64,000 nt of DNA from a bacterium (lineage in GTDB: Bacteria; UBA8248). The position numbers and the translations under genes are program-made. Every line of letters begins with the position of its first letter. The first letter of the stretch is position 1. The stretch spans positions 192,001 to 256,000 of the forward strand of contig CBDATS010000015.1 of the NCBI GenBank assembly GCA_965200245.1, written 5' to 3'. Shown in pieces: positions 1 to 64,000 of this stretch. The notes beneath the pieces were generated by a model. The model was not told where the DNA came from, searched no databases, and saw only the letters and a list, made by a program, of their open reading frames with translations.

Positions 1-453
1 AAAGTACTCGATGTAGTGCTGGGCGTGGACGAGGGCGAGGAAGCCCACTTTTTTTTACTGCGTTCCTCGCTTGAAGCACTGGAAAAAGGTGTTGGCGCGG
101 CAAATTTGGAGGGAGCCTTCCTCCTCATGCTTCTTGGAGCGATGGGACTCTCCCCGGGGCTCGACTATTGTGTGGCGTGCGAGAAAAAACCCGGGAGCGA
201 GGCGGCGCGTTTCTGCGTTGCGACTGGCGAGCTTCGCTGCGCGAACTGTCCGGAGCCGATCGAGCGGACGGTGCGCCTGCGCGCGGGCGCAATCGCCGCG
301 ATGCGGGAGATTTCCAGGCAGACGCTCAATAGGTGTTTCTCCATTCGATTCACCGCGTCCCTGGAATCCGAGATTGTCCACTGCGCGGAGGCGTTTTTGC
401 AGTATCACAGCGGAAAAACTTTGCCCCGGCGGCGCGCTTCTGTTTCACGTTGA
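1..453 (+). CDS. recO: DNA repair protein RecO, C-terminal part (5'-truncated by window edge)
   Basis: Frame open from base 1. Zn motif CVAC...GELRCANC and C-terminal AFLQYHSGK are typical of RecO_C; lies upstream of argS. Confidence 0.8.
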   Translation, partial: KVLDVVLGVDEGEEAHFFLLRSSLEALEKGVGAANLEGAFLLMLLGAMGLSPGLDYCVACEKKPGSEAARFCVATGELRCANCPEPIERTVRLRAGAIAAMREISRQTLNRCFSIRFTASLESEIVHCAEAFLQYHSGKTLPRRRASVSR

Positions 454-517
454 CGGAATCGCGCCGGGGCGGTATTTGTTCCCGTGTTTCGCTTGATGTT
501 TATTCGATGAGGCTCTC

Positions 518-2191
518 GTGCTGAAAGAACTGATGGTCCCCTTGTTCGAAAATGCATTCGAAAGAGCGCACGAGGCGGGCGACCTGGCTTCCGAAGGGGA
601 GCCGGCAGTCGTCATCGAAACGCCTCCGAACGAGGCGTTCGGGGATTTTTCCTGCAACATCGCGATGACGCTGGCGAGAGCCGAGCGAAAGTCGCCCCTC
701 GTGATTGCGGAGCAGATACTCAAGCACTTCGAAGCGCCCGAAGGATTCCTGAAGGACGTCCGGATCGAAAAACCCGGCTTCATCAACTTGTATCTCGATG
801 GTGACTACCTGTGTGCGAGGCTCGGGGACATTCTGTCCGAGCCGGATGATTTCGGAAGTAACAGTTCAGGGGAGGGGATGTCCGTTCATCTCGAGTTTGT
901 GAGCGCGAATCCCACGGGACCGCTTCACGTCGGTCACGGTCGGGGTGCCGCCCTGGGCGATGTTCTTGGGCGCGTGTTGGAGGCTTCTGGCTTTCGCGTA
1001 CACCGGGAGTATTACATCAACGACGCGGGCAACCAGATTGAGACTTTGGCAAAATCGGCCTTCGCACGTTATCTGCAGGACGTGAAAGGAGAGGATGTCC
1101 CCTTTTCCGAAAATGCATACCAGGGGGAATACATTCGGGAAATCGCAAAATCGAAGAGATTTTGCGAAGGTGTCGCTGCGCTTGCGGATGAAGAAGCGCT
1201 TCTTTCGCAGGCGGGTGTCATCGCCAAGGATCTGATACTGGAAGACATCAAAAAATCCCTTGCCGGGTTTCGGGTCCATTTCGATGAATGGTTCAGCGAG
1301 TCTTCCTTGTTCACGGAAAACGGGAACAGCGTGGAAGAAGCGATCGCCGTACTGGAGGAGAACGGGAAACTCTACGAGAAAGACGATGCTAGGTGGCTCG
1401 CCTCAAGTACATACGGTGATGAGAAGGACCGCGTTGTCGTGCGCGATGACGGCCGCCCCACTTATCTGGCTTCAGACATCGCTTATCACCGTCTCAAGTT
1501 CGAACGCGGATTCGATCGCTACATCAATGTCTGGGGAGCGGATCATCACGGGTACTTGCCGAGGGTGCGTGCAGCGGTAGGAATGCTCGGTCATGATCCC
1601 GAAAAACTCGACGTTCTCTTCGTCCAGTTTGTCAGCTTGCGCCGGGGCGGGGAGACAGTACAGATGAGCACGCGATCGGGCGAGTTCGAGGAACTTTCCG
1701 CCGTGGTCGACGAGGTGGGCGTGGACGCGGCCCGTTTCTTCTTTCTCATGAGGAGCGCGGACACGACTCTGGAATTCGACCTTGATTTGGCGAAGGAGCA
1801 AAGTAGCGAGAATCCGGTGTATTACGTGCAATACGCCCATGCGCGTGCCTGCAGTATCTTCCGCCAGGCGGCGGAAGAGGGGGAGTTGCCCGGAAATCTG
1901 GACGATCCGCCGACCGGTGTGCCTGTGCTGGACGAGGAACGCAGGCTGATGAGGCATCTCCTTGAATGGCCCGATGTGGTGAGAACCGCGGCGGAGAGGC
2001 TTGAGCCCCATCACGTCACATACGCCCTTATTTCCCTCGCCAAACAATTCCATGCCTACTATAATCGAAACCGCATATTGGGTCAGGGTGAAGAACTCAC
2101 CCGTTTCCGCCTTTGCCTCACCAAGTGCTTGCAAATCGTCTTGAGAAGCGGTTTGAATTTGCTGGGAGTCTCCGCCCCCGAGAAGATGTAG
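518..2191 (+). CDS. argS: Arginine--tRNA ligase
   Basis: EFVSANPTGPLHVGHGRGA (HIGH motif), WGADHHGY, MSTRSG, NPVYYVQYAHAR, C-terminal LLGVSAPEKM. Confidence 0.98.
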   Translation: MLKELMVPLFENAFERAHEAGDLASEGEPAVVIETPPNEAFGDFSCNIAMTLARAERKSPLVIAEQILKHFEAPEGFLKDVRIEKPGFINLYLDGDYLCARLGDILSEPDDFGSNSSGEGMSVHLEFVSANPTGPLHVGHGRGAALGDVLGRVLEASGFRVHREYYINDAGNQIETLAKSAFARYLQDVKGEDVPFSENAYQGEYIREIAKSKRFCEGVAALADEEALLSQAGVIAKDLILEDIKKSLAGFRVHFDEWFSESSLFTENGNSVEEAIAVLEENGKLYEKDDARWLASSTYGDEKDRVVVRDDGRPTYLASDIAYHRLKFERGFDRYINVWGADHHGYLPRVRAAVGMLGHDPEKLDVLFVQFVSLRRGGETVQMSTRSGEFEELSAVVDEVGVDAARFFFLMRSADTTLEFDLDLAKEQSSENPVYYVQYAHARACSIFRQAAEEGELPGNLDDPPTGVPVLDEERRLMRHLLEWPDVVRTAAERLEPHHVTYALISLAKQFHAYYNRNRILGQGEELTRFRLCLTKCLQIVLRSGLNLLGVSAPEKM

Positions 2192-2221
2192 GCCGCATCT
2201 GCCCGCGAAAACGAGAAGTCT

Positions 2222-3010
2222 ATGAAGTCTATCCAGAGAACATCCGCAAAACGCTATAACGTCGTTATTGGCAAACTGCAGATGTGGGTATTTTCGGTCA
2301 TCCTGCTCGCGCTGATGGCCGTCTCCTTCGGTTTCGGCTACCGGTGGGGAGCAGACTCGCGCAGTGCACCAGGCAAGCTGGCCGAAGCCGAAGTCAAGCA
2401 GCCTCCGCTTGAAATTGCCCAAAAGGGAAAGGATGAACAAGTTGCAAGGATGGCAGACGTCACGCAGGAGAAAGCGCCCGAAACGAAGACAGAGGCGACC
2501 GGGAAAAGCATGGACGTGATTAAGCCGAAATTCTACCAGGATCTGCTCAAGGAGAACCAGGGAAACGAACAACCTATCGAGCCCATCAAACTTCCCGTGG
2601 CGAAAAAGGAAACACTACCGAAACCAGCTCCCCGGCAATCGGAACCGGCGTCTGCGGAGAAGCCACCCACGATGGGAATCGTCGAGGAGAAAGGGAATTT
2701 GGATAACACTGCTCAGGTAGTCGAAAAGCCTGTACAAGCGGTGCCGCGCGCTTCGAAACCCTGGGCGAAGGTAGGTGGATTTACCATTCAGGTTGTATCG
2801 TTCAAGCAGTTTGACGAGGCACTCCGAGTCGTCCGCAAGCTACGAAACGCTGGTTTTCAGCCCTACATCAAGAATGCGGACCTCGGTTCAAGGGGGAAGT
2901 GGTACCGCGTGCGGGTGGGGCACTTTCGGGACAAGGTGGAAGCCAAAAAGAAACTCTCCGAGATGCAGGTGAAACTCAAGCTCCCAAGGGCAATAATTAT
3001 AGCGATGTAA
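2222..3010 (+). CDS. SPOR-domain membrane-anchored cell division protein (FtsN-like)
   Basis: N-terminal TM helix, Pro/Lys/Glu-rich linker, C-terminal FTIQVVSF...WYRVRVGHF SPOR signature; the argS-SPOR adjacency is common. Confidence 0.85.
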   Translation: MKSIQRTSAKRYNVVIGKLQMWVFSVILLALMAVSFGFGYRWGADSRSAPGKLAEAEVKQPPLEIAQKGKDEQVARMADVTQEKAPETKTEATGKSMDVIKPKFYQDLLKENQGNEQPIEPIKLPVAKKETLPKPAPRQSEPASAEKPPTMGIVEEKGNLDNTAQVVEKPVQAVPRASKPWAKVGGFTIQVVSFKQFDEALRVVRKLRNAGFQPYIKNADLGSRGKWYRVRVGHFRDKVEAKKKLSEMQVKLKLPRAIIIAM

Positions 3011-3063
3011 AATGCCCATGAATACAGTATTTTGCAGTTTTATTGCTACAAATGACTTTAAGC

Positions 3064-3092
3064 TTGACACTCGTGCCCGGCGTTCCTAATAT
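3064..3092 (+). promoter_or_regulatory. Sigma70-type promoter for lipA operon
   Basis: TTGACA (3064-3069), 17-nt spacer, TAATAT (3087-3092); followed by SD GAGAGGAGGA and ATG 3127. Confidence 0.7.
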
Positions 3093-3126
3093 GAGCCTCC
3101 CGATTCCCGGGAGAGGAGGAAATTCA

Positions 3127-4110
3127 ATGGCTTCTCGACGCTTTCCGCCCTGGCTCGTAAAGCGCCTGCCGAGCCCGAGCCGGGCACACGAGGTCAAGGT
3201 GTTGATGCGCAACAAGCACCTGCACACCGTGTGCGAGGAAGCCCGTTGCCCGAACTTGTTCGAATGCTTCTCGCGCAACACGGCGACCTTCATGATCGGC
3301 GGAGACGTTTGCACCAGAACCTGCGGCTACTGCGCCGTCACAAAGGGCACGCCCGAACCTTTGGACCAGAATGAGCCCCTGCACGTGGCGCAGGCCGCGA
3401 AACATCTGGGTCTCAAGCATATCGTCGTGACGATGGTAAATCGCGACGACTTGTTCGATGGTGCGGCCGGTCACGTTGTGGCGACGATCAAGGCAATTCG
3501 TGCCCTGTTGCCCGAGGCTACGGTGGAAGTCTTGGTGAGTGATTTTATGGGCGACTTCGACGCGGTCGAGCAGGTGGTTCGCGCGAGGCCCGATGTTTTC
3601 AATCACAATATGGAGACAGTGAAGCGGCTGTTCAAGGGGACCCGCCCGAACGGTGATTACGAACGCTCGCTGCGCGTTATCGGCATGGCGCGGGAGATAG
3701 CTCCGGATATGGTGACGAAAAGCGGTGTCATGGTCGGCATGGGCGAAACCGAAGAGGATGTGCTCTCCTTGATGGATGATTTGAGAGACGAAAACGTCGA
3801 TTGCCAGATAATGACGATCGGCCAGTATCTCGCGCCCCGGAAAAAGGCGATTCCCGTTCGCGAGTACATACATCCGGACGTCTATGCGCGATACCGCGTG
3901 GCAGGTGAGGCGAAGGGTTTCTCTCACGTTTTCGCGGGTCCATTTGTCAGAAGTTCCTACAATGCGGAGGAGGCCTTGCACGCCTCCCAGGGTTTGAGTG
4001 AGGGGAAACTGCAGGGAGACCCCGAGGGCCGTGCCTTCATGACGGCCGATGGCTTGGGCAGCAACGTACCCGCTCCCCCTCATCGCCTCCTGTCCTTGCC
4101 CGTCTGTTGA
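3127..4110 (+). CDS. lipA: Lipoyl synthase
   Basis: CEEARCPNLFEC, radical-SAM CTRTCGYC and RSSY motifs. Start moved to ATG 3127 behind a strong SD. Confidence 0.96.
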   Translation: MASRRFPPWLVKRLPSPSRAHEVKVLMRNKHLHTVCEEARCPNLFECFSRNTATFMIGGDVCTRTCGYCAVTKGTPEPLDQNEPLHVAQAAKHLGLKHIVVTMVNRDDLFDGAAGHVVATIKAIRALLPEATVEVLVSDFMGDFDAVEQVVRARPDVFNHNMETVKRLFKGTRPNGDYERSLRVIGMAREIAPDMVTKSGVMVGMGETEEDVLSLMDDLRDENVDCQIMTIGQYLAPRKKAIPVREYIHPDVYARYRVAGEAKGFSHVFAGPFVRSSYNAEEALHASQGLSEGKLQGDPEGRAFMTADGLGSNVPAPPHRLLSLPVC

Positions 4111-4122
4111 GGATTTTTGAAC

Positions 4123-5319
4123 ATGCATGAGTTCCAACGCATCACGCGCCTGCCCCCCTATGTCTTTGCGAGCGTCGACGAATTGAAGATCGAGGCTCGT
4201 CGTCGAGGCGACGACATCATCGATTTCGGAATGGGGAATCCTGACCTTGCCACTCCGCCGCACATCGTGGAAAAACTCGTCGAGGCGACGACGAATCCCA
4301 GGAATCACCGTTACAGTGCTTCGCGCGGCATCACCAGGTTGCGGACAGCCATCGCCGATTGGTACGGGCGCCGCTATGACGTGAATATTGATCCCGAAGA
4401 GGAGGCCATCGTTACCATTGGTGTGAAGGAGGGACTTTCCCACCTGGCCCTGGCCATAACGAACCCGGGTGATTTGGTGATGGTGCCGATTCCTACCTAT
4501 CCCATCCACACCTACGCCATGGTGCTGGCAAACGGCAACGTGGTTCATGTACCGCTCTCGCAGGGGTATGATTTCTTCGAAAACATGACTGACATCATCC
4601 GTCCCATCTGGCCACGGCCGAAAATCCTTGTGTTGAGTTTTCCCCACAACCCCACTACGGTTTGCGTGGACCTCGATTTTTTTGAAAAGGTCGTCGCATT
4701 CGCGAAAGAATACAACCTCATCGTGGTCCATGATTTCGCTTATGCCGATTTGGGTTTCGACGGCTACGAGCCACCCAGCATCTTGCAGGTGAAGGGTGCG
4801 AAGGATGTGAGCGTGGAGTTTTTCTCACTCTCCAAGAGCTACTCCATGTCCGGATGGCGAATTGGTTTTTCCGTGGGAAACCGCGAACTCATCGGCGCGC
4901 TGAGGCGCATCAAGAGCTACCTGGACTATGGAGCCTTCCAGCCCATTCAGATTGCCTCGATCATCGCGCTGAACGGCTCCCAGGATTGCGTCGAGGAGAT
5001 TCGGCAGATTTATCAGAGTCGCCGCGATGTGCTTTGCAACGGACTGGAGAGAATCGGCTGGCCGGTTCAAAAGCCAATGGGCACAATGTTCGTATGGGCG
5101 GAGATTCCTCCAGCCTATAAGGAAATGGGCTCTCTCGAGTTTTCCAAATTTTTGTTGAAAGAAACCGAGGTCGCCGTATCACCCGGCATTGGTTTCGGTG
5201 AACTGGGCGATGGGCATGTGCGCTTCGCGCTCGTAGAGAATGAGCACCGCACGCGGCAGGCACTCAGAAACCTGCGATCCCTGTTTCAGGAGAAAGCGAC
5301 CAGTCGGGCAGTAAGTTAG
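4123..5319 (+). CDS. Class I/II PLP aminotransferase (AlaC/LL-DAP aminotransferase family)
   Basis: [39 protein letters not shown] (PLP lysine); typical position upstream of hom. Confidence 0.9.
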
Positions 5320-5345
5320 TTCGCCGTTCACGGGGTCAACATGGC

Positions 5346-6674
5346 ATGAAGAAAATTTGCGTCGGTATACTGGGCTTGGGCACCGTCGGAAGCGGTGTTG
5401 TGAATCTGCTTGACGAGCAGCGGGAATTGATCAAAAGGCGCCTCGGCGTGGAAGTGTGCGTCTCGAAAATAGCGGATCGCAGCGTTTTCACCAAAAAGAA
5501 AACAGCTCGCGGGGTGACTGCCGAGAACATGGGGACGGACTTCGAGGCCGTTATCGACGCGCCAGAGGTGCACGTGGTCGCGGAACTCATCGGCGGGACG
5601 GAAGACGCCAGACGCCACATTTTGCGGGCAATCGACAGGAAAAAGCCGGTGGTGACCGCAAACAAGGCAGTGCTCGCCATTCACGGGGAGGAAATATTCG
5701 CCGCGGCCGAAAAGGCGGGCTGTCCATTGGGTTTCGAGGCGTCCGTCGCAGGCGGGATTCCGATAGTCAGAAACTTACGGGAAGCCTTTGCGGCGGATAA
5801 AATCGAGAGGCTCGCAGGCATTCTCAACGGAACGTGCAACTATATCCTGAGCCTCATGACGGAGATGGGCGCAGACTTCGACGAAACGCTCCAGCGCGCG
5901 CAGGAACTCGGCTACGCGGAGGCCGATCCGGCTTTCGATATAGACGGCGTAGATGCTTCGCACAAGATAGCGATTCTGGCGAACCTGGCCTACGGAACGC
6001 CTGTAGAAGTCAAGGAATTCCACACCGAAGGGATACGCCAGATAACGTCCGACGACATTGAGATTGCCAGGGAACTCGGGTATCGGATCAAACTTATCGC
6101 CATGGCGCAGGAGAAGGATGGAAAACTCGATATCCGTGTGCATCCGACGATGCTCTCCGACAGCCACCCTCTCTCGCAGATTGGGGGAGTCTACAATGCG
6201 GTGGCCGTCTCGGGAGTGAATGCCGGGCCACAGGTTTTCATCGGAAAGGGCGCGGGTTCGGAGGCCACTGCCTCGGCCGTTGTGGGCGACATCATTGAGG
6301 TGGCGAGGTGGCTCCGGAACGGAGGCGACTCGCGGATTCCCGCTGCTGCTTACTTGCCGGACCAACGCGCGCAGCTCGAAATCCTCACGCCCAGGGAAAT
6401 TTCGACTCGTTTCTATGTTCGCTTCGCGGCTTTGGACAAGCCAGGGGTATTGAGCCGTATCTCCGGTGTTTTCGGCGAACACGACATCAGTCTCGAAACC
6501 GTCGTCCAAAAGGGCCACGCCGGCGAGGACGGCTATGCCCGTCTGGTGTTGCTCACCCACAAGGCGACCGAAGAGAACATGCAGAACGCACTCGGTGAAA
6601 TTTCCCGCCTGGACGCCGTGCAGCCTGATTATGCACTTATTCGCGTGGAATCGGACGGAATGGCTTTCATGTGA
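5346..6674 (+). CDS. hom: Homoserine dehydrogenase with C-terminal ACT domain
   Basis: GLGTVG, VTANK, FEASVAGGIP, GILNGTCNYIL, GYAEADP, ACT DKPGVL. Confidence 0.97.
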   Translation: MKKICVGILGLGTVGSGVVNLLDEQRELIKRRLGVEVCVSKIADRSVFTKKKTARGVTAENMGTDFEAVIDAPEVHVVAELIGGTEDARRHILRAIDRKKPVVTANKAVLAIHGEEIFAAAEKAGCPLGFEASVAGGIPIVRNLREAFAADKIERLAGILNGTCNYILSLMTEMGADFDETLQRAQELGYAEADPAFDIDGVDASHKIAILANLAYGTPVEVKEFHTEGIRQITSDDIEIARELGYRIKLIAMAQEKDGKLDIRVHPTMLSDSHPLSQIGGVYNAVAVSGVNAGPQVFIGKGAGSEATASAVVGDIIEVARWLRNGGDSRIPAAAYLPDQRAQLEILTPREISTRFYVRFAALDKPGVLSRISGVFGEHDISLETVVQKGHAGEDGYARLVLLTHKATEENMQNALGEISRLDAVQPDYALIRVESDGMAFM

Positions 6675-6701
6675 TCGAGCAGACGAAAGAGCTCATCTCC
6701 T

Positions 6702-7952
6702 ATGCAGAAAATCCTGATGGTTCTGGCTCGCGGCCTCGCCGACAGGCCGATGGCGGACTTTGGTGGCGAAACGCCCCTGGAAAGGGCGCACACACCGGCG
6801 CTGGATCGCCTGACGGGTTCCGGGTTTTCCGGTATCTGGTCTCCTGCTTGCGCTGATACGTATCCCTGCCTGGATGGATTTTTCAAAAGGTTTTTTGGTT
6901 CCAGGGATACCCTTTCTTCCGGGCTGATGCTGGCCGCTGCCGCCGACAGTCTCCCCGAAGTTGGAGAAGTGGTATTCCGGCTTAACTTCGTGTGCCTGAA
7001 ACCCGGTGCCACGAGTGTTGTCATGCTCGACCCGACCGGCTTCGGTGTCACTGACGAGGAGAATCGCGAACTCATCGCTTATCTGGAGCAGAACATGCCG
7101 CCTGATTCAGGTGAATATTTTCGCTTCGAATCTTTGGGCGGATGTGAAGCATTGCTCTTCTATCAGCGCGATGGAGCGCCGCTTTCACCGGAATCTTTCG
7201 GGGGTTTTGCGCCTCCGCATGCGATCACCGGAAAGCCCATTGGAGAGCATATGCCTGTGAACGCGGCGGCACGGCGATTCGTTCATTTCGTGAATGATTC
7301 CCAGATGGTGCTTTCCACACACGCAGGCTTGAGAGAAAAAGCGCACACCCGCATGTTCGCTGCGAACTCCGTGTGGCTTTGGGATGGTGGTCTCGCAGAA
7401 GAGGTGGAGCGCATTTCGATCACAACGGGTGGCAGGGATGCTGCGCTCATAACCGACTCGCAACTCGTAAAGGGCTTTGCCAAATTGGGGGGTGCGGATA
7501 TATATGAGCCGGGGGAGGAGGCATCCGCCACGGTGATGGATGCGCTTTCACGACATGATTTCGCCTTCTGGATAGAGAATGCGGACGACATATCCCCTTG
7601 GCGCGAACCCGAGGAGAAGATCGAGGCCATCGAGAGGTTCGACGCCGGGTTCATGTCGCCCTTGCTCGAACAATTGAGCGAGACTTGTCGTATCTTTGTG
7701 GCGGTGGACCATGGTTTCAGCGTGGAATCCCAGGAATGGTTCACGGGGACCGTACCATTCGCCATGGCGGATTTCGATGGCGAGAACTTTACGCCGCCGA
7801 AACAACCGGGCCGATTGACAGTCATCTGGGAGATGATTCGTGGCGGGCAGGGGAAGCAAAACAATTCGGACGTCGGCTTTTGCGAAAAACTTGGGCGTGC
7901 GGGACGTGTCTATTCACTGGATGCGGTAAAAAGAAGATTGTTCGCTGGGTGA
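6702..7952 (+). CDS. Divergent ApgM/cofactor-independent phosphoglycerate mutase-family protein (proposed homoserine kinase family), catalytic residues largely lost
   Basis: GLADRP..GGETPLE.AHTPALD, FRLNFV, PPHAITGKPI, ANSVWLW, KIEAIERFD, VDH, VPF; located between hom and lysC. Confidence 0.75.
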   Translation: MQKILMVLARGLADRPMADFGGETPLERAHTPALDRLTGSGFSGIWSPACADTYPCLDGFFKRFFGSRDTLSSGLMLAAAADSLPEVGEVVFRLNFVCLKPGATSVVMLDPTGFGVTDEENRELIAYLEQNMPPDSGEYFRFESLGGCEALLFYQRDGAPLSPESFGGFAPPHAITGKPIGEHMPVNAAARRFVHFVNDSQMVLSTHAGLREKAHTRMFAANSVWLWDGGLAEEVERISITTGGRDAALITDSQLVKGFAKLGGADIYEPGEEASATVMDALSRHDFAFWIENADDISPWREPEEKIEAIERFDAGFMSPLLEQLSETCRIFVAVDHGFSVESQEWFTGTVPFAMADFDGENFTPPKQPGRLTVIWEMIRGGQGKQNNSDVGFCEKLGRAGRVYSLDAVKRRLFAG

Positions 7953-7962
7953 TGGAGCAGAA

Positions 7963-9171
7963 ATGAGTCTGGTCGTAAAAAAATTCGGCGGCACCTCGGT
8001 TGCAGATCTGGACAGGATTCGCGGCGTCGTGAAGCGAGTGTCTGTGGCGAGAGATTTCTGGGACAGCATCATCGTTGTCGTGAGCGCAATGGCGGGAGAA
8101 ACCGACAAGCTCATCCGGTTCGCGTACGATCTCTCGCCTGAGCCGGTAGGCCGGGAAATGGATTTGCTGCTTACCTCCGGGGAGCGCATTGCGAGTTCGC
8201 TTTTGGCCATTGCGCTCGATGCGGCCGGAATCCCCGCCATATCCCTGACTGGCGGGCAGGCAGGCATCCTGACGGAAGGAGCCCATACCCGTGCCCGTGT
8301 GCGCTCCATTCGCCCTGCCAGGATTCTCAGGGAACTCGACGAAGGCAAGGTGGTCGTGGCCGCTGGCTTTCAGGGAGTTGATGAGTTCGATGAGGAAACA
8401 ACGCTGGGGCGCGGAGGTTCCGACCTCACTGCCGTTGCTTTGGCGGCGTCGCTGGAAGCGGACCGCTGTGAGATTTATACCGATGTGGACGGAGTATACA
8501 CGGCCGACCCGCGCCTTGTCCCCAACGCGATGCGCATGGAGCAGATATCGTTCGAGGAGATGATGGAACTCGCGTCCTTGGGCGCGAAAGTGTTGCAGGC
8601 GCGTTCTGTGGATTTGGCGGCGAAGTACGATCTGCCGCTTGTCGTCCGATCCGCATTTGATGAAGGAGAGGGAACATTGATCGTTCCAGAGTCGACGGGA
8701 ATCGAGTCTCCCGCCGTTCGCGGCGTGAGCTGCGATTCGAAGCAATCGAAACTCACTGTGAGTGCTGTACCCGACAGGCCCGGAATCGCCGCCGCTCTTT
8801 TCGGTCAGTTGGCCGAGGAGTCCATCATGGTGGACATGATCGTTCAGAATGTGAGCGAAAACGGCCTGACTGACATCTCCGTCACGGTGAACAGCGACAT
8901 GGCGCAGCAAGCCGAGCAAATCATGCGGAAATCGAATGAATCATTCGGCGGCATGGCCATCTCCCGTGACGATGACATCGCGAAAGTCTCTGTTGTGGGA
9001 ATGGGCATGAAAAGCCAGGCCGGTGTGGCGGCGCGCGTTTTTTCCGCCCTCGCGAGACACCGTATCAACATCATGATGATCTCGACTTCGGAGATTTCGA
9101 TATCCGTCGTGGTTCGCCAGGCGGATTCCGAGTATGCGGTGCGCGTACTGCACAAGGAGTTCATCGGTTGA
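7963..9171 (+). CDS. lysC: Aspartate kinase
   Basis: [39 protein letters not shown], two ACT domains. Confidence 0.97.
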
Positions 9172-10145
9172 GTGATGCATTGACGTTTCAGGAAGTGATT
9201 ATGGGGCTGGAAAGGTTCTGGTCAGAAAAAGGATGCGTCATCCAGCAGCCATACGACATCGAGGTGGGTGCAGGCACCATGAACCCGGCCACCTTTCTGC
9301 GCGCCCTCGGCCCCGAACCCTGGAAGGTAGCCTACGTCGAGCCCAGCCGGAGGCCTACGGACGGCCGCTACGGGGAGAACCCGAACAGGCTGCAGCACTA
9401 CTATCAATATCAGGTGATTTTGAAGCCCTCGCCCATCGATGTGCAGGAGCAATACCTCGAAAGCCTCGAAAGTCTGGGAATCGATCCGCTGGAGCACGAT
9501 ATTCGCTTCGTCGAGGATGACTGGGAATCGCCTAACCTGGGAGCGTGGGGTCTGGGCTGGGAAGTCTGGCTCGACGGCATGGAGGTCACACAGTTCACGT
9601 ATTTCCAGCAGGCGGGCGGACTGGATCTGGAGATGGTATCCGCTGAATTGACCTACGGGCTCGAGCGCATCGCGATGTATTTGCAAGAGGTGGAAAGCGT
9701 GTATGACTTGATTTGGGCACGCGATACCGATGGGGGGATCGTACGCTACGCTGACGTGCACCATCAGGCCGAAGTGGAATTCAGCCATTACAATTTTGAG
9801 GAAGCGGACGTAAAGATTCTTTTCGACATCTTTGACAAATACGAGGCGGAAGGTTTGCGCCTCGTGAAGAAGGATCTCACGTTCCCTGCCTACGATCATG
9901 CCCTCAAGTGTTCGCACACCTTCAATCTCTTGGATGCGCGAGGCGCGATCAGTGTGAGCGAGCGGGCGCGCTATATCGGCAGAATCAGAAAAATGGCACG
10001 CGCATGTGCCGAGAGTTATTTGAAATCCCGTTATGAGGCCGGTTTCCCTCTCATCAGGGACAAGGGGCAGCGCGAAGGGTTTCTCGCCCTCTATTCCCCT
10101 CAATACGATGCGGAAGAGGCGAAGTTGAAAGCGGACAAGGGCTAG
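9168..10145 (+). CDS. glyQ: Glycine--tRNA ligase alpha subunit
   Basis: [40 protein letters not shown]. Confidence 0.98.
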
Positions 10146-10156
10146 GGAGGTTCGTT

Positions 10157-12358
10157 TTGGGCAAGGAGTTGCTTTTTGAAATCGGGACCGAGGAGATCCC
10201 CTCCACCTACATGCCGGGGATGATAGCCGCTCTCAAAGAAAGGGCCGAGGCCGCATTCGTAGCCGCGCGCCTGGAATACCTAGGCCTGGAGAGTTTCGGA
10301 ACACCCAGGCGTCTCGTCCTGCACGTGGCAGACATGGCCGAGCGTCAAAAGCCGCTTCAAGAAGAAATCCTCGGGCCGCCTGTCAAGAACGCATACGATG
10401 AGGAAGGCAATCCGACCAAAGCTGCCCTGGGTTTCGCCAAGACGAACGGGGCGGAATTATCCGAACTCAGAGAGGTGGATACTCCCAAGGGTGCGCGTCT
10501 GATGTATTTCAGAGAAGACGAAGGGGAGGGAACTCAGGCTGTTCTGGGAGGGGTATTGACAAAGCTCATCCATGAGTTGCCGTCCCCGAAATCCATGCGC
10601 TGGGGAGCCGGTAAGTTTTCGTTTGTTCGCCCCGTGCAATGGATTTTGGCCCTATATGGCCAGGAGTGCGTCGAAGGTCCCGCATCAAGTGAAGGCACGT
10701 CTCTTCCGGACTTCGGATCAATCACCTACGGCCACAGGTTTCACGGGAATAAAAATATGGAAATCAATAACTACCAAAGCTATATTCAAGTATTACATGA
10801 TAGTTATGTGGAGCCTGTCGTCGATGACGGCAGTGGCGGCGGTCGAATCCCCATGGTGCGAGAGAGTATCCTCGAAGAAGCCGGAGTTCAGGGTGGTGAA
10901 CCCGCAGCGGATGCGGAATCTGTGGAGTGTTTGGTGGAGAAGGTGGCGCATCTGGTGGAGTGGCCGTTTCCGGTAGCGTGCAAGTTCGATGAGAAGTTTC
11001 TGGATTTGCCGAGCGAAGTCATTATCTCTACCCTGGAGGTACACCAAAGGTGCTTTGCCCTGAAGGGAAAAGGTGGGGAACGGCTCATTCCCTCCTTTAT
11101 CGGCGTGAGCAACACGCGCGCCAGGGATATGAGCGTGGTGCGCAAGGGCTACGAGCGCGTCGTTCGCGCCAGATTGGAGGACGCAGAATTCTACTGGCGA
11201 CAGGACCTCGAAACGCCTCTTGCCGACATGACGGAGGGGCTGAAGGGTGTGGTCTATCATCCGAGACTGGGCACGAGTTGGGACAAGGTGGAGCGTTTCA
11301 GGCGCTTGGGCGCATGGATGTGCGAGAAAATCGCACCGGAAGACGTTACGCTGGCGAACATCGTGGACGAAGCGGCGTTTCTGTGCAAAGCGGATTTGAC
11401 CAGTGGGATGGTCTATGAGTTTCCCGAACTTCAAGGTGTCATGGGGCGGCGCTATGCAGAGCGTGAGGGCAGGGAAGAGGCGGTATCCCGCGCCATTTAT
11501 GAGCATTATCTCCCCCGGGGAGAGGGGGACGATTTGCCCGAAGGCCTTGCGGGGGCGATCGTTGGACTTGCCGACCGCATGGACACCATCGTCGGTATGA
11601 TCGGGCTCGGCTACCTTCCAAGCGGCTCGGAGGATCCTTATGCACTCAGACGTGCAGCCAATGCGATTCTGCTCGTTTTGGAGGACAAGGCTTTCAGGAT
11701 TTCCCTCCCTGAATGGGTGGAATTTGCGTGTGAACCGCTGGAGGACAAGTTCAAGGACCGAGGCGAGACGCTTGAGAGAATTTTGGGTTTCCTGCGCAAC
11801 CGGACCTCTGCTTATCTCTCTCGCGGCGGTGCGCGAGGCGACCTGGTGGAAGCGGTGCTCTCGGCGGATGACGATGCAGGCTGGCGCGACGTGATAGACG
11901 CTCGGGCGCGGCTCCGCGCGCTGGAGCGTTTGGCGTCGAGTGAGGAAACCTTCGAACCGCTCACGACGACTTTCAAGCGGGTGAGCAACATTATTCGTCA
12001 GGCACACGAGGTCGGGGGCCATGATGCGGCATACTCACTGGACCCACAGCTTCTCGTGGATGAGGCCGAAAAGAGACTGGGCGAATCCCTGACCGCGGTT
12101 TCCGAAGCGGTGCAAGAGGCATTGAAGACCGTCCGGGCGGGAGACACCAACTCGTTGGAAGAGGCCTATGTTTCGGTGAACAGTTCCATTGCGGCAATCC
12201 GCCCGGTGGTGGATGATTTTTTCGACGAGGTGATGGTGATGGCCGAGGACAAGGCCTTGCGGAAAAATCGTCTTGCGTTGATGACAGGTGTTGGCGCGCT
12301 GTTTTCGGCGAACGCGAATTTCACGAAAATTCAATCAAGGGCGACGAAACAACCGTAG
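10157..12358 (+). CDS. glyS: Glycine--tRNA ligase beta subunit
   Basis: LLFEIGTEEIP, TPRRL, EFPELQGVMG, GSEDPYALRR, NRLAL; follows glyQ. Confidence 0.97.
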   Translation: MGKELLFEIGTEEIPSTYMPGMIAALKERAEAAFVAARLEYLGLESFGTPRRLVLHVADMAERQKPLQEEILGPPVKNAYDEEGNPTKAALGFAKTNGAELSELREVDTPKGARLMYFREDEGEGTQAVLGGVLTKLIHELPSPKSMRWGAGKFSFVRPVQWILALYGQECVEGPASSEGTSLPDFGSITYGHRFHGNKNMEINNYQSYIQVLHDSYVEPVVDDGSGGGRIPMVRESILEEAGVQGGEPAADAESVECLVEKVAHLVEWPFPVACKFDEKFLDLPSEVIISTLEVHQRCFALKGKGGERLIPSFIGVSNTRARDMSVVRKGYERVVRARLEDAEFYWRQDLETPLADMTEGLKGVVYHPRLGTSWDKVERFRRLGAWMCEKIAPEDVTLANIVDEAAFLCKADLTSGMVYEFPELQGVMGRRYAEREGREEAVSRAIYEHYLPRGEGDDLPEGLAGAIVGLADRMDTIVGMIGLGYLPSGSEDPYALRRAANAILLVLEDKAFRISLPEWVEFACEPLEDKFKDRGETLERILGFLRNRTSAYLSRGGARGDLVEAVLSADDDAGWRDVIDARARLRALERLASSEETFEPLTTTFKRVSNIIRQAHEVGGHDAAYSLDPQLLVDEAEKRLGESLTAVSEAVQEALKTVRAGDTNSLEEAYVSVNSSIAAIRPVVDDFFDEVMVMAEDKALRKNRLALMTGVGALFSANANFTKIQSRATKQP

Positions 12359-12430
12359 CCTTTTCAGCCACCCATTAAACTACTTTGCAGATGCGCGAAA
12401 CGCGTGATGAGGTGCAGGAGGATGCAGGTG

Positions 12431-15079
12431 ATGACGGAGAAGATGATTTATTCCTTTGGAGCCGGGCAGACCGACGGCAGCGCCGATTTGCGAAACTTGC
12501 TGGGTGGTAAGGGCGCGAATTTGGCGGAGATGGCGAGTTTGGACATACCGGTACCGCCTGGCTTTACCATCACCACGCAGGTTTGCGTCGATTATCTCAA
12601 AGAACATAAGCTTCCTGAGGGTCTGTGGGAGAGCGTGAAGGAGCAGATGGCGCGCCTCGAAGAGGCGATGGGAGCGCAATTCGGGGGGGATGAAAACCCG
12701 CTTATGGTGAGCGTGCGTTCCGGCGCGCGAGATTCGATGCCTGGCATGATGGACACCGTTCTGAATCTGGGGATGAACGACAGGACGGTTGCTGCGTTAG
12801 AGAAAAAATCGGGCAATCGACGTTTCGCATACGACAGCTATCGCAGGTTCATCAACATGTTCGGCAATGTAGTTCTCGGGATGGAACACCATGCGTTCGA
12901 ATCGAAGATTGAGGCGATGAAACAACGCAAGGGCGCCGGGTCCGATCTGGAACTGACGGCGGACGACTTGGTCGAACTGACAGGTGAATACGCAGCCCTT
13001 GTCAAAGAGAAAACAGGTTCAAACCTCCCCCAGGATCCTTATGAACAACTTCGGCTGGCCATTGAAGCGGTATTCAAATCGTGGAACAACGACCGCGCCT
13101 TCACCTACCGCAGGCTCTACCAGATTCCCCATGACTGGGGCACTGCCGTGAATGTGCAGTGTATGGTCTACGGCAACTTGGGTGAGGATTGCGGTACGGG
13201 AGTCGCATTCTCGCGAAACCCCGCGACCGGCGAGAATGCCCTCTATGGTGAGATACTCTTCAACGCCCAGGGCGAAGATGTGGTGGCGGGCATCAGGACG
13301 CCCGAGCCCATCGAAAGTCTCAAAGAGAAAATGCCTGAATGTTACTCCGAATTCGAAGAAATCACGGAAAAACTCGAAGCCCATTACAGAGACATGCAGG
13401 ACATGGAGTTCACCATTCAGAACGGACGTTTGTTCATGCTTCAAACGAGAAACGGCAAGCGAACCGCTGCGGCGGCCGTACGAATCGCCATCCAGTTGGT
13501 GAAGGAAGGCGTGATCGATAGGCAGGCCGCCCTGCAAAAGGTGGATCCTGATAGCCTGGATCAGTTGCTGCACCCGATGATCGACGCAGAGGGGGAATTA
13601 GAAGTAGTGGCCACGGGACTGGCCGCCTCGCCGGGAGCTGCCGTGGGTCGTGTGGTCTTCACAGCGGCGGATGCGGTGAAACGGGCCGAAGCAGGAGAAC
13701 CCGTGATTCTTGTGCGTCAGGAGACCAGTCCCGAGGATATCAACGGAATGAACGTTTCTCAGGGTATCCTCACGGCGCGTGGCGGACTCACCTCCCACGC
13801 GGCCGTTGTGGCTAGGCAGATGGGCAAATGCTGCGTCACGGGTTGCAGCGCCCTGAACGTGAGAGCGGATAAGAAGATGATTCGGGTGAACGGCGAGACT
13901 GTACTGGAAGGTGATTTTATTTCCCTGAACGGGACAACCGGTGAGGTTATTCTTGGCAAGGCGGAACTCAAGCAGCCCGAACTTTCAGGTGATTTCGCAA
14001 CGCTTATGGAGTGGGCGGATGAGATCAGGACCCTGGGCGTCCGCGCCAATGCTGACACGGTGACGGATAGCGAGGCCGCCATCAAATTCGGCTGCGAGGG
14101 AATCGGCCTGTGCCGCACGGAGCATATGTTTTTCGAGGGGGAGCGCATCGACTACGTACGGGCGATGATTCTGGCGGTTACAGAGGAGGGGAGACGGCAA
14201 GCGCTCGACAGTCTCCTTCCCATGCAGCGCGAGGATTTTATCGGCATCTTCGAGGTGATGGAAGAAAGACCCGTGACAATCCGGCTGCTGGATCCGCCAC
14301 TTCACGAGTTCTTGCCCAAAACGGAAGAAGACATGAAGCATGTGGCCAGATTGCTGGGCGTAGACCTTGACACGGTGCGGCACGCCACCGAAGCGACCGA
14401 AGAACAGAACCCGATGCTGGGTCACCGGGGTTGCCGTTTGGCGGTCACCTATCCGGAAATCGCTGAAATGCAGGTACGCGCCATCATCGAGGCAGCTTGC
14501 GAAATGAAATCGCGTGGCGTGGACGTGCTGCCCGAAATCATGATTCCCCTCACCTCGGGGATAGAGGAATGGGAGTTCAACCGCGACATTGTGCACGGGA
14601 TTGCGCAAGAGGTGATTAAGGAAAAAGGTGTAACGCCTCGATATCTCACGGGCACGATGATCGAAATCCCCAGAGCTTGCCTCCTGGCGGGAGAGATAGC
14701 CGACAGCGCGGAATTCTTCAGTTTCGGCACGAACGATCTTACGCAGTTGACCTATGGCTTGAGCCGTGATGACGCGGGCTGGTTCCTGCCGAAATACATC
14801 GAGAAGGATTTGATTCCCAGGGATCCTTTTGTGGCCGTAGACCGCGAGGGCGTGGGCGAAATGGTGAAAATCGGTATCGAACGTGGCAGGGCCAATCGGG
14901 AAAACCTTGAGGTGGGCATTTGCGGGGAGCATGGAGGAGAACCGACTTCGGTTGAATTTTGTCACATGGTGAAAATGGACTACGTCTCCTGTGCTCCGTA
15001 TCGGGCGCCGATTGCGAGGCTCGCCGCCGCCCAGGCTGCCATCACCCACGGTTCATATCAGACGGTTGAAATCCATTGA
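12431..15079 (+). CDS. ppdK: Pyruvate, phosphate dikinase
   Basis: LLGGKGANLAEM, SVRSGA, GGLTSHAAVVAR (phospho-His), GLCRTEHMF, GICGEHGG. Start placed at ATG 12431 after AGGAGG. Confidence 0.97.
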   Translation: MTEKMIYSFGAGQTDGSADLRNLLGGKGANLAEMASLDIPVPPGFTITTQVCVDYLKEHKLPEGLWESVKEQMARLEEAMGAQFGGDENPLMVSVRSGARDSMPGMMDTVLNLGMNDRTVAALEKKSGNRRFAYDSYRRFINMFGNVVLGMEHHAFESKIEAMKQRKGAGSDLELTADDLVELTGEYAALVKEKTGSNLPQDPYEQLRLAIEAVFKSWNNDRAFTYRRLYQIPHDWGTAVNVQCMVYGNLGEDCGTGVAFSRNPATGENALYGEILFNAQGEDVVAGIRTPEPIESLKEKMPECYSEFEEITEKLEAHYRDMQDMEFTIQNGRLFMLQTRNGKRTAAAAVRIAIQLVKEGVIDRQAALQKVDPDSLDQLLHPMIDAEGELEVVATGLAASPGAAVGRVVFTAADAVKRAEAGEPVILVRQETSPEDINGMNVSQGILTARGGLTSHAAVVARQMGKCCVTGCSALNVRADKKMIRVNGETVLEGDFISLNGTTGEVILGKAELKQPELSGDFATLMEWADEIRTLGVRANADTVTDSEAAIKFGCEGIGLCRTEHMFFEGERIDYVRAMILAVTEEGRRQALDSLLPMQREDFIGIFEVMEERPVTIRLLDPPLHEFLPKTEEDMKHVARLLGVDLDTVRHATEATEEQNPMLGHRGCRLAVTYPEIAEMQVRAIIEAACEMKSRGVDVLPEIMIPLTSGIEEWEFNRDIVHGIAQEVIKEKGVTPRYLTGTMIEIPRACLLAGEIADSAEFFSFGTNDLTQLTYGLSRDDAGWFLPKYIEKDLIPRDPFVAVDREGVGEMVKIGIERGRANRENLEVGICGEHGGEPTSVEFCHMVKMDYVSCAPYRAPIARLAAAQAAITHGSYQTVEIH

Positions 15080-15091
15080 GCGGGGTCCCTG

Positions 15092-16252
15092 TTGATGGTT
15101 TACCTCTCCACCGAGCGGAAAAACGAGTTGATGGCTGAAGCACTCTCTCTCGCCAGACGCTCAGAGGGAAGGACGAGTCCCAACCCGCTCGTCGGTGCCA
15201 TCGTTCTTGATGCCCATGGGGAGATAGCGGGACGGGGCTGGCACCAGAAAGCTGGTGAAGCGCATGCAGAAGTCCTCGCGCTGCAGGATGCGGGTGCTCG
15301 TGCGCGAGGAGGGGTGCTGTTTCTCACTTTGGAGCCGTGTTCACACCAGGGGAGAACACCCCCTTGTGCGCCTTTTGTGGCGGGTGCAGGCGTTTCCCGG
15401 GTCATCACTGCGGTCTCGGACCCGAATCCGCAAGTGTCCGGCCAAGGATTTGAGTACCTGCGTGCGCGTGGCGTCGCAGTGGAAATTGGCATTATGGCCA
15501 GGGAGGCGGTGCGTCTGAATGAAGCCTATTTTCACTGGTGGCGTTTCGGCCGACCTTTTCTTACTTTGAAGACCGCCACGAGCCTAGACGGAAAAATCGC
15601 CACCCGAAACGGAGAAAGCCGCTGGATAACGGGTGAGGAGGCTCGAAACGCAGGCCATCATTTGAGAAACAAGGTCGACGCCATTCTGGTGGGTGTGGAG
15701 ACGGTTCTGACAGATGACCCATTACTTACCGCACGACCCGATGGAGATACGGGCAAGCCCTTGATCAGGATTGTGTTGGACTCAAGGCTAAGGACGCCTC
15801 CTTTCGCCCGGGTCCTAGCGCCTCGGCAAGGGAGTTTCACACTCGTTGCAACCACGGATGCCGCTACCCGGGAAAAAGAAGCAGGATTGCGCGTAGCGGG
15901 TGCTGAAATTATCCGTCTCGAAGCGGACCAGAAGGGCCGGGTTTCACTCGCTTCATTGGTTGAGGAATTGGGGAGTCGTGGTATTCGCCATATTCTTGTG
16001 GAAGGCGGCGGACGTGTGCACGGCTCCTTTATCCGAGAGAGTCTGGCGGATCAATTCCTGTGTTTTCTCGCCCCCGTGGTGATGGGAGATCATGAGGCTC
16101 CGTGCGCGATTACAGGCCTTGAGGAGGAGGAATTGCAATCCCTGCCGAGGCTATTTAATGTAACACATGAAGTTGTTGGCGATGATTTGTTGATTCAAGG
16201 ATATTTTAACAAACCGGTTTGGGGAGACATAGAGGACTGGAAACGTGTTTAG
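15092..16252 (+). CDS. ribD: Bifunctional diaminohydroxyphosphoribosylaminopyrimidine deaminase/reductase
   Basis: PNPLVG, HAE, TLEPCSHQGRTPPC, SLDGKIA, VEGGG. Confidence 0.96.
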   Translation: MMVYLSTERKNELMAEALSLARRSEGRTSPNPLVGAIVLDAHGEIAGRGWHQKAGEAHAEVLALQDAGARARGGVLFLTLEPCSHQGRTPPCAPFVAGAGVSRVITAVSDPNPQVSGQGFEYLRARGVAVEIGIMAREAVRLNEAYFHWWRFGRPFLTLKTATSLDGKIATRNGESRWITGEEARNAGHHLRNKVDAILVGVETVLTDDPLLTARPDGDTGKPLIRIVLDSRLRTPPFARVLAPRQGSFTLVATTDAATREKEAGLRVAGAEIIRLEADQKGRVSLASLVEELGSRGIRHILVEGGGRVHGSFIRESLADQFLCFLAPVVMGDHEAPCAITGLEEEELQSLPRLFNVTHEVVGDDLLIQGYFNKPVWGDIEDWKRV

Positions 16253-16895
16253 CGGAATCATTGAGACTATCGGCAAGATTCGATCTCTGAAAAAAGACGC
16301 CAGGGGTGCGCGAATTGCAATCGAAGCACCGCGTGTTCTGGATGGTGTGAGGCTCGGCGATTCCATCGCCCTGAACGGCGTTTGTGTTACGGTGGTGGAC
16401 TTTGGAGAGGGCAAATTCGAGGCCGATTTGTCCGTCGAAACGCTCCGGCGCACGAATTTGGGAGAGTTGGCCATTGGCGACCGATGCAACCTGGAGCGCG
16501 CCATATCGCTGGGAGAACGCTTGGGTGGCCACCTCGTGAGCGGCCATGTGGACGGTATAGGCAGAATACAGGGCAGAAAAAACGAGGGCGATTCCATCTG
16601 GATATCGTTCGAGGCTCCGGTGGAGGTGATGCGCTATGTCGTTTATAAAGGTTCTGTCGCGGTCGATGGGATTAGCTTGACGGTGGCGGCGTGTGACAAC
16701 GAAACGTTCTCGGTGTCGGTCATCCCGCATACGAGCGAGCAGACGACTCTCACGGAGAAGAAAGTCGGTGCCGCCGTTAACCTTGAGGCGGATTTGATTG
16801 GAAAATATGTGGAGAAACTGCTCGCTCCCCACGCGGAATCGATATCTCAGGTCGGTATCACCATGGAGAAACTAAAGGAGCAAGGCTATGCCTGA
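16245..16895 (+). CDS. ribE: Riboflavin synthase (alpha chain)
   Basis: MFSGIIE, GDSIALNGVCVTV, NLERA, GGHLVSGHVDG, VNLEAD. Confidence 0.96.
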   Translation: MFSGIIETIGKIRSLKKDARGARIAIEAPRVLDGVRLGDSIALNGVCVTVVDFGEGKFEADLSVETLRRTNLGELAIGDRCNLERAISLGERLGGHLVSGHVDGIGRIQGRKNEGDSIWISFEAPVEVMRYVVYKGSVAVDGISLTVAACDNETFSVSVIPHTSEQTTLTEKKVGAAVNLEADLIGKYVEKLLAPHAESISQVGITMEKLKEQGYA

Positions 16896-18120
16896 GCCCA
16901 TGGAGAAAAAGGATATCGATAAAAGCACTTTTCCCACGATTGAAGAGGCGATTCGCGATATCCGTGAAGGGCGCATCGTCATTCTCGTGGATGACGAGGA
17001 CCGCGAGAATGAGGGTGATTTTATCTTGGCGGCCAATAGGGTGACGCCCGAGGCGATCAACTTCATGACGAAGCACGCCCGCGGTCTGGTTTGTCTCGCG
17101 CTCACACCCGAGAAAGTGGAATCTCTGGGTCTTCCCATGATGGTTCCCAGCGGTGAGAACGGTTCGGTGTTCGGCACGGCTTTTACGGTTTCCATAGAAG
17201 CGCGCGAAGGTGTGACGACGGGCATCAGCGCTTTCGACAGGGCCCATACCATACAAACTGCGATAAACGAAGATGCCAGACCCTTTGACCTGGTGACGCC
17301 TGGTCATATCTTTCCGCTGCGGGCACAGCCCGGGGGCGTGCTCAGGCGAGCCGGCCACACGGAGGGCACGGTGGACCTGGCACGTCTGGCTGGACTGCAA
17401 CCGGCGGGCGTGCTTTGCGAGGTCTTGAACGAGGACGGATCGATGGCACGATTACCCAACCTGCGGAAAATTGCGCAAAAATACAATCTCTCCCTGGTGA
17501 CCATCAAAGATCTGATTGCCTACCGCATGCGCCATGATCGTCTCGTTGAGCGACTGGAAGAGGCCGAGGTGCCGACGGCGTTCGGAACTTTCAAAGTGTA
17601 TGCATATCACAGTCAATGTAGCGGCAGGATTCACGCCGCTTTGGTGATGGGGGAGTTGAATCCCGAGGAACCCACCCACATTCGGGTACAGCCTGTGAAC
17701 GCCATATGGGACTTGTTGGCGCTTTTGCGCTCCGATTTTCCGGACCGAATCAGAAATGCGCTGGCGAAAATTCAGGAGGCCGGCAAGGGAGTGTTGGTTT
17801 TCTTGCAGCCCGATTCGATGGGAGAGGGGACCGCAAGAACGGAGAAAGCGGCCGGTGGTGGGTGGGATGCAGGTCAGAAAATCGGCATCAAGAGTGCTCC
17901 CCTGGAAGGTTTGCGTGATTACGGTATTGGCGCCCAGATACTCGTGGACCTGGGCTTGCGCCGTATACGGATCATGACGAATGACGAGCGCCGGATTGTC
18001 GCGCTTGAAGGCTATGGTCTTGAGCTTGAAGACAGAGTGGCTGTAGACATGGAGCCTCCTTTGCCGTCTTTGCACAAGAAGAGAAAAGACGGCAAGGAAT
18101 CCTACTTGCAGCGTCCATGA
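16888..18120 (+). CDS. ribB: DHBP synthase RibB fused to a degenerate GTP cyclohydrolase II-like domain (RibBX type)
   Basis: RibB motifs DDEDRENEGD, PGHIFPL and RAGHTE are intact. The C-domain keeps RDYGIGAQIL and MTN but lacks the Zn cysteines. Confidence 0.9.
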   Translation: MPEPMEKKDIDKSTFPTIEEAIRDIREGRIVILVDDEDRENEGDFILAANRVTPEAINFMTKHARGLVCLALTPEKVESLGLPMMVPSGENGSVFGTAFTVSIEAREGVTTGISAFDRAHTIQTAINEDARPFDLVTPGHIFPLRAQPGGVLRRAGHTEGTVDLARLAGLQPAGVLCEVLNEDGSMARLPNLRKIAQKYNLSLVTIKDLIAYRMRHDRLVERLEEAEVPTAFGTFKVYAYHSQCSGRIHAALVMGELNPEEPTHIRVQPVNAIWDLLALLRSDFPDRIRNALAKIQEAGKGVLVFLQPDSMGEGTARTEKAAGGGWDAGQKIGIKSAPLEGLRDYGIGAQILVDLGLRRIRIMTNDERRIVALEGYGLELEDRVAVDMEPPLPSLHKKRKDGKESYLQRP

Positions 18121-18139
18121 ACATAGATTTGGAGACGGA

Positions 18140-18640
18140 ATGGCTAATCCTGTGGAAGGCAATCTGAACGGGAAGGGCTTGCGGATAGGCTTGGTTTCAT
18201 CCCGGTTCAACGATTTTATCGTAGCGCACTTGGTACGGGGTGCGGAGACGGCTTTGCGCCAATGCGGCGTAGCCGCTTCCGATATCGCGCACGTGCAAGT
18301 GCCAGGTTCGTTCGAACTTCCGGCGGCTGCGATGCGGATGGCGAAATCTCGAAATTACGATGCCATGGTATGCTTGGGCTGCGTAATACGGGGAGCAACC
18401 TCTCACTACGATCTGGTATGCGCCGAGGTGACAAAAGGTATCGCACAGGTGGGTATTCAGGCAGGGGTGCCGACCATATTTGCTGTCGTCACAACGGATA
18501 CGATAGAGCAGGCTATCGAGAGGGCAGGAACAAAGATGGGCAACAAGGGATACGAAGGAGCCTTGGCCGCCGTGGAGATGGCGACTTTATTCGCGAGAAT
18601 GGAAGAGGATGGGAATGGCGCTCTTGAAGAGGTGAAGTGA
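18140..18640 (+). CDS. ribH: 6,7-dimethyl-8-ribityllumazine synthase
   Basis: SRFN, VPGSFELP, LGCVIRGATSHY, QAIERAGTKMGNKG. Confidence 0.97.
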   Translation: MANPVEGNLNGKGLRIGLVSSRFNDFIVAHLVRGAETALRQCGVAASDIAHVQVPGSFELPAAAMRMAKSRNYDAMVCLGCVIRGATSHYDLVCAEVTKGIAQVGIQAGVPTIFAVVTTDTIEQAIERAGTKMGNKGYEGALAAVEMATLFARMEEDGNGALEEVK

Positions 18641-19053
18641 TGGCCGAGAACCGAAAGGCGGGTCGAGAGCTTGCGTTTCAAATCCTTTATCATACCGATT
18701 GCATCGGAAGTCTTTCGCAAGAGGAGGTCGAGCGTTATTGGTGCTTGCATCCGGCGGAAGAGAATTCAAGGATGTTCGCCGACAGGTTGATGTCGGTCAT
18801 CCTGGAAAAAGACCACCAGATAAACGATTTAATCACAGAAGCAAGTGTGAGTTGGTCACTGGAACGCATGGACGCAGTATCGAGAAGCATTCTACGATTG
18901 GGTGTTTGCGAAATTTATTTTCTTCCGGAAATCCCACCTGCAGTCACTATGGATGAAGCAATTCGCCTGGCCAAACGCTATGGGCCGGAAAATACTCCCG
19001 GTTTTGTTAACGGCATCCTAGATCGTCTTCATCAAGACAAAATGGTGGTCTAG
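18637..19053 (+). CDS. nusB: Transcription antitermination factor NusB
   Basis: RKAGRELAFQILY, WSLERM, ILRLG, EAIRLAKRY, FVNGILD; follows ribH. Confidence 0.95.
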   Translation: MMAENRKAGRELAFQILYHTDCIGSLSQEEVERYWCLHPAEENSRMFADRLMSVILEKDHQINDLITEASVSWSLERMDAVSRSILRLGVCEIYFLPEIPPAVTMDEAIRLAKRYGPENTPGFVNGILDRLHQDKMVV

Positions 19054-19054
19054 G

Positions 19055-19609
19055 TTGATACGCCTTCGCCTCTTCCCTGAAGAGTTGCACGAAGTAAAAT
19101 GCTTTGCTGCCGTTTCCATGTTTGCAGTGGAGGATTATCCGTTTCAAGGTCGTTTGGGGGAAATTGATCGCTTGTTGGAGAATGAGGCGAGCCGCTTGGT
19201 GCACCAGGGCAAATTGAGCGGTGCATGGGACTCCCAGGCAATGCTGGCATCTAAGGGTAGACTCGCGCCCGAGTATATCTTGTTTGCAGGAATCGGCTCT
19301 TTGAACGATTTGACCCTTACGAAACTCTACAGGCGCGCGAAGGACATTTTCGGAAGAATGATGAAGGCATCGGCGAACAATTTGTCTCTGCAGGTTTCGG
19401 GCTTCGCGCAACTGCCGGGAGGTTTCGCTCCCATGGCGACGGAAATTGTGAACGGCGCGATTCGTGGTGTTATCGGCAGCCCTTGGGATGTCGATATTCT
19501 CGTTTGCGAACCTGATGACAGAAAATATGACGAACTGATTGCCCTGAGCGAGCAAATCACTTTCAGTAGCGTGAAGAACCGCGAACTCTCCCTGGAGGTT
19601 TTCATGTGA
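19055..19609 (+). CDS. Stand-alone protein resembling the non-catalytic N-terminal domain of M17 leucyl aminopeptidases
   Basis: Pattern F..D.P..G....ID..L....SRL...GKLSG.....ML....RL....IL..GIG; 184 aa with no catalytic M17 domain. Recognised by eye. Confidence 0.5.
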   Translation: MIRLRLFPEELHEVKCFAAVSMFAVEDYPFQGRLGEIDRLLENEASRLVHQGKLSGAWDSQAMLASKGRLAPEYILFAGIGSLNDLTLTKLYRRAKDIFGRMMKASANNLSLQVSGFAQLPGGFAPMATEIVNGAIRGVIGSPWDVDILVCEPDDRKYDELIALSEQITFSSVKNRELSLEVFM

Positions 19610-20142
19610 GCGGAGCGCTTTTCAAGATGGTTCACAGACTCTGTTTCACTCTCGTGATGAGTGTTTTCCTGGCTGCGGGTTGCGGTTATGAACTCGAAGG
19701 AACCCTCCGCCCCGAAAACCTGAAAGGCGCACGCACAATTTCGATAGCATCTTTCTTGAACCAGACAAACGAGCCGGGTCTCGGACGCGTGATGACAAAA
19801 ACACTCAGGGGTAGATTCTTGCGGGATGGCCGTCTCCAGGTTACGGATTCCTCCGATGCGGACATAGCCCTCGAAGGCATATTGCGCCAATATCGCCTTA
19901 CCCCGATTGGGTTCACTCGCGCAGATAGGGCTCAGGAATATCGGGTCTCCGTGCGAACACGGATACGTCTGCGCAACAGGACGCAGAAAAAAATGCTCAT
20001 CAATCAGGATGTAGATTCTTATGCAGAATTCAAGGTTGCCCCATCTATAGCGCAGAGTGCAGCGAATCGATCAAATGCAAATCAACGAGTGGCCAACTCT
20101 GTGTCCGAAGACATCGTCAGTCTCGTATTGGAGGGATTTTAG
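19606..20142 (+). CDS. lptE: LPS assembly lipoprotein LptE family
   Basis: Signal peptide with lipobox LAAG-C followed by GYEL; F.N.T.EPGL; ADIALEG; immediately upstream of holA. Confidence 0.8.
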   Translation: MSGALFKMVHRLCFTLVMSVFLAAGCGYELEGTLRPENLKGARTISIASFLNQTNEPGLGRVMTKTLRGRFLRDGRLQVTDSSDADIALEGILRQYRLTPIGFTRADRAQEYRVSVRTRIRLRNRTQKKMLINQDVDSYAEFKVAPSIAQSAANRSNANQRVANSVSEDIVSLVLEGF

Positions 20143-20143
20143 G

Positions 20144-21187
20144 TTGGCCCCGAGCCGCAAGAAGCCGAAGAGTTCCTTGGCGGCGATCTCCAAAGTGCAG
20201 AACGTACCGACACAACCCATCTATCTTTTGGAAGGCAAGGACTCTTTTTTGCGCGATGAGTATCTTCGTATCATCCGTCTAAAGGTTTTTGGCGATGGAC
20301 GGGATGATTTTAACCTTGATCGATTCGACTGGAACAGTATAGATGCGTCTGAAATCATCACCATTGCTCAGACACTGCCGTTTATGGCCGAAAAGCGCCT
20401 CGTTGAAATTCTCAATTTCGCAAGGCCAGACGATAAGGATGAATCCATCTTCCTCTCTTATTTGGAGCAACCATCCACGTCCACGGTTCTGGTTTTTTGC
20501 GCTGAAAACGTCGACATGCGGACGTTATTTTTTCAGCGTCTGGCGAAGGCAAGCGTAGTTTGTCAGGTGGATATCCTGGAGGGCGAAGAATTAAAGAAAT
20601 GGCTCCACGGGCGCGCCGCAGCGCTGGGGATTGAGTTGCGGCCGGAGGCTGCTGATATCCTGATCGAGATGGTACAGCCCTCCATGATGTGCCTTGATAC
20701 GGAACTCGAGAAAATCGCTACCTATCTCATGCCGGAAAAGCTTGCTGGTGCGGAGGAAATTCGTGACATTGTCCGGCATTCCAGAGAGGAATTGCTATAT
20801 AAACTGGGCGATTCGCTCAGCCATGGAAGCTTGAGAGAAACCCTTGCTCTCTTGCGCCGAATGATGGAAACCGAGCACCCAGTCGTGTTTGTCGGGTTGT
20901 TGCGGAATTTGATTCGGCGCTGGACGATTTCGAAGGCTTTGATCAGAAGCGACCGAAGCGCTCAGGGGATTTCCCAGGTACTGGGTTTGCCCCCCTTTGT
21001 CGCACGAAGGCTTGAGAATCAGGTGAGGGGGTTTCGTTCCGCTTATTTGCGCGAACTGTATGGAAAGCTGCTTCAGGTGGATCGCAAACTCAAGCGTACA
21101 AACGACGTAAGAGCCGCTCGCCGCACACTGGAGTTGTTTCTGGTGGAGGTGCGTTCCTCAAGAAGCGGAACGCATAAGGTTGCCTAG
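20144..21187 (+). CDS. holA: DNA polymerase III delta subunit
   Basis: PIYLLEG.D.FL, AQTLPFMAEKRLV, ELEKIATY, D.KLK. Start moved to TTG 20144; lptE-holA-rpsT synteny. Confidence 0.9.
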   Translation: MAPSRKKPKSSLAAISKVQNVPTQPIYLLEGKDSFLRDEYLRIIRLKVFGDGRDDFNLDRFDWNSIDASEIITIAQTLPFMAEKRLVEILNFARPDDKDESIFLSYLEQPSTSTVLVFCAENVDMRTLFFQRLAKASVVCQVDILEGEELKKWLHGRAAALGIELRPEAADILIEMVQPSMMCLDTELEKIATYLMPEKLAGAEEIRDIVRHSREELLYKLGDSLSHGSLRETLALLRRMMETEHPVVFVGLLRNLIRRWTISKALIRSDRSAQGISQVLGLPPFVARRLENQVRGFRSAYLRELYGKLLQVDRKLKRTNDVRAARRTLELFLVEVRSSRSGTHKVA

Positions 21188-21442
21188 CTACTTGGAAGAG
21201 ACAGCGAGAACCCTCTTGGCCAATCTCCCTGCACGTCTCGAAGCCGTTTTTTTATGAATGACCCCTTTCGTTGCAGCTCGGTCCAGTTGAGATTGGGCTT
21301 TTTTCAGTAGTTCTTCTGTATTTTCCTCCTTACTCAAGGCCTGCTTGATTGTATTTCGAAACTGCGTTCGAATGGCACGGTTTTTGGCACGACGAACGAT
21401 GTTCTGGCGATTGCGCTTTTTGGCTGACCGGATGTGTGGCAA
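21188..21442 (-). CDS. rpsT: 30S ribosomal protein S20
   Basis: MPHIRSAKKRNRQ...LDRAATKGVIHKKTASRR; TTG start with SD GGAGAAAGGA. Confidence 0.97.
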   Translation of the reverse strand: MPHIRSAKKRNRQNIVRRAKNRAIRTQFRNTIKQALSKEENTEELLKKAQSQLDRAATKGVIHKKTASRRAGRLAKRVLAVSSK

Positions 21443-21481
21443 TTTGTTCCTTTCTCCGTGAATATAGTTGCAAAGTCTCTC

Positions 21482-21533
21482 TTGAGGCTGTTCGACAGCG
21501 TCGGTAAAATATCACGGAACGAAGGGTTGTCAA
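21482..21533. promoter_or_regulatory. Overlapping divergent sigma70 promoters for murJ (+) and rpsT (-)
   Basis: + strand: TTGAGG(21482-87)-17-TAAAAT(21505-10). - strand: TTGACA(21533-28)-16-TATTTT(21511-06) with extended TGn. Confidence 0.55.
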
Positions 21534-21560
21534 GCTCACCGCCCCGGTGTCAGGTATTTT

Positions 21561-23240
21561 GTGACCACGCCACCTGAATCCTCCAACCCAGGAAGAAAAG
21601 AAAACGTTTCTCCCGCTGCGCCGGCAGATAATAGCGACCCACCCGTGGGGGAGAGTATCTCAAGATTTGCAGGTCCCGTCAGTCTGGCAACTCTTGTCAG
21701 CCGGGTGGCTGGTTTTTTTCGGGATTTGCTCATCGCCAAATTTTTTGGTGCCGCGATGATGGCTGACGCCTTTTTTGTCGCTTTCTCTATTCCCAATCTT
21801 TTCCGGCGCATGTTTATGGAAGGAGCCCTGAGTTCCTCGTTCCTTCCAGTCTACGCAGACGTTCGGGAACGATCCGGAACCAGACAGGCCCGAAAATTTG
21901 CAGGCGGCATGTTGGTGTTTCTTATACTCGCTGGAAGCGCGGGCTGTGCGGTCGGGATTTGGTTCGCTGAGCCTTTAATGAGAGCGCTGGCTCCTGGATT
22001 TTCGAACAATCCGGGGAAACTGGATCTTGCTGCACAACTCACCAGAATCATGTTTCCGTTCATCATTTTTATCGGGTTGTGGGCGGTCGCCGCCGGTATG
22101 CTGAACGCGGCTCGACGCTTTTTCGTTCCTGCCTTGGCGCCAGCGATTCAAAACGCGATAATCATCTTTGCCCTGCTGGCGGCCGATTACCTGGTCAGCA
22201 GGGTGGAAGCCATTCGTTGGCTTGCGTGGGCCGTCGTAATTGGCGGAGCGACGCAGTTTATTTTTCTGCTCCCCTTTATGGGGAAATTGAAGATACTGCC
22301 GTTGCCCTCCATTTCCTGGAGGGTGGAGGGCCTCGGTAAGTGCCTTGCGTTGATGGGGCCGGCGGCTCTTGGAGGCGCTATTTTTCAGATCAATATTCTC
22401 GTTGATCGGTGGCTTGCATCATTCTTGGCCGAAGGGTCCATCTCTTTCCTCTACTATGCAAACCGCCTGGTTCAACTTCCTCACGGCATGCTGAGCCTGG
22501 CTGTGGTTTCCGCCGTTTTACCGGTCATGTCCGACTACGCGGCGAAGAATCGAGAAAATTCCGAGTCCGGAGATTCTGAGCGCAACACAATACTCGAGGC
22601 GGGGCGTCTGATGCTTTTCATCACCATTCCCTCTGCATTCGGTCTGATGGCATTAGCACATCCGATCATCGAGGTTATTTTCGAGCGTGGTGCTTTTACT
22701 GAGGACCATACCGTTGCGAGCGCGGCCGCCTTGCGGGCGTATGCAGCGGGATTGGTTTTTTTTGGATTCACGAGGCTTTTGGCAGGGGTATTCCATGCCC
22801 GATTGAATACGAGCTTTCCGGTACGGTGCGCCAATGTGGCCGTGCTAGCGAACGTAGCTCTCAGCATCGCACTTATGTTTCCTTTGGGGTTTGTCGGGCT
22901 CGCGCTCGCTACATCATGCGCGAGTGCTTTGAACACGGTGTTGTTGATGAGAGGCGTTCAGCGCGAATGGCTCGATTTCCCCAAAAAAGAGTTGCTCCGG
23001 TCCCTAAGCAGGCTTCTCGTGCTGGGTTTTGGGGCAGTGTTACTTGTGTATTTTCTCCATATTCAACTTATTCATTTGCAATTGTGGGATGCGCAGGGTT
23101 CATCGCTTCGCAAATTCCTGTTGATAATTTTCGAAATATCCTTGGCCGCCGGCTTCTATATTTTTCTGGCGAAAAAATTTGACTCCTCCTCTTATGAATC
23201 ATGGCGCCGTTTCACCCGCTCCGCATGGAGGAAATCCTGA
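21561..23240 (+). CDS. murJ: Lipid II flippase MurJ (MviN)
   Basis: SRVAGFFRD, ADAFFVAFSIPNLFRR, EGAL, YYANRLVQLP, FERGAF; many TM helices. Confidence 0.96.
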   Translation: MTTPPESSNPGRKENVSPAAPADNSDPPVGESISRFAGPVSLATLVSRVAGFFRDLLIAKFFGAAMMADAFFVAFSIPNLFRRMFMEGALSSSFLPVYADVRERSGTRQARKFAGGMLVFLILAGSAGCAVGIWFAEPLMRALAPGFSNNPGKLDLAAQLTRIMFPFIIFIGLWAVAAGMLNAARRFFVPALAPAIQNAIIIFALLAADYLVSRVEAIRWLAWAVVIGGATQFIFLLPFMGKLKILPLPSISWRVEGLGKCLALMGPAALGGAIFQINILVDRWLASFLAEGSISFLYYANRLVQLPHGMLSLAVVSAVLPVMSDYAAKNRENSESGDSERNTILEAGRLMLFITIPSAFGLMALAHPIIEVIFERGAFTEDHTVASAAALRAYAAGLVFFGFTRLLAGVFHARLNTSFPVRCANVAVLANVALSIALMFPLGFVGLALATSCASALNTVLLMRGVQREWLDFPKKELLRSLSRLLVLGFGAVLLVYFLHIQLIHLQLWDAQGSSLRKFLLIIFEISLAAGFYIFLAKKFDSSSYESWRRFTRSAWRKS

Positions 23241-23258
23241 ATAAATGAGGTTCGGTCC

Positions 23259-24182
23259 ATGACAAAAGAGAAAAACGGTTCACTCGATGCGCGTTTGGCT
23301 GATATTTCGAGGGTTTTTCGGGACTTTCTCCTGATCGAGCGTCGTCGCGCGGCGAATACCGTAGAGAGTTACGGGCGTGATGTGGAATCGTTTTTCTTTT
23401 GGCTTCAGGAGAACGATAAAGTTTCTCCATCGAACTGGTCAAAGAGCACCTTAATTGATTATCTCAAGGATAAGCGCGAGCAGGAAAAATCAGACACAAC
23501 ACTGCGTCGTCACTTGGCATCTATTCGCGCACTCGCCAGACTGCTGGTCCGAGATGGATATATTGAACAGGATTTTACGGCGGACATCGTGCAGCCCTCA
23601 AGGTGGAAGCGGTTGCCCAAGACACTTTCTCAGGAGGATATGTCCCAGATATTGCTGGCACCCGATGGCAAAACTCCCCAGGCTGTTCGGGACAGGGCGA
23701 TGTTCGAACTCTTATACGCCACAGGCATGCGAGTCAGCGAGCTCATTCAACTCAAGCTCAACCAGATTGAGATTGGATCGGGTTTTTGCATCGTTCATGG
23801 CAAGGGAGATAAATCCCGGCTTGTTCCGATAGGAGATGCGGCGAAAGACATGCTGGGAGATTATCTCGATACAGCTCGGCTGAGTCTTTTACGCGCCCGA
23901 AAGTCGGATTATGTGTTTCTGACTGGCAGGGGAGAGCCCATGACCCGTCAGGCCTTTTGGGCGCGGGTCAAGAGATGGTCAAAGGTAGCAGGTGTGGGCA
24001 AAGGCGTGAGTCCTCATGTATTTCGACACAGCTTCGCAACTCATTTGCTCAACCACGGAGCCGACCTGCGCGCCGTACAAGCCATGCTAGGGCATTCGGA
24101 TATCTCGACCACCGAAGTCTACACACATGTGGACAGACAAAAACTTCGGGGGCTCTTGGATAAGAGCCACCCGAGAGGATAG
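23259..24182 (+). CDS. xerD: Site-specific tyrosine recombinase XerD
   Basis: RDRAMFELLYATGMRVSEL, GKGDKSR, MTRQAFW, SPHVFRHSFATHLL, TTEVYTHV, C-terminal HPRG. Confidence 0.93.
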   Translation: MTKEKNGSLDARLADISRVFRDFLLIERRRAANTVESYGRDVESFFFWLQENDKVSPSNWSKSTLIDYLKDKREQEKSDTTLRRHLASIRALARLLVRDGYIEQDFTADIVQPSRWKRLPKTLSQEDMSQILLAPDGKTPQAVRDRAMFELLYATGMRVSELIQLKLNQIEIGSGFCIVHGKGDKSRLVPIGDAAKDMLGDYLDTARLSLLRARKSDYVFLTGRGEPMTRQAFWARVKRWSKVAGVGKGVSPHVFRHSFATHLLNHGADLRAVQAMLGHSDISTTEVYTHVDRQKLRGLLDKSHPRG

Positions 24183-24215
24183 AGAAGATTGCGAAACCAA
24201 TATAAATTTCTTTTG

Positions 24216-24244
24216 TTGACGCCTGAAATTCTGGGGCGTACGAT
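24216..24244 (+). promoter_or_regulatory. Sigma70-type promoter upstream of phoH
   Basis: TTGACG (24216-21), 17-nt spacer, TACGAT (24239-44). Confidence 0.65.
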
Positions 24245-24306
24245 TTAGAGGCGCATGGGATTCCGATTCTAGAATCGAGATATAAAATACAGGGAGCCTG
24301 AATCTT

Positions 24307-25263
24307 TTGGCGATAAGAATGTCTGCAAGCCCGCTAGCCGGGCCGGATAGATTGGTTCATATAATCGGGAATCGGGATGAATCTTTACAGGCCCTGGAGA
24401 AGGCGTTTGACGTAAAAATCAGAATTGCATCAGAGGGGTTCGTGGTGGAGGGCCCATCCGATACGGCGGACAAAGCCCGACTGTTTCTTGACGAGTTGAT
24501 CGAATGCGTGGATGAGGGATTTCGGTTCGATTCGTATAACGTCAAAACACTGGCTCAAACCGTTGCTTTGGAACAAAACGTTACGCTTCGTTCTCTGGTG
24601 ACCAATCGGATATCTGTTTCTCCCAAGAAACGATATGTCGTTCCCAAAGGCCCTGTCCAGAGCGAGTACATTCGAGCGATCCGTGAAAAGGGGGTAACTT
24701 TCGGAGTCGGACCGGCTGGCACGGGAAAGACATATCTGGCGATGGCGATGGCGGTTTCCGGGTTGCTGGACAAGGCATACGCTCGTATCGTTTTGACCAG
24801 GCCAGTCGTAGAGGCAGGCGAGAAACTCGGGTTCTTGCCTGGTGATTTGCAAGAGAAGGTGAATCCGTATCTCAGGCCGCTGTTTGATGCCCTTAACGAT
24901 ATGGTGGAATACGAACGTGTGGAACGTTTCATTCAAAGAGGCGAGGTTGAGATAGCTCCGCTTGCCTATATGAGGGGGCGTTCTCTGAATGATTCCTTTA
25001 TTATTCTGGATGAGGCGCAAAACACGACACCCGAGCAGATGAAAATGTTCCTCACCCGTCTCGGCACCCGGAGCAAGGCGGTAGTAACGGGAGATATTAC
25101 ACAAATCGATTTGCCAGAAACTTCGGGGTGCGGGCTGATTCATGCCCGAGATGTCTTGGGGGGATTGGGAGAAGTCAGTTTCGTCTATTTCAGTGAACGA
25201 GATGTGGTTCGCACGCAATTGGTGAGAAAAATTGTTGCTGCTTACGAAGCCCACAGCTTATAA
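24307..25263 (+). CDS. phoH: PhoH family ATPase (YbeZ-like)
   Basis: GPAGTGKTYLA, RPVVEAGEKLGFLPGD, APLAYMRGR, LDEAQN, GDITQIDL. Confidence 0.95.
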   Translation: MAIRMSASPLAGPDRLVHIIGNRDESLQALEKAFDVKIRIASEGFVVEGPSDTADKARLFLDELIECVDEGFRFDSYNVKTLAQTVALEQNVTLRSLVTNRISVSPKKRYVVPKGPVQSEYIRAIREKGVTFGVGPAGTGKTYLAMAMAVSGLLDKAYARIVLTRPVVEAGEKLGFLPGDLQEKVNPYLRPLFDALNDMVEYERVERFIQRGEVEIAPLAYMRGRSLNDSFIILDEAQNTTPEQMKMFLTRLGTRSKAVVTGDITQIDLPETSGCGLIHARDVLGGLGEVSFVYFSERDVVRTQLVRKIVAAYEAHSL

Positions 25264-25362
25264 GCAAGTGCTCGATAAAGTACTTTTATAGCCAGGGGCG
25301 TTCACATATAGCCGGTACGTCCACGATCCCTTTGATGCTGAAGGATTCTGGAGGTTAATCGC

Positions 25363-27849
25363 GTGATCCATCGAGCCGGCGTCGGAAAATCTGCCGGGAA
25401 ATCGAAAAACATGTTTTTGCAGTTAACTGCGTCGGCTGGGCGGTCGATAGCAGGTTGTGCCTTGGCGTTTACGCGCATGAGGGTCTATCCGTGGATTCTG
25501 GGCGGGGTGCTGGCCATTCTGCTCTCGTTTTTGCTTGCAACCGATCTTTCGGCTCCTCGCGTGTCTTTTGATGTGGGTGATGTCGTTCCGAGGGATATCA
25601 AGGCCCCTCAGGATATGCGTGTAGTCGATCCCATCGCCACGAATGCGAAGCGTCAGGCGGCCAGAGAAAAAGTCCTGCCACATTACGATATCGATACCCA
25701 ACTTTCCCGAGTCGTCCTCACAAAATTGAGTGGCGCTTTTGAATCCATTCAGCGGACAATTGACCAGGAACTCGAAAAGATCAAAGTCTCGCAGTTGAGT
25801 ATCCGGGCCAAGCAGAGAAGCCGGACGCTTTTTTCCGAGTCGGATGCCTATCGGGAAATGTACTCCACCTCCGCCTTCATCAAGGCCGAGAAGGAGTTTC
25901 ATGAACTGGTGGGTAGAACCGTTCCGGAAGAATTGTCGAATTGGCTCAGAAATGAGAGATTCGCAAACTGGATTCGGGATGACATAACCAAGTTGTTGAG
26001 GGCCGCGTTCTCACGTCAAATCGTTAGTGATAAGCGGCTATATGCCACCCATGTAGCGAAGGGCATTACGTCGCGCGACATAAGAACGGGAAACAGCGTC
26101 TCCCTCAGTCCATCTATGAATCCTCTGGAACTCCGACAGGTTGACAAATTCCTGAAGCAAGCCAGCCAGAAACTGGCCCTCAGAATTCCCCGGCGTATGC
26201 GCGGTTTGCTGATCTCACAAGTTGTGAAAATGGTTCAACCTACGTTGACGTTTAACAACAGGGTAACCCTTGAGGGCAGAGAAAAGGCTGCGGCCTCCAT
26301 TGCGTCTGTATCCGAGGTTCTCAAGCAAGGGGAGATGATTGTTCGCGAAGGAGAGCGATTAAGCGAAAGGCAAATCATCAAACTCAAAAGCCTGGAAAAA
26401 ATCTACCGGCAAAGCCATATTTTAGGTAACGTAACCGGAATGGCTGTTGTGATTTTTACCTTGCTCGTTCTGGCATGGATTTGTGTGCAGAAATACGACG
26501 TGAATTTTTTATCATCCCATAAAAACGTATCACTTTTTGTGATTCTGCTGTTGACCCAGGTAATCTTGTTGAAGATGGGGATTTTTTTCTCCGAGGTGTT
26601 GCATGAAACGTTTCGGGGGATTCCACTGCATTCGTTTTATTACGTCATTCCATTTTCCTCCGCACCCCTTCTCGTAGCCGTTTTGTTGGGACGTTCCCCC
26701 GCTGTATTGATGGCGGTTTTTTCTGCCGTTCTGACCGCACTGATCTTGCCGAATCATATGAACTTCAGCCTCGTTGCCTTGGCCGGTGGCGTGCTGGCTG
26801 CCGTTCGGTGGAAACAATACAGGCGCAGGACTTCTGTGCTGGTTGTGGCACTGATTTTGGGTCTGTTGGGTGCTGCGCTTGCCGTGGGCTTTAATATGCA
26901 GGAGGGTTTCAGTGCTGTAATTGTACAATGGACGGATGTTCCCATCGCCTTGCTCGGTGGTCTTGCGAACGTCATCATCGTGGCAGGTGCCATGCCATTG
27001 TTAGAGTCGATTTTCAAACTCACGACAGATATGCGTCTACTTGAGTTGGCCGATCAGAATCACCCGCTGCTGAGAAAAATGGTCGTCAATGCGCCGGGTA
27101 CCTATCACCACAGCCTTCTCGTGGGTAATTTGGCCGAGGAGGCATCCGAGTCGATCGGTGCGAACCCGCTTCTTGCACGGGTGGGTGCGTATTTTCACGA
27201 TATCGGCAAGATATCGAAGCCGGAGTATTTCATCGAGAACCAGGGACGCGAAAACCGTCACGACAGACTCAAGCCCAACATGAGTGCTCTTGTCCTGATC
27301 AGCCATGTAAAAGAAGGTATCGAACTCGCCAGAAACCATCAACTGCCCAGAGAAATTATCGATCTGATTCAACAACATCACGGGACATCCCTGATTCGAT
27401 TTTTCTACGAGAAAGCGAAGAAGCTAAACGGGGATGGTGTGACAGAAGAATTTTTCCGCTACCCGGGGCCGAGACCCCAGACGAAAGAAGCGGGCATCCT
27501 GATGCTGGCCGATATGGTAGAGGCATCGTCACGCTCACTTCCGGACCATTCTCTCGGGCGCCTTAGCGCGTTGGTGAAAAGAATTATCGAGAGCGCCTTT
27601 GTGGAGGGGCAATTGGATAATTGCAGCCTCACGCTGAGGGATTTGAGTAACATTCAGGAAGCTTTTATGCGGGTTTTGGTAGGCATCCATCATCACCGGA
27701 TTCATTACCCGGGGCAAGAAGATGTCTCCAGAAGAGGGGCTGCGAATGGAAATTCTCGTCAAAAACGATCAGAAGCTTTTCGCGTTGGATCACAAGGCAC
27801 TGGGGCAGCGCTTGGAGGTCATACGGCAGGCTATCGGCTCAGAGGATGA
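25363..27849 (+). CDS. 7TM-HD/HDIG membrane phosphohydrolase (PgpH-like)
   Basis: N-terminal TM, large extracytoplasmic domain, 7 TM helices, APGTYHHS, YFHDIGK, HHGTS, FRYPGPRP, MLAD; phoH-HD-ybeY synteny. Confidence 0.9.
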   Translation: MIHRAGVGKSAGKSKNMFLQLTASAGRSIAGCALAFTRMRVYPWILGGVLAILLSFLLATDLSAPRVSFDVGDVVPRDIKAPQDMRVVDPIATNAKRQAAREKVLPHYDIDTQLSRVVLTKLSGAFESIQRTIDQELEKIKVSQLSIRAKQRSRTLFSESDAYREMYSTSAFIKAEKEFHELVGRTVPEELSNWLRNERFANWIRDDITKLLRAAFSRQIVSDKRLYATHVAKGITSRDIRTGNSVSLSPSMNPLELRQVDKFLKQASQKLALRIPRRMRGLLISQVVKMVQPTLTFNNRVTLEGREKAAASIASVSEVLKQGEMIVREGERLSERQIIKLKSLEKIYRQSHILGNVTGMAVVIFTLLVLAWICVQKYDVNFLSSHKNVSLFVILLLTQVILLKMGIFFSEVLHETFRGIPLHSFYYVIPFSSAPLLVAVLLGRSPAVLMAVFSAVLTALILPNHMNFSLVALAGGVLAAVRWKQYRRRTSVLVVALILGLLGAALAVGFNMQEGFSAVIVQWTDVPIALLGGLANVIIVAGAMPLLESIFKLTTDMRLLELADQNHPLLRKMVVNAPGTYHHSLLVGNLAEEASESIGANPLLARVGAYFHDIGKISKPEYFIENQGRENRHDRLKPNMSALVLISHVKEGIELARNHQLPREIIDLIQQHHGTSLIRFFYEKAKKLNGDGVTEEFFRYPGPRPQTKEAGILMLADMVEASSRSLPDHSLGRLSALVKRIIESAFVEGQLDNCSLTLRDLSNIQEAFMRVLVGIHHHRIHYPGQEDVSRRGAANGNSRQKRSEAFRVGSQGTGAALGGHTAGYRLRG

Positions 27850-28246
27850 CTGGTTGAGTATCGTATTCCTTCGAGACGATAAAATGCGAGCGTTGAATTT
27901 CCGATATCGCGGGGAAAAGGAAACGACTGATGTATTGGCTTTTCCGCCAGCGGAATTTTTCCCGGCCGCGAGTGAGCAACAAGATGGGAAAACATTCTTG
28001 GGCGAATTGGTCATCTGCGTGGATGAGGTGATTCGACAGGCGGATAATCAGGCACTTGATTACGGAATGTTGGCAGACCGTCTGCTTGTGCATGGCCTTT
28101 TGCATCTCAAGGGATATGATCATTACACGAAGTCGGAATGCGCGAGGATGAGAGAGGAAGAAAAAAAAATTGCCCGCCTGCTTGACGGGGAATGGTTACT
28201 CAAACGGGAGCCAGGAAGTTCTTCCCCATCGGGTGGGAGATCGTGA
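27746..28246 (+). CDS. ybeY: rRNA maturation endoribonuclease YbeY
   Basis: LNFRYRG...TDVLAFP, LGELVI, HGLLHLKGYDH. Start at ATG 27746 overlaps the HD gene tail. Confidence 0.93.
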   Translation: MEILVKNDQKLFALDHKALGQRLEVIRQAIGSEDDWLSIVFLRDDKMRALNFRYRGEKETTDVLAFPPAEFFPAASEQQDGKTFLGELVICVDEVIRQADNQALDYGMLADRLLVHGLLHLKGYDHYTKSECARMREEEKKIARLLDGEWLLKREPGSSSPSGGRS

Positions 28247-28356
28247 GTTCGTGCCGTCCTTGCGGGTGTGTGGATGAGCACCGGGAGTTTAGAGAAGACC
28301 TGTAATCGATTCCGCCCTGATTTGATTACCGAATACTCGCAATTAGTGGTGGTGAA

Positions 28357-28755
28357 ATGGGTAGTCTTCGACTCATCGTCGGCTTGATTCTGGCGTTGGC
28401 GATTTCAAGCTTTGGCGTCATCAACATGAACCCGGTGACTGTCGCCTATTATCAGGGTTCCATCAATTTGCCTCTTTTCTATGTTCTTCTGGTGGTATTT
28501 GCATGCGGGTTCATGGTGGCTTGGCTTGGTGGCACCTTGGATAGATTGAAGTTCAGAAACCAAATCGTAAAATTAAAGCGCGAAGTAAAGACGTTGGAAA
28601 GCAATTTGGGTAAAGCACGCAAGAAAAGTGGCAAATTCCTTCCCATGGGCAATCCAGATACAGATGATTCGGCAAATACGGGCCATGGGCGCGCGTCAGA
28701 AATCAATCCCAAATCCGAAATGAGTCTCTCACCCCGCGAATCAAGGGCGGAGTAG
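28357..28755 (+). CDS. lapA: LapA family (lipopolysaccharide assembly protein A) membrane protein
   Basis: Two TM helices around F...N...V.V.Y.....LPL, followed by basic coiled coil KLKREVKTLE. Confidence 0.75.
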   Translation: MGSLRLIVGLILALAISSFGVINMNPVTVAYYQGSINLPLFYVLLVVFACGFMVAWLGGTLDRLKFRNQIVKLKREVKTLESNLGKARKKSGKFLPMGNPDTDDSANTGHGRASEINPKSEMSLSPRESRAE

Positions 28756-28757
28756 TT

Positions 28758-31439
28758 ATGTCTCCCTTCAAAGGCACTCTCCAAAGTGAAAAGGAAAAGA
28801 ACGGATCTGCCAAGAAGAAGCGTGGGCCATCTCCCGCAATGCGCCAATACCTGGAAATGAAAAGACGCTATCCCGACGCGATGCTGTTTTTCCAGTTGGG
28901 TGATTTCTTCGAGATGTTTTATGAAGACGCGAAGCTTGGGGCCAAAATTCTGGAACTCGCGTTGACGTCACGTCAAAGCGATAATCAGGGGCCTATCCCG
29001 ATGTGTGGCGTGCCTTGTCATTCGGCATCTGCTTATTGTGGGCGCTTGCTGGAAGCGGGCTATAAAGTTGCCATATGCGAGCAAGTGGAAGATGTGGGAG
29101 AAAGCAGGGGAATTGTCAAACGCGAGGTGACTCGTGTTCTCACGCCGGGTACTTCGATTGCCGACCTTGATTTGCTGGACAGCAAGGAATCTCAATATCT
29201 TGTGGGGGTCGTCCTGTCGCTGGTAAATGAAGAATTACTTTGGGGAATGGCGTGGCTTGATAGTTCGACCGGAGAATTTTGCGCGACCGAAGCGAAAGGT
29301 GCTGACGCCGAGGGGCTCATTTGCAGCCAGTTAGAGAGACTTTCTCCCCGCGAACTCATCTTGCCGGATGTATTTTCCCTGCCTGATGCAATGAAAAGGA
29401 AAATCGATGAACTGAGCATTTATGTTGAAAAAAGACCAGCCACCACATTCCATGAGCCACTGGATTTCAAAACCAAGGAAGACATATTCCCGGATGAAGC
29501 AAAGGTTTCGACGAATCCGGCGGCCGTGGATGCTGCCGTAGGCGTTTTGACGTATCTCAAGGAAAATCAGCCTAGAGATTTTTCCCACCTCAAACCTGTA
29601 TATTTTTCGCGACTTTCGGATACCATGGTTCTTGATGCAGCTACATTAAGAAATCTGGAACTCATCTACTCGGCCTTTGACCGTGGGAAAAAGGGAACTT
29701 TGTTCGGTTTGTTGGATGAGACACTGACGGGTATGGGAGGGCGTCTGCTCAAAAAATGGATTCTCTCCCCCTTGATTCAAAAAAAAGACATTGAGTATCG
29801 CGCCGAAGCCGTACAAGAACTCGTGGATGATTCCGATTTCCTGAATACCCTCAAAAATGCACTCGAGCCCATACAGGATATCGAACGTCTTCTGGGTCGC
29901 GTGGGATCTCAAACTGCAAACGCCCGGGACCTGGCGGGACTTGGTGTATCGTTATCTGTTTTGCCGGATGTGCTTGGGTCTATACAAGACAGTGACTCCG
30001 AGTTGTTCCGATCCGTTCTATCGGGGTGGGATTCCTTGGAAGATGTAGCATCGGAACTGAAGAATGCAATTGTGGATGATCCGCCTGTTTCGATTAGAGA
30101 AGGTGGAATTTTTCGCACTGAATATGATCAGGAACTAGCTCGACTGAGGAAGGCTCAGCAGGAGGGCAATACGTGGCTGAAGGATTACGAACACAAGGAA
30201 AAAGAAAGAACGGGGTTGCCTCTGAAAATCGGGTTCAATCGTATTTTTGGATACTATCTCGAAATACCCAAACGGTTTAGTGAGCAGGTACCGATGGAAT
30301 ATGCGCGCAAGCAAACCCTCGTTTCCGCAGAACGGTACATAACTTCTGAATTAAAAAAGATGGAAGAAGACATCCTGGGAGCAGAAGGGAAATCCCATCA
30401 TCTTGAGTTTATGCTTTTTGGACGGTTGAGGGTTAAAATATCGAAACATGCCAGGCGCATACTCGCTGTTGCAGATCGGATAGCACTTCTGGATGTTGTT
30501 TTGTCCTTGGCACTTGTTGCTCGAAAATATGGATACATCAAACCGCAAATCCTGGATTCTATAGACATTGAGATCATTGAGGGGAGGCATCCCGTCATGG
30601 AATCGGAGAATCCCGGAACTTCTTTCGTGCCGAATGATTTGTCGGTTAGCGACGACCGCCGGATCCTCATTATTACAGGGCCGAATATGGCCGGGAAATC
30701 CACCTACCTGCGCCAATCTGCGCTCATCATTTTGATGGCGCAAATCGGCAGTCTCGTTCCCGCGAAGAGCGCGAGAATCGGTCTGGTCGATAGGGTGTTC
30801 ACGCGTGTTGGCGCGCATGACCGGCTTTTGGAGGGACAAAGCACCTTCATGGTCGAAATGGTGGAAACGGCCACTATACTGAGAGAGTCGACGGAGAGAA
30901 GTTTTATAGTATTGGACGAAGTGGGCCGAGGTACGAGTACTTATGATGGGGTGAGCATCGCTTGGTCAATTGTAGAATATCTGCATAATGAAATCCGGCA
31001 CAGGTCGAGAACCTTGTTCGCTACCCACTATCATGAATTGGCTGAACTCTCGAAAGAACTCGAATGTGTACAAAATTTGACAGTCGAGGTTCGGGAGTGG
31101 GGTGATGAAATCGTTTTTCTGCGAAACGTGACCGATGGAAGTTGCGACAGAAGCTATGGCCTCCAGGTAGGCAGGTTGGCGGGACTCCCGGAAGAAGTCA
31201 TCGCCAGGGCGAAGGGTTTGCTCTCAAAGTTCGAAAATGCAGAGACCATGTCCCGCCCTGACAGGAAGGGGTTCAATTTGAATAATAGCCAGGAAAACGG
31301 GCAATTGCCCTTGTTTGATCGCGTGGATTCCAGTGTCGAGAAGTTGTTGAAAGATATTGACCCGGATTCCCTGACACCTCGCCAGGCCCTGGATGCCCTG
31401 TATGAGCTAAGAAAGCTTATGGAAACCAGCGAACAGTGA
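28758..31439 (+). CDS. mutS: DNA mismatch repair protein MutS
   Basis: SPAMRQY, GDFFEMF, PMCGVP, TGPNMAGKSTY, STFMVEM, DEVGRGTST, ATHYHEL. Confidence 0.98.
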   Translation: MSPFKGTLQSEKEKNGSAKKKRGPSPAMRQYLEMKRRYPDAMLFFQLGDFFEMFYEDAKLGAKILELALTSRQSDNQGPIPMCGVPCHSASAYCGRLLEAGYKVAICEQVEDVGESRGIVKREVTRVLTPGTSIADLDLLDSKESQYLVGVVLSLVNEELLWGMAWLDSSTGEFCATEAKGADAEGLICSQLERLSPRELILPDVFSLPDAMKRKIDELSIYVEKRPATTFHEPLDFKTKEDIFPDEAKVSTNPAAVDAAVGVLTYLKENQPRDFSHLKPVYFSRLSDTMVLDAATLRNLELIYSAFDRGKKGTLFGLLDETLTGMGGRLLKKWILSPLIQKKDIEYRAEAVQELVDDSDFLNTLKNALEPIQDIERLLGRVGSQTANARDLAGLGVSLSVLPDVLGSIQDSDSELFRSVLSGWDSLEDVASELKNAIVDDPPVSIREGGIFRTEYDQELARLRKAQQEGNTWLKDYEHKEKERTGLPLKIGFNRIFGYYLEIPKRFSEQVPMEYARKQTLVSAERYITSELKKMEEDILGAEGKSHHLEFMLFGRLRVKISKHARRILAVADRIALLDVVLSLALVARKYGYIKPQILDSIDIEIIEGRHPVMESENPGTSFVPNDLSVSDDRRILIITGPNMAGKSTYLRQSALIILMAQIGSLVPAKSARIGLVDRVFTRVGAHDRLLEGQSTFMVEMVETATILRESTERSFIVLDEVGRGTSTYDGVSIAWSIVEYLHNEIRHRSRTLFATHYHELAELSKELECVQNLTVEVREWGDEIVFLRNVTDGSCDRSYGLQVGRLAGLPEEVIARAKGLLSKFENAETMSRPDRKGFNLNNSQENGQLPLFDRVDSSVEKLLKDIDPDSLTPRQALDALYELRKLMETSEQ

Positions 31440-31543
31440 AGGAACCTATAGGCAACATAACAAACAGTGTGGTTTCGTTTGAAAAAGCCTTGAAAACTCA
31501 TCCCATTGCAGGTTTTCTTATAGGATAGTACTGAATTCTTAAA

Positions 31544-32164
31544 GTGGCAGTAGAAAATATGTTATCTAAAGATCAGAAATCATTTGTTTTGAAAAAATCG
31601 ACCATATTTATCTATCTGTTCTTCGCCTTGGTGGGACCTGTATTTTCCGCAACCGATGGCCAGGATGAAATTCGGATGAAAGATATAGTTGTGGTTGAAA
31701 AAAACGAGGAATTATTGGTTTTTGGATTGCTCTTGGGTGCGTTTTCACCAAAACTACTGGAGGCCATCCATAGTGGAGTGACTACCAAATTCAGTTTCGA
31801 ACTTAGTCTGATCCGTTCCAGAAAGTTGATCTATGATTTGGAAGTATCCTCCCGGCAACTGGATCACCAGGTGAAGTATAGCGCGTTGAAAAAAACTTAC
31901 ACTTTCCACTTGAAAGAGGATGCGAAAGATATCAGGCGCAGGGTAACAGAGAGCCAAGGTGAAATGATGGATTGGATGCGCGAGTTGAATGGTGTGCCCA
32001 TTGCCTCTCGTGAGCTATTGTCCCCAAATGGTCTATATTATGTCAAAATCAGAGCGCGCTTGAATCATGTGGATTTTGTTTTTCCGTTTAACTACTTGCT
32101 TGCTTTTTGGGGCAAGAAGTCTGACTGGAGCTATTCCCGGACATTTAGTTCTCAAGGAATGTGA
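31544..32164 (+). CDS. Exported DUF4390-like protein
   Basis: Signal peptide-like N-terminus; EAIHSGV...F.F...L, VKY..L...Y and YYVKIRARL patterns; usual position upstream of ntrY. Confidence 0.7.
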   Translation: MAVENMLSKDQKSFVLKKSTIFIYLFFALVGPVFSATDGQDEIRMKDIVVVEKNEELLVFGLLLGAFSPKLLEAIHSGVTTKFSFELSLIRSRKLIYDLEVSSRQLDHQVKYSALKKTYTFHLKEDAKDIRRRVTESQGEMMDWMRELNGVPIASRELLSPNGLYYVKIRARLNHVDFVFPFNYLLAFWGKKSDWSYSRTFSSQGM

Positions 32165-32167
32165 GTT

Positions 32168-34429
32168 GTGGATTCAAATAGTCAGAAAAGTCTAGACATT
32201 TCATTGTGCCGACGAAGAATCCTTTTGCGATCGTTGTTCGCTTTAATCGTTATAGCGACTCTTTCTTTCACGACTTGGATATATTTCGAAGAACTTGAAC
32301 CGGAAGTTCCCCTCCTCAACAATGTCGTCATATTTGCGCTTATAAACTTGAGCATCATTCTGCTCATGGTAGTTATTCTCCTGGTGGCGAAGAACCTGGT
32401 GCGTCTTTATTACGAAGGAACAACCGTCGGGCGTTCACGCTTGCAATTAAAGCTTGTGTTGGCATTTGTCGGATTTACGCTCATTCCTGCAGTGGCTCTT
32501 TTTGTCGTGGCTAGTGGCTTGATTAACCAGAGTTTTAATGCTTTGTTCAACATGAATGTAGAGCGTGTGCTTAAAGGGTCATTCGAGGTGGCTCAAACCT
32601 ATTATCGAGAGGTGGAGCGAAACGCACTATTCAGTGCGAGTCGACTTGTACTTAAGTTGGAGAAGACACGTCCTGACAAATTGGAAAATCCCAAGGCAAT
32701 CGAAAAAATACTGGAGTCTGAAAGAAAGGACTTGGGGGTGGATTTCATCCAGTTCTACGATAGGGATAGGAAGGAGATTGTATCGGTCAGGCGGCCGGGA
32801 GTGGAGTCATCCTCCAGGTTCTCGCCACTGGTGGGATACGTGGAACAAGTAATCGGTGGGGAATCACATTCAAGTATAGAAAGCTGGGAAAAAGGCGATG
32901 TCATCTATGGCGTGTCGCCACTGAAGGTTCAAAAAAAAGTGGTGGGGTTTGTTGTTGTTTCTAAATTTGTGCCTGAAAATTTAGTTGCAAAGGTAAAAAG
33001 CATATCGGACTCTTTTGTGAATTACAAAGAATTGGAACTCTCCAAGAATCCAATCAAAGCGAACTACATCATCACTTTTTTGGTTGTCACCTTGCTGATT
33101 CTGTTTGCCGCCATTTGGTTTGGATTCTATCTGGCTCGCGGCATCACGGTTCCGATCGAAAAATTAGCGGAAGCTACGAGGGCGGTATCAGAGGGCAACC
33201 TGGAACATCGTGTTGATACACATGCGGGTGACGAGGTGGGAATTTTGGTTCGCGCATTCAACAATATGACAGAGGAGTTATTGGCCAACAAGGAGAAAAT
33301 CGAAGAATCTTCGGAGACCCTTCGCCGCTCCAATCTGGAGATAGACAGGAGGCGAAGGTATATGGAAGCGATGCTCGAAAATATCGGAGCCGGTGTGGTA
33401 TCAATCAATCGACGTGGTCGCATTACCATCCTCAACAAAGCAGCTGGAGAATTGCTGGGCATTGAGCCTCATCGTGCAGTAGGGCGAATGTTCAGCGAGG
33501 TTTTTGAAAACACGCACCTCGAACCGGTTCGCCAGTTGATGCGTTCGATGAGGGGAAAAAACCACCAAAGCGCATCAAAGCAAGTGGAAATCATGATTGA
33601 CGGGCGCGTGCTCACGCTGCGCGCGAGTTTGACTCTGCTCAATAGTGCGGATGGGGGCCGTCTTGGAGCTGTTATTGTGTTTGATGATATGACCGCCTTG
33701 ATACGTGCCCAGAAAGTGGCTGCATGGCAGGAAGTGGCTCAAGGTATCGCGCATGAGATCAAGAATCCACTTACGCCGATCCAACTGTCCGCTCAGAGGA
33801 TGAGAAGAAAATTTGAAAGTGAAGCGTATGATTTCGAGGAAGTATTTGATTCTTGTACGGATACCATTATTAGCCAGGTGACGAGCCTGATTGAAATGGT
33901 GGATGAGTTCAGTCGATTTGCTCGGATGCCGGAGCCGAGATTGAGGTTTTGCGCGTTTGTACCACTAGTCGAAGACGTGGCGAATTTATATCGTGGCAGG
34001 AAGGGGTCGGTGGAATTTTCCATTCAAATCAACGCGGTGAATACAGCGGTCATGGCGGATCCCGAGCAATTACAGCGTGTGTTCATGAATTTGCTGGAAA
34101 ACGCTTTCGAGTCCCACAAGTTTGGGGGCGTGGTCGATTTGCAAGCATGGAGCGATCAAGACAGGCATATGATAGTCGTTGAGGTCGCTGATCAGGGGCA
34201 GGGCATATCGGAAAACATGAAGGGGCATATATTTTCGCCATATTTCTCCACGAAAAATAGAGGCTCTGGGTTGGGTTTGGCCATTTGCCAGCGAATTTTA
34301 GCGGATCACCATGGAACGATAAGCGTCCGAGACAATCATCCTGTGGGTTCCATTTTTCGTGTCACATTGCCGTTGGCACCTGCTTCGGGTGTCCCGCCCC
34401 AAAAACAAAGGATGGCTTCGATTGGATAA
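32168..34429 (+). CDS. ntrY: NtrY-like membrane sensor histidine kinase (TMs, periplasmic domain, HAMP, PAS, HisKA, HATPase)
   Basis: AAWQEVAQGIAHEIKNPLTPIQLSAQR, NLLENA, DQGQG, FSPYFST, GSGLGL; HAMP DEVGILVRAFN. Confidence 0.9.
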   Translation: MDSNSQKSLDISLCRRRILLRSLFALIVIATLSFTTWIYFEELEPEVPLLNNVVIFALINLSIILLMVVILLVAKNLVRLYYEGTTVGRSRLQLKLVLAFVGFTLIPAVALFVVASGLINQSFNALFNMNVERVLKGSFEVAQTYYREVERNALFSASRLVLKLEKTRPDKLENPKAIEKILESERKDLGVDFIQFYDRDRKEIVSVRRPGVESSSRFSPLVGYVEQVIGGESHSSIESWEKGDVIYGVSPLKVQKKVVGFVVVSKFVPENLVAKVKSISDSFVNYKELELSKNPIKANYIITFLVVTLLILFAAIWFGFYLARGITVPIEKLAEATRAVSEGNLEHRVDTHAGDEVGILVRAFNNMTEELLANKEKIEESSETLRRSNLEIDRRRRYMEAMLENIGAGVVSINRRGRITILNKAAGELLGIEPHRAVGRMFSEVFENTHLEPVRQLMRSMRGKNHQSASKQVEIMIDGRVLTLRASLTLLNSADGGRLGAVIVFDDMTALIRAQKVAAWQEVAQGIAHEIKNPLTPIQLSAQRMRRKFESEAYDFEEVFDSCTDTIISQVTSLIEMVDEFSRFARMPEPRLRFCAFVPLVEDVANLYRGRKGSVEFSIQINAVNTAVMADPEQLQRVFMNLLENAFESHKFGGVVDLQAWSDQDRHMIVVEVADQGQGISENMKGHIFSPYFSTKNRGSGLGLAICQRILADHHGTISVRDNHPVGSIFRVTLPLAPASGVPPQKQRMASIG

Positions 34430-36554
34430 GGGACATGTCCTCATCGTCGATGATGAGCCTGAAATTCTCGCGAGTCTGGAAGGTGTTTTGCAAGATGAAG
34501 GCTATCGCGTAGAGCAGGCGGATTCTGGTGAATACGCTCTTCATCTGATCCGAACCGAAACCCCGGATGTGGTTTTAGTTGACATATGGATGCCGGGAAT
34601 CGATGGGATTAAGACCTTGCAAGCGGTCAAAAGTTTGGATGCGTATGTTGAAGTCGTTGTGATGTCAGGACACGGAAGCATAGAAACTGCCGTTACCGCC
34701 ACAAAATTGGGAGCCTTCAATTTTATTGAAAAACCTCTTTCCATCGATACAGTTTTGCGCATAGTCGATTCTGCTGTTCGATCTCGAAAGTCTAAGGAGT
34801 TCAAGACAAGTGCGGTAGCCGGTATGATGTTGGATGGCACCAGTAAAAGTATTCAGACAGTCCGAAAAACTATCCGGAGAGTTGCTGGAGAAACTGGTCC
34901 CTTGTTGGTAGCAGGTGAAAGAGGAACCGGCAAGCGATTTATTGCAAGGGTAATTCAAAAGAACAGCCTTGGGCCAGAGCGGGACTTCAGACCTGTTCAT
35001 TGCCGATCGCTATTTCCCAAAACAGAGAAAAAACAATGGAAAGAAACAATCGCGAGGCTTGTGCCCGATACATTTCAGGGCGTGGTATATCTTGATGGGC
35101 TGGAACATGTGCCGGTGGCGGAGAGAGAGACTCTGCTATTGCAACTGATCAAGTCTCTGAACGATTCGATGCGGTTAATCATATCCTTTGCTCATGTCGG
35201 TGCTTCGAGGGACAAAACCTATGTACGAACTTTGTCTGCAAACATTGGTGCTGATGTAATACATTTGCCCTCCTTACGCGAACGCAGAGCAGACATCTTG
35301 CCATTGGCCAATAGGTTTTTGGCTGAATGCGTCGAAGTGGGTGGGAACGAAAAGGAATTCTCCGAAGATGTTGTTGTGCTTCTGAAAGAATATGATTGGC
35401 CGGGCAATATCGCGGAACTGAAAGGGGTGGTGACCAATGCGGCGTATGCATCGAAAGGAACGGAGATTCGCATTGGGCACATGCCGCATTTCGTACGAGA
35501 GACTTCCGCTTTTGGTACGGATGCATCGGAGGACACAACGCCTTCGAATTTTGATATGGCCAGAACCCAATGGGAAAGACAGTATCTCACCTTTCATTTG
35601 GAGGAGAACGGCTGGAACATCAACAAAACCGCAGAAGTGGTTGGCATGGCGAGGTCTGTCTTAAAGCGGAAAATCAGATTATATAAAATCAAGCCGCTAT
35701 CATCTGTGCCAACTAAGCTGAGAGCGGCGAGCCAGCGGAGTATTTCGAAGAGTGTCGTGCTGTATGGTCGGGGGCTTCATTCAGGATTGAAAACTGGTTT
35801 AATCATTGAGCCCATGCCTCTGGGAAGCGGGATTCAGTTCGGCAACCTGACAAGCCCTGACATCGTGAAAGCGAATATCGATTTCGTGGATGGAACCAAC
35901 CATGCGACCAACTTACGAAACGGAGCGGTGACGGCTCGAACGATTGAGCATCTCATGAGTGCGCTGCATGCATACAAGATCAGCAACATTCTCATAAAGT
36001 TGAACGAGGAAGTTCCCGTCATGGATGGGTCGGCAGTGGAATTTTGTCGCTTGCTTGAAGAGGCAGGCATTGAGACTCAGAAAGAAAACCGCGAAGATTT
36101 ATGGGTTGATAAGGTTTACGAAGTTGGTGATCCGGATGATGAGAAGGGCTGTATTCGCATTGAACCGTCGGATTCTTTCTCGATTTCATATCTCTTGGAT
36201 TACCCTGATCCGATTGGGAAACAATCTTACTTGTATGAACACAAAAATGCATTAAGTTTTCAGGAAGAAATCGCACCGGCTCGTACGTTCGGTTTTGTAT
36301 CGGAATTGGAAGCGCTCGAAAAAATGGGGTTGGCCGAGGGAGGTCGATGGGACAACGTGATCCTCGTGGATAAGACCCGTGTCGTGAATACCCAATTGCG
36401 ATTTCCTGATGAGTTCGTTCGTCATAAAATTTTGGATATCATTGGAGATCTGTATTTAATCGGTAGGCCGATTCGAGGCAAAGTAACCGCCGAAAGGAGT
36501 GGTCATCGGCACAATGTCGCTTTAGTCAAGAAACTAATAGAAGCCCATGGCTGA
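34422..36554 (+). CDS. lpxC: Fusion: NtrX-like response regulator (REC, degenerate AAA+, Fis HTH) plus C-terminal UDP-3-O-acyl-GlcNAc deacetylase LpxC
   Basis: REC: LIVDDE, DIWMPG, MSGH, FIEKP. Walker A GERGTGK; YDWPGNIAEL; HTH GWNINKTAEVVGMARSVLKRKI. From 35733, LpxC: QRSI..G.GLHSG, TIEHLMSAL, EVPVMDGSA, EIAPARTFGF, LRFPDEFVRHKILDIIGDL, SGHRHN. No internal stop; TTG start 34422 overlaps the kinase stop. Confidence 0.92.
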   Translation: MDKGHVLIVDDEPEILASLEGVLQDEGYRVEQADSGEYALHLIRTETPDVVLVDIWMPGIDGIKTLQAVKSLDAYVEVVVMSGHGSIETAVTATKLGAFNFIEKPLSIDTVLRIVDSAVRSRKSKEFKTSAVAGMMLDGTSKSIQTVRKTIRRVAGETGPLLVAGERGTGKRFIARVIQKNSLGPERDFRPVHCRSLFPKTEKKQWKETIARLVPDTFQGVVYLDGLEHVPVAERETLLLQLIKSLNDSMRLIISFAHVGASRDKTYVRTLSANIGADVIHLPSLRERRADILPLANRFLAECVEVGGNEKEFSEDVVVLLKEYDWPGNIAELKGVVTNAAYASKGTEIRIGHMPHFVRETSAFGTDASEDTTPSNFDMARTQWERQYLTFHLEENGWNINKTAEVVGMARSVLKRKIRLYKIKPLSSVPTKLRAASQRSISKSVVLYGRGLHSGLKTGLIIEPMPLGSGIQFGNLTSPDIVKANIDFVDGTNHATNLRNGAVTARTIEHLMSALHAYKISNILIKLNEEVPVMDGSAVEFCRLLEEAGIETQKENREDLWVDKVYEVGDPDDEKGCIRIEPSDSFSISYLLDYPDPIGKQSYLYEHKNALSFQEEIAPARTFGFVSELEALEKMGLAEGGRWDNVILVDKTRVVNTQLRFPDEFVRHKILDIIGDLYLIGRPIRGKVTAERSGHRHNVALVKKLIEAHG

Positions 36555-36606
36555 TTTCGAATTTCGTCCGAACCGTTCCGCTTCCTGAAACCATGGAACA
36601 TTACTG

Positions 36607-37659
36607 TTGAACGAATATCGCCTGACATACCGCGACGCGGGCGTCGACGTGGGTTTGGGGGAGGGGTTCGCTCAAGCTATCTCTCAGATAGCAAAATCCA
36701 CTCATGACAGCCAAAAGGGCCGTATCTTGCGCGGACCATCGGATTTTGCAGGCTGGTTTCGGCTCGGGAAATATGAAGATCCTGTAATCGTTTCAGGCAC
36801 AGACGGCGTTGGCACAAAATTGCTTCTGGCTCAGGAATTCGGGCGACATGATACTGTCGGAATTGATTTGGTGGCCATGTGCGTTAATGACATCTTAACC
36901 ACAGGAGCAGAACCGCTTTTTTTTCTTGACTACATAGCGACAGGCAAGATTGACGAAAGTGTTTTGAAGACGGTCGTGTCCGGTATCGCTCAAGGATGTC
37001 GTGAGGCGGGCTGTGCTCTCCTCGGAGGCGAGACGGCCGAAATGCCTGGTATGTATAAACCAAATGTGTACGACCTCGCCGGATTCGCTGTAGGCGTTGT
37101 GGAACGCAAGGCGTTGGACAATTATACGCGCGTGAAAGCAGGTGACGCCATACTGGCGCTGCCTTCCTCAGGAATACATAGTAACGGATATTCCATGGTG
37201 CGGAAGATATTCGACTCGAAAGAAACACGGAGTGAGGCAACGCGAAGACTGGGCATACCTATCGAGGATGTTTTGTTGGAGCCGACTCGTATTTTCACTA
37301 AAGGAGCGAATTGCATCCGAGGTGATGAGAGTGTAAGCGATATCGCGCACATTACGGGAGGCGGCATTCCGGGAAACGTGAGTCGTGTGATGCCGGATGA
37401 TTTGCAAGCGATCTTTCATCCAGAAAAATGGGCGACGCCGGAGATATTTCAATTGATCCGGGAGTTTGGCCCGATTGATTACGCAGAGATGTATCGCACT
37501 TTTAACATGGGGTTAGGCTTTGTCTTCTTCGTGAGGGCGGAGCGTGTGGACTCTTTACTCGAAGATTTCCAGAACGCAGGTGAGGAAACTATGGTTGTCG
37601 GTGAGGTAGTCAAGATGCCGAAATCCGGCCGTTCTGTTGTAATAGAGGGCAAATTTTAG
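36607..37659 (+). CDS. purM: Phosphoribosylformylglycinamidine cyclo-ligase
   Basis: LTYRDAGVD, GTDGVGTK, GGETAEMPG, HSNGYS, AHITGGG, TFNMG. Confidence 0.97.
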   Translation: MNEYRLTYRDAGVDVGLGEGFAQAISQIAKSTHDSQKGRILRGPSDFAGWFRLGKYEDPVIVSGTDGVGTKLLLAQEFGRHDTVGIDLVAMCVNDILTTGAEPLFFLDYIATGKIDESVLKTVVSGIAQGCREAGCALLGGETAEMPGMYKPNVYDLAGFAVGVVERKALDNYTRVKAGDAILALPSSGIHSNGYSMVRKIFDSKETRSEATRRLGIPIEDVLLEPTRIFTKGANCIRGDESVSDIAHITGGGIPGNVSRVMPDDLQAIFHPEKWATPEIFQLIREFGPIDYAEMYRTFNMGLGFVFFVRAERVDSLLEDFQNAGEETMVVGEVVKMPKSGRSVVIEGKF

Positions 37660-38312
37660 TGTATTCAAATACACGGTTGCGTGTGGGCGTTTTGGCTTCG
37701 GGTCGTGGATCGAACTTGCAGGCCCTGATCGATTCTGGGCGGAACCTGAATTTTCCGGCGGAAGTCGTCTTGGTTTTAAGCGACAGGAAAAAGGCGTACG
37801 CGCTCGAACGCGCCTCAAAAGCTGGAATACAGAATCAGTATCTGTCTCCCGGGGACGATGGTTTTTTTGATAAAATGGGAGATGCAATCGAGAGGTGTGG
37901 AATTGGACTAGTCTGTTGCGCCGGTTTTATGCGCGTATTGCCGCCGAGATTCGTGAGCCGTTTTGCAGGGAAAATCATCAACATTCACCCTTCGCTTCTA
38001 CCGAGTTTCCCTGGGCTGCACGCACAAAAAAAAGCCTTGGACGCCGGGGTAAGGGTGACTGGCTGCACGGTCCACTTCGTAGACGAGGGGGTGGATACGG
38101 GGCCGATTATTTTACAAGCCGCCGTGCCTGTGTTGCCTGCTGACAATGAAAAAAAACTTTCAGAAAGAATTCTCGCTTATGAACATCGCTTATATCCTTT
38201 GGCAGTGCGGCTCATCGCCGAGGGGCATGTTCACAGCGTCGATGGGGTCGTGCAATTTGCAGTGGACGCTGGCATTGATATCAGAGGCTTCATTTCGCCC
38301 GTCTCCGAATAG
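37659..38312 (+). CDS. purN: Phosphoribosylglycinamide formyltransferase
   Basis: LASGRGSNLQAL, AGFMR, INIHPSLLPSFPG, GCTVHFV, DTGPII. Confidence 0.97.
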   Translation: MYSNTRLRVGVLASGRGSNLQALIDSGRNLNFPAEVVLVLSDRKKAYALERASKAGIQNQYLSPGDDGFFDKMGDAIERCGIGLVCCAGFMRVLPPRFVSRFAGKIINIHPSLLPSFPGLHAQKKALDAGVRVTGCTVHFVDEGVDTGPIILQAAVPVLPADNEKKLSERILAYEHRLYPLAVRLIAEGHVHSVDGVVQFAVDAGIDIRGFISPVSE

Positions 38313-38335
38313 TCTTCATATAGGATTTCAAGGAT

Positions 38336-39067
38336 TTGCTTAAGCTAAGTTGCTGTATATCGATAGTTGGATTTTCATTTTTCCTTTCTTTGCATTTCTT
38401 CGTTCCCGCGGTATCGCAGGGGGGAGAATCGCATGAGGAAGCGGAGAAAATAATCGCTGCACTCCAGAAAAAATATGAAGCCCTGGAATCTTTGCAAGCC
38501 GCATTTGAACAGAAAAATGAATTGAAATCCCTTGGACGAACAACGAGGTCAAAAGGTCACCTTTCCTGGAAAAAGCCCGGAAAATTGCGCATGGAATATG
38601 TCGAGCCGGAAAGACAGGTTCTGGTCTCTGATGGTCGCTCGTTTTGGCTTTACACGGCTCGCCTGAAGCAGGTGATGGTTTCCAGGAACGGGGGCTTCGG
38701 TTTTGGTACCACCCCTTTGTTGTTCTTGTCGGGTAAGGGAAATCTGAAGAGGAATTTTTTTGTGGCAGTGGAAGAAGTTGGAATTGCCAGACGAAGCGGA
38801 GGAATCTGGAAAGCTGGGCAGCCTCATCGCATTCGCCTGGAACCAAGATCTACGGGTGCTTCGTTTCGTCGCATGTGGATAGAGACGGAGGCTGAAAATT
38901 TCCGAATCCTTACTTTGGCATATATTGATAATTTCGGTAACAAAAGTCACCTTCGGTTTTCAAATGTCAAAGAAAACGTCAGAATCACACAAGAGGAATT
39001 TAGGTTCATAGTGCCGCCAAATGCCGAAGTTCTCCAGATGCCGTCTCAGAACAATCAGCGAAAATAA
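38336..39067 (+). CDS. lolA: Outer-membrane lipoprotein carrier LolA
   Basis: Signal peptide, A.FEQ, KPGKLRMEY..P, VSDG..FW.Y, D.FGN, F.F..P. Confidence 0.85.
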   Translation: MLKLSCCISIVGFSFFLSLHFFVPAVSQGGESHEEAEKIIAALQKKYEALESLQAAFEQKNELKSLGRTTRSKGHLSWKKPGKLRMEYVEPERQVLVSDGRSFWLYTARLKQVMVSRNGGFGFGTTPLLFLSGKGNLKRNFFVAVEEVGIARRSGGIWKAGQPHRIRLEPRSTGASFRRMWIETEAENFRILTLAYIDNFGNKSHLRFSNVKENVRITQEEFRFIVPPNAEVLQMPSQNNQRK

Positions 39068-39081
39068 GGAATCATTCGAGA

Positions 39082-40278
39082 ATGGCAATGCAAATCATCA
39101 ACTGGGTGATGGGTTTTGGGCAGACGATTTTCTGGGCTGTGCTGGTTTTGGGGCTACTCATTTTTATCCATGAGTTGGGACACCACCTCGTCGCGAAATG
39201 GCTCAAAATCGGCGTATCTACGTTTTCCTTGGGTTTTGGTCGTCGTATCTGGGGTTTTCAGCGAGGTGAGACGGAATATCGTGTCTCTCTGATTCCCTTG
39301 GGAGGTTATGTGAAACTCGTAGGAGAGGACCCTGAAGTGCAGCCTGATAATCCTTCTGCACCCAGAGAGCCAGATGAGCCGGAAAAATCATTCTATTTGC
39401 GTCCTGTGAGCCACCGATTCGCGGTCATTTCGGCGGGACCGCTATTTAATGTCGTCCTCGCGATTCTCCTTAGTTGGGGTTTGCACATCTGGGGTATTCC
39501 TGTGCCGGGGACGTGGGTTGGTGGTGTATTGCTCAATATGCCTGCGCAACAGGCGAATCTCCAAACCGGCGATCATATCTTAGCTATTGATGGAAAGCAG
39601 ATTCAAAAATGGTCCGAACTCGTTGAAATTGTGCGGAAAAATGCCGACAACAAACTCGTATTTACAGTGGACCGCGATCGTAGAATTTTTGAAACGTCCA
39701 TTATCCCGACATCGAAGAACGAGGCGGGCAAAGATTTAGGTTATGGCCGAATCGGCATCAATATCGGTCAAGGCACCTACACTGAACGCTTTGGCCTCCT
39801 CGAATCCTTGGGCAAGGGGTTCGTGCAAAACTACCGCATTGCTAGCTTGACTGTCTTGACACTGTACTCGATGCTCACGAAGACCATTCCGGCGGATATC
39901 GGCGGTCCGATTCGCATTTCCGTGGTGGCCGCGGAGCAAGCGCAGCGCGGATTCCGTTATCTCGTCATGTTCACAATTTTACTGAGCGTTAATCTGGCGA
40001 TTCTGAACTTGTTGCCAATACCGGTTCTCGATGGAGGGCATATTTTTTTCTTGCTTATCGAAGGCTTGCGTGGCAAACCTATAAGCCTCAGGGTTCGGGA
40101 GATGGCTATGCAGGTTGGCACCGTGCTTCTCATTGGATTGATGATCTTTGCTACCTACAAGGACAGCGTGTATTATCTCTTCAGGAGCGAACCGGAGACT
40201 GTTATGAAAAAAGAAAATCAAGAAGAAAAGGTGAAGGACACCTCAAAACCAACTCCTGCGCCCTCAAAAAATGAATAG
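39082..40278 (+). CDS. rseP: RIP metalloprotease RseP
   Basis: HELGH, IPLGGYVK, AGPLFN, PDZ domain, NLLPIPVLDGG. Confidence 0.95.
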   Translation: MAMQIINWVMGFGQTIFWAVLVLGLLIFIHELGHHLVAKWLKIGVSTFSLGFGRRIWGFQRGETEYRVSLIPLGGYVKLVGEDPEVQPDNPSAPREPDEPEKSFYLRPVSHRFAVISAGPLFNVVLAILLSWGLHIWGIPVPGTWVGGVLLNMPAQQANLQTGDHILAIDGKQIQKWSELVEIVRKNADNKLVFTVDRDRRIFETSIIPTSKNEAGKDLGYGRIGINIGQGTYTERFGLLESLGKGFVQNYRIASLTVLTLYSMLTKTIPADIGGPIRISVVAAEQAQRGFRYLVMFTILLSVNLAILNLLPIPVLDGGHIFFLLIEGLRGKPISLRVREMAMQVGTVLLIGLMIFATYKDSVYYLFRSEPETVMKKENQEEKVKDTSKPTPAPSKNE

Positions 40279-40283
40279 GGAGT

Positions 40284-41534
40284 GTGGCGATGTTTGATCC
40301 CTTTACTGACGACGTTTTTTATACGAAACCCATACCGGGAGTTGGCCTCCCTCCCAAAGAGCAGGGTAGTACTTCCTTGCCAATGCTTGAAATGGATGAT
40401 ACGGGTGAAGCATTGCCTTGCGCGGACCCTTCTTTATTTCCGCTGAATCGTCGAAAAAGCACTCAAGTAGAAGTACGAGGAGTCAAAATCGGCGGTGGCG
40501 CTCCTATCGTCGTGCAATCAATGTGCAATACCTACACGCACGATGTCGAGGCAACCGTAGCTCAAATAGAGCGCCTGGAAACCGCAGGATGTGAAATCGT
40601 GCGTTTGGCTGTTCCTGATGAGAAATCGGCGAATGCGCTCTATGAAATCAGAAAGCGCACCGAAATGCCCTTGGTGGCGGATATCCATTTCGACTATCGC
40701 TACGCCTTGGTGGCGGCGGATGCGGGCATCGATTGCTTGCGCATCAATCCCGGCAACATCAATGGAGAAAAAAGGGTGAGCGAAGTGGTTGCCTCCGCAA
40801 AAGACCATGGCTTGCCCATTCGTGTGGGTGTCAATGCGGGTTCTTTGGAAAAGCACCTGCTCGACCGATTTGGCGGTGCTACGCCCGAGGCGATGGTGGA
40901 AAGTGGTTTGCGTCACGTCGCGATGCTAGAGAAACGAAATTTTTATGACGCGAAAATCTCCCTGAAGGCTTCCGATGTCGCTCGGGCGGTGAAAGCCTAT
41001 CGTTTGATGGCAAAACGAGTCGAGTATCCTCTTCACCTAGGCATAACGGAGAGTGGGAGCCTCCAGACGGGCAGCATAAAGAGTGCTGTTGGTCTGGGTA
41101 TCCTTCTGGCGGAAGGTATTGGCGACACCATCCGCGTATCCTTGGCGGCGGATCCGGTGGAAGAGGTGCGTGTGGGATACGAAATTCTCAAAAGCCTGAA
41201 ATTACGCCAAAAGGGAGTAAATGTTGTCGCGTGTCCTTCATGCGGCCGCGTCCAGATTGACGTGGACAAGCTTACGATGGAAGTTGAGCAGGAACTTGCG
41301 CATATTAATGCCCCAATCACGGTGGCTGTCATGGGTTGTGAAGTAAACGGCCCGGGCGAAGCGAGAGACGCAGACATCGGCGTGGCTGGCGGTCATAAGC
41401 GAGCCCTGATATTCATGAAAGGTGAAAAATCGGGCTTAGTGTCCTACGATGAAATCAAGAAAAACCTGGTCGAGCGTGTAGAAGAACTCGCGGCTCAATA
41501 CGAAAATGGCAATTCTGAAGTAGTTCATTCCTGA
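40284..41534 (+). CDS. ispG: HMBPP synthase (flavodoxin/ferredoxin-dependent)
   Basis: VQSMCNT, ADIHF, RINPGN, HLGITE, GDTIRVSL, CPSCGR, MGCEVNGPGE. Confidence 0.96.
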   Translation: MAMFDPFTDDVFYTKPIPGVGLPPKEQGSTSLPMLEMDDTGEALPCADPSLFPLNRRKSTQVEVRGVKIGGGAPIVVQSMCNTYTHDVEATVAQIERLETAGCEIVRLAVPDEKSANALYEIRKRTEMPLVADIHFDYRYALVAADAGIDCLRINPGNINGEKRVSEVVASAKDHGLPIRVGVNAGSLEKHLLDRFGGATPEAMVESGLRHVAMLEKRNFYDAKISLKASDVARAVKAYRLMAKRVEYPLHLGITESGSLQTGSIKSAVGLGILLAEGIGDTIRVSLAADPVEEVRVGYEILKSLKLRQKGVNVVACPSCGRVQIDVDKLTMEVEQELAHINAPITVAVMGCEVNGPGEARDADIGVAGGHKRALIFMKGEKSGLVSYDEIKKNLVERVEELAAQYENGNSEVVHS

Positions 41535-41548
41535 GAAAAATCTGATTC

Positions 41549-43261
41549 ATGCGATTTTCAAGGGGTTTTTTTTCCACATTAAAAGAAGCGCCTGCAGAAG
41601 CGGAGGTCGTCAGCCATAAGCTCATGGTGAGGGCAGGTATGATTCGCCGGTTGGCGGCTGGCGTATATACGTTATTACCCCTCGGCGTGCGCGTACAACG
41701 TAAAGTAGAGCAGATTTTACGTGAAGAATTAAATCGCTCAGGTGCGCAGGAAGTTTTTCTGCCCACGCTGAATCCCGCCGAGCTTTGGCGAAAAACCGGA
41801 CGATGGGAAGTATATGGCAAAGAACTGATTCGATTGAAGGATCGCCATGAGCGTGATTTTTGTCTGGGACCCACGCATGAAGAAGTAATTACCGATCTGG
41901 TAGCGCGTGAAGTGAGAAGCTACCGGGATCTTCCTCTTAACCTGTATCAGATTCAAACGAAATTCAGAGACGAGATACGACCCCGTTTCGGCGTGATGCG
42001 CGGACGGGAGTTTACGATGAAAGACGGCTACAGCTTCGATCGGAATGAAGCGGATGCAGAGAAAAGCTATGAAGAAATGGTGCAAGCCTATACGCGTATC
42101 TTTCGGCGCTGTGGACTGAAGTTCAGCGCTGTGGAAGCGGATTCAGGGGCTATTGGCGGGAGTTTTTCACACGAGTTTATGGTGATGGCCGATACAGGTG
42201 AGGAGGCAATCACCGTTTGCGACTCTTGCGGTTACGCGGCGAATGTGGAAAAATCCTTGGTTAGCTTGGAATTGCCAGAGAATGAGGGGGGCGAACTCCA
42301 AAAAGTCCATACTCCCGGAGTTCATACGATAGAAGAAGTGGCGGAATTCCTTTCTTTGTCGCCAAATCGGATGCTCAAAACTCTTTTGTATATTGCTGAT
42401 GGTGCCCCAGTCGCCGCAATGGTTCCAGGCCACAGGGAATTGAACGAAGTCAAGCTGAAGAATGCGCTCGATGCGGTGGATATCGAGCTTGCTGACGCCG
42501 AGACGGTCCAGAAACTTACCAACTCTGAAGTGGGTTTTGCGGGTCCCATAGGTTTGTCGAAAGTTCGACTTGTGGCCGATTCCTCTATCGAGAACAGCGG
42601 CGGCTTGGTTGTCGGAGCGAATGAAACGGACCATCACTATACAGGTGCATGCGAGGGTCGTGACTTTTCTGTAGGCGAATACGCGGACATCACGGTTGCG
42701 CAGGAAGGAGATTCCTGCCCCAAGTGTGGGTTTAGGCTGGACATCAGACGTGGCATCGAAGTGGGGCATGTCTTCAAGCTGGGTTGCAAGTATTCCGAAT
42801 CCCTGGATGCAATCTATCAGGATGAGAACGGTGAGACGCACGCCATCGTCATGGGTTGTTATGGGATTGGCGTGGGCCGGACAGTAGCTGCGGCCATAGA
42901 ACAGAATCATGATATCGACGGTATCGTTTGGCCTGCTCCCATCGCGCCGTATCATGTGGATATCATTCCGGTGAAGCTGGATAATGAAATCATGGAGGTT
43001 TGCGGCCAAATATACGACTCGCTTGAGAGCGCGGGTGTGGATGTCGCGTTCGATGACAGGGATGAGCGCCCAGGTGTGAAATTTAAGGATGCTGACCTCA
43101 TCGGTTTCCCCTATAAAGCAGTCATTGGGCCGAGGGGACTCAAAGAGGGCAAATTAGAGATAAAATCAAGAAGAACCAGTGAAACACAATTTGTAGCGAT
43201 TAACGAAGCGGTATCTTTTCTTGCAAATCTCATCGCAGGAGAGATGAAATCTGTCGAATGA
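41549..43261 (+). CDS. proS: Proline--tRNA ligase (with editing insertion)
   Basis: LGPTHEE, KFRDEIRPRFG, GIEVGHVF, MGCYGIG, PGVKFKDADLIG. Confidence 0.98.
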   Translation: MRFSRGFFSTLKEAPAEAEVVSHKLMVRAGMIRRLAAGVYTLLPLGVRVQRKVEQILREELNRSGAQEVFLPTLNPAELWRKTGRWEVYGKELIRLKDRHERDFCLGPTHEEVITDLVAREVRSYRDLPLNLYQIQTKFRDEIRPRFGVMRGREFTMKDGYSFDRNEADAEKSYEEMVQAYTRIFRRCGLKFSAVEADSGAIGGSFSHEFMVMADTGEEAITVCDSCGYAANVEKSLVSLELPENEGGELQKVHTPGVHTIEEVAEFLSLSPNRMLKTLLYIADGAPVAAMVPGHRELNEVKLKNALDAVDIELADAETVQKLTNSEVGFAGPIGLSKVRLVADSSIENSGGLVVGANETDHHYTGACEGRDFSVGEYADITVAQEGDSCPKCGFRLDIRRGIEVGHVFKLGCKYSESLDAIYQDENGETHAIVMGCYGIGVGRTVAAAIEQNHDIDGIVWPAPIAPYHVDIIPVKLDNEIMEVCGQIYDSLESAGVDVAFDDRDERPGVKFKDADLIGFPYKAVIGPRGLKEGKLEIKSRRTSETQFVAINEAVSFLANLIAGEMKSVE

Positions 43262-43354
43262 TTCGGGGTTCTCTGACTCTCTGCCGAAGCGACTCTTGAC
43301 TCTTCATTCTCATGTGTTGGTGAGTCCAGGTTTTGGGGAGACAAAATAGAAAAC

Positions 43355-43384
43355 TTGACGATTTTGGGCACCTGCATTTATATT
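43355..43384 (+). promoter_or_regulatory. Probable sigma70 promoter for small ORF/tRNA/tilS
   Basis: TTGACG (43355-60), 18-nt spacer, TATATT (43379-84). Confidence 0.45.
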
Positions 43385-43428
43385 CTGCATCGGTAGTAGG
43401 TTGAAGTTTCGCAGGGAGATATGCAAGC

Positions 43429-43626
43429 GTGGCTTATAGTGGAGTTCGGGAGTGTGCTGTTTGCGCTTGGCGAGAGGGTTGTCGCCTGAGATATCGAAAT
43501 GAACCGGACGGAGCGATCTTCTGCCCGGAATTTTCTCCAGACTTAAGATTACAACAAACCGAATCGAAGAACATATCATCTTCATCCGAACGCAGGAACA
43601 GGGAGCAAATGACAAATGAGACGTGA
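43429..43626 (+). CDS. Small Cys-rich hypothetical protein (65 aa)
   Basis: CAVCAWREGC...FCPEFSPDL (4 Cys); upstream promoter-like element and GGGAG. Confidence 0.6.
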   Translation: MAYSGVRECAVCAWREGCRLRYRNEPDGAIFCPEFSPDLRLQQTESKNISSSSERRNREQMTNET

Positions 43627-43784
43627 AATTGAGATTCTTGTTTTGCTCTTGTTGGGATATTTGTGCTTGATGCTAGGCTTTCGCATGGAAGATATCGGAA
43701 TGCAGGTTTTCTTCTATATTCTCTCGGCCATGTTTTTTTTCGCCATATTCCGACCCAAACAGTCTCCCTAACAGGGTGCATCCC

Positions 43785-43861
43785 GGCGGCGTAGCTCAAC
43801 TGGTTAGAGCATACGGCTCATATCCGTAGTGTTGGGGGTTCAAGTCCCTCCGCCGCCACCA
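43785..43861 (+). tRNA. tRNA with CAT anticodon, most likely elongator tRNA-Met
   Basis: Acceptor GGCGGCG/CGCCGCC + ACCA; D arm GCTC/GAGC; anticodon stem TACGG/CCGTA with loop CTCATAT; T loop TTCAAGT; 77 nt. The G1-C72 pair argues against the initiator. Confidence 0.93.
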
Positions 43862-43883
43862 TTTCCTCGCCGCTCAGGGGAGG

Positions 43884-45380
43884 ATGTTTCTGGTGATTTC
43901 AGACTCCTCACGACCGGTCTCTTTGAAAATAAAAAAAACGTTCGAAGCCAAGGTGAGAAAGGGTCTAAAAAATTCGGCTTATCAGTCCGGAACCGCCCCT
44001 TTGCTCGTCGGTTTTTCGGGTGGAGCTGATTCCACTGCTCTTTTGCTGTCTATCAAGTCTGTTCTTTCGGATTCACAACCCCTGTGCGCTGTTCATGTAG
44101 ATCATGGACTTCGTGGCAATCTGTCGAAAAGAGATGCTGAACATACCGAGAATGTGTGTCGTCAGTATGGCATAGATTTTTGTTACAGGCGTGTTCATGT
44201 GTCTGGCATTTCGCATTTGGGTCTCGAAGGGGCTGCTCGCGAATCCAGACGCTCTGCATTTCTTGCTGTCGCTCGGGAAATGGGAGCCGATACATTCGCG
44301 TTGGCCCATAGCATGAATGATCAGGCCGAAACCGTGCTCATGCGCTTATTTGAAGGAGCAGGCGTGAGAGGAATTTCCGGCATGAAATGGCGGACACTCA
44401 TTCCATCAAACGGAATGGATGATCTCTACATTATTCGGCCTTTTTTAGGTGTGTCTCGCGAGGAAATAATGGAATACCTGAGGGCACAAGGAGTCTCTTG
44501 GGTTGAGGATGAAACAAACGAAGATGAAAGCCGCCTCAGAAATCGCATACGCAAGAAAATTATTCCTGCGATTCGAGAATATATTGGTGATGCGGCCATT
44601 GCAGGAATTGCCAAGAGTGCGAGGGTAACAGCCCCTATTATCACTTTCATGGATGAGATGTCTAGGGACTTGAATGCGAATTACATCCATGAAGATAATG
44701 GGAAACTTGTAGTAACTCCCCTAGAGGAGGTGAAAACCCTCGATCCTGCGCTTAGAGCGGAATTTTGGCGCTCGGTGCTTGCAATGCTTGCTGACGTATC
44801 GTCTGTTCACATTGGTAGGCGTGCTCTCTGGAGGTGGATTGAAGGTTTAGACGCTATGGTGATGAGTGACAAGCCATCGGGTGTGTTGAATTTGGTGGGC
44901 ATCTTGGAAGCCAGGAGAGAATACGACCGGTTGATCTTTGGATATGCCAGTCTTCATTCGGAGTTGCTTGAGGTGGCGAGGCTGAAAATTCCAGGAAAGA
45001 CGGTTCATCGTTCGCTTCGTCTTGTAATAGAAGCTTCATATGACTTGTCACATTATCCCTGCGAAGTGTGGGAGGCGCGGCTGGATGCAGCAAAACTGGG
45101 CGAGGGTGCCGTTGTACGGACACGGCGTAACGGGGATCGTTTTCATCCCTTAGGCCGGGAAAAATCAAGGAAACTCAAGGATTATTTTATTGAGAAGAAA
45201 ATACCGAAACCTCGAAGGGATCAAGTTCCCCTTTTAGCCCATGGTAACAAGATAGCTTGGATTATCGGTCATCAGGTCTCAGCAGAATTCGTGCTTGATG
45301 GGGGTGAGAATAGAGGAGTTACACTTAAAGTGTTGCCAGAGAGTGGAGATGCTAAACAATTAAGTTCGCTTGCTCAATAA
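43884..45380 (+). CDS. tilS: tRNA(Ile)-lysidine synthetase
   Basis: GFSGGADS, HVDHGLR, LAHSMNDQAET, IIRPFL, RNRIR, TilS_C GDRFHP...KLKDYF. True start may be GTG 43893. Confidence 0.94.
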   Translation: MFLVISDSSRPVSLKIKKTFEAKVRKGLKNSAYQSGTAPLLVGFSGGADSTALLLSIKSVLSDSQPLCAVHVDHGLRGNLSKRDAEHTENVCRQYGIDFCYRRVHVSGISHLGLEGAARESRRSAFLAVAREMGADTFALAHSMNDQAETVLMRLFEGAGVRGISGMKWRTLIPSNGMDDLYIIRPFLGVSREEIMEYLRAQGVSWVEDETNEDESRLRNRIRKKIIPAIREYIGDAAIAGIAKSARVTAPIITFMDEMSRDLNANYIHEDNGKLVVTPLEEVKTLDPALRAEFWRSVLAMLADVSSVHIGRRALWRWIEGLDAMVMSDKPSGVLNLVGILEARREYDRLIFGYASLHSELLEVARLKIPGKTVHRSLRLVIEASYDLSHYPCEVWEARLDAAKLGEGAVVRTRRNGDRFHPLGREKSRKLKDYFIEKKIPKPRRDQVPLLAHGNKIAWIIGHQVSAEFVLDGGENRGVTLKVLPESGDAKQLSSLAQ

Positions 45381-45474
45381 TATGGAGTTTAACTCGTGGA
45401 CGGATGGGGAAAATCCTGATAACTTGTAGCGAGAAGTTGCGAAGTAACTAACTTGAAAATAGAAGGAATGGATT

Positions 45475-47514
45475 TTGAATCAATTTTACAAGAATTTGGC
45501 CCTTTGGTTGATTATCGGGTTGATAATGGTGGGGTTGTTTCAGGCCTTCAATAGCCCACGCTCCGCCGACAAAACGGTTGTTTACAGCGATTTCCTGCAG
45601 GCGGTGTCCGAAGGTCAGGTGAGCGAGGTAATTGTTCAGGGAGACAATATTCGGGGTCGCTATCTTGGAGGCAGTTCTTTCTTCACACATGCTCCCAAAG
45701 ATCCGAAATTGATCGACACCTTGCGTGCACAAGGCGTTCGCATCACAGCGCAGCCTGTTGAACAAAACTCTTGGTATATTAATATGCTGTTGAGTTGGCT
45801 GCCGATGCTGGTAATGCTGGGTGTCTGGATTTTCTTTATGCGTCAGATGCAGATGGGTGGTTCGAAAGCCTTGTCATTCGGAAAAAGCAAAGCTCGAATG
45901 ATGCCCGAATCAGCAAAGAAAAAGATTACATTCGCAAATGTGGCCGGTATAGAGGAAGCAAAAGAAGAACTTGAGGAACTCGTCGATTTTCTCCGAGATC
46001 CGCAGAAGTTTACTCGCTTGGGCGCACGTATCCCGAAGGGTGTTCTCATGGTTGGCCCCCCGGGTACTGGCAAGACCTTGCTGGCGCGCGCCATCGCTGG
46101 GGAAGCGGATGTACCGTTTTTCTCTATCAGCGGTTCCAGTTTTGTGGAAATGTTTGTAGGAGTTGGAGCGTCAAGAGTTCGGGATTTGTTTGAGCAGGGC
46201 AAATCGAATGCGCCTTGCATTATTTTCATTGATGAGATTGACGCCGTTGGACGACACCGAGGCGCCGGGTTGGGAGGGGGCCACGACGAGCGTGAACAGA
46301 CGCTCAATCAGCTTCTTGTTGAAATGGATGGTTTTGAATCAAACGATGGGGTCATCCTGATGGCGGCGACAAATCGGCCGGATGTGCTGGACCCTGCACT
46401 CCTCAGGCCCGGTCGCTTTGATCGTCAGATTGTCGTTTCCTTGCCAGATATCAAAGGACGTCTAGCCATATTGAAGGTGCACGCCGAGAGCGTGCCCCTT
46501 GATGAATCGGTCGATTTGAATCTCATCGCGCGCGGAACACCGCGGTTCGCAGGCGCCGATCTAGCGAACCTTTTGAACGAATCCGCACTCCTCGCGGCGC
46601 GTAGGGGAAAACGCGCAGTTGAAAATGAAGACTTGATGGAAGCGAAAGACAAGGTCTTGATGGGCAAAGAGCGGCGCAGCATGGTTCTCAGCGAAAAAGA
46701 GAAGAAAAATACGGCCTACCACGAAGCGGGGCACGCACTTGCTGCGTTCTTGATTCCTGGCACGGATCCGGTCGAGAAGGTGACGATTATACCGAGAGGT
46801 TTTTCTTTGGGAAGCACATGGTCCTCACCACTCGAGGATCGCTATAGCAACGACAAAACATTTTTGACGAATCAGCTTGTTTGTCTGATGGGTGGGCGCG
46901 CGGCGGAAATGTTGGTTTTTGAGGAATTAACAACGGGGGCGAAGGCAGACATCCAGACGGCGACCGACTTGGCGAGAAGCATGGTTTGTGAGTGGGGGAT
47001 GAGTGAAAAACTCGGTCCTTTGGCGTATGGTAAAAAACACGAGCAAATCTTCTTGGGTCGCGAAATCTCCCAGCACAGGGATTATAGCGACCAAGTGGCG
47101 CTGGAAATCGATAACGAAGTAAAGAACATGGTTTCCTCGGGGTATGAGAGAGCATATAAATTGCTTGAGGAAAATCGGGACAAGCTCGATTTGCTCGCCA
47201 ATGCGCTGCTCGAATTTGAAACCATCGATCTCGAAGATATCGAATCCCTGATGGGGACCGGAGAGATTTCCAGGAATCGTAAGCGGAAAGAAGAAGTTGG
47301 CGAGGGAAACACTCCAGCATCTCCGCAACCGGCGGGAAAACCTTGCGAGGACCCGCAGGGATCTCCGCCTGACTTAGCGCCCGGCCAAGCCCGGCCAAGC
47401 CTAGTTTCTTTTTTCGATATATCATGTCATGCAGAATCGCTCTTCGGGTCAGTTGTTTCTGGGTCGAGAAGGCTCAAGCGACCTGGTGACCAATATATAA
47501 CTTTGAGAAAATGA
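45475..47514 (+). CDS. ftsH: ATP-dependent zinc metalloprotease FtsH
   Basis: Two TMs, [40 protein letters not shown]-terminus extended by a frameshifting duplication. Confidence 0.97.
47381..47400 (+). repeat. Perfect 10-bp tandem duplication CCGGCCAAGC x2
   Basis: Read directly at 47381-47390 and 47391-47400, followed by CTAG. Confidence 0.9.
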
Positions 47515-48242
47515 TGGCCAAGCTCTGTGTGAATGTGGACCATGTCGCCACCATCCGGGAAGCGCGAAAGACGAATGAACCGGATCCTGTAGCAGCTGCG
47601 CTTATCGCTGAACGTGCGGGCGCGATAGGCATCACCATTCACCTGCGTGAAGATAGAAGGCATATCCAGGACAGGGATTTGAGATTGATGCGCCAAGTGG
47701 TTCGTGGCAAGCTCAACCTGGAGATGGCTCCTATAACCGAGATGCAGGACATCGCGCTTGATATGGAACCTGAGCAGGTTACCTTGGTTCCGGAACGACG
47801 TGAGGAAATAACGACCGAGGGTGGCTTAGATGTGGCGGGCCACTTCGAACAGATAGCCAACTTGATGAAACCGCTGCGAGATGCTGGGCTTCTCTTGAGT
47901 CTGTTTATAGACCCTTACACTGAACAGATTGAAGCTGTTAAGGAGTTAGAGGCTGATTTTGTCGAACTGAACACGGCGGCTTATGCTGAGGCCAAAAATC
48001 ATGCATCACGGCAAAAGGAACTGAGCGAACTCAAGAATGCTTCCTTGTATGCTCACGATCTGGGACTCGGCGTTCACGCGGGCCACGGCTTAACCTATTT
48101 TAATGTGGAAGCCGTTGCATCTCTCCCTCATCTGCAAGAATTGAACATAGGCCACAGTATAGTCTCACATTCTGTTTTTGTCGGCTTTGAAAGAGCCGTA
48201 CGAGAAATGTTGGATATTATTGAACGAGTGAGCGCCATCTGA
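47511..48242 (+). CDS. pdxJ: Pyridoxine 5'-phosphate synthase
   Basis: [41 protein letters not shown]. Confidence 0.97.
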
Positions 48243-48244
48243 GC

Positions 48245-49819
48245 ATGCCGATTCCCGTCGTTACTGCTCAAGAAATGTCGAATATCGATAATCGGGCGAT
48301 TCAAGAATACGGTATTCCCTCTATATGTTTAATGGAAGCGGCTGGCGTCAAATCCGCTCGAATGATCTGGGAGAAATTTGGTAGAACTGACCTCCGTGTG
48401 TTGATTGTTTGTGGGAAAGGAAACAACGGTGGAGATGGTTTCGTTATTGCCAGACACTTGTTCAATGCCGGGGCTGGTGTCGATATCGCGGTTTTGTTCC
48501 CCTTGCAAGAGGCTACGGGCGACCCGGCCGTTTTTTTAAGACCGCTGGAAAAGATGAGGATTCCCATCCTTGAAGTGGGAGAGGAGAATATACCACAATT
48601 AGGCAAGATGGCCGAAAATGCAGATATCATCATTGACGCCATTTTTGGAACTGGATTTCGTCCACCTGTTCGGGGTCTGCCGGGAGAAGCCATACGCATT
48701 CTTTCCGAATTTGAAACTAAGACCGTTTCCATTGATATACCTTCCGGGCTCGACGGCACGGCAGCTACTGCCGAATTTCCATATATCGATGCAGAAATCA
48801 CCTTGGCTCTAGGTGCTCTCAAACGGGGACACCTGCTGATGCCGGCCGCCGAGCATGTAGGTGAAGTCATATCTCTTGACATCGGGATTCCACATGAGTG
48901 TTTCAAGGAAGAAGGTGTTTTACTTCAAGTGACGGAACCTTCCGATGTAGCTGAAAATTTACCGGAAAGGCACCTCGATGCTCACAAGGGCGATGCTGGT
49001 CACCTGTTGTTGATAGCGGGCTCGCCCGGAATGTCGGGAGCCGCCTTGATGGCGGCCATGTCGGCTCTTCGCGCAGGTGCCGGCCGGGTGACGCTTGCGA
49101 CGCCGGAGAGCATTTATCCACTCATGGAAAGCAAGTACCCCGAAGTCATGACGTTATCGTTGCCGGCCACGGAGACGGGATCTGTCGACGCATCAGCATT
49201 CGATTTTATCGCCGAGCGATCTGAAGATATGAGCGCATTGGTCGTAGGTCCTGGACTCACTACGGACCCGAGAACAGCCGAATTGATCCGTCTTCTCATA
49301 CAACATATTGATACGCCCATTGTCCTTGATGCCGATGCTCTCAATGCGCTTGCGGAAGATTTGACTATTTTGGATGGCAGGTTCGCTCAATTGATCCTGA
49401 CTCCGCATCCGGGCGAGATGGCAAGATTGTTAGGAATCTCGACGAGAGAAGTGCAGGAAGGTCGCATCACGCATGCAAGTTTGTTCGCAGCGCACCATCA
49501 TCTTGATGTCGCCTTGAAGGGTTGGGGAACGATTGCCGTCACGTCGGACGGGGAAATTTGGTATAACCCCACCGGAAACTCGAATATGGCCACTGCAGGT
49601 AGCGGAGATGTATTGGCAGGTGTTATCGGTGCTTTGCTTGCTCAGGGCCTTGCAAACAAATGGGCTTTGATATGTGGAATATATTTGCATGGCTTGTCCG
49701 GAGAGTTGGCATCTTTGGAAGTAGGTGGACTCGGCCTCACGGCAACCGATATCTTGCAAGCTCTTCCAAAAGCGAGAAAAAAAGTACTGTCGGAAGCAGG
49801 AGGTTCTAAAACTGCTTGA
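48245..49819 (+). CDS. nnr: Bifunctional NAD(P)H-hydrate epimerase/dehydratase
   Basis: CGKGNNGGDG, DAIFGTG, DIPSG, HKG..G, LDADAL, LTPHPGE, ATAGSGDVL. Confidence 0.95.
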   Translation: MPIPVVTAQEMSNIDNRAIQEYGIPSICLMEAAGVKSARMIWEKFGRTDLRVLIVCGKGNNGGDGFVIARHLFNAGAGVDIAVLFPLQEATGDPAVFLRPLEKMRIPILEVGEENIPQLGKMAENADIIIDAIFGTGFRPPVRGLPGEAIRILSEFETKTVSIDIPSGLDGTAATAEFPYIDAEITLALGALKRGHLLMPAAEHVGEVISLDIGIPHECFKEEGVLLQVTEPSDVAENLPERHLDAHKGDAGHLLLIAGSPGMSGAALMAAMSALRAGAGRVTLATPESIYPLMESKYPEVMTLSLPATETGSVDASAFDFIAERSEDMSALVVGPGLTTDPRTAELIRLLIQHIDTPIVLDADALNALAEDLTILDGRFAQLILTPHPGEMARLLGISTREVQEGRITHASLFAAHHHLDVALKGWGTIAVTSDGEIWYNPTGNSNMATAGSGDVLAGVIGALLAQGLANKWALICGIYLHGLSGELASLEVGGLGLTATDILQALPKARKKVLSEAGGSKTA

Positions 49820-50246
49820 ATTCCCCTTTGAAACGCAAAGCGATTCTGTGGAGCAAACGGTCGAGTTGGGTGTTCGTTTGGCGAAAGTATCGAGACCAGG
49901 CGAAGTCATATTTCTTGAGGGTGACTTAGGAGCTGGAAAAACTGCGTTTGCCAGAGGATTTGTCGAATCCACGCCAGGGGGAAAAGGGCAAATCATCAGA
50001 AGTCCCACGTTCGTTTATATTCACCACTATCCTACCAAGCCACCCGTACATCACATCGACTTGTATCGCCTCCCTGAGAAATCTGACCTCCGAGACATGG
50101 GTTTGTGGGATCATATTGGTGAGCACGATATTGTCTTGATTGAATGGCCCAATCATGTTGACAAGTGGCATTTCTCCATATCGACGCACGTCAAGTTTGA
50201 GATAGTGGGAGAACAAAGTCGGAAGTTGCACATTTCCAGACCTTGA
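49812..50246 (+). CDS. tsaE: tRNA threonylcarbamoyladenosine biosynthesis ATPase TsaE
   Basis: LEGDLGAGKT, SPTF, HIDLYRL, LIEWP. Start uncertain; CTG 49812 sits 8 nt after AGGAGG. Confidence 0.9.
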   Translation: MLEFPFETQSDSVEQTVELGVRLAKVSRPGEVIFLEGDLGAGKTAFARGFVESTPGGKGQIIRSPTFVYIHHYPTKPPVHHIDLYRLPEKSDLRDMGLWDHIGEHDIVLIEWPNHVDKWHFSISTHVKFEIVGEQSRKLHISRP

Positions 50247-50441
50247 GGGAGATTTCTCTTCTTTACAAAGAATGAAATGGGTGGCAATTTGTTCAGGTAT
50301 TATTTTTGCGTGTGCTCGTTGCGAGAAAAAAATGCAAACCGAGCAGGAAGATGAACTTGGTGGATATGGAGGGATGCATTTCTTATTACAGATGTAATAC
50401 TGGAAGATATTGAATACCGCCTGGATATCGGAAGGTTAGCG

Positions 50442-51053
50442 ATGCTTTTCAGTAAGATACTGCGAGTGGTGTTACTGGGTTTTTTACTCGCTATAGGCGG
50501 CACGATTACTTATTTTCTTTTGGGTTCTTCGGGTCATCATTTGAAAATAGGAGAAGTTTCATTCAAGGGCTCGGATGCGGATATAAATATCAATAAAGTG
50601 CATGTTATTCAAAACACGAAAGGCAGAAAGGAATGGGAGTTGTGGGCGGATTCGGCTAATGTGTATCGTCAAAAAGAGTTGACGATTCTGAAGAACCTGA
50701 AGCTTCGTTTTTATCCGGAAAAAGGCAACCCTACGTTAGTGACTGCCCAGCAAGGAACTATGCAGAATGAAAGCCATAATATCAAAATCAGCGGCAATAT
50801 CACTATAATTACATCAAACGGCGTTTCAATGAAAACGGGGTCTTTGTATTTTCGCGCAAAAGAAAAGCGCATTGAATCAGATTCAAGGGTTTTGATGGAG
50901 GGTGCTGGCTTTCGCTTGGTCGGAACGGGCTTGGAGGGGCAAACTGATATCGGGCATTATGCTCTGAAGAAAAAAGTGAGGGCGACGATTTTCGGTGCGA
51001 ACAGAAACCCTCTCAAGCAGGAAAGACGAAACAGGCTTACTCGCGCGAATTAG
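50442..51053 (+). CDS. lptC: LPS export ABC transporter periplasmic protein LptC
   Basis: Single N-terminal TM, G.K.WEL.A..A motif, beta-jellyroll-like pattern; precedes lptA-lptB. Confidence 0.8.
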   Translation: MLFSKILRVVLLGFLLAIGGTITYFLLGSSGHHLKIGEVSFKGSDADININKVHVIQNTKGRKEWELWADSANVYRQKELTILKNLKLRFYPEKGNPTLVTAQQGTMQNESHNIKISGNITIITSNGVSMKTGSLYFRAKEKRIESDSRVLMEGAGFRLVGTGLEGQTDIGHYALKKKVRATIFGANRNPLKQERRNRLTRAN

Positions 51054-51075
51054 TGGAACAGACTGTCTGTCCCAA

Positions 51076-51681
51076 ATGGAGGCTGTTTTGAAACCAGTCA
51101 ACTGCTGCCCGAAGCATCTCGGCCTCATTGGTATAGGATTATGTGTGGTCTGCATTTTGTGGGGTTCCCCTTATTCGTTTGCGCAAGGGAAAAACAAAAG
51201 AGGCCAGCTACACACCAAGGATCAAATTCACATCACCTCTGATAAGATGGAAGTCAAGAGTCGCGAGAATCTCATCGTGTTCATCGGTAACGTACAGGCT
51301 AATCATGGAGATGTGAATCTGAAAGCGAATCGCTTGGAAGTTTATACACAGCCGACCACAGGGGCGAGTTCGAAACGTAAGCCGATTCCCAACGACAGGG
51401 CAGGGGAAATCGATAGAATTGTGGCGATTGGGAACGTGAAGATGGGCCAAGCGAAAAGGAGGTTCGCCACTGCCGCAAGGCTTGAATATCGAGAATCCAC
51501 TGGTATCGCAATTCTGACGGGCAATCCCCGCGTATGGGAAAGGAAAAATCAGTTGGTCGGCGCAAAAATAGAGTTAAACTTGAGAGAAAACAAAACGATA
51601 GTCCATGGCACGCCTCGCCGAAGAGTCAGCGTTACCGTATTCCCTTCCAGCGAGACGCCCCGTCCCTCAAAATCCAACTAA
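51076..51681 (+). CDS. lptA: LPS transport periplasmic protein LptA
   Basis: Signal peptide, IHITSDKME, F.GNV, A.GNV, LTGNPRV; start uncertain. Confidence 0.85.
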   Translation: MEAVLKPVNCCPKHLGLIGIGLCVVCILWGSPYSFAQGKNKRGQLHTKDQIHITSDKMEVKSRENLIVFIGNVQANHGDVNLKANRLEVYTQPTTGASSKRKPIPNDRAGEIDRIVAIGNVKMGQAKRRFATAARLEYRESTGIAILTGNPRVWERKNQLVGAKIELNLRENKTIVHGTPRRRVSVTVFPSSETPRPSKSN

Positions 51682-51690
51682 ACCCATGCA

Positions 51691-52455
51691 ATGGCTACGC
51701 AGACCAATAGCAACGCGACGTGGCGGCCAGATGTCTTTTCCATCCAAGCTATAGGCTTGACGAAAAGCTATGCTGGAAGAGAGGTGGTTTCCGGCGTCGA
51801 GATAGAAGTGCATCCTAGCGAAATCGTCGGGTTGCTTGGACCGAACGGGGCTGGCAAGACGACAATATTTTATATGATTGTCGGGTTGCTCGTTCCGGAT
51901 GCGGGAAAGATTTTCTTGAACGGCGAAGAAATCACCAGCCAACCTATGTATAGGCGCGCCAAGCAAGGAATCAACTATTTGCCACAGGAAGCATCCGTAT
52001 TTCGTCGCCTTACAGTGAGGCAAAATGTTATGGCGGTGCTTGAATTGGTTTTACAAGATCGAAATGAGCGAGAGAGGCGTTTGGACGAGATTTTAGAGGA
52101 CCTCGACATCCAGCATATTCAATCGGCAAGGGGATATGCCCTATCCGGCGGAGAGCGGAGACGTGTAGAAATTGCCCGTGCACTGGCCACCAATCCTATG
52201 TTCATGCTCCTGGATGAGCCTTTTGCTGGAATCGACCCCATTCTAGTGAACGATATCCAGGGTATCGTGACGGACTTAAAAGCTCGTGGTATTGGCATCA
52301 TTATCACTGATCACAACGTGCGCGAGGCGCTTCATATATCCGACAGGGTGTACATTATCAACGAGGGGCGGATTCTGGAGTCCGGTATGCCGGAGGAAAT
52401 CGCCGCCAGCGAAAAGGCCCGGGATATTTATCTGGGTGAGAAATTTCGTCTTTGA
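51691..52455 (+). CDS. lptB: LPS export ABC transporter ATPase LptB
   Basis: [54 protein letters not shown]. Confidence 0.97.
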
Positions 52456-52471
52456 TGGTAAGGGAACAGAC

Positions 52472-53914
52472 ATGGTATTGCAGCATAAACTGGCTATAAG
52501 ATCGGAGCAACGTCTCGTTATGACCGCCATGATGCGCCAAGCGATTGGCCTCTTGCCTCTAAATCGCTTAGAAATGCAGCAGGCCGTTCAGCAGGAAATT
52601 TTAAACAATCCTTTGCTAGAAGAGATTCAGAATGAAATCAGTGAAGTGGCTGATGGAGAGATGCCGGAAATGAGAAACGATGTTCCCGAGAACCAAAATG
52701 ATGAACGAGGCGACGTTGAAATCGATTGGGAAAATATTGTGCAGGGCAATTATGGTGAATTTGCTTATCCTGCCTCAGATGATGAGTTTCCTTCTCGTGA
52801 GCAGACTTTGGAGCGGACTGTCACCTTGCATGAACATCTGGAATGGCAATTGAGTCTTTCCATAGTTCCCGAACCGGTTGCAAGGGTTGCCGAGCAGATT
52901 ATCTGGAATATCAATGATGAGGGATACCTTGAAGCCGATGTGCAAGAGTTGGCGGACAATTTGGGCCTAGGGCTTTTCGAGGCGGAAAAGGCATTAGCTT
53001 TGGTGCAAGGGTTCAATCCAACCGGAGTTGCTGCAAGAACGCTTCAAGAATGCATTCTTATGCAATTGAATAATAATGATTTGCATTCAATTTACTGTTT
53101 GTCGATTTTAGATTTGGCGCGGGTTTTGGTGCTCGAAGATATTGAAAAAATCGGTGAACGGCAATATGCGAAACTCGCCAAGGCCAACAGCGTCGGGGTG
53201 GAAGATGTCTTTCAGGCGGTTCAAATCATTCAAAGTCTCGATCCTCGCCCGGGTTTACAATTTTCGCAGCAAAGAGTGGAGGTAGTGGCTCCTGATGTGA
53301 GCGTCACCAAGAGAGGTGATGATTATGAGGTAGTGCTCAATGACGATGGCCTGCCGCTTCTGCGCGTGAATTCTCTATATGCGACCATGCTGGCCGACAA
53401 AATGAATACTTCTTCCGAAACGCGGGATTATCTGGAAGAAAGGCTTAGGGCGGCTCAGTGGTTCCTCAAAAGTATTGAGCAAAGAAGGCAGACGATACTG
53501 AGAGTTTGCCGAAGTATTGTTCGCTTTCAAAAGGATTTTCTGGACAATGGAGTGAGTTGCTTGAAACCGCTGATTTTGAGGGAAGTAGCGCAGGATATCG
53601 GAATGCACGAATCGACTGTGAGCCGTGTTACAACGGACAAGTACATGGATACGCCGCAAGGCGTTTTGAATTTGAAGTATTTCTTCCATAGCGGGTTGGA
53701 ATCGAGTGCGGGGGAGAGCACTTCTTCGGTAGCGATAAAAGAAATCATCAAGAAAATGGTGGCACAGGAAAGTCCCGATGAGCCGCTCACAGACCAAAAA
53801 ATTGCAGATGGGCTCAAGAAGGAAAACGTGGCGATTGCGAGGCGAACGATTACAAAATACCGAAAAGAACTGCGAATTTCTCCCGCTGGCAAAAGACGGA
53901 AGATTCGGCTATGA
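52472..53914 (+). CDS. rpoN: RNA polymerase sigma-54 factor
   Basis: Gln/Leu-rich region I, NPLLE, HESTVSRVT, RpoN box ARRTITKYR. Start moved to ATG 52472. Confidence 0.95.
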   Translation: MVLQHKLAIRSEQRLVMTAMMRQAIGLLPLNRLEMQQAVQQEILNNPLLEEIQNEISEVADGEMPEMRNDVPENQNDERGDVEIDWENIVQGNYGEFAYPASDDEFPSREQTLERTVTLHEHLEWQLSLSIVPEPVARVAEQIIWNINDEGYLEADVQELADNLGLGLFEAEKALALVQGFNPTGVAARTLQECILMQLNNNDLHSIYCLSILDLARVLVLEDIEKIGERQYAKLAKANSVGVEDVFQAVQIIQSLDPRPGLQFSQQRVEVVAPDVSVTKRGDDYEVVLNDDGLPLLRVNSLYATMLADKMNTSSETRDYLEERLRAAQWFLKSIEQRRQTILRVCRSIVRFQKDFLDNGVSCLKPLILREVAQDIGMHESTVSRVTTDKYMDTPQGVLNLKYFFHSGLESSAGESTSSVAIKEIIKKMVAQESPDEPLTDQKIADGLKKENVAIARRTITKYRKELRISPAGKRRKIRL

Positions 53915-54157
53915 CGCGCGGAGGGCCAGGATTGTTGTCAATAATAAAATCAGGAAAATCTGCTATCATGCCAATTATCCTTGGTTGGATACCTGACACA
54001 CGGTGATTTGCAAGGAATCAAGGGGAGCTATGTGCTTACAGGTCTTATGGTATTTTCACAATTTAGTATGGTGGATGAGAGGCATTACTCCGGGCGTTCT
54101 TTCGCATTCCCGGGGACACATATCGAAACTTCAGGGATGTATTGAGCATCAAGGAAT

Positions 54158-55099
54158 ATGATGGGTAAACTCTCCGTAATTCAATTGTACGAAGATTTAC
54201 GCGAAGAGTTGAAGTTATTTATTCTCTCGGGTGAATCTGGCATGGGCCGTTGGGTCAATCATACGCACTTTCAGAAAAATGGCTTGCCTCTCGCTGGATT
54301 CCTGAAAGCCGTACACCCCGACAGGATTCAGGTATGGGGCAGTACAGAGATTCGGTTTCTTGAATATCTTGAGGAGGGTGCACGCTTAGAGGCTGTGCGC
54401 AAATACTTTGGCTTGCCCTTATGCGCGGTCTTGATCACTGGAGGAAAAGATATTTCCCCGAGCATCCGGGAAGCGTCCGACAAGTCCGGCGTACCAATCA
54501 TCGTCTCGGGTTTGCCCGGCAAGGACTTGATGCCGAAATTGTCGGCGTATCTCGAGCAGCATCTCTCCCTGCATGCCCGACTCCATGGGGTCCTCGTTGA
54601 TTTATACGGTGTCGGGGTGCTCATCCAGGGGAAAAGCGGCATTGGAAAAAGCGAGTGTGCCCTCCATCTCGTCACGAGGGGGCATCGACTTGTCGCCGAC
54701 GACGTAGTAGATATCCAGTTGCGCGGGAACGAATTGGTCGGAAGAAGCACGGATTTGCTTAAGCACCACATTGAGGTGCGGGGCCTTGGAATTCTGAACC
54801 TGAAAGATCTCTTTGGTGTCGTAGCGATCCGATACGAAAAGAACGTCGAGATGATCGTGGAGTTGAGCCCCTTGACCCCGGATTTGCCTTTCGAACGTCT
54901 TGGTATTGACATTGAAACGGAAGAAATTCTAGGCAAATCCCTGCCACACGTGAAAATTCCCGTTGCGCCCGGGAGGAATATCCCTACGCTCATCGAGGTG
55001 GCAGCTCGGAATCTGTTGCTGCAAAGAATGGGTTATTTTTCCGCTGAAGAATTTACTCGAACGCTCTCCGCTCAGATAGCACTCGGGTCGACCGGTTAG
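54158..55099 (+). CDS. hprK: HPr(Ser) kinase/phosphorylase
   Basis: HGVLVD.YGVGVLI.GKSGIGKSECAL, GHRLVADD, EVRGLGI, PVAPGRN. Confidence 0.96.
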   Translation: MMGKLSVIQLYEDLREELKLFILSGESGMGRWVNHTHFQKNGLPLAGFLKAVHPDRIQVWGSTEIRFLEYLEEGARLEAVRKYFGLPLCAVLITGGKDISPSIREASDKSGVPIIVSGLPGKDLMPKLSAYLEQHLSLHARLHGVLVDLYGVGVLIQGKSGIGKSECALHLVTRGHRLVADDVVDIQLRGNELVGRSTDLLKHHIEVRGLGILNLKDLFGVVAIRYEKNVEMIVELSPLTPDLPFERLGIDIETEEILGKSLPHVKIPVAPGRNIPTLIEVAARNLLLQRMGYFSAEEFTRTLSAQIALGSTG

Positions 55100-55123
55100 C
55101 CAGACAGAAAAAAGAGGCTTTGC

Positions 55124-55546
55124 ATGATAGGTTTGGTGATCGTCGGCCACGGAGACTATCCGGATGCACTGTTGAATGCAGCGGAATCCGTTTTGTCCAG
55201 CGCTTCTCAAATGAAAGCTCTTTCCCTGCGTGCAGACATGGACCCAGCTGGATTTACAGAAAAAATAGAAAAAGCGGTGAAGGAGGTGGATACGGGGGAG
55301 GGGATTATAATCATGACAGACATGATGGGAGGAGCGCCAACCAATGCCGCTCTCGCTATGCTGAATCATCCCAGAGTAGAGGTGGTGACGGGAGTGAACT
55401 TACCGATGCTCTTGAAACTATCGTTCATAAAGGGAAAGACTGTTTCCGAAGCGGCGAGATTTCTGGTGGAGTATGGAAGGCGGAATCTGGCTCAACCGAG
55501 TGAAATGATAAATTCCATAAAACAACGACCTGCCAAGGAGGAATGA
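55124..55546 (+). CDS. PTS mannose/fructose-type EIIA component
   Basis: MIGLVIVGHG, TDMMGGAP.N, VVTGVNLPML. Confidence 0.92.
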   Translation: MIGLVIVGHGDYPDALLNAAESVLSSASQMKALSLRADMDPAGFTEKIEKAVKEVDTGEGIIIMTDMMGGAPTNAALAMLNHPRVEVVTGVNLPMLLKLSFIKGKTVSEAARFLVEYGRRNLAQPSEMINSIKQRPAKEE

Positions 55547-55824
55547 GCGCCGTCATGGCAGAGCAAAAAATCAGCGTCAGCAATCGAATGGGGCTTCACG
55601 CCAGAGCGACTGCCAGGTTCGTGAGGCTGTCGAGCAAATTCGAAAGCGATATTTTCGTTCGATATCGTGACATGGAAGTGGACGGGAAAAGTATCATGGG
55701 TGTCATGATGCTTGCGGTTCCTCCTGGTTCGGAACTTCTAATTAAGGCTTTTGGTTCTGATGAAAACGCTGCTGTTGCGGAATTGGCGGATTTGGTTCAA
55801 TCCGGCTTTGAGGATATGGCATAG
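55543..55824 (+). CDS. ptsH: Phosphocarrier protein HPr
   Basis: GLHARA (His15), DGKSIMGVMML (Ser46), GSDE..A. Confidence 0.95.
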   Translation: MSAVMAEQKISVSNRMGLHARATARFVRLSSKFESDIFVRYRDMEVDGKSIMGVMMLAVPPGSELLIKAFGSDENAAVAELADLVQSGFEDMA

Positions 55825-56106
55825 GGCTGCTCAAGATTATCAGGATATCGAACGCCAACAATATTGAAGTAGAATCTCTGCAGTGATTTGTAAATCCTTA
55901 ATATTTAATAGATAACATATATTTTATATTGCAAATTTTTCCTGCGCAGACAATGTTTTTGTCGATATATCTGCGAAAAAACAATATTTCCCCACAGCGC
56001 TTCCGTCCAAATTCAAGAAATGATACAAGACGCCAGAAAAGGCATGTCGTCTAGTGATGCGTCTTTTTTGATTTGATGATGACCACCATTTCCTGGGAGA
56101 TTGTAG

Positions 56107-58595
<2,489 letters not shown>

Positions 58596-58637
58596 ACTTC
58601 TTCGCACCCGATATGCCGCCCAATATGGGGAGTTTCT

Positions 58638-59945
58638 GTGCTCGGATATCTGTCCCCTATGCCACTTAGACAAAACAGGATAAAACGGTTAACGAAGAAT
58701 TTGTTTCTTGTACTTGTTTTTCTTGTTTTTTGGACGCAAGGCGAGGGGAGTGCTCTCGGCGCGCGCGGGTCAAGAACAACTATTGTCGGGATTCGAGAGT
58801 TTTCTACCCCAAGTTACTCGCGGATAGTTTTCATACTGAACCGCAAATCGCTCAATTTCAAATCGGGCGCCCTGAAGAAGCCCACTCGAATATTTCTTGA
58901 TATCCCTCAAGGGCACCTAGGAAGGGATACCCAAATCCCGAATTTCTCTTCTGGAACAAGCATCGTATCTCGGCTCAGATTCGGTAAGCCACGCAAGAAC
59001 AATCTGCGTCTTGTGATTGATATCAAGAAAACCGATGACGTCAGACACCGAATTTTTACCCTTCCAGGCCCGGAGCGCATCGTGGTGGACGTATGGGCCA
59101 AAAGCAAGAGCATCTCGAAATCTTCACAAGAGGAAACGCGCAAGCGACTGAAACCCACAAAATCTGATCGCGCACGCAGGGTGGATACTCGCCGGAAAAC
59201 GCTGACTCGCCGCGAAATGAATCTAGCGCAAAGATTTCACCATCGTCTGGGCAGAATCGTCCTGGATCCCGGACATGGGGGCAAGGATCCGGGCGCTGTC
59301 GGTTTGTCCGGTTTAAGAGAAAAACGGGTTACCTTGGACCTTGCACTAAGAACCAGGCGGGTGTTAAGGCGCATCTTGCCTGGCAATCGGGTCTATCTCA
59401 CTCGAACTACTGATAGATACATTTCTCTTCCCACCAGGACGGCGTTCGCCAACGAGTACGATGCGGATATATTCGTTTCGATTCATGCGAACAGTGCACA
59501 TTCACGACACATCCACGGAATCGAGACTTATTTTTTGAGCGAAGCCTCATCAGGCAGAGCGCTTAGACTGGCAGCGAGAGAGAATGGGACGACACTTGCG
59601 CGCATGAGCGATTTACAAAAAATTCTGAATGATTTGGGATTGAGGTCGAAGGTCACGGAATCTCAGCAGTTAGCTTTGCAGGTTCAGCAAGCCATGCTCT
59701 CTCGCCTCAAGCCAAGCTACGGTGGGGCCCGCAATTCGGGAGTGAAGCGCGGCCCGTTTTACGTGTTACTCGGAGCTCAGATGCCGAGCATCTTGGTTGA
59801 GGTTGCTTTCATCTCGAATCGGCGAGAAGCGCGTCGGATGAGCAGTCCGAAATACCGCCAAGCCCTTGCGGAAGGAATTGCAAGGGGTATCATGCGGTTT
59901 GTGGGTGATGGCCGATTCAGGAAAATCTCGGGGAAACGCCCATAG
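58638..59945 (+). CDS. N-acetylmuramoyl-L-alanine amidase (AMIN + Amidase_3, AmiC-like)
   Basis: Signal peptide, AMIN P.RI..D repeats, LDPGHGGKDPGA, FVSIHAN, PSILVEVAFISN. Confidence 0.92.
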   Translation: MLGYLSPMPLRQNRIKRLTKNLFLVLVFLVFWTQGEGSALGARGSRTTIVGIREFSTPSYSRIVFILNRKSLNFKSGALKKPTRIFLDIPQGHLGRDTQIPNFSSGTSIVSRLRFGKPRKNNLRLVIDIKKTDDVRHRIFTLPGPERIVVDVWAKSKSISKSSQEETRKRLKPTKSDRARRVDTRRKTLTRREMNLAQRFHHRLGRIVLDPGHGGKDPGAVGLSGLREKRVTLDLALRTRRVLRRILPGNRVYLTRTTDRYISLPTRTAFANEYDADIFVSIHANSAHSRHIHGIETYFLSEASSGRALRLAARENGTTLARMSDLQKILNDLGLRSKVTESQQLALQVQQAMLSRLKPSYGGARNSGVKRGPFYVLLGAQMPSILVEVAFISNRREARRMSSPKYRQALAEGIARGIMRFVGDGRFRKISGKRP

Positions 59946-59979
59946 GCGCGATACCCGTTTCTTATCTGGAAACTCCTCC

Positions 59980-61347
59980 ATGTCTTGTCCAGTCTTCGTA
60001 ATCGTCGGTCGCCCGAACGTGGGTAAATCCACGTTCTTCAATCGGCTTACCGGCAGGCGGGACGCCATTGTACAGGCAGAACCGGGAGTGACGCGGGACA
60101 GACGCTACGGCGAAGGGGAGTGGGAAGGTGCCAGATTTTTTGCCGTCGATACAGGAGGAATAGCCGCATCGAAAACTGATCCATTCTTACCGAAAATTCA
60201 GGACCAGACTGCTGCCGCCATTGAGGAGAGCGATGTTGTTTTGTTTCTCGTCGATGGAATCGTAGGATTATTACCTGGTGATCATGAAGTCGCGCAGATG
60301 GTTCGTGTCTCGCAGAAACCGGCGTTGCTCATCATGAACAAATCGGATTCCAAGCGCTCGCGGGAGACGGGGTGGGATTTTTACAAGCTGGGCCTTGGCG
60401 AAGTTTGGGCTGTATCGGCGGAACACGGAACAGGTGTATCCGAGGTGATGGACGAGGCGTTCCGCATCGCTTCGCGCGAAAGCGGAACTGAAGAGGCTGA
60501 AGATGCTGATGAGTGCCGTATCGCCGTCGTTGGCCGCCCAAATGTGGGAAAATCTTCTTTCGTGAATCAAATTCTCGGAAGCGAGCGTACCTTGGTTAGC
60601 CCTGTTCCAGGCACGACGCGAGACCCTGTGGATTCCCTGTGTGCGAGAGAGGGGAAATCATACCGTTTCGTGGATACGGCAGGCATCAGGAGAAGAGGAA
60701 AGATAGGCAATCGTCAAGTGGAAGCGGTGAGCATGATAATGGCCTACCGCAGCATCGAACGTGCACAGATTGCTTTGCTCCTCATTGATGCGACCGAGGG
60801 CCCGAAAGCGATGGATGCGCAGATAGCCCGCTATATAAAGGATTCCGGCCGCGCTTGTGCGATTTTGTTGAACAAATGGGATCTTCTGGTCAAGGATAGC
60901 AAGACTTTCGATGAAAAAGTGCGTGAAATCAAGGATAAATTGATCCACGTTCATTTCGCGCCGGTCCTATCAGTTTCCGCGCTCACGGGGCAGCGGTGTG
61001 AGCGCGTTTTTGAAGTGGTGGATAAAATAAATGAATCTCACGACCGGCGCGTTCCCACAGGGCAACTGAACCGGGCGATAGCCGAAATCGTTCATGCGCA
61101 TCCACCTCCGACCGTTTCAGGAGGGCGGCGCCCCAAGTTGTATTACGCCACGCAAAGCGGTGTTTCGCCGCCCCATGTCATACTCTTTGCGAGTCTCGCT
61201 AGCCAAATTCCAGTGGAGCAATATGGGAGATACGTGGAGAACAGGCTTAGGGAGCGTTTTGATTTCGAGGGTACGCCTCTTCGGGTGAGTTTCCGCCAAA
61301 GAGGGACTAGCACTCCGCGCAGACGGACTGGAAAGGCGAGCAGATAA
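59980..61347 (+). CDS. der: Ribosome biogenesis GTPase Der (EngA)
   Basis: Two GRPNVGKS P-loops, PGVTRD/GTTRD, DTGG/DTAG, NK.D, C-terminal FDFEGTP. Start at ATG 59980. Confidence 0.96.
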   Translation: MSCPVFVIVGRPNVGKSTFFNRLTGRRDAIVQAEPGVTRDRRYGEGEWEGARFFAVDTGGIAASKTDPFLPKIQDQTAAAIEESDVVLFLVDGIVGLLPGDHEVAQMVRVSQKPALLIMNKSDSKRSRETGWDFYKLGLGEVWAVSAEHGTGVSEVMDEAFRIASRESGTEEAEDADECRIAVVGRPNVGKSSFVNQILGSERTLVSPVPGTTRDPVDSLCAREGKSYRFVDTAGIRRRGKIGNRQVEAVSMIMAYRSIERAQIALLLIDATEGPKAMDAQIARYIKDSGRACAILLNKWDLLVKDSKTFDEKVREIKDKLIHVHFAPVLSVSALTGQRCERVFEVVDKINESHDRRVPTGQLNRAIAEIVHAHPPPTVSGGRRPKLYYATQSGVSPPHVILFASLASQIPVEQYGRYVENRLRERFDFEGTPLRVSFRQRGTSTPRRRTGKASR

Positions 61348-61436
61348 CTTCAAGAATTTTGAGAGTTTCGGGCGAAAACGCCTCTTATAGTGTTCACACC
61401 CAGCTTTAATGATGGCCCACAAGTAATTCATTCTGA

Positions 61437-61465
61437 TTGACAAAGCGAACCTGCAATGGCAGGAT
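61437..61465 (+). promoter_or_regulatory. Probable sigma70 promoter for the EF-G paralogue
   Basis: TTGACA (61437-42), 17-nt spacer ending TGG, CAGGAT (61460-65). Confidence 0.5.
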
Positions 61466-61563
61466 TTGAGAAATGCTTATTTTCGCAATCGTCACCGAGT
61501 CGGCAAGAGGCTCTAGCTGAACGTCACGTTGCCAATAGACTAATATTAGAGGAGTTGAAGTAG

Positions 61564-63651
61564 ATGGCGGCGCACGAAATAGATAAAATCCGGAATGTTG
61601 CTTATGTGGGTGAGGGAGGAAACGGAAAAACTTCTCTCGTTGAAGCCTGCCTCTTCACTGCTGGAAGCACTGACAGGCAAGGCAAGGTCGATGGAGGGAA
61701 CTCAATCCTCGACTCCGAACCCGAAGAGGTGAAGAGAAGTTCTTCTATCTTGGGTGCCGTGGCCTACGCCAATTGGAATAGGCATCGCTTCAACCTCCTT
61801 GATACACCGGGGTACTCGAATTTCATATCCGACACCGCTGCAGCCATTCGCGCATGCGACAGCGCCGTCGTCGTTCTGAATGCGCACTCGGAACCGAAGG
61901 TGATCACTGAAAAAGTGCTGGACTGGGCCGCAGAGGAAGGCTTATGTTCGTTCTTATTTCTGAACCAAATGGATCATGAACAAGCCGATTTGAGCCGCGC
62001 GATGGAATACGCGGAAAAGATGGTCGACAAACGTCTCGCAGTTTTGCAATTGCCCGTGAACCCCGGCGCAGGTTTCAACGGAGTCGTCGACCTCATCTCG
62101 GGCAAAGTTTATACCTATAATTTGGAAGGCAATGGAAAAGGTGTGGAAGGTGATGTTCCGGCGGAGATTTCCGATACTTTTGAGGAGTATCGTGGACAGC
62201 TCATTGAATTCGCGGCGGAAGCTAACGAAGAGGTACTCGAAAAATACCTGGAAGGGGAAGAACTCTCGCCGGATGAGATCGTCGCAGGGTTGCGCCAAGG
62301 AATCCAAGAAGGTTCCTTTTTACCGGTTTTATGCGGTTGTGGTGTCAAAAACATTGGTACTGATCTTTTGCTGAACGCGATTGAGCAGTTCGGTGCGTCA
62401 CCATCGTCGCACGTGTTCAAGGCGATAAACCCTGGTGGTGAGGAGGTAAGCATTTTGGCGGATGCCGAAGAACCCTTCCGCGCCTTGGTTTTCAAGACGG
62501 TTGTAGACACATTCGCAGGCAAGTTGAATTATTTCCGAGTAGTTTCGGGCGAAGTTTCTTCCGATACCGGTGTTCTCAATACCACGCAATCCGAGAAAGA
62601 GAGAATCGGTTCCTTGCTATTTATCCAAGGGAAGGGACAGTCTCCTGTCTCCGACAGACTCGTTCCAGGAGACATCGCCGCGCTCGCCAAACTGAAAACA
62701 ACGCAAACCGGAGATACGCTTTGCGACGAGGCAGGCGCCGTCGTGTTCGAACCCATCAATTTCCCCTCTCCCGTCATTTCCTACGCTGTGGCACCTAAGA
62801 GCAAGGGTGATGAGGAAAAACTCAGTATGGCCCTCGCGCGCTTGCGTGATGAGGACCCCGCGCTCACCGTAAGCCGCGATTCCCAGACGAAAGAAATGCT
62901 TCTATCGGGTCTCGGTGTTTTGCACATTGAAGTCATAGTCGAGCGCATCAAGCGCAAATATGGCGCAGAAGTGGAGATGAAGACTCCGCGGGTGCCCTAC
63001 AAGGAAACGATTAAGGGGAGGACCAAGGTGCAGGGTCGCTACAAGAAACAAACTGGCGGCCGAGGGCAATTTGGGGACACTTGGCTCGAAATCGAACCGC
63101 TCCAGCGTGGCGGCGGGTTCGAGTTCGTGGACAAAATTGTGGGTGGTGCTATTCCAAAAACATTTATTCCGGCTGTGGAGAAGGGGATTATCGAAGCGAT
63201 GGACTCGGGCACTCTGGCCGGCTATCCGGTGACGGATCTGAAAATCACGCTGTATGACGGTAGTTTTCACAATGTCGACAGTTCCGAAATGGCGTTCAAG
63301 ATTGCTGGCTCTTTAGGTTTCAAGAAAGGCATCCAGGAATGCAGGCCTACTCTTCTGGAACCCATCATGAACATGCAAATCGTTATTCCAGAAGAGTATA
63401 TGGGCGACATCATCGGCGACATGAATTCGCGCAGAGGCAGAGTGCTCGGCATGGACCCGAGCATAGGCGGCAAGCAGGTAATCAAATCCCGGGTTCCGAT
63501 GGCGGAGGTGTTGAACTATGCGCCTGCGTTGCGGTCGCTTACCGCAGACCGGGGTGATTTCTCCATGGAGTTTTCCCATTACGAAGAAGTACCAGGGCAG
63601 ATTTCCGAGAAAATCGTATCTGAGGCGGTGTCAGCCCGTGAGAACGACTGA
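61564..63651 (+). CDS. fusA: Elongation factor G paralogue (EF-G2/FusA2-like)
   Basis: Full five-domain EF-G layout: DTPGY, KKQTGGRGQFG, DGSFHNVDSSEMAF, LLEPIM. Not in a rpsL-rpsG-fusA-tuf operon; GTPase motifs are divergent. Confidence 0.9.
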   Translation: MAAHEIDKIRNVAYVGEGGNGKTSLVEACLFTAGSTDRQGKVDGGNSILDSEPEEVKRSSSILGAVAYANWNRHRFNLLDTPGYSNFISDTAAAIRACDSAVVVLNAHSEPKVITEKVLDWAAEEGLCSFLFLNQMDHEQADLSRAMEYAEKMVDKRLAVLQLPVNPGAGFNGVVDLISGKVYTYNLEGNGKGVEGDVPAEISDTFEEYRGQLIEFAAEANEEVLEKYLEGEELSPDEIVAGLRQGIQEGSFLPVLCGCGVKNIGTDLLLNAIEQFGASPSSHVFKAINPGGEEVSILADAEEPFRALVFKTVVDTFAGKLNYFRVVSGEVSSDTGVLNTTQSEKERIGSLLFIQGKGQSPVSDRLVPGDIAALAKLKTTQTGDTLCDEAGAVVFEPINFPSPVISYAVAPKSKGDEEKLSMALARLRDEDPALTVSRDSQTKEMLLSGLGVLHIEVIVERIKRKYGAEVEMKTPRVPYKETIKGRTKVQGRYKKQTGGRGQFGDTWLEIEPLQRGGGFEFVDKIVGGAIPKTFIPAVEKGIIEAMDSGTLAGYPVTDLKITLYDGSFHNVDSSEMAFKIAGSLGFKKGIQECRPTLLEPIMNMQIVIPEEYMGDIIGDMNSRRGRVLGMDPSIGGKQVIKSRVPMAEVLNYAPALRSLTADRGDFSMEFSHYEEVPGQISEKIVSEAVSAREND

Positions 63652-63677
63652 ATTCCGCATATAAGAGGGTTCTTGAA

Positions 63678-64000
63678 ATGGCGAGAAAAGGAGTGAATCT
63701 TCTGGAAGGCGATGATGACGAGGAAAGGGAAGGCGACCCAGAAATGGATTCTGGAGACGGAGGAGGGGATTACGAGCGCCGCAGAGGCGGTTTCGTCGAT
63801 GCCTTGATGGTCATCCTTTTTGTGTGCGTCATGCTGGGCGGAGTGGCTTGGGCGGGATATCAGTTTTGGTGGCTTCCCAAAGTGAAAAAAGAGGCCCAGT
63901 TGAATAGGATCCACATGAAGCAAGAACAACAAAGAAAAATGCGCTTAACGAAAACGGGAGGCGCAACACAACGCGAACTGTCGTCTGCCGAGGCTACTGA
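63678..64000 (+). CDS. Hypothetical single-pass membrane protein (3'-truncated)
   Basis: My translation, open to the window end: MARKGVNLLEGDDDEEREGDPEMDSGDGGGDYERRRGGFVDALMVILFVCVMLGGVAWAGYQFWWLPKVKKE...; SD AAGAGGG upstream. Not in the ORF track because it has no stop. Confidence 0.7.
   Translation, partial: MARKGVNLLEGDDDEEREGDPEMDSGDGGGDYERRRGGFVDALMVILFVCVMLGGVAWAGYQFWWLPKVKKEAQLNRIHMKQEQQRKMRLTKTGGATQRELSSAEAT

Follow-up and report, generated by a model that had tools for sequence, protein, structure and literature searches.

A receiver-bearing NtrX-type regulator fused to LpxC as a candidate phosphorylation-controlled gate to lipid A synthesis

LpxC catalyzes the committed step of lipid A (outer-membrane) synthesis, and its C-terminal tail is the FtsH degron in E. 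coli. Response regulators with enzymatic outputs include the methylesterase CheB, the GGDEF proteins PleD and WspR, and the HD-GYP protein RpfG. Outside the Gammaproteobacteria, the cases of LpxC regulation listed in excerpts of a 2025 review are only fragmentary (PMC12444477). In Desulfovibrio, according to excerpts of three reports, a dedicated kinase and a sigma54 regulator act on lpxC alone (PMC3333781, PMC4045070, PMC4641369). Loss of NtrYX in R. sphaeroides raises lpxC mRNA 8.8-fold (PMC7240162), and an excerpted study predicts DUF4390/PlrP to be the periplasmic third component of NtrYX-family systems (PMC13001219). Our LpxC-centered literature search turned up no account of a REC-LpxC protein or of LpxC as an output domain, in keeping with the initial annotation of the locus described here, which knew of no characterized receiver-HTH-LpxC protein.

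The window analyzed, a 64,000-nucleotide stretch of bacterial DNA, encodes such a protein downstream of a sensor kinase (Table 1). Both the ORF list and the raw sequence give a stop-free plus-strand frame over 34359/34422..36554, so the single uninterrupted reading frame first proposed holds. The TTG at 34422 yields a product whose length and start match database copy P0002; this start and the stop of the kinase gene share an 8-nt overlap. The LpxC part is placed at nt 35733, as originally annotated, since its Pfam match begins at residue 438.

Table 1 Features of the fusion gene and the genes directly upstream.
Feature	Coordinates	Strand	Details
DUF4390 (PlrP-like) protein	31544..32164	+	Pfam PF14334, 94 bits
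NtrY-type sensor histidine kinase	32168..34429	+	Pfam NtrY_N, HAMP, PAS, HisKA, HATPase_c
Fusion gene, NtrX-type response regulator + LpxC	34422..36554	+	710 aa + stop; ORF list, raw sequence, Pfam
Receiver (REC), residues 6-114	34437..34763	+	Pfam Response_reg, 102 bits; D54 phospho-acceptor, D10/D11 acidic pair, K104
Decayed sigma54-type AAA+ and lid, residues 139-366	34836..35519	+	Partial Pfam matches; alignment to 5m7n_A
Fis-type helix-turn-helix (HTH_8), residues 383-419	35568..35678	+	Pfam, 27.5 bits, cut-off 22
Linker, residues 420-437 (18 aa), predicted disordered	35679..35732	+	No conservation; pLDDT <50 for 427-434
Complete LpxC deacetylase domain, residues 438-706	35733..36539	+	Pfam, 279 bits; 4 residues, then stop

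Two DNA runs, X2 (a 41-kb contig) and X4 (35521-35804), supply contigs spanning the junction (about 35679-35732), as do two RNA-library runs, X6 (35625-36098) and X7 (35331-35844), whose contigs are not proof of a single transcript. The bridging contigs of these four runs show no differing letters and no indels, and neither they nor the raw sequence contains a stop or frameshift at the junction, as had been claimed. The fusion is thereby confirmed as one open frame and not an artifact. Two separately made proteins could still be imagined from an internal start, as an in-frame GTG (V444) lies 15 nt downstream of a GGAG, but initiation there would delete the strand containing the invariant Q438; upstream of Q438 a reading of the raw sequence found no ATG, GTG, or TTG with a good Shine-Dalgarno sequence, matching the original remark on the LpxC part. 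An assembly or frameshift error would moreover have to account for an identical open frame in more than 100 independent assemblies at 40-78% identity, besides the four runs that bridge the junction with zero differences. The notion that the fusion is false, in either form, is already largely refuted and is extremely improbable.

The LpxC half matches PF03331 at 279.4 bits (cut-off 27) over model positions 1-267 of 268, which bears out the complete domain first described, and TIGR00325 at 236.4 bits (cut-off 187.25). Residues E509, H510, T622, F623, H668, K669, D672, D676, and H695 align with solved LpxC chains; the motifs E-H, H-K-x-x-D...D, G-H, and T-F are those we take, on an assumed E. coli numbering, to be the zinc-ligand and catalytic motifs of LpxC. 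The window domain is thus full-length, above curated cut-offs, and keeps all metal-binding and catalytic residues of the P. aeruginosa, A. aeolicus, and E. coli structures, as had been read from EH, HKILD, and GH. These residues are invariant or nearly so among 108 aligned homologs, and likewise among 43 REC-LpxC sequences. In contrast to the solved enzymes, the domain lacks its own initiator methionine, being preceded by 437 residues of signaling domains, belongs to a separate fused-LpxC clade with 14 signature positions, and has no C-terminal tail. Fused LpxCs in general are without this tail: 0-10 residues follow the domain in 70 fused frames versus 4-67 in 28 standalone frames. The other catalogued LpxC fusion, bifunctional LpxC/FabZ (NF009667), shares an LpxC half with the window protein, which, however, covers only model positions 3-220 of 464 (214.8 bits, cut-off 465), lacks FabZ, and has as its partner an N-terminal signaling module rather than a C-terminal pathway enzyme.

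A second lpxC, whose presence had been considered, was not found: the assembly, 95.8% complete, contains a single LpxC locus. LpxB and LpxD are present in the same genome, and the fused LpxC, as the only copy, is the predicted deacetylase of the pathway. The Pfam zinc-ribbon model used for LapB proved unspecific in control genomes.

The N-terminal half retains an intact set of receiver phosphorylation residues and a Fis-type HTH, both noted at the outset. D10, D11, D54, and K104 are invariant or nearly so among the 108 aligned full-length homologs, and the phosphorylation residues are also invariant in the 43 aligned short-form sequences. The AAA+-like region initially recognized is present as well, but its decay had been overlooked: Sigma54_activ_2 (residues 139-285) and Sigma54_activat (PF00158; residues 139-197 only, model positions 3-61 of 168) match weakly and partially, followed by AAA_lid_14 (286-366). 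Walker A reads GERGTGKR, and no GAFTGA loop was found in the window protein by motif rows or regex. With GAFTGA missing, Walker B broken, and Sigma54_activat only partial, the protein is predicted to fall outside the sigma54 enhancer-binding (NtrC) class. It resembles NtrX instead, combining REC, an AAA+ domain without GAFTGA, and a Fis HTH; for residues 5-420 the best PDB match is the NtrX structure 5m7n_A (alignment over residues 5-419) and the best NCBIfam match is the NtrX model NF051870. Unlike NtrX, the protein has lost the Walker B Glu (LDGL), has a shortened segment between Walker A and B, ends in a complete LpxC, and scores 240.4 bits against the NF051870 equivalog cut-off of 600. Judged by these matches, the N-terminal part is NtrX-like without being an NtrX equivalog.

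The gene order also recalls NtrX and PlrP-PlrS-PlrR systems, with NtrY-type kinase and DUF4390 genes directly upstream, and published work ties NtrYX to lpxC expression and the cell envelope. The kinase gene lies immediately upstream of the fused gene at all nine related loci tested (5/5 short-form and 4/4 full-form); in 2/2 Acidobacteriota genomes whose REC-LpxC gene is an orphan, the DUF4390-NtrY genes stand without a regulator beside them. The specifically NtrX-like character of the N-terminal half and the NtrY and DUF4390 genes before it are absent from the initial annotation.

These resemblances bear on an alternative in which the NtrX part would be a DNA-binding, sigma70-type regulator, for example one autoregulating the DUF4390-ntrY-fusion operon; phosphorylation would affect DNA binding, and LpxC would be a constitutively active passenger whose amount tracks the regulator. 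It would accommodate the HTH_8 match, whose core (W384, H392, L393, T403, A404, and L414) is at least 90% conserved in the 108 full-length homologs, the closest structure and family model being NtrX, the fact that lpxC transcription is the target of both NtrYX and the Desulfovibrio system, and a conserved sigma70-like promoter upstream of the DUF4390 gene. It would not explain the many HTH-less REC-LpxC proteins with an invariant phospho-acceptor site described below, nor why the receiver remains fused after independent deletions, and by-eye inspection of the intergenic region in the window found no conserved operator-like palindrome. We consider such purely transcriptional control rather unlikely; since the HTH core is conserved in full-length forms, some transcriptional role may remain in them.

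Far from being unique to this genome, the combination of REC and LpxC is common, which the initial annotation, in proposing a search for it, had missed. All 120 listed database clusters carry LpxC, 108 of them at lengths of at least 680 aa, and a 381-member ESM Atlas cluster has a Pfam set identical to that of the window protein. LpxC was detected in 50 of 51 genomes of the phylum, and a search of these 51 saw no free-standing copy: 34 of the 45 complete-domain matches lie in frames of at least 700 aa, nine in frames of 432-538 aa, and the remaining two run off their contigs. AAA+ and HTH are missing from a shorter REC-LpxC form that is widespread in Nitrospinota, Acidobacteriota, Thermodesulfobacteriota, and others; a genome scan of 80 loci recovered 32 of these HTH-less proteins versus 14 full forms, and a remnant of the HTH survives in one short form. 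In an LpxC tree, built by a quick method with midpoint rooting only, a branch of SH-aLRT 100 separates 61/61 fused domains from 29 standalone ones. Since locus sampling relied on two peptide patterns and on resemblance to a fused query, this tree does not represent LpxC without bias. The short-form label requires six changes on this tree, at least four of which well-supported branches make unavoidable; AAA+ and HTH have apparently been lost repeatedly, with REC kept with LpxC each time.

Unfused relatives have the operon lpxC-DUF4390-ntrY-sigma54 regulator. By regex, GAFTGA occurs in 17/20 of these regulators adjoining lpxC versus 0/19 fused proteins, and sigma54-type -24/-12 motifs stand right upstream of lpxC at 7 of 20 unfused loci (about 0.5 expected by chance, by our own arithmetic). 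Such sigma54-type regulators in an lpxC operon with sigma54-like promoters resemble, by its published description in excerpt, DVU2934 of the Desulfovibrio DVU2934/Dde_3003 system with kinase Dde_3000, a two-component system dedicated to LpxC. There, as the same excerpts have it, control is transcriptional, the proteins are separate, and GAFTGA is intact, whereas the window protein carries the enzyme as a fusion and has lost GAFTGA. Newly reported here are the short REC-LpxC form, the fused-LpxC branch, the missing tail, the unfused operon, and the loss of GAFTGA. One gene family would offer an evolutionary series from a separate sigma54 regulator in the lpxC operon, through a regulator-enzyme fusion whose activator has decayed, to a minimal REC-enzyme, a clear example of control shifting from transcription to the protein itself.

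The initial annotation also raised a trigger-enzyme role, with LpxC substrate occupancy controlling DNA binding; in a broader form of it, substrate or product occupancy would feed back on the receiver or HTH to control transcription or kinase signaling. Apart from the presence of enzyme and HTH in one chain, nothing speaks for this idea; it is weakened by the decayed sigma54 activation machinery and by the excess of HTH-less over full forms, and we regard it as highly unlikely.

Comparative data argue for functional coupling between receiver and LpxC, given that the fusion serves as the only LpxC throughout the phylum, that REC-LpxC survives repeated AAA+/HTH loss, and that no fused form retains the loop contacting sigma54. 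Overall, the initial interpretation, in which phosphorylation may tune deacetylase activity or oligomer state, is partly supported. Attachment of the sole LpxC to a two-component receiver suggests that the sensor kinase controls LpxC directly by phosphorylation. We hold it modestly probable that NtrY-phosphorylated D54 sets the available LpxC activity of this NtrX-type regulator-LpxC fusion, derived from a sigma54 lpxC regulator. A single 79-kDa protein would join the regulator (REC, degenerate AAA+, HTH) to LpxC, present in the cell as this one, catalytically intact copy; the neighboring DUF4390/NtrY sensor would phosphorylate the receiver, and the phosphorylation state would raise or lower LpxC activity through conformation, oligomeric state, or stability. 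A two-component signal would then act post-translationally as the gate to lipid A synthesis, in place of E. coli-type C-terminal-degron proteolysis. The ancestor would have been a dedicated system controlling lpxC transcription through sigma54, whose sigma54 function decayed after fusion and whose AAA+ and HTH were deleted outright in many lineages. More tentatively, we propose that this is a proteolysis-independent, post-translational control of outer-membrane biogenesis, in which the enzyme was captured by its own dedicated sigma54 regulator before the transcriptional machinery of the latter decayed.

Phosphorylation might alternatively set LpxC half-life, the receiver acting as a phosphorylation-dependent degron or adaptor site in place of the E. 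coli FtsH tail. FtsH is encoded 9 kb downstream of the fusion, though it is a universal gene. The absent tail of fused LpxCs would fit this switch, as would the control of LpxC by proteolysis in several proteobacteria mentioned in the review excerpts (PMC12444477), but no protease adaptor was identified, and we judge it unlikely.

For direct control by phosphorylation, the closest architectural parallels are CheB, PleD/WspR, and RpfG, where the receiver lies N-terminal to the enzyme on a flexible linker, exactly the layout of the short REC-LpxC form; the output here, in contrast, is no signaling enzyme but a metabolic one, from an essential biosynthetic pathway. AlphaFold monomers have confident domains and low-confidence linkers, with modest pTM, 0.60 (full form) and 0.69 (short form), and so predict no fixed arrangement of REC and LpxC. 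The linkers are long and unconserved, and those of the short forms are basic with low sequence complexity, properties more in line with a tether than with rigid allosteric coupling. If direct control is correct, a core biosynthetic enzyme would join the response-regulator outputs, and NtrY/DUF4390-type sensors would gain a concrete biochemical output in the cell envelope, in agreement with the envelope phenotypes of ntrYX mutants (PMC7240162). A whole clade with the regulator physically attached to LpxC makes the question of LpxC control outside the Gammaproteobacteria testable with one purified protein. In the window itself, the likelier start of the DUF4390 gene is ATG 31559, which is conserved among genus relatives.

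The stop-free frame that joins a response regulator to LpxC follows a gene for an NtrY-type kinase (NtrY_N, HAMP, PAS, HisKA and HATPase_c by Pfam), whose stop overlaps the fusion start by 8 nt; a DUF4390 gene precedes the kinase gene. ORF listing, translation and Pfam recovered all the features that the initial annotation had described from sequence alone, at the same coordinates. The uninterrupted junction likewise held up: it is spanned by a 41-kb DNA contig (sequencing run X2), a 284-nt contig (X4, 35521-35804) and metatranscriptomic-library contigs (X6, 35625-36098; X7, 35331-35844), all with zero differing letters and no indels relative to the window. The RNA-library contigs display the same open junction and do not prove a single transcript. 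More decisive against an artefact are the database homologues. All 120 database clusters listed carry LpxC, at 39-100% identity; 108 are at least 680 aa long with a domain set identical to that of the window protein (REC-AAA+-HTH-LpxC), seven are REC-plus-LpxC proteins of ~445 aa and five are shorter pieces. An ESM Atlas cluster also shows this Pfam set; it has 381 members, most often from Nitrospinota. That the fusion is an artefact is hardly credible. A separate LpxC from an internal translation start was rejected as the main product.

Residues 5-419 find their best solved-structure match in chain 5m7n_A (E 9e-48), which we take to be Brucella NtrX, and residues 437-706 match LpxC chains of P. 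aeruginosa, A. aeolicus and E. coli (E about 1e-47), with which the motifs E-H, H-K-I-L-D...G-D, G-H and A-R-T-F-G-F align. Among NCBIfam models, NtrX (NF051870) is the best for the regulator, at 240 bits far under the 600 required of an equivalog; TIGR00325, the equivalog model for LpxC, passes (236 versus 187), and no model is specific to a regulator-LpxC fusion. An alignment of 108 full-length homologues is invariant or nearly invariant at D10, D11, D54 and K104 of the receiver and at E509, H510, T622, H668, K669, D672, D676 and H695 of LpxC; the linker is unconserved. Judged by its motifs, the AAA+ domain of the window protein is decayed: Walker A reads GERGTGKR, Walker B is LDGL versus LDEV in NtrX, and the GAFTGA segment characteristic of sigma54 activators is replaced. 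Sigma54 itself is present despite this lost contact loop, since its gene was found in the window. The DUF4390 domain is that of PlrP, for which a 2026 J Bacteriol paper (PMC13001219) proposes, from genetics, a periplasmic role as third component in some NtrYX-family systems; the window module is thus PlrP/NtrY/NtrX-like plus LpxC.

Features of the fusion gene and its surroundings (nucleotide positions in the window; residues in the fusion protein)
Feature	Position	Strand	Remarks
Fusion gene	34422-36554	+	TTG start at 34422; 710 residues
Receiver domain	residues 6-114		Pfam
Sigma54-interaction AAA+	residues 139-285		Pfam, weak and partial; PF00158 model positions 3-61 of 168 only
AAA+ lid	residues 286-366		Pfam
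Fis-type HTH	residues 383-419		Pfam
Linker	18 residues, between HTH and LpxC
LpxC, complete	residues 438-706		Pfam 279 bits, model positions 1-267 of 268
Sigma54 gene	about 53426-53902 (G000:C15:245426-245902 in the window's own genome)	+	~17 kb 3' of the fusion; Sigma54_DBD 202 bits, 544-aa frame
Envelope-related genes around the operon (LapA-domain protein, LolA, RseP-type M50 protease, FtsH)	28357-28755, 38336-39067, 39082-40278, 45475-47514	+

A second lpxC, the existence of which the initial annotation had left to be checked, is absent from the window's genome (3.68 Mb, 95.8% complete): the fusion is its single LpxC locus, and LpxB and LpxD are encoded as well. LpxC matches occur in 50 of the 51 genomes of the phylum, the remaining genome (93% complete) having none. 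The whole-domain matches number 45, with 34 in 700-755-aa frames and nine in 432-538-aa frames, and not one of the 45 is free-standing; frames of 356 and 646 aa were rejected as free-standing LpxC, both being cut by contig ends. Partial matches in five further genomes lie at contig ends or contain a frame break.

The 432-538-aa frames lack AAA+ and HTH: their receiver is complete and is joined to LpxC by a basic linker of low complexity, ~50 aa long. One short-form protein from the window's genus (P0054, locus L014) retains an HTH remnant, which marks it as a deletion derivative, and the gene order MutS-DUF4390-NtrY-fusion-PurM-PurN is maintained. By Pfam scan, an NtrY-type kinase lies directly 5' of the fusion at 5/5 short-form and 4/4 distant full-form loci. 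A wider scan of one genome per species, for which 25 distant fusions were aligned as the query, returned 80 loci, which we classed by HMMs built from our own alignment. Full fusions make up 14 (Thermodesulfobacteriota, including Desulfomonile and Syntrophaceae, and Nitrospinota) and REC-LpxC genes 32 (Thermoanaerobaculia and Holophagae of the Acidobacteriota, Binatia, Syntrophorhabdus, Desulfocapsaceae including the isolate Desulfopila sp. IMCC35006, Nitrospirota, Myxococcota, Oligoflexales and others); 20 loci have a separate regulator and a separate lpxC within 4 kb upstream, ten LpxC only, three the regulator only, and one an apparently broken copy. Pfam verified REC plus LpxC in all eight correctly framed outgroup genes. 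Five genomes were checked for further copies: one Holophagales and one Syntrophaceae genome have no LpxC besides the fused gene, and a canonical LpxC accompanies REC-LpxC in Desulfopila and in a Nitrospirota and a Myxococcota MAG. The REC-LpxC of these last three falls in a divergent sub-clade whose motifs are altered.

A maximum-likelihood tree was built from 90 LpxC domains by a quick method, with a midpoint root that serves only the drawing. In it, one branch with SH-aLRT 100 parts all 61 fused domains from all 29 standalone ones, the latter including 16 LpxCs in an operon with the related two-component system; 14 LpxC positions are specific to the fused clade. Full and short forms interleave on the fused side, where the short-form label requires six changes, at least four of them forced by well-supported branches; this suggests that the AAA+-HTH part was lost several times with REC staying attached, repeated gain being the less plausible course. 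Aligned, 43 REC-LpxC sequences show no variation at the phospho-acceptor Asp, the acidic pair and the Lys of the receiver or at the catalytic residues of LpxC. A trigger enzyme, in which LpxC substrate occupancy would control DNA binding, could act through the HTH of the full form, a part that the short forms lack, and we consider it highly improbable.

The 20 separate-gene loci have the order lpxC, DUF4390, NtrY-type kinase, regulator, verified by Pfam in five (from Acidobacteriota, Methylomirabilota, Desulfuromonadales and 'delta proteobacteria'; one without a DUF4390 ORF). The regulators of these five are full sigma54 activators (PF00158 235-252 bits), and a GAFTGA-type loop is present in 17 of the 20 unfused regulators but in none of 19 fused full-length proteins. 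A sigma54-type -24/-12 pattern lies at or just upstream of lpxC in seven of the 20 loci, many of which were scanned without the lpxC upstream region; in each of the seven it is the sole match in 4.2 kb, and by our own arithmetic ~0.5 chance matches are expected over the 84 kb scanned. A pattern search of window positions 28000-36600 returned no such element, and inspection by eye of 16 genus-level sequences upstream of DUF4390 revealed neither a sigma54 motif nor an operator-like palindrome in common with the window. In the mutS-DUF4390 intergenic region (window 31440-31560, loci L107-L120), only a sigma70-like -35/-10 element is conserved in the genus, reading TTGAGA ... TAGCAT in relatives and TTGCAG ... 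TAGTAC, with a spacer 3 nt shorter, in the window. The DUF4390 ATG start at 31559 is conserved among genus relatives.

Several papers describe unfused systems. The D. vulgaris sigma54 regulator DVU2934, which has GAFTGA, binds lpxC as its single DAP-chip target (PMC3333781; PMC4641369), and the orthologous regulator operon of Syntrophobacter fumaroxidans is immediately preceded by lpxC (PMC3333781). In D. alaskensis, lpxC has a sigma54 site and is the only gene upregulated when the cognate kinase Dde_3000 is mutated (PMC4045070), and NtrYX loss in Rhodobacter sphaeroides raises lpxC mRNA 8.8-fold and increases LPS (PMC7240162); a 2025 review gives a two-fold LPS accumulation on NtrYX loss and adds Caulobacter as a case (PMC12444477). 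The net effect of the kinase on lpxC in the published unfused systems is negative under laboratory conditions (PMC7240162, PMC4045070). By its published description DVU2934 resembles the regulators of the unfused relatives as a sigma54 regulator associated with lpxC, and the functional link that the lpxC-DUF4390-ntrY-regulator operons appear to provide agrees with these experiments. Coupling of regulator and enzyme through transcription only would suit such systems and the HTH kept in the full form; set against the repeated loss of the DNA-binding part with the receiver kept, it seems unlikely for the fusion.

We cautiously favor control of LpxC by receiver phosphorylation as the probable reading of these sequence comparisons. 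Control would have shifted from transcription of lpxC onto its protein product: phosphorylation of D54 would depend on NtrY, together with DUF4390, and would in turn determine the activity, the oligomeric state or the stability of LpxC. Such a shift is suggested because the fusion is the sole enzyme and is intact, with an invariant receiver and its cognate kinase kept alongside; because the sigma54 contact loop, the Walker B Glu and the C-terminal tail are lost; and because the DNA-binding part was lost repeatedly, the receiver never. Fused LpxCs extend 0-10 residues beyond the catalytic domain (70 frames, including a few same-gene duplicates) and standalone LpxCs 4-67 (28 frames); in E. coli, the C-terminal end of LpxC is recognized by FtsH. 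A phospho-degron, by which phosphorylation would direct degradation in place of the C-terminal tail, would fit the loss of that tail, but we judge it improbable. The Pfam zinc-ribbon model for LapB is unmatched in the window's genome; because 10 of 14 control genomes, Gram-positives among them, are matched by the same model, an absence of LapB cannot be claimed.

AlphaFold monomers (pTM 0.60 for the full form, 0.69 for the short form) have low-confidence linkers and predict no fixed domain arrangement. A long helix follows the receiver in both models (residues 108-137 of the full and 109-128 of the short form) and resembles the linker helices of NtrC-class regulators; from this likeness, a phosphorylation-dependent change in dimerization is a reasonable guess. 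A complex prediction of REC (1-125) with LpxC (435-710), both taken from one alignment and run without controls, gave a score of 0.01 against a mark of 0.32 and carries no weight on binding in either direction.

Two Acidobacteriota genomes carry a REC-LpxC gene without a kinase beside it, and each encodes elsewhere a DUF4390-NtrY pair with no adjoining regulator. Desulfopila has retained a canonical LpxC, and there DUF4390, NtrY and the regulator still form an intact trio. Two genomes give no more than a hint that the orphan REC-LpxC is partnered by NtrY. At a Holophagales locus (L127; G052:C3, about 4008590-4010380), a Ser/Thr protein kinase gene follows the orphan DUF4390-NtrY pair, in the place of a response regulator.

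The fusion proteins bear automatic names in public databases ('UDP-3-O-acyl-N-acetylglucosamine deacetylase' or 'NtrX'). As the initial annotation had supposed, a literature search found no characterized receiver-HTH-LpxC protein and no description of a receiver-LpxC protein in open-access papers or bioRxiv, among the matches listed, and the words 'fused', 'fusion' and 'response regulator' are absent from a 2025 lipid A regulation review. Receiver-enzyme fusions are already known as a kind; what is new is that LpxC serves as the receiver output, that a whole phylum has it as the only copy, and that the fusion derives from the enzyme's own transcription regulator.

The divergent REC-LpxC sub-clade (L084, L086, L087, L088, L090, L092 and L094) comes from Desulfocapsaceae, Desulfoprunum and MAGs of Nitrospirota, Myxococcota, Oligoflexales and Pseudomonadota. 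Its LpxC motifs include GLLSG, an insertion of ~10 aa, ARSFNTFE and TSHG; no kinase is adjacent, and all three genomes checked also have a canonical LpxC. The enzyme may act on a different substrate. At two loci the frame is split: in a same-genus genome (L123, G028:C19:33661-34399) the match to the LpxC part is divided between two frames (model positions 1-203 in one, 199-244 in the other), and at L034 the regulator and AAA+-LpxC parts sit in separate frames, which could reflect frameshifts or assembly errors. Three contigs with bacterial-type genes are probably mis-binned: a 3-kb contig labeled Promethearchaeota archaeon with a full fusion (L025), one labeled Enterobacteriaceae whose REC-LpxC groups with Binatia and Myxococcota (L074), and one labeled Methanobacteriota archaeon with NtrY and a regulator (L089).
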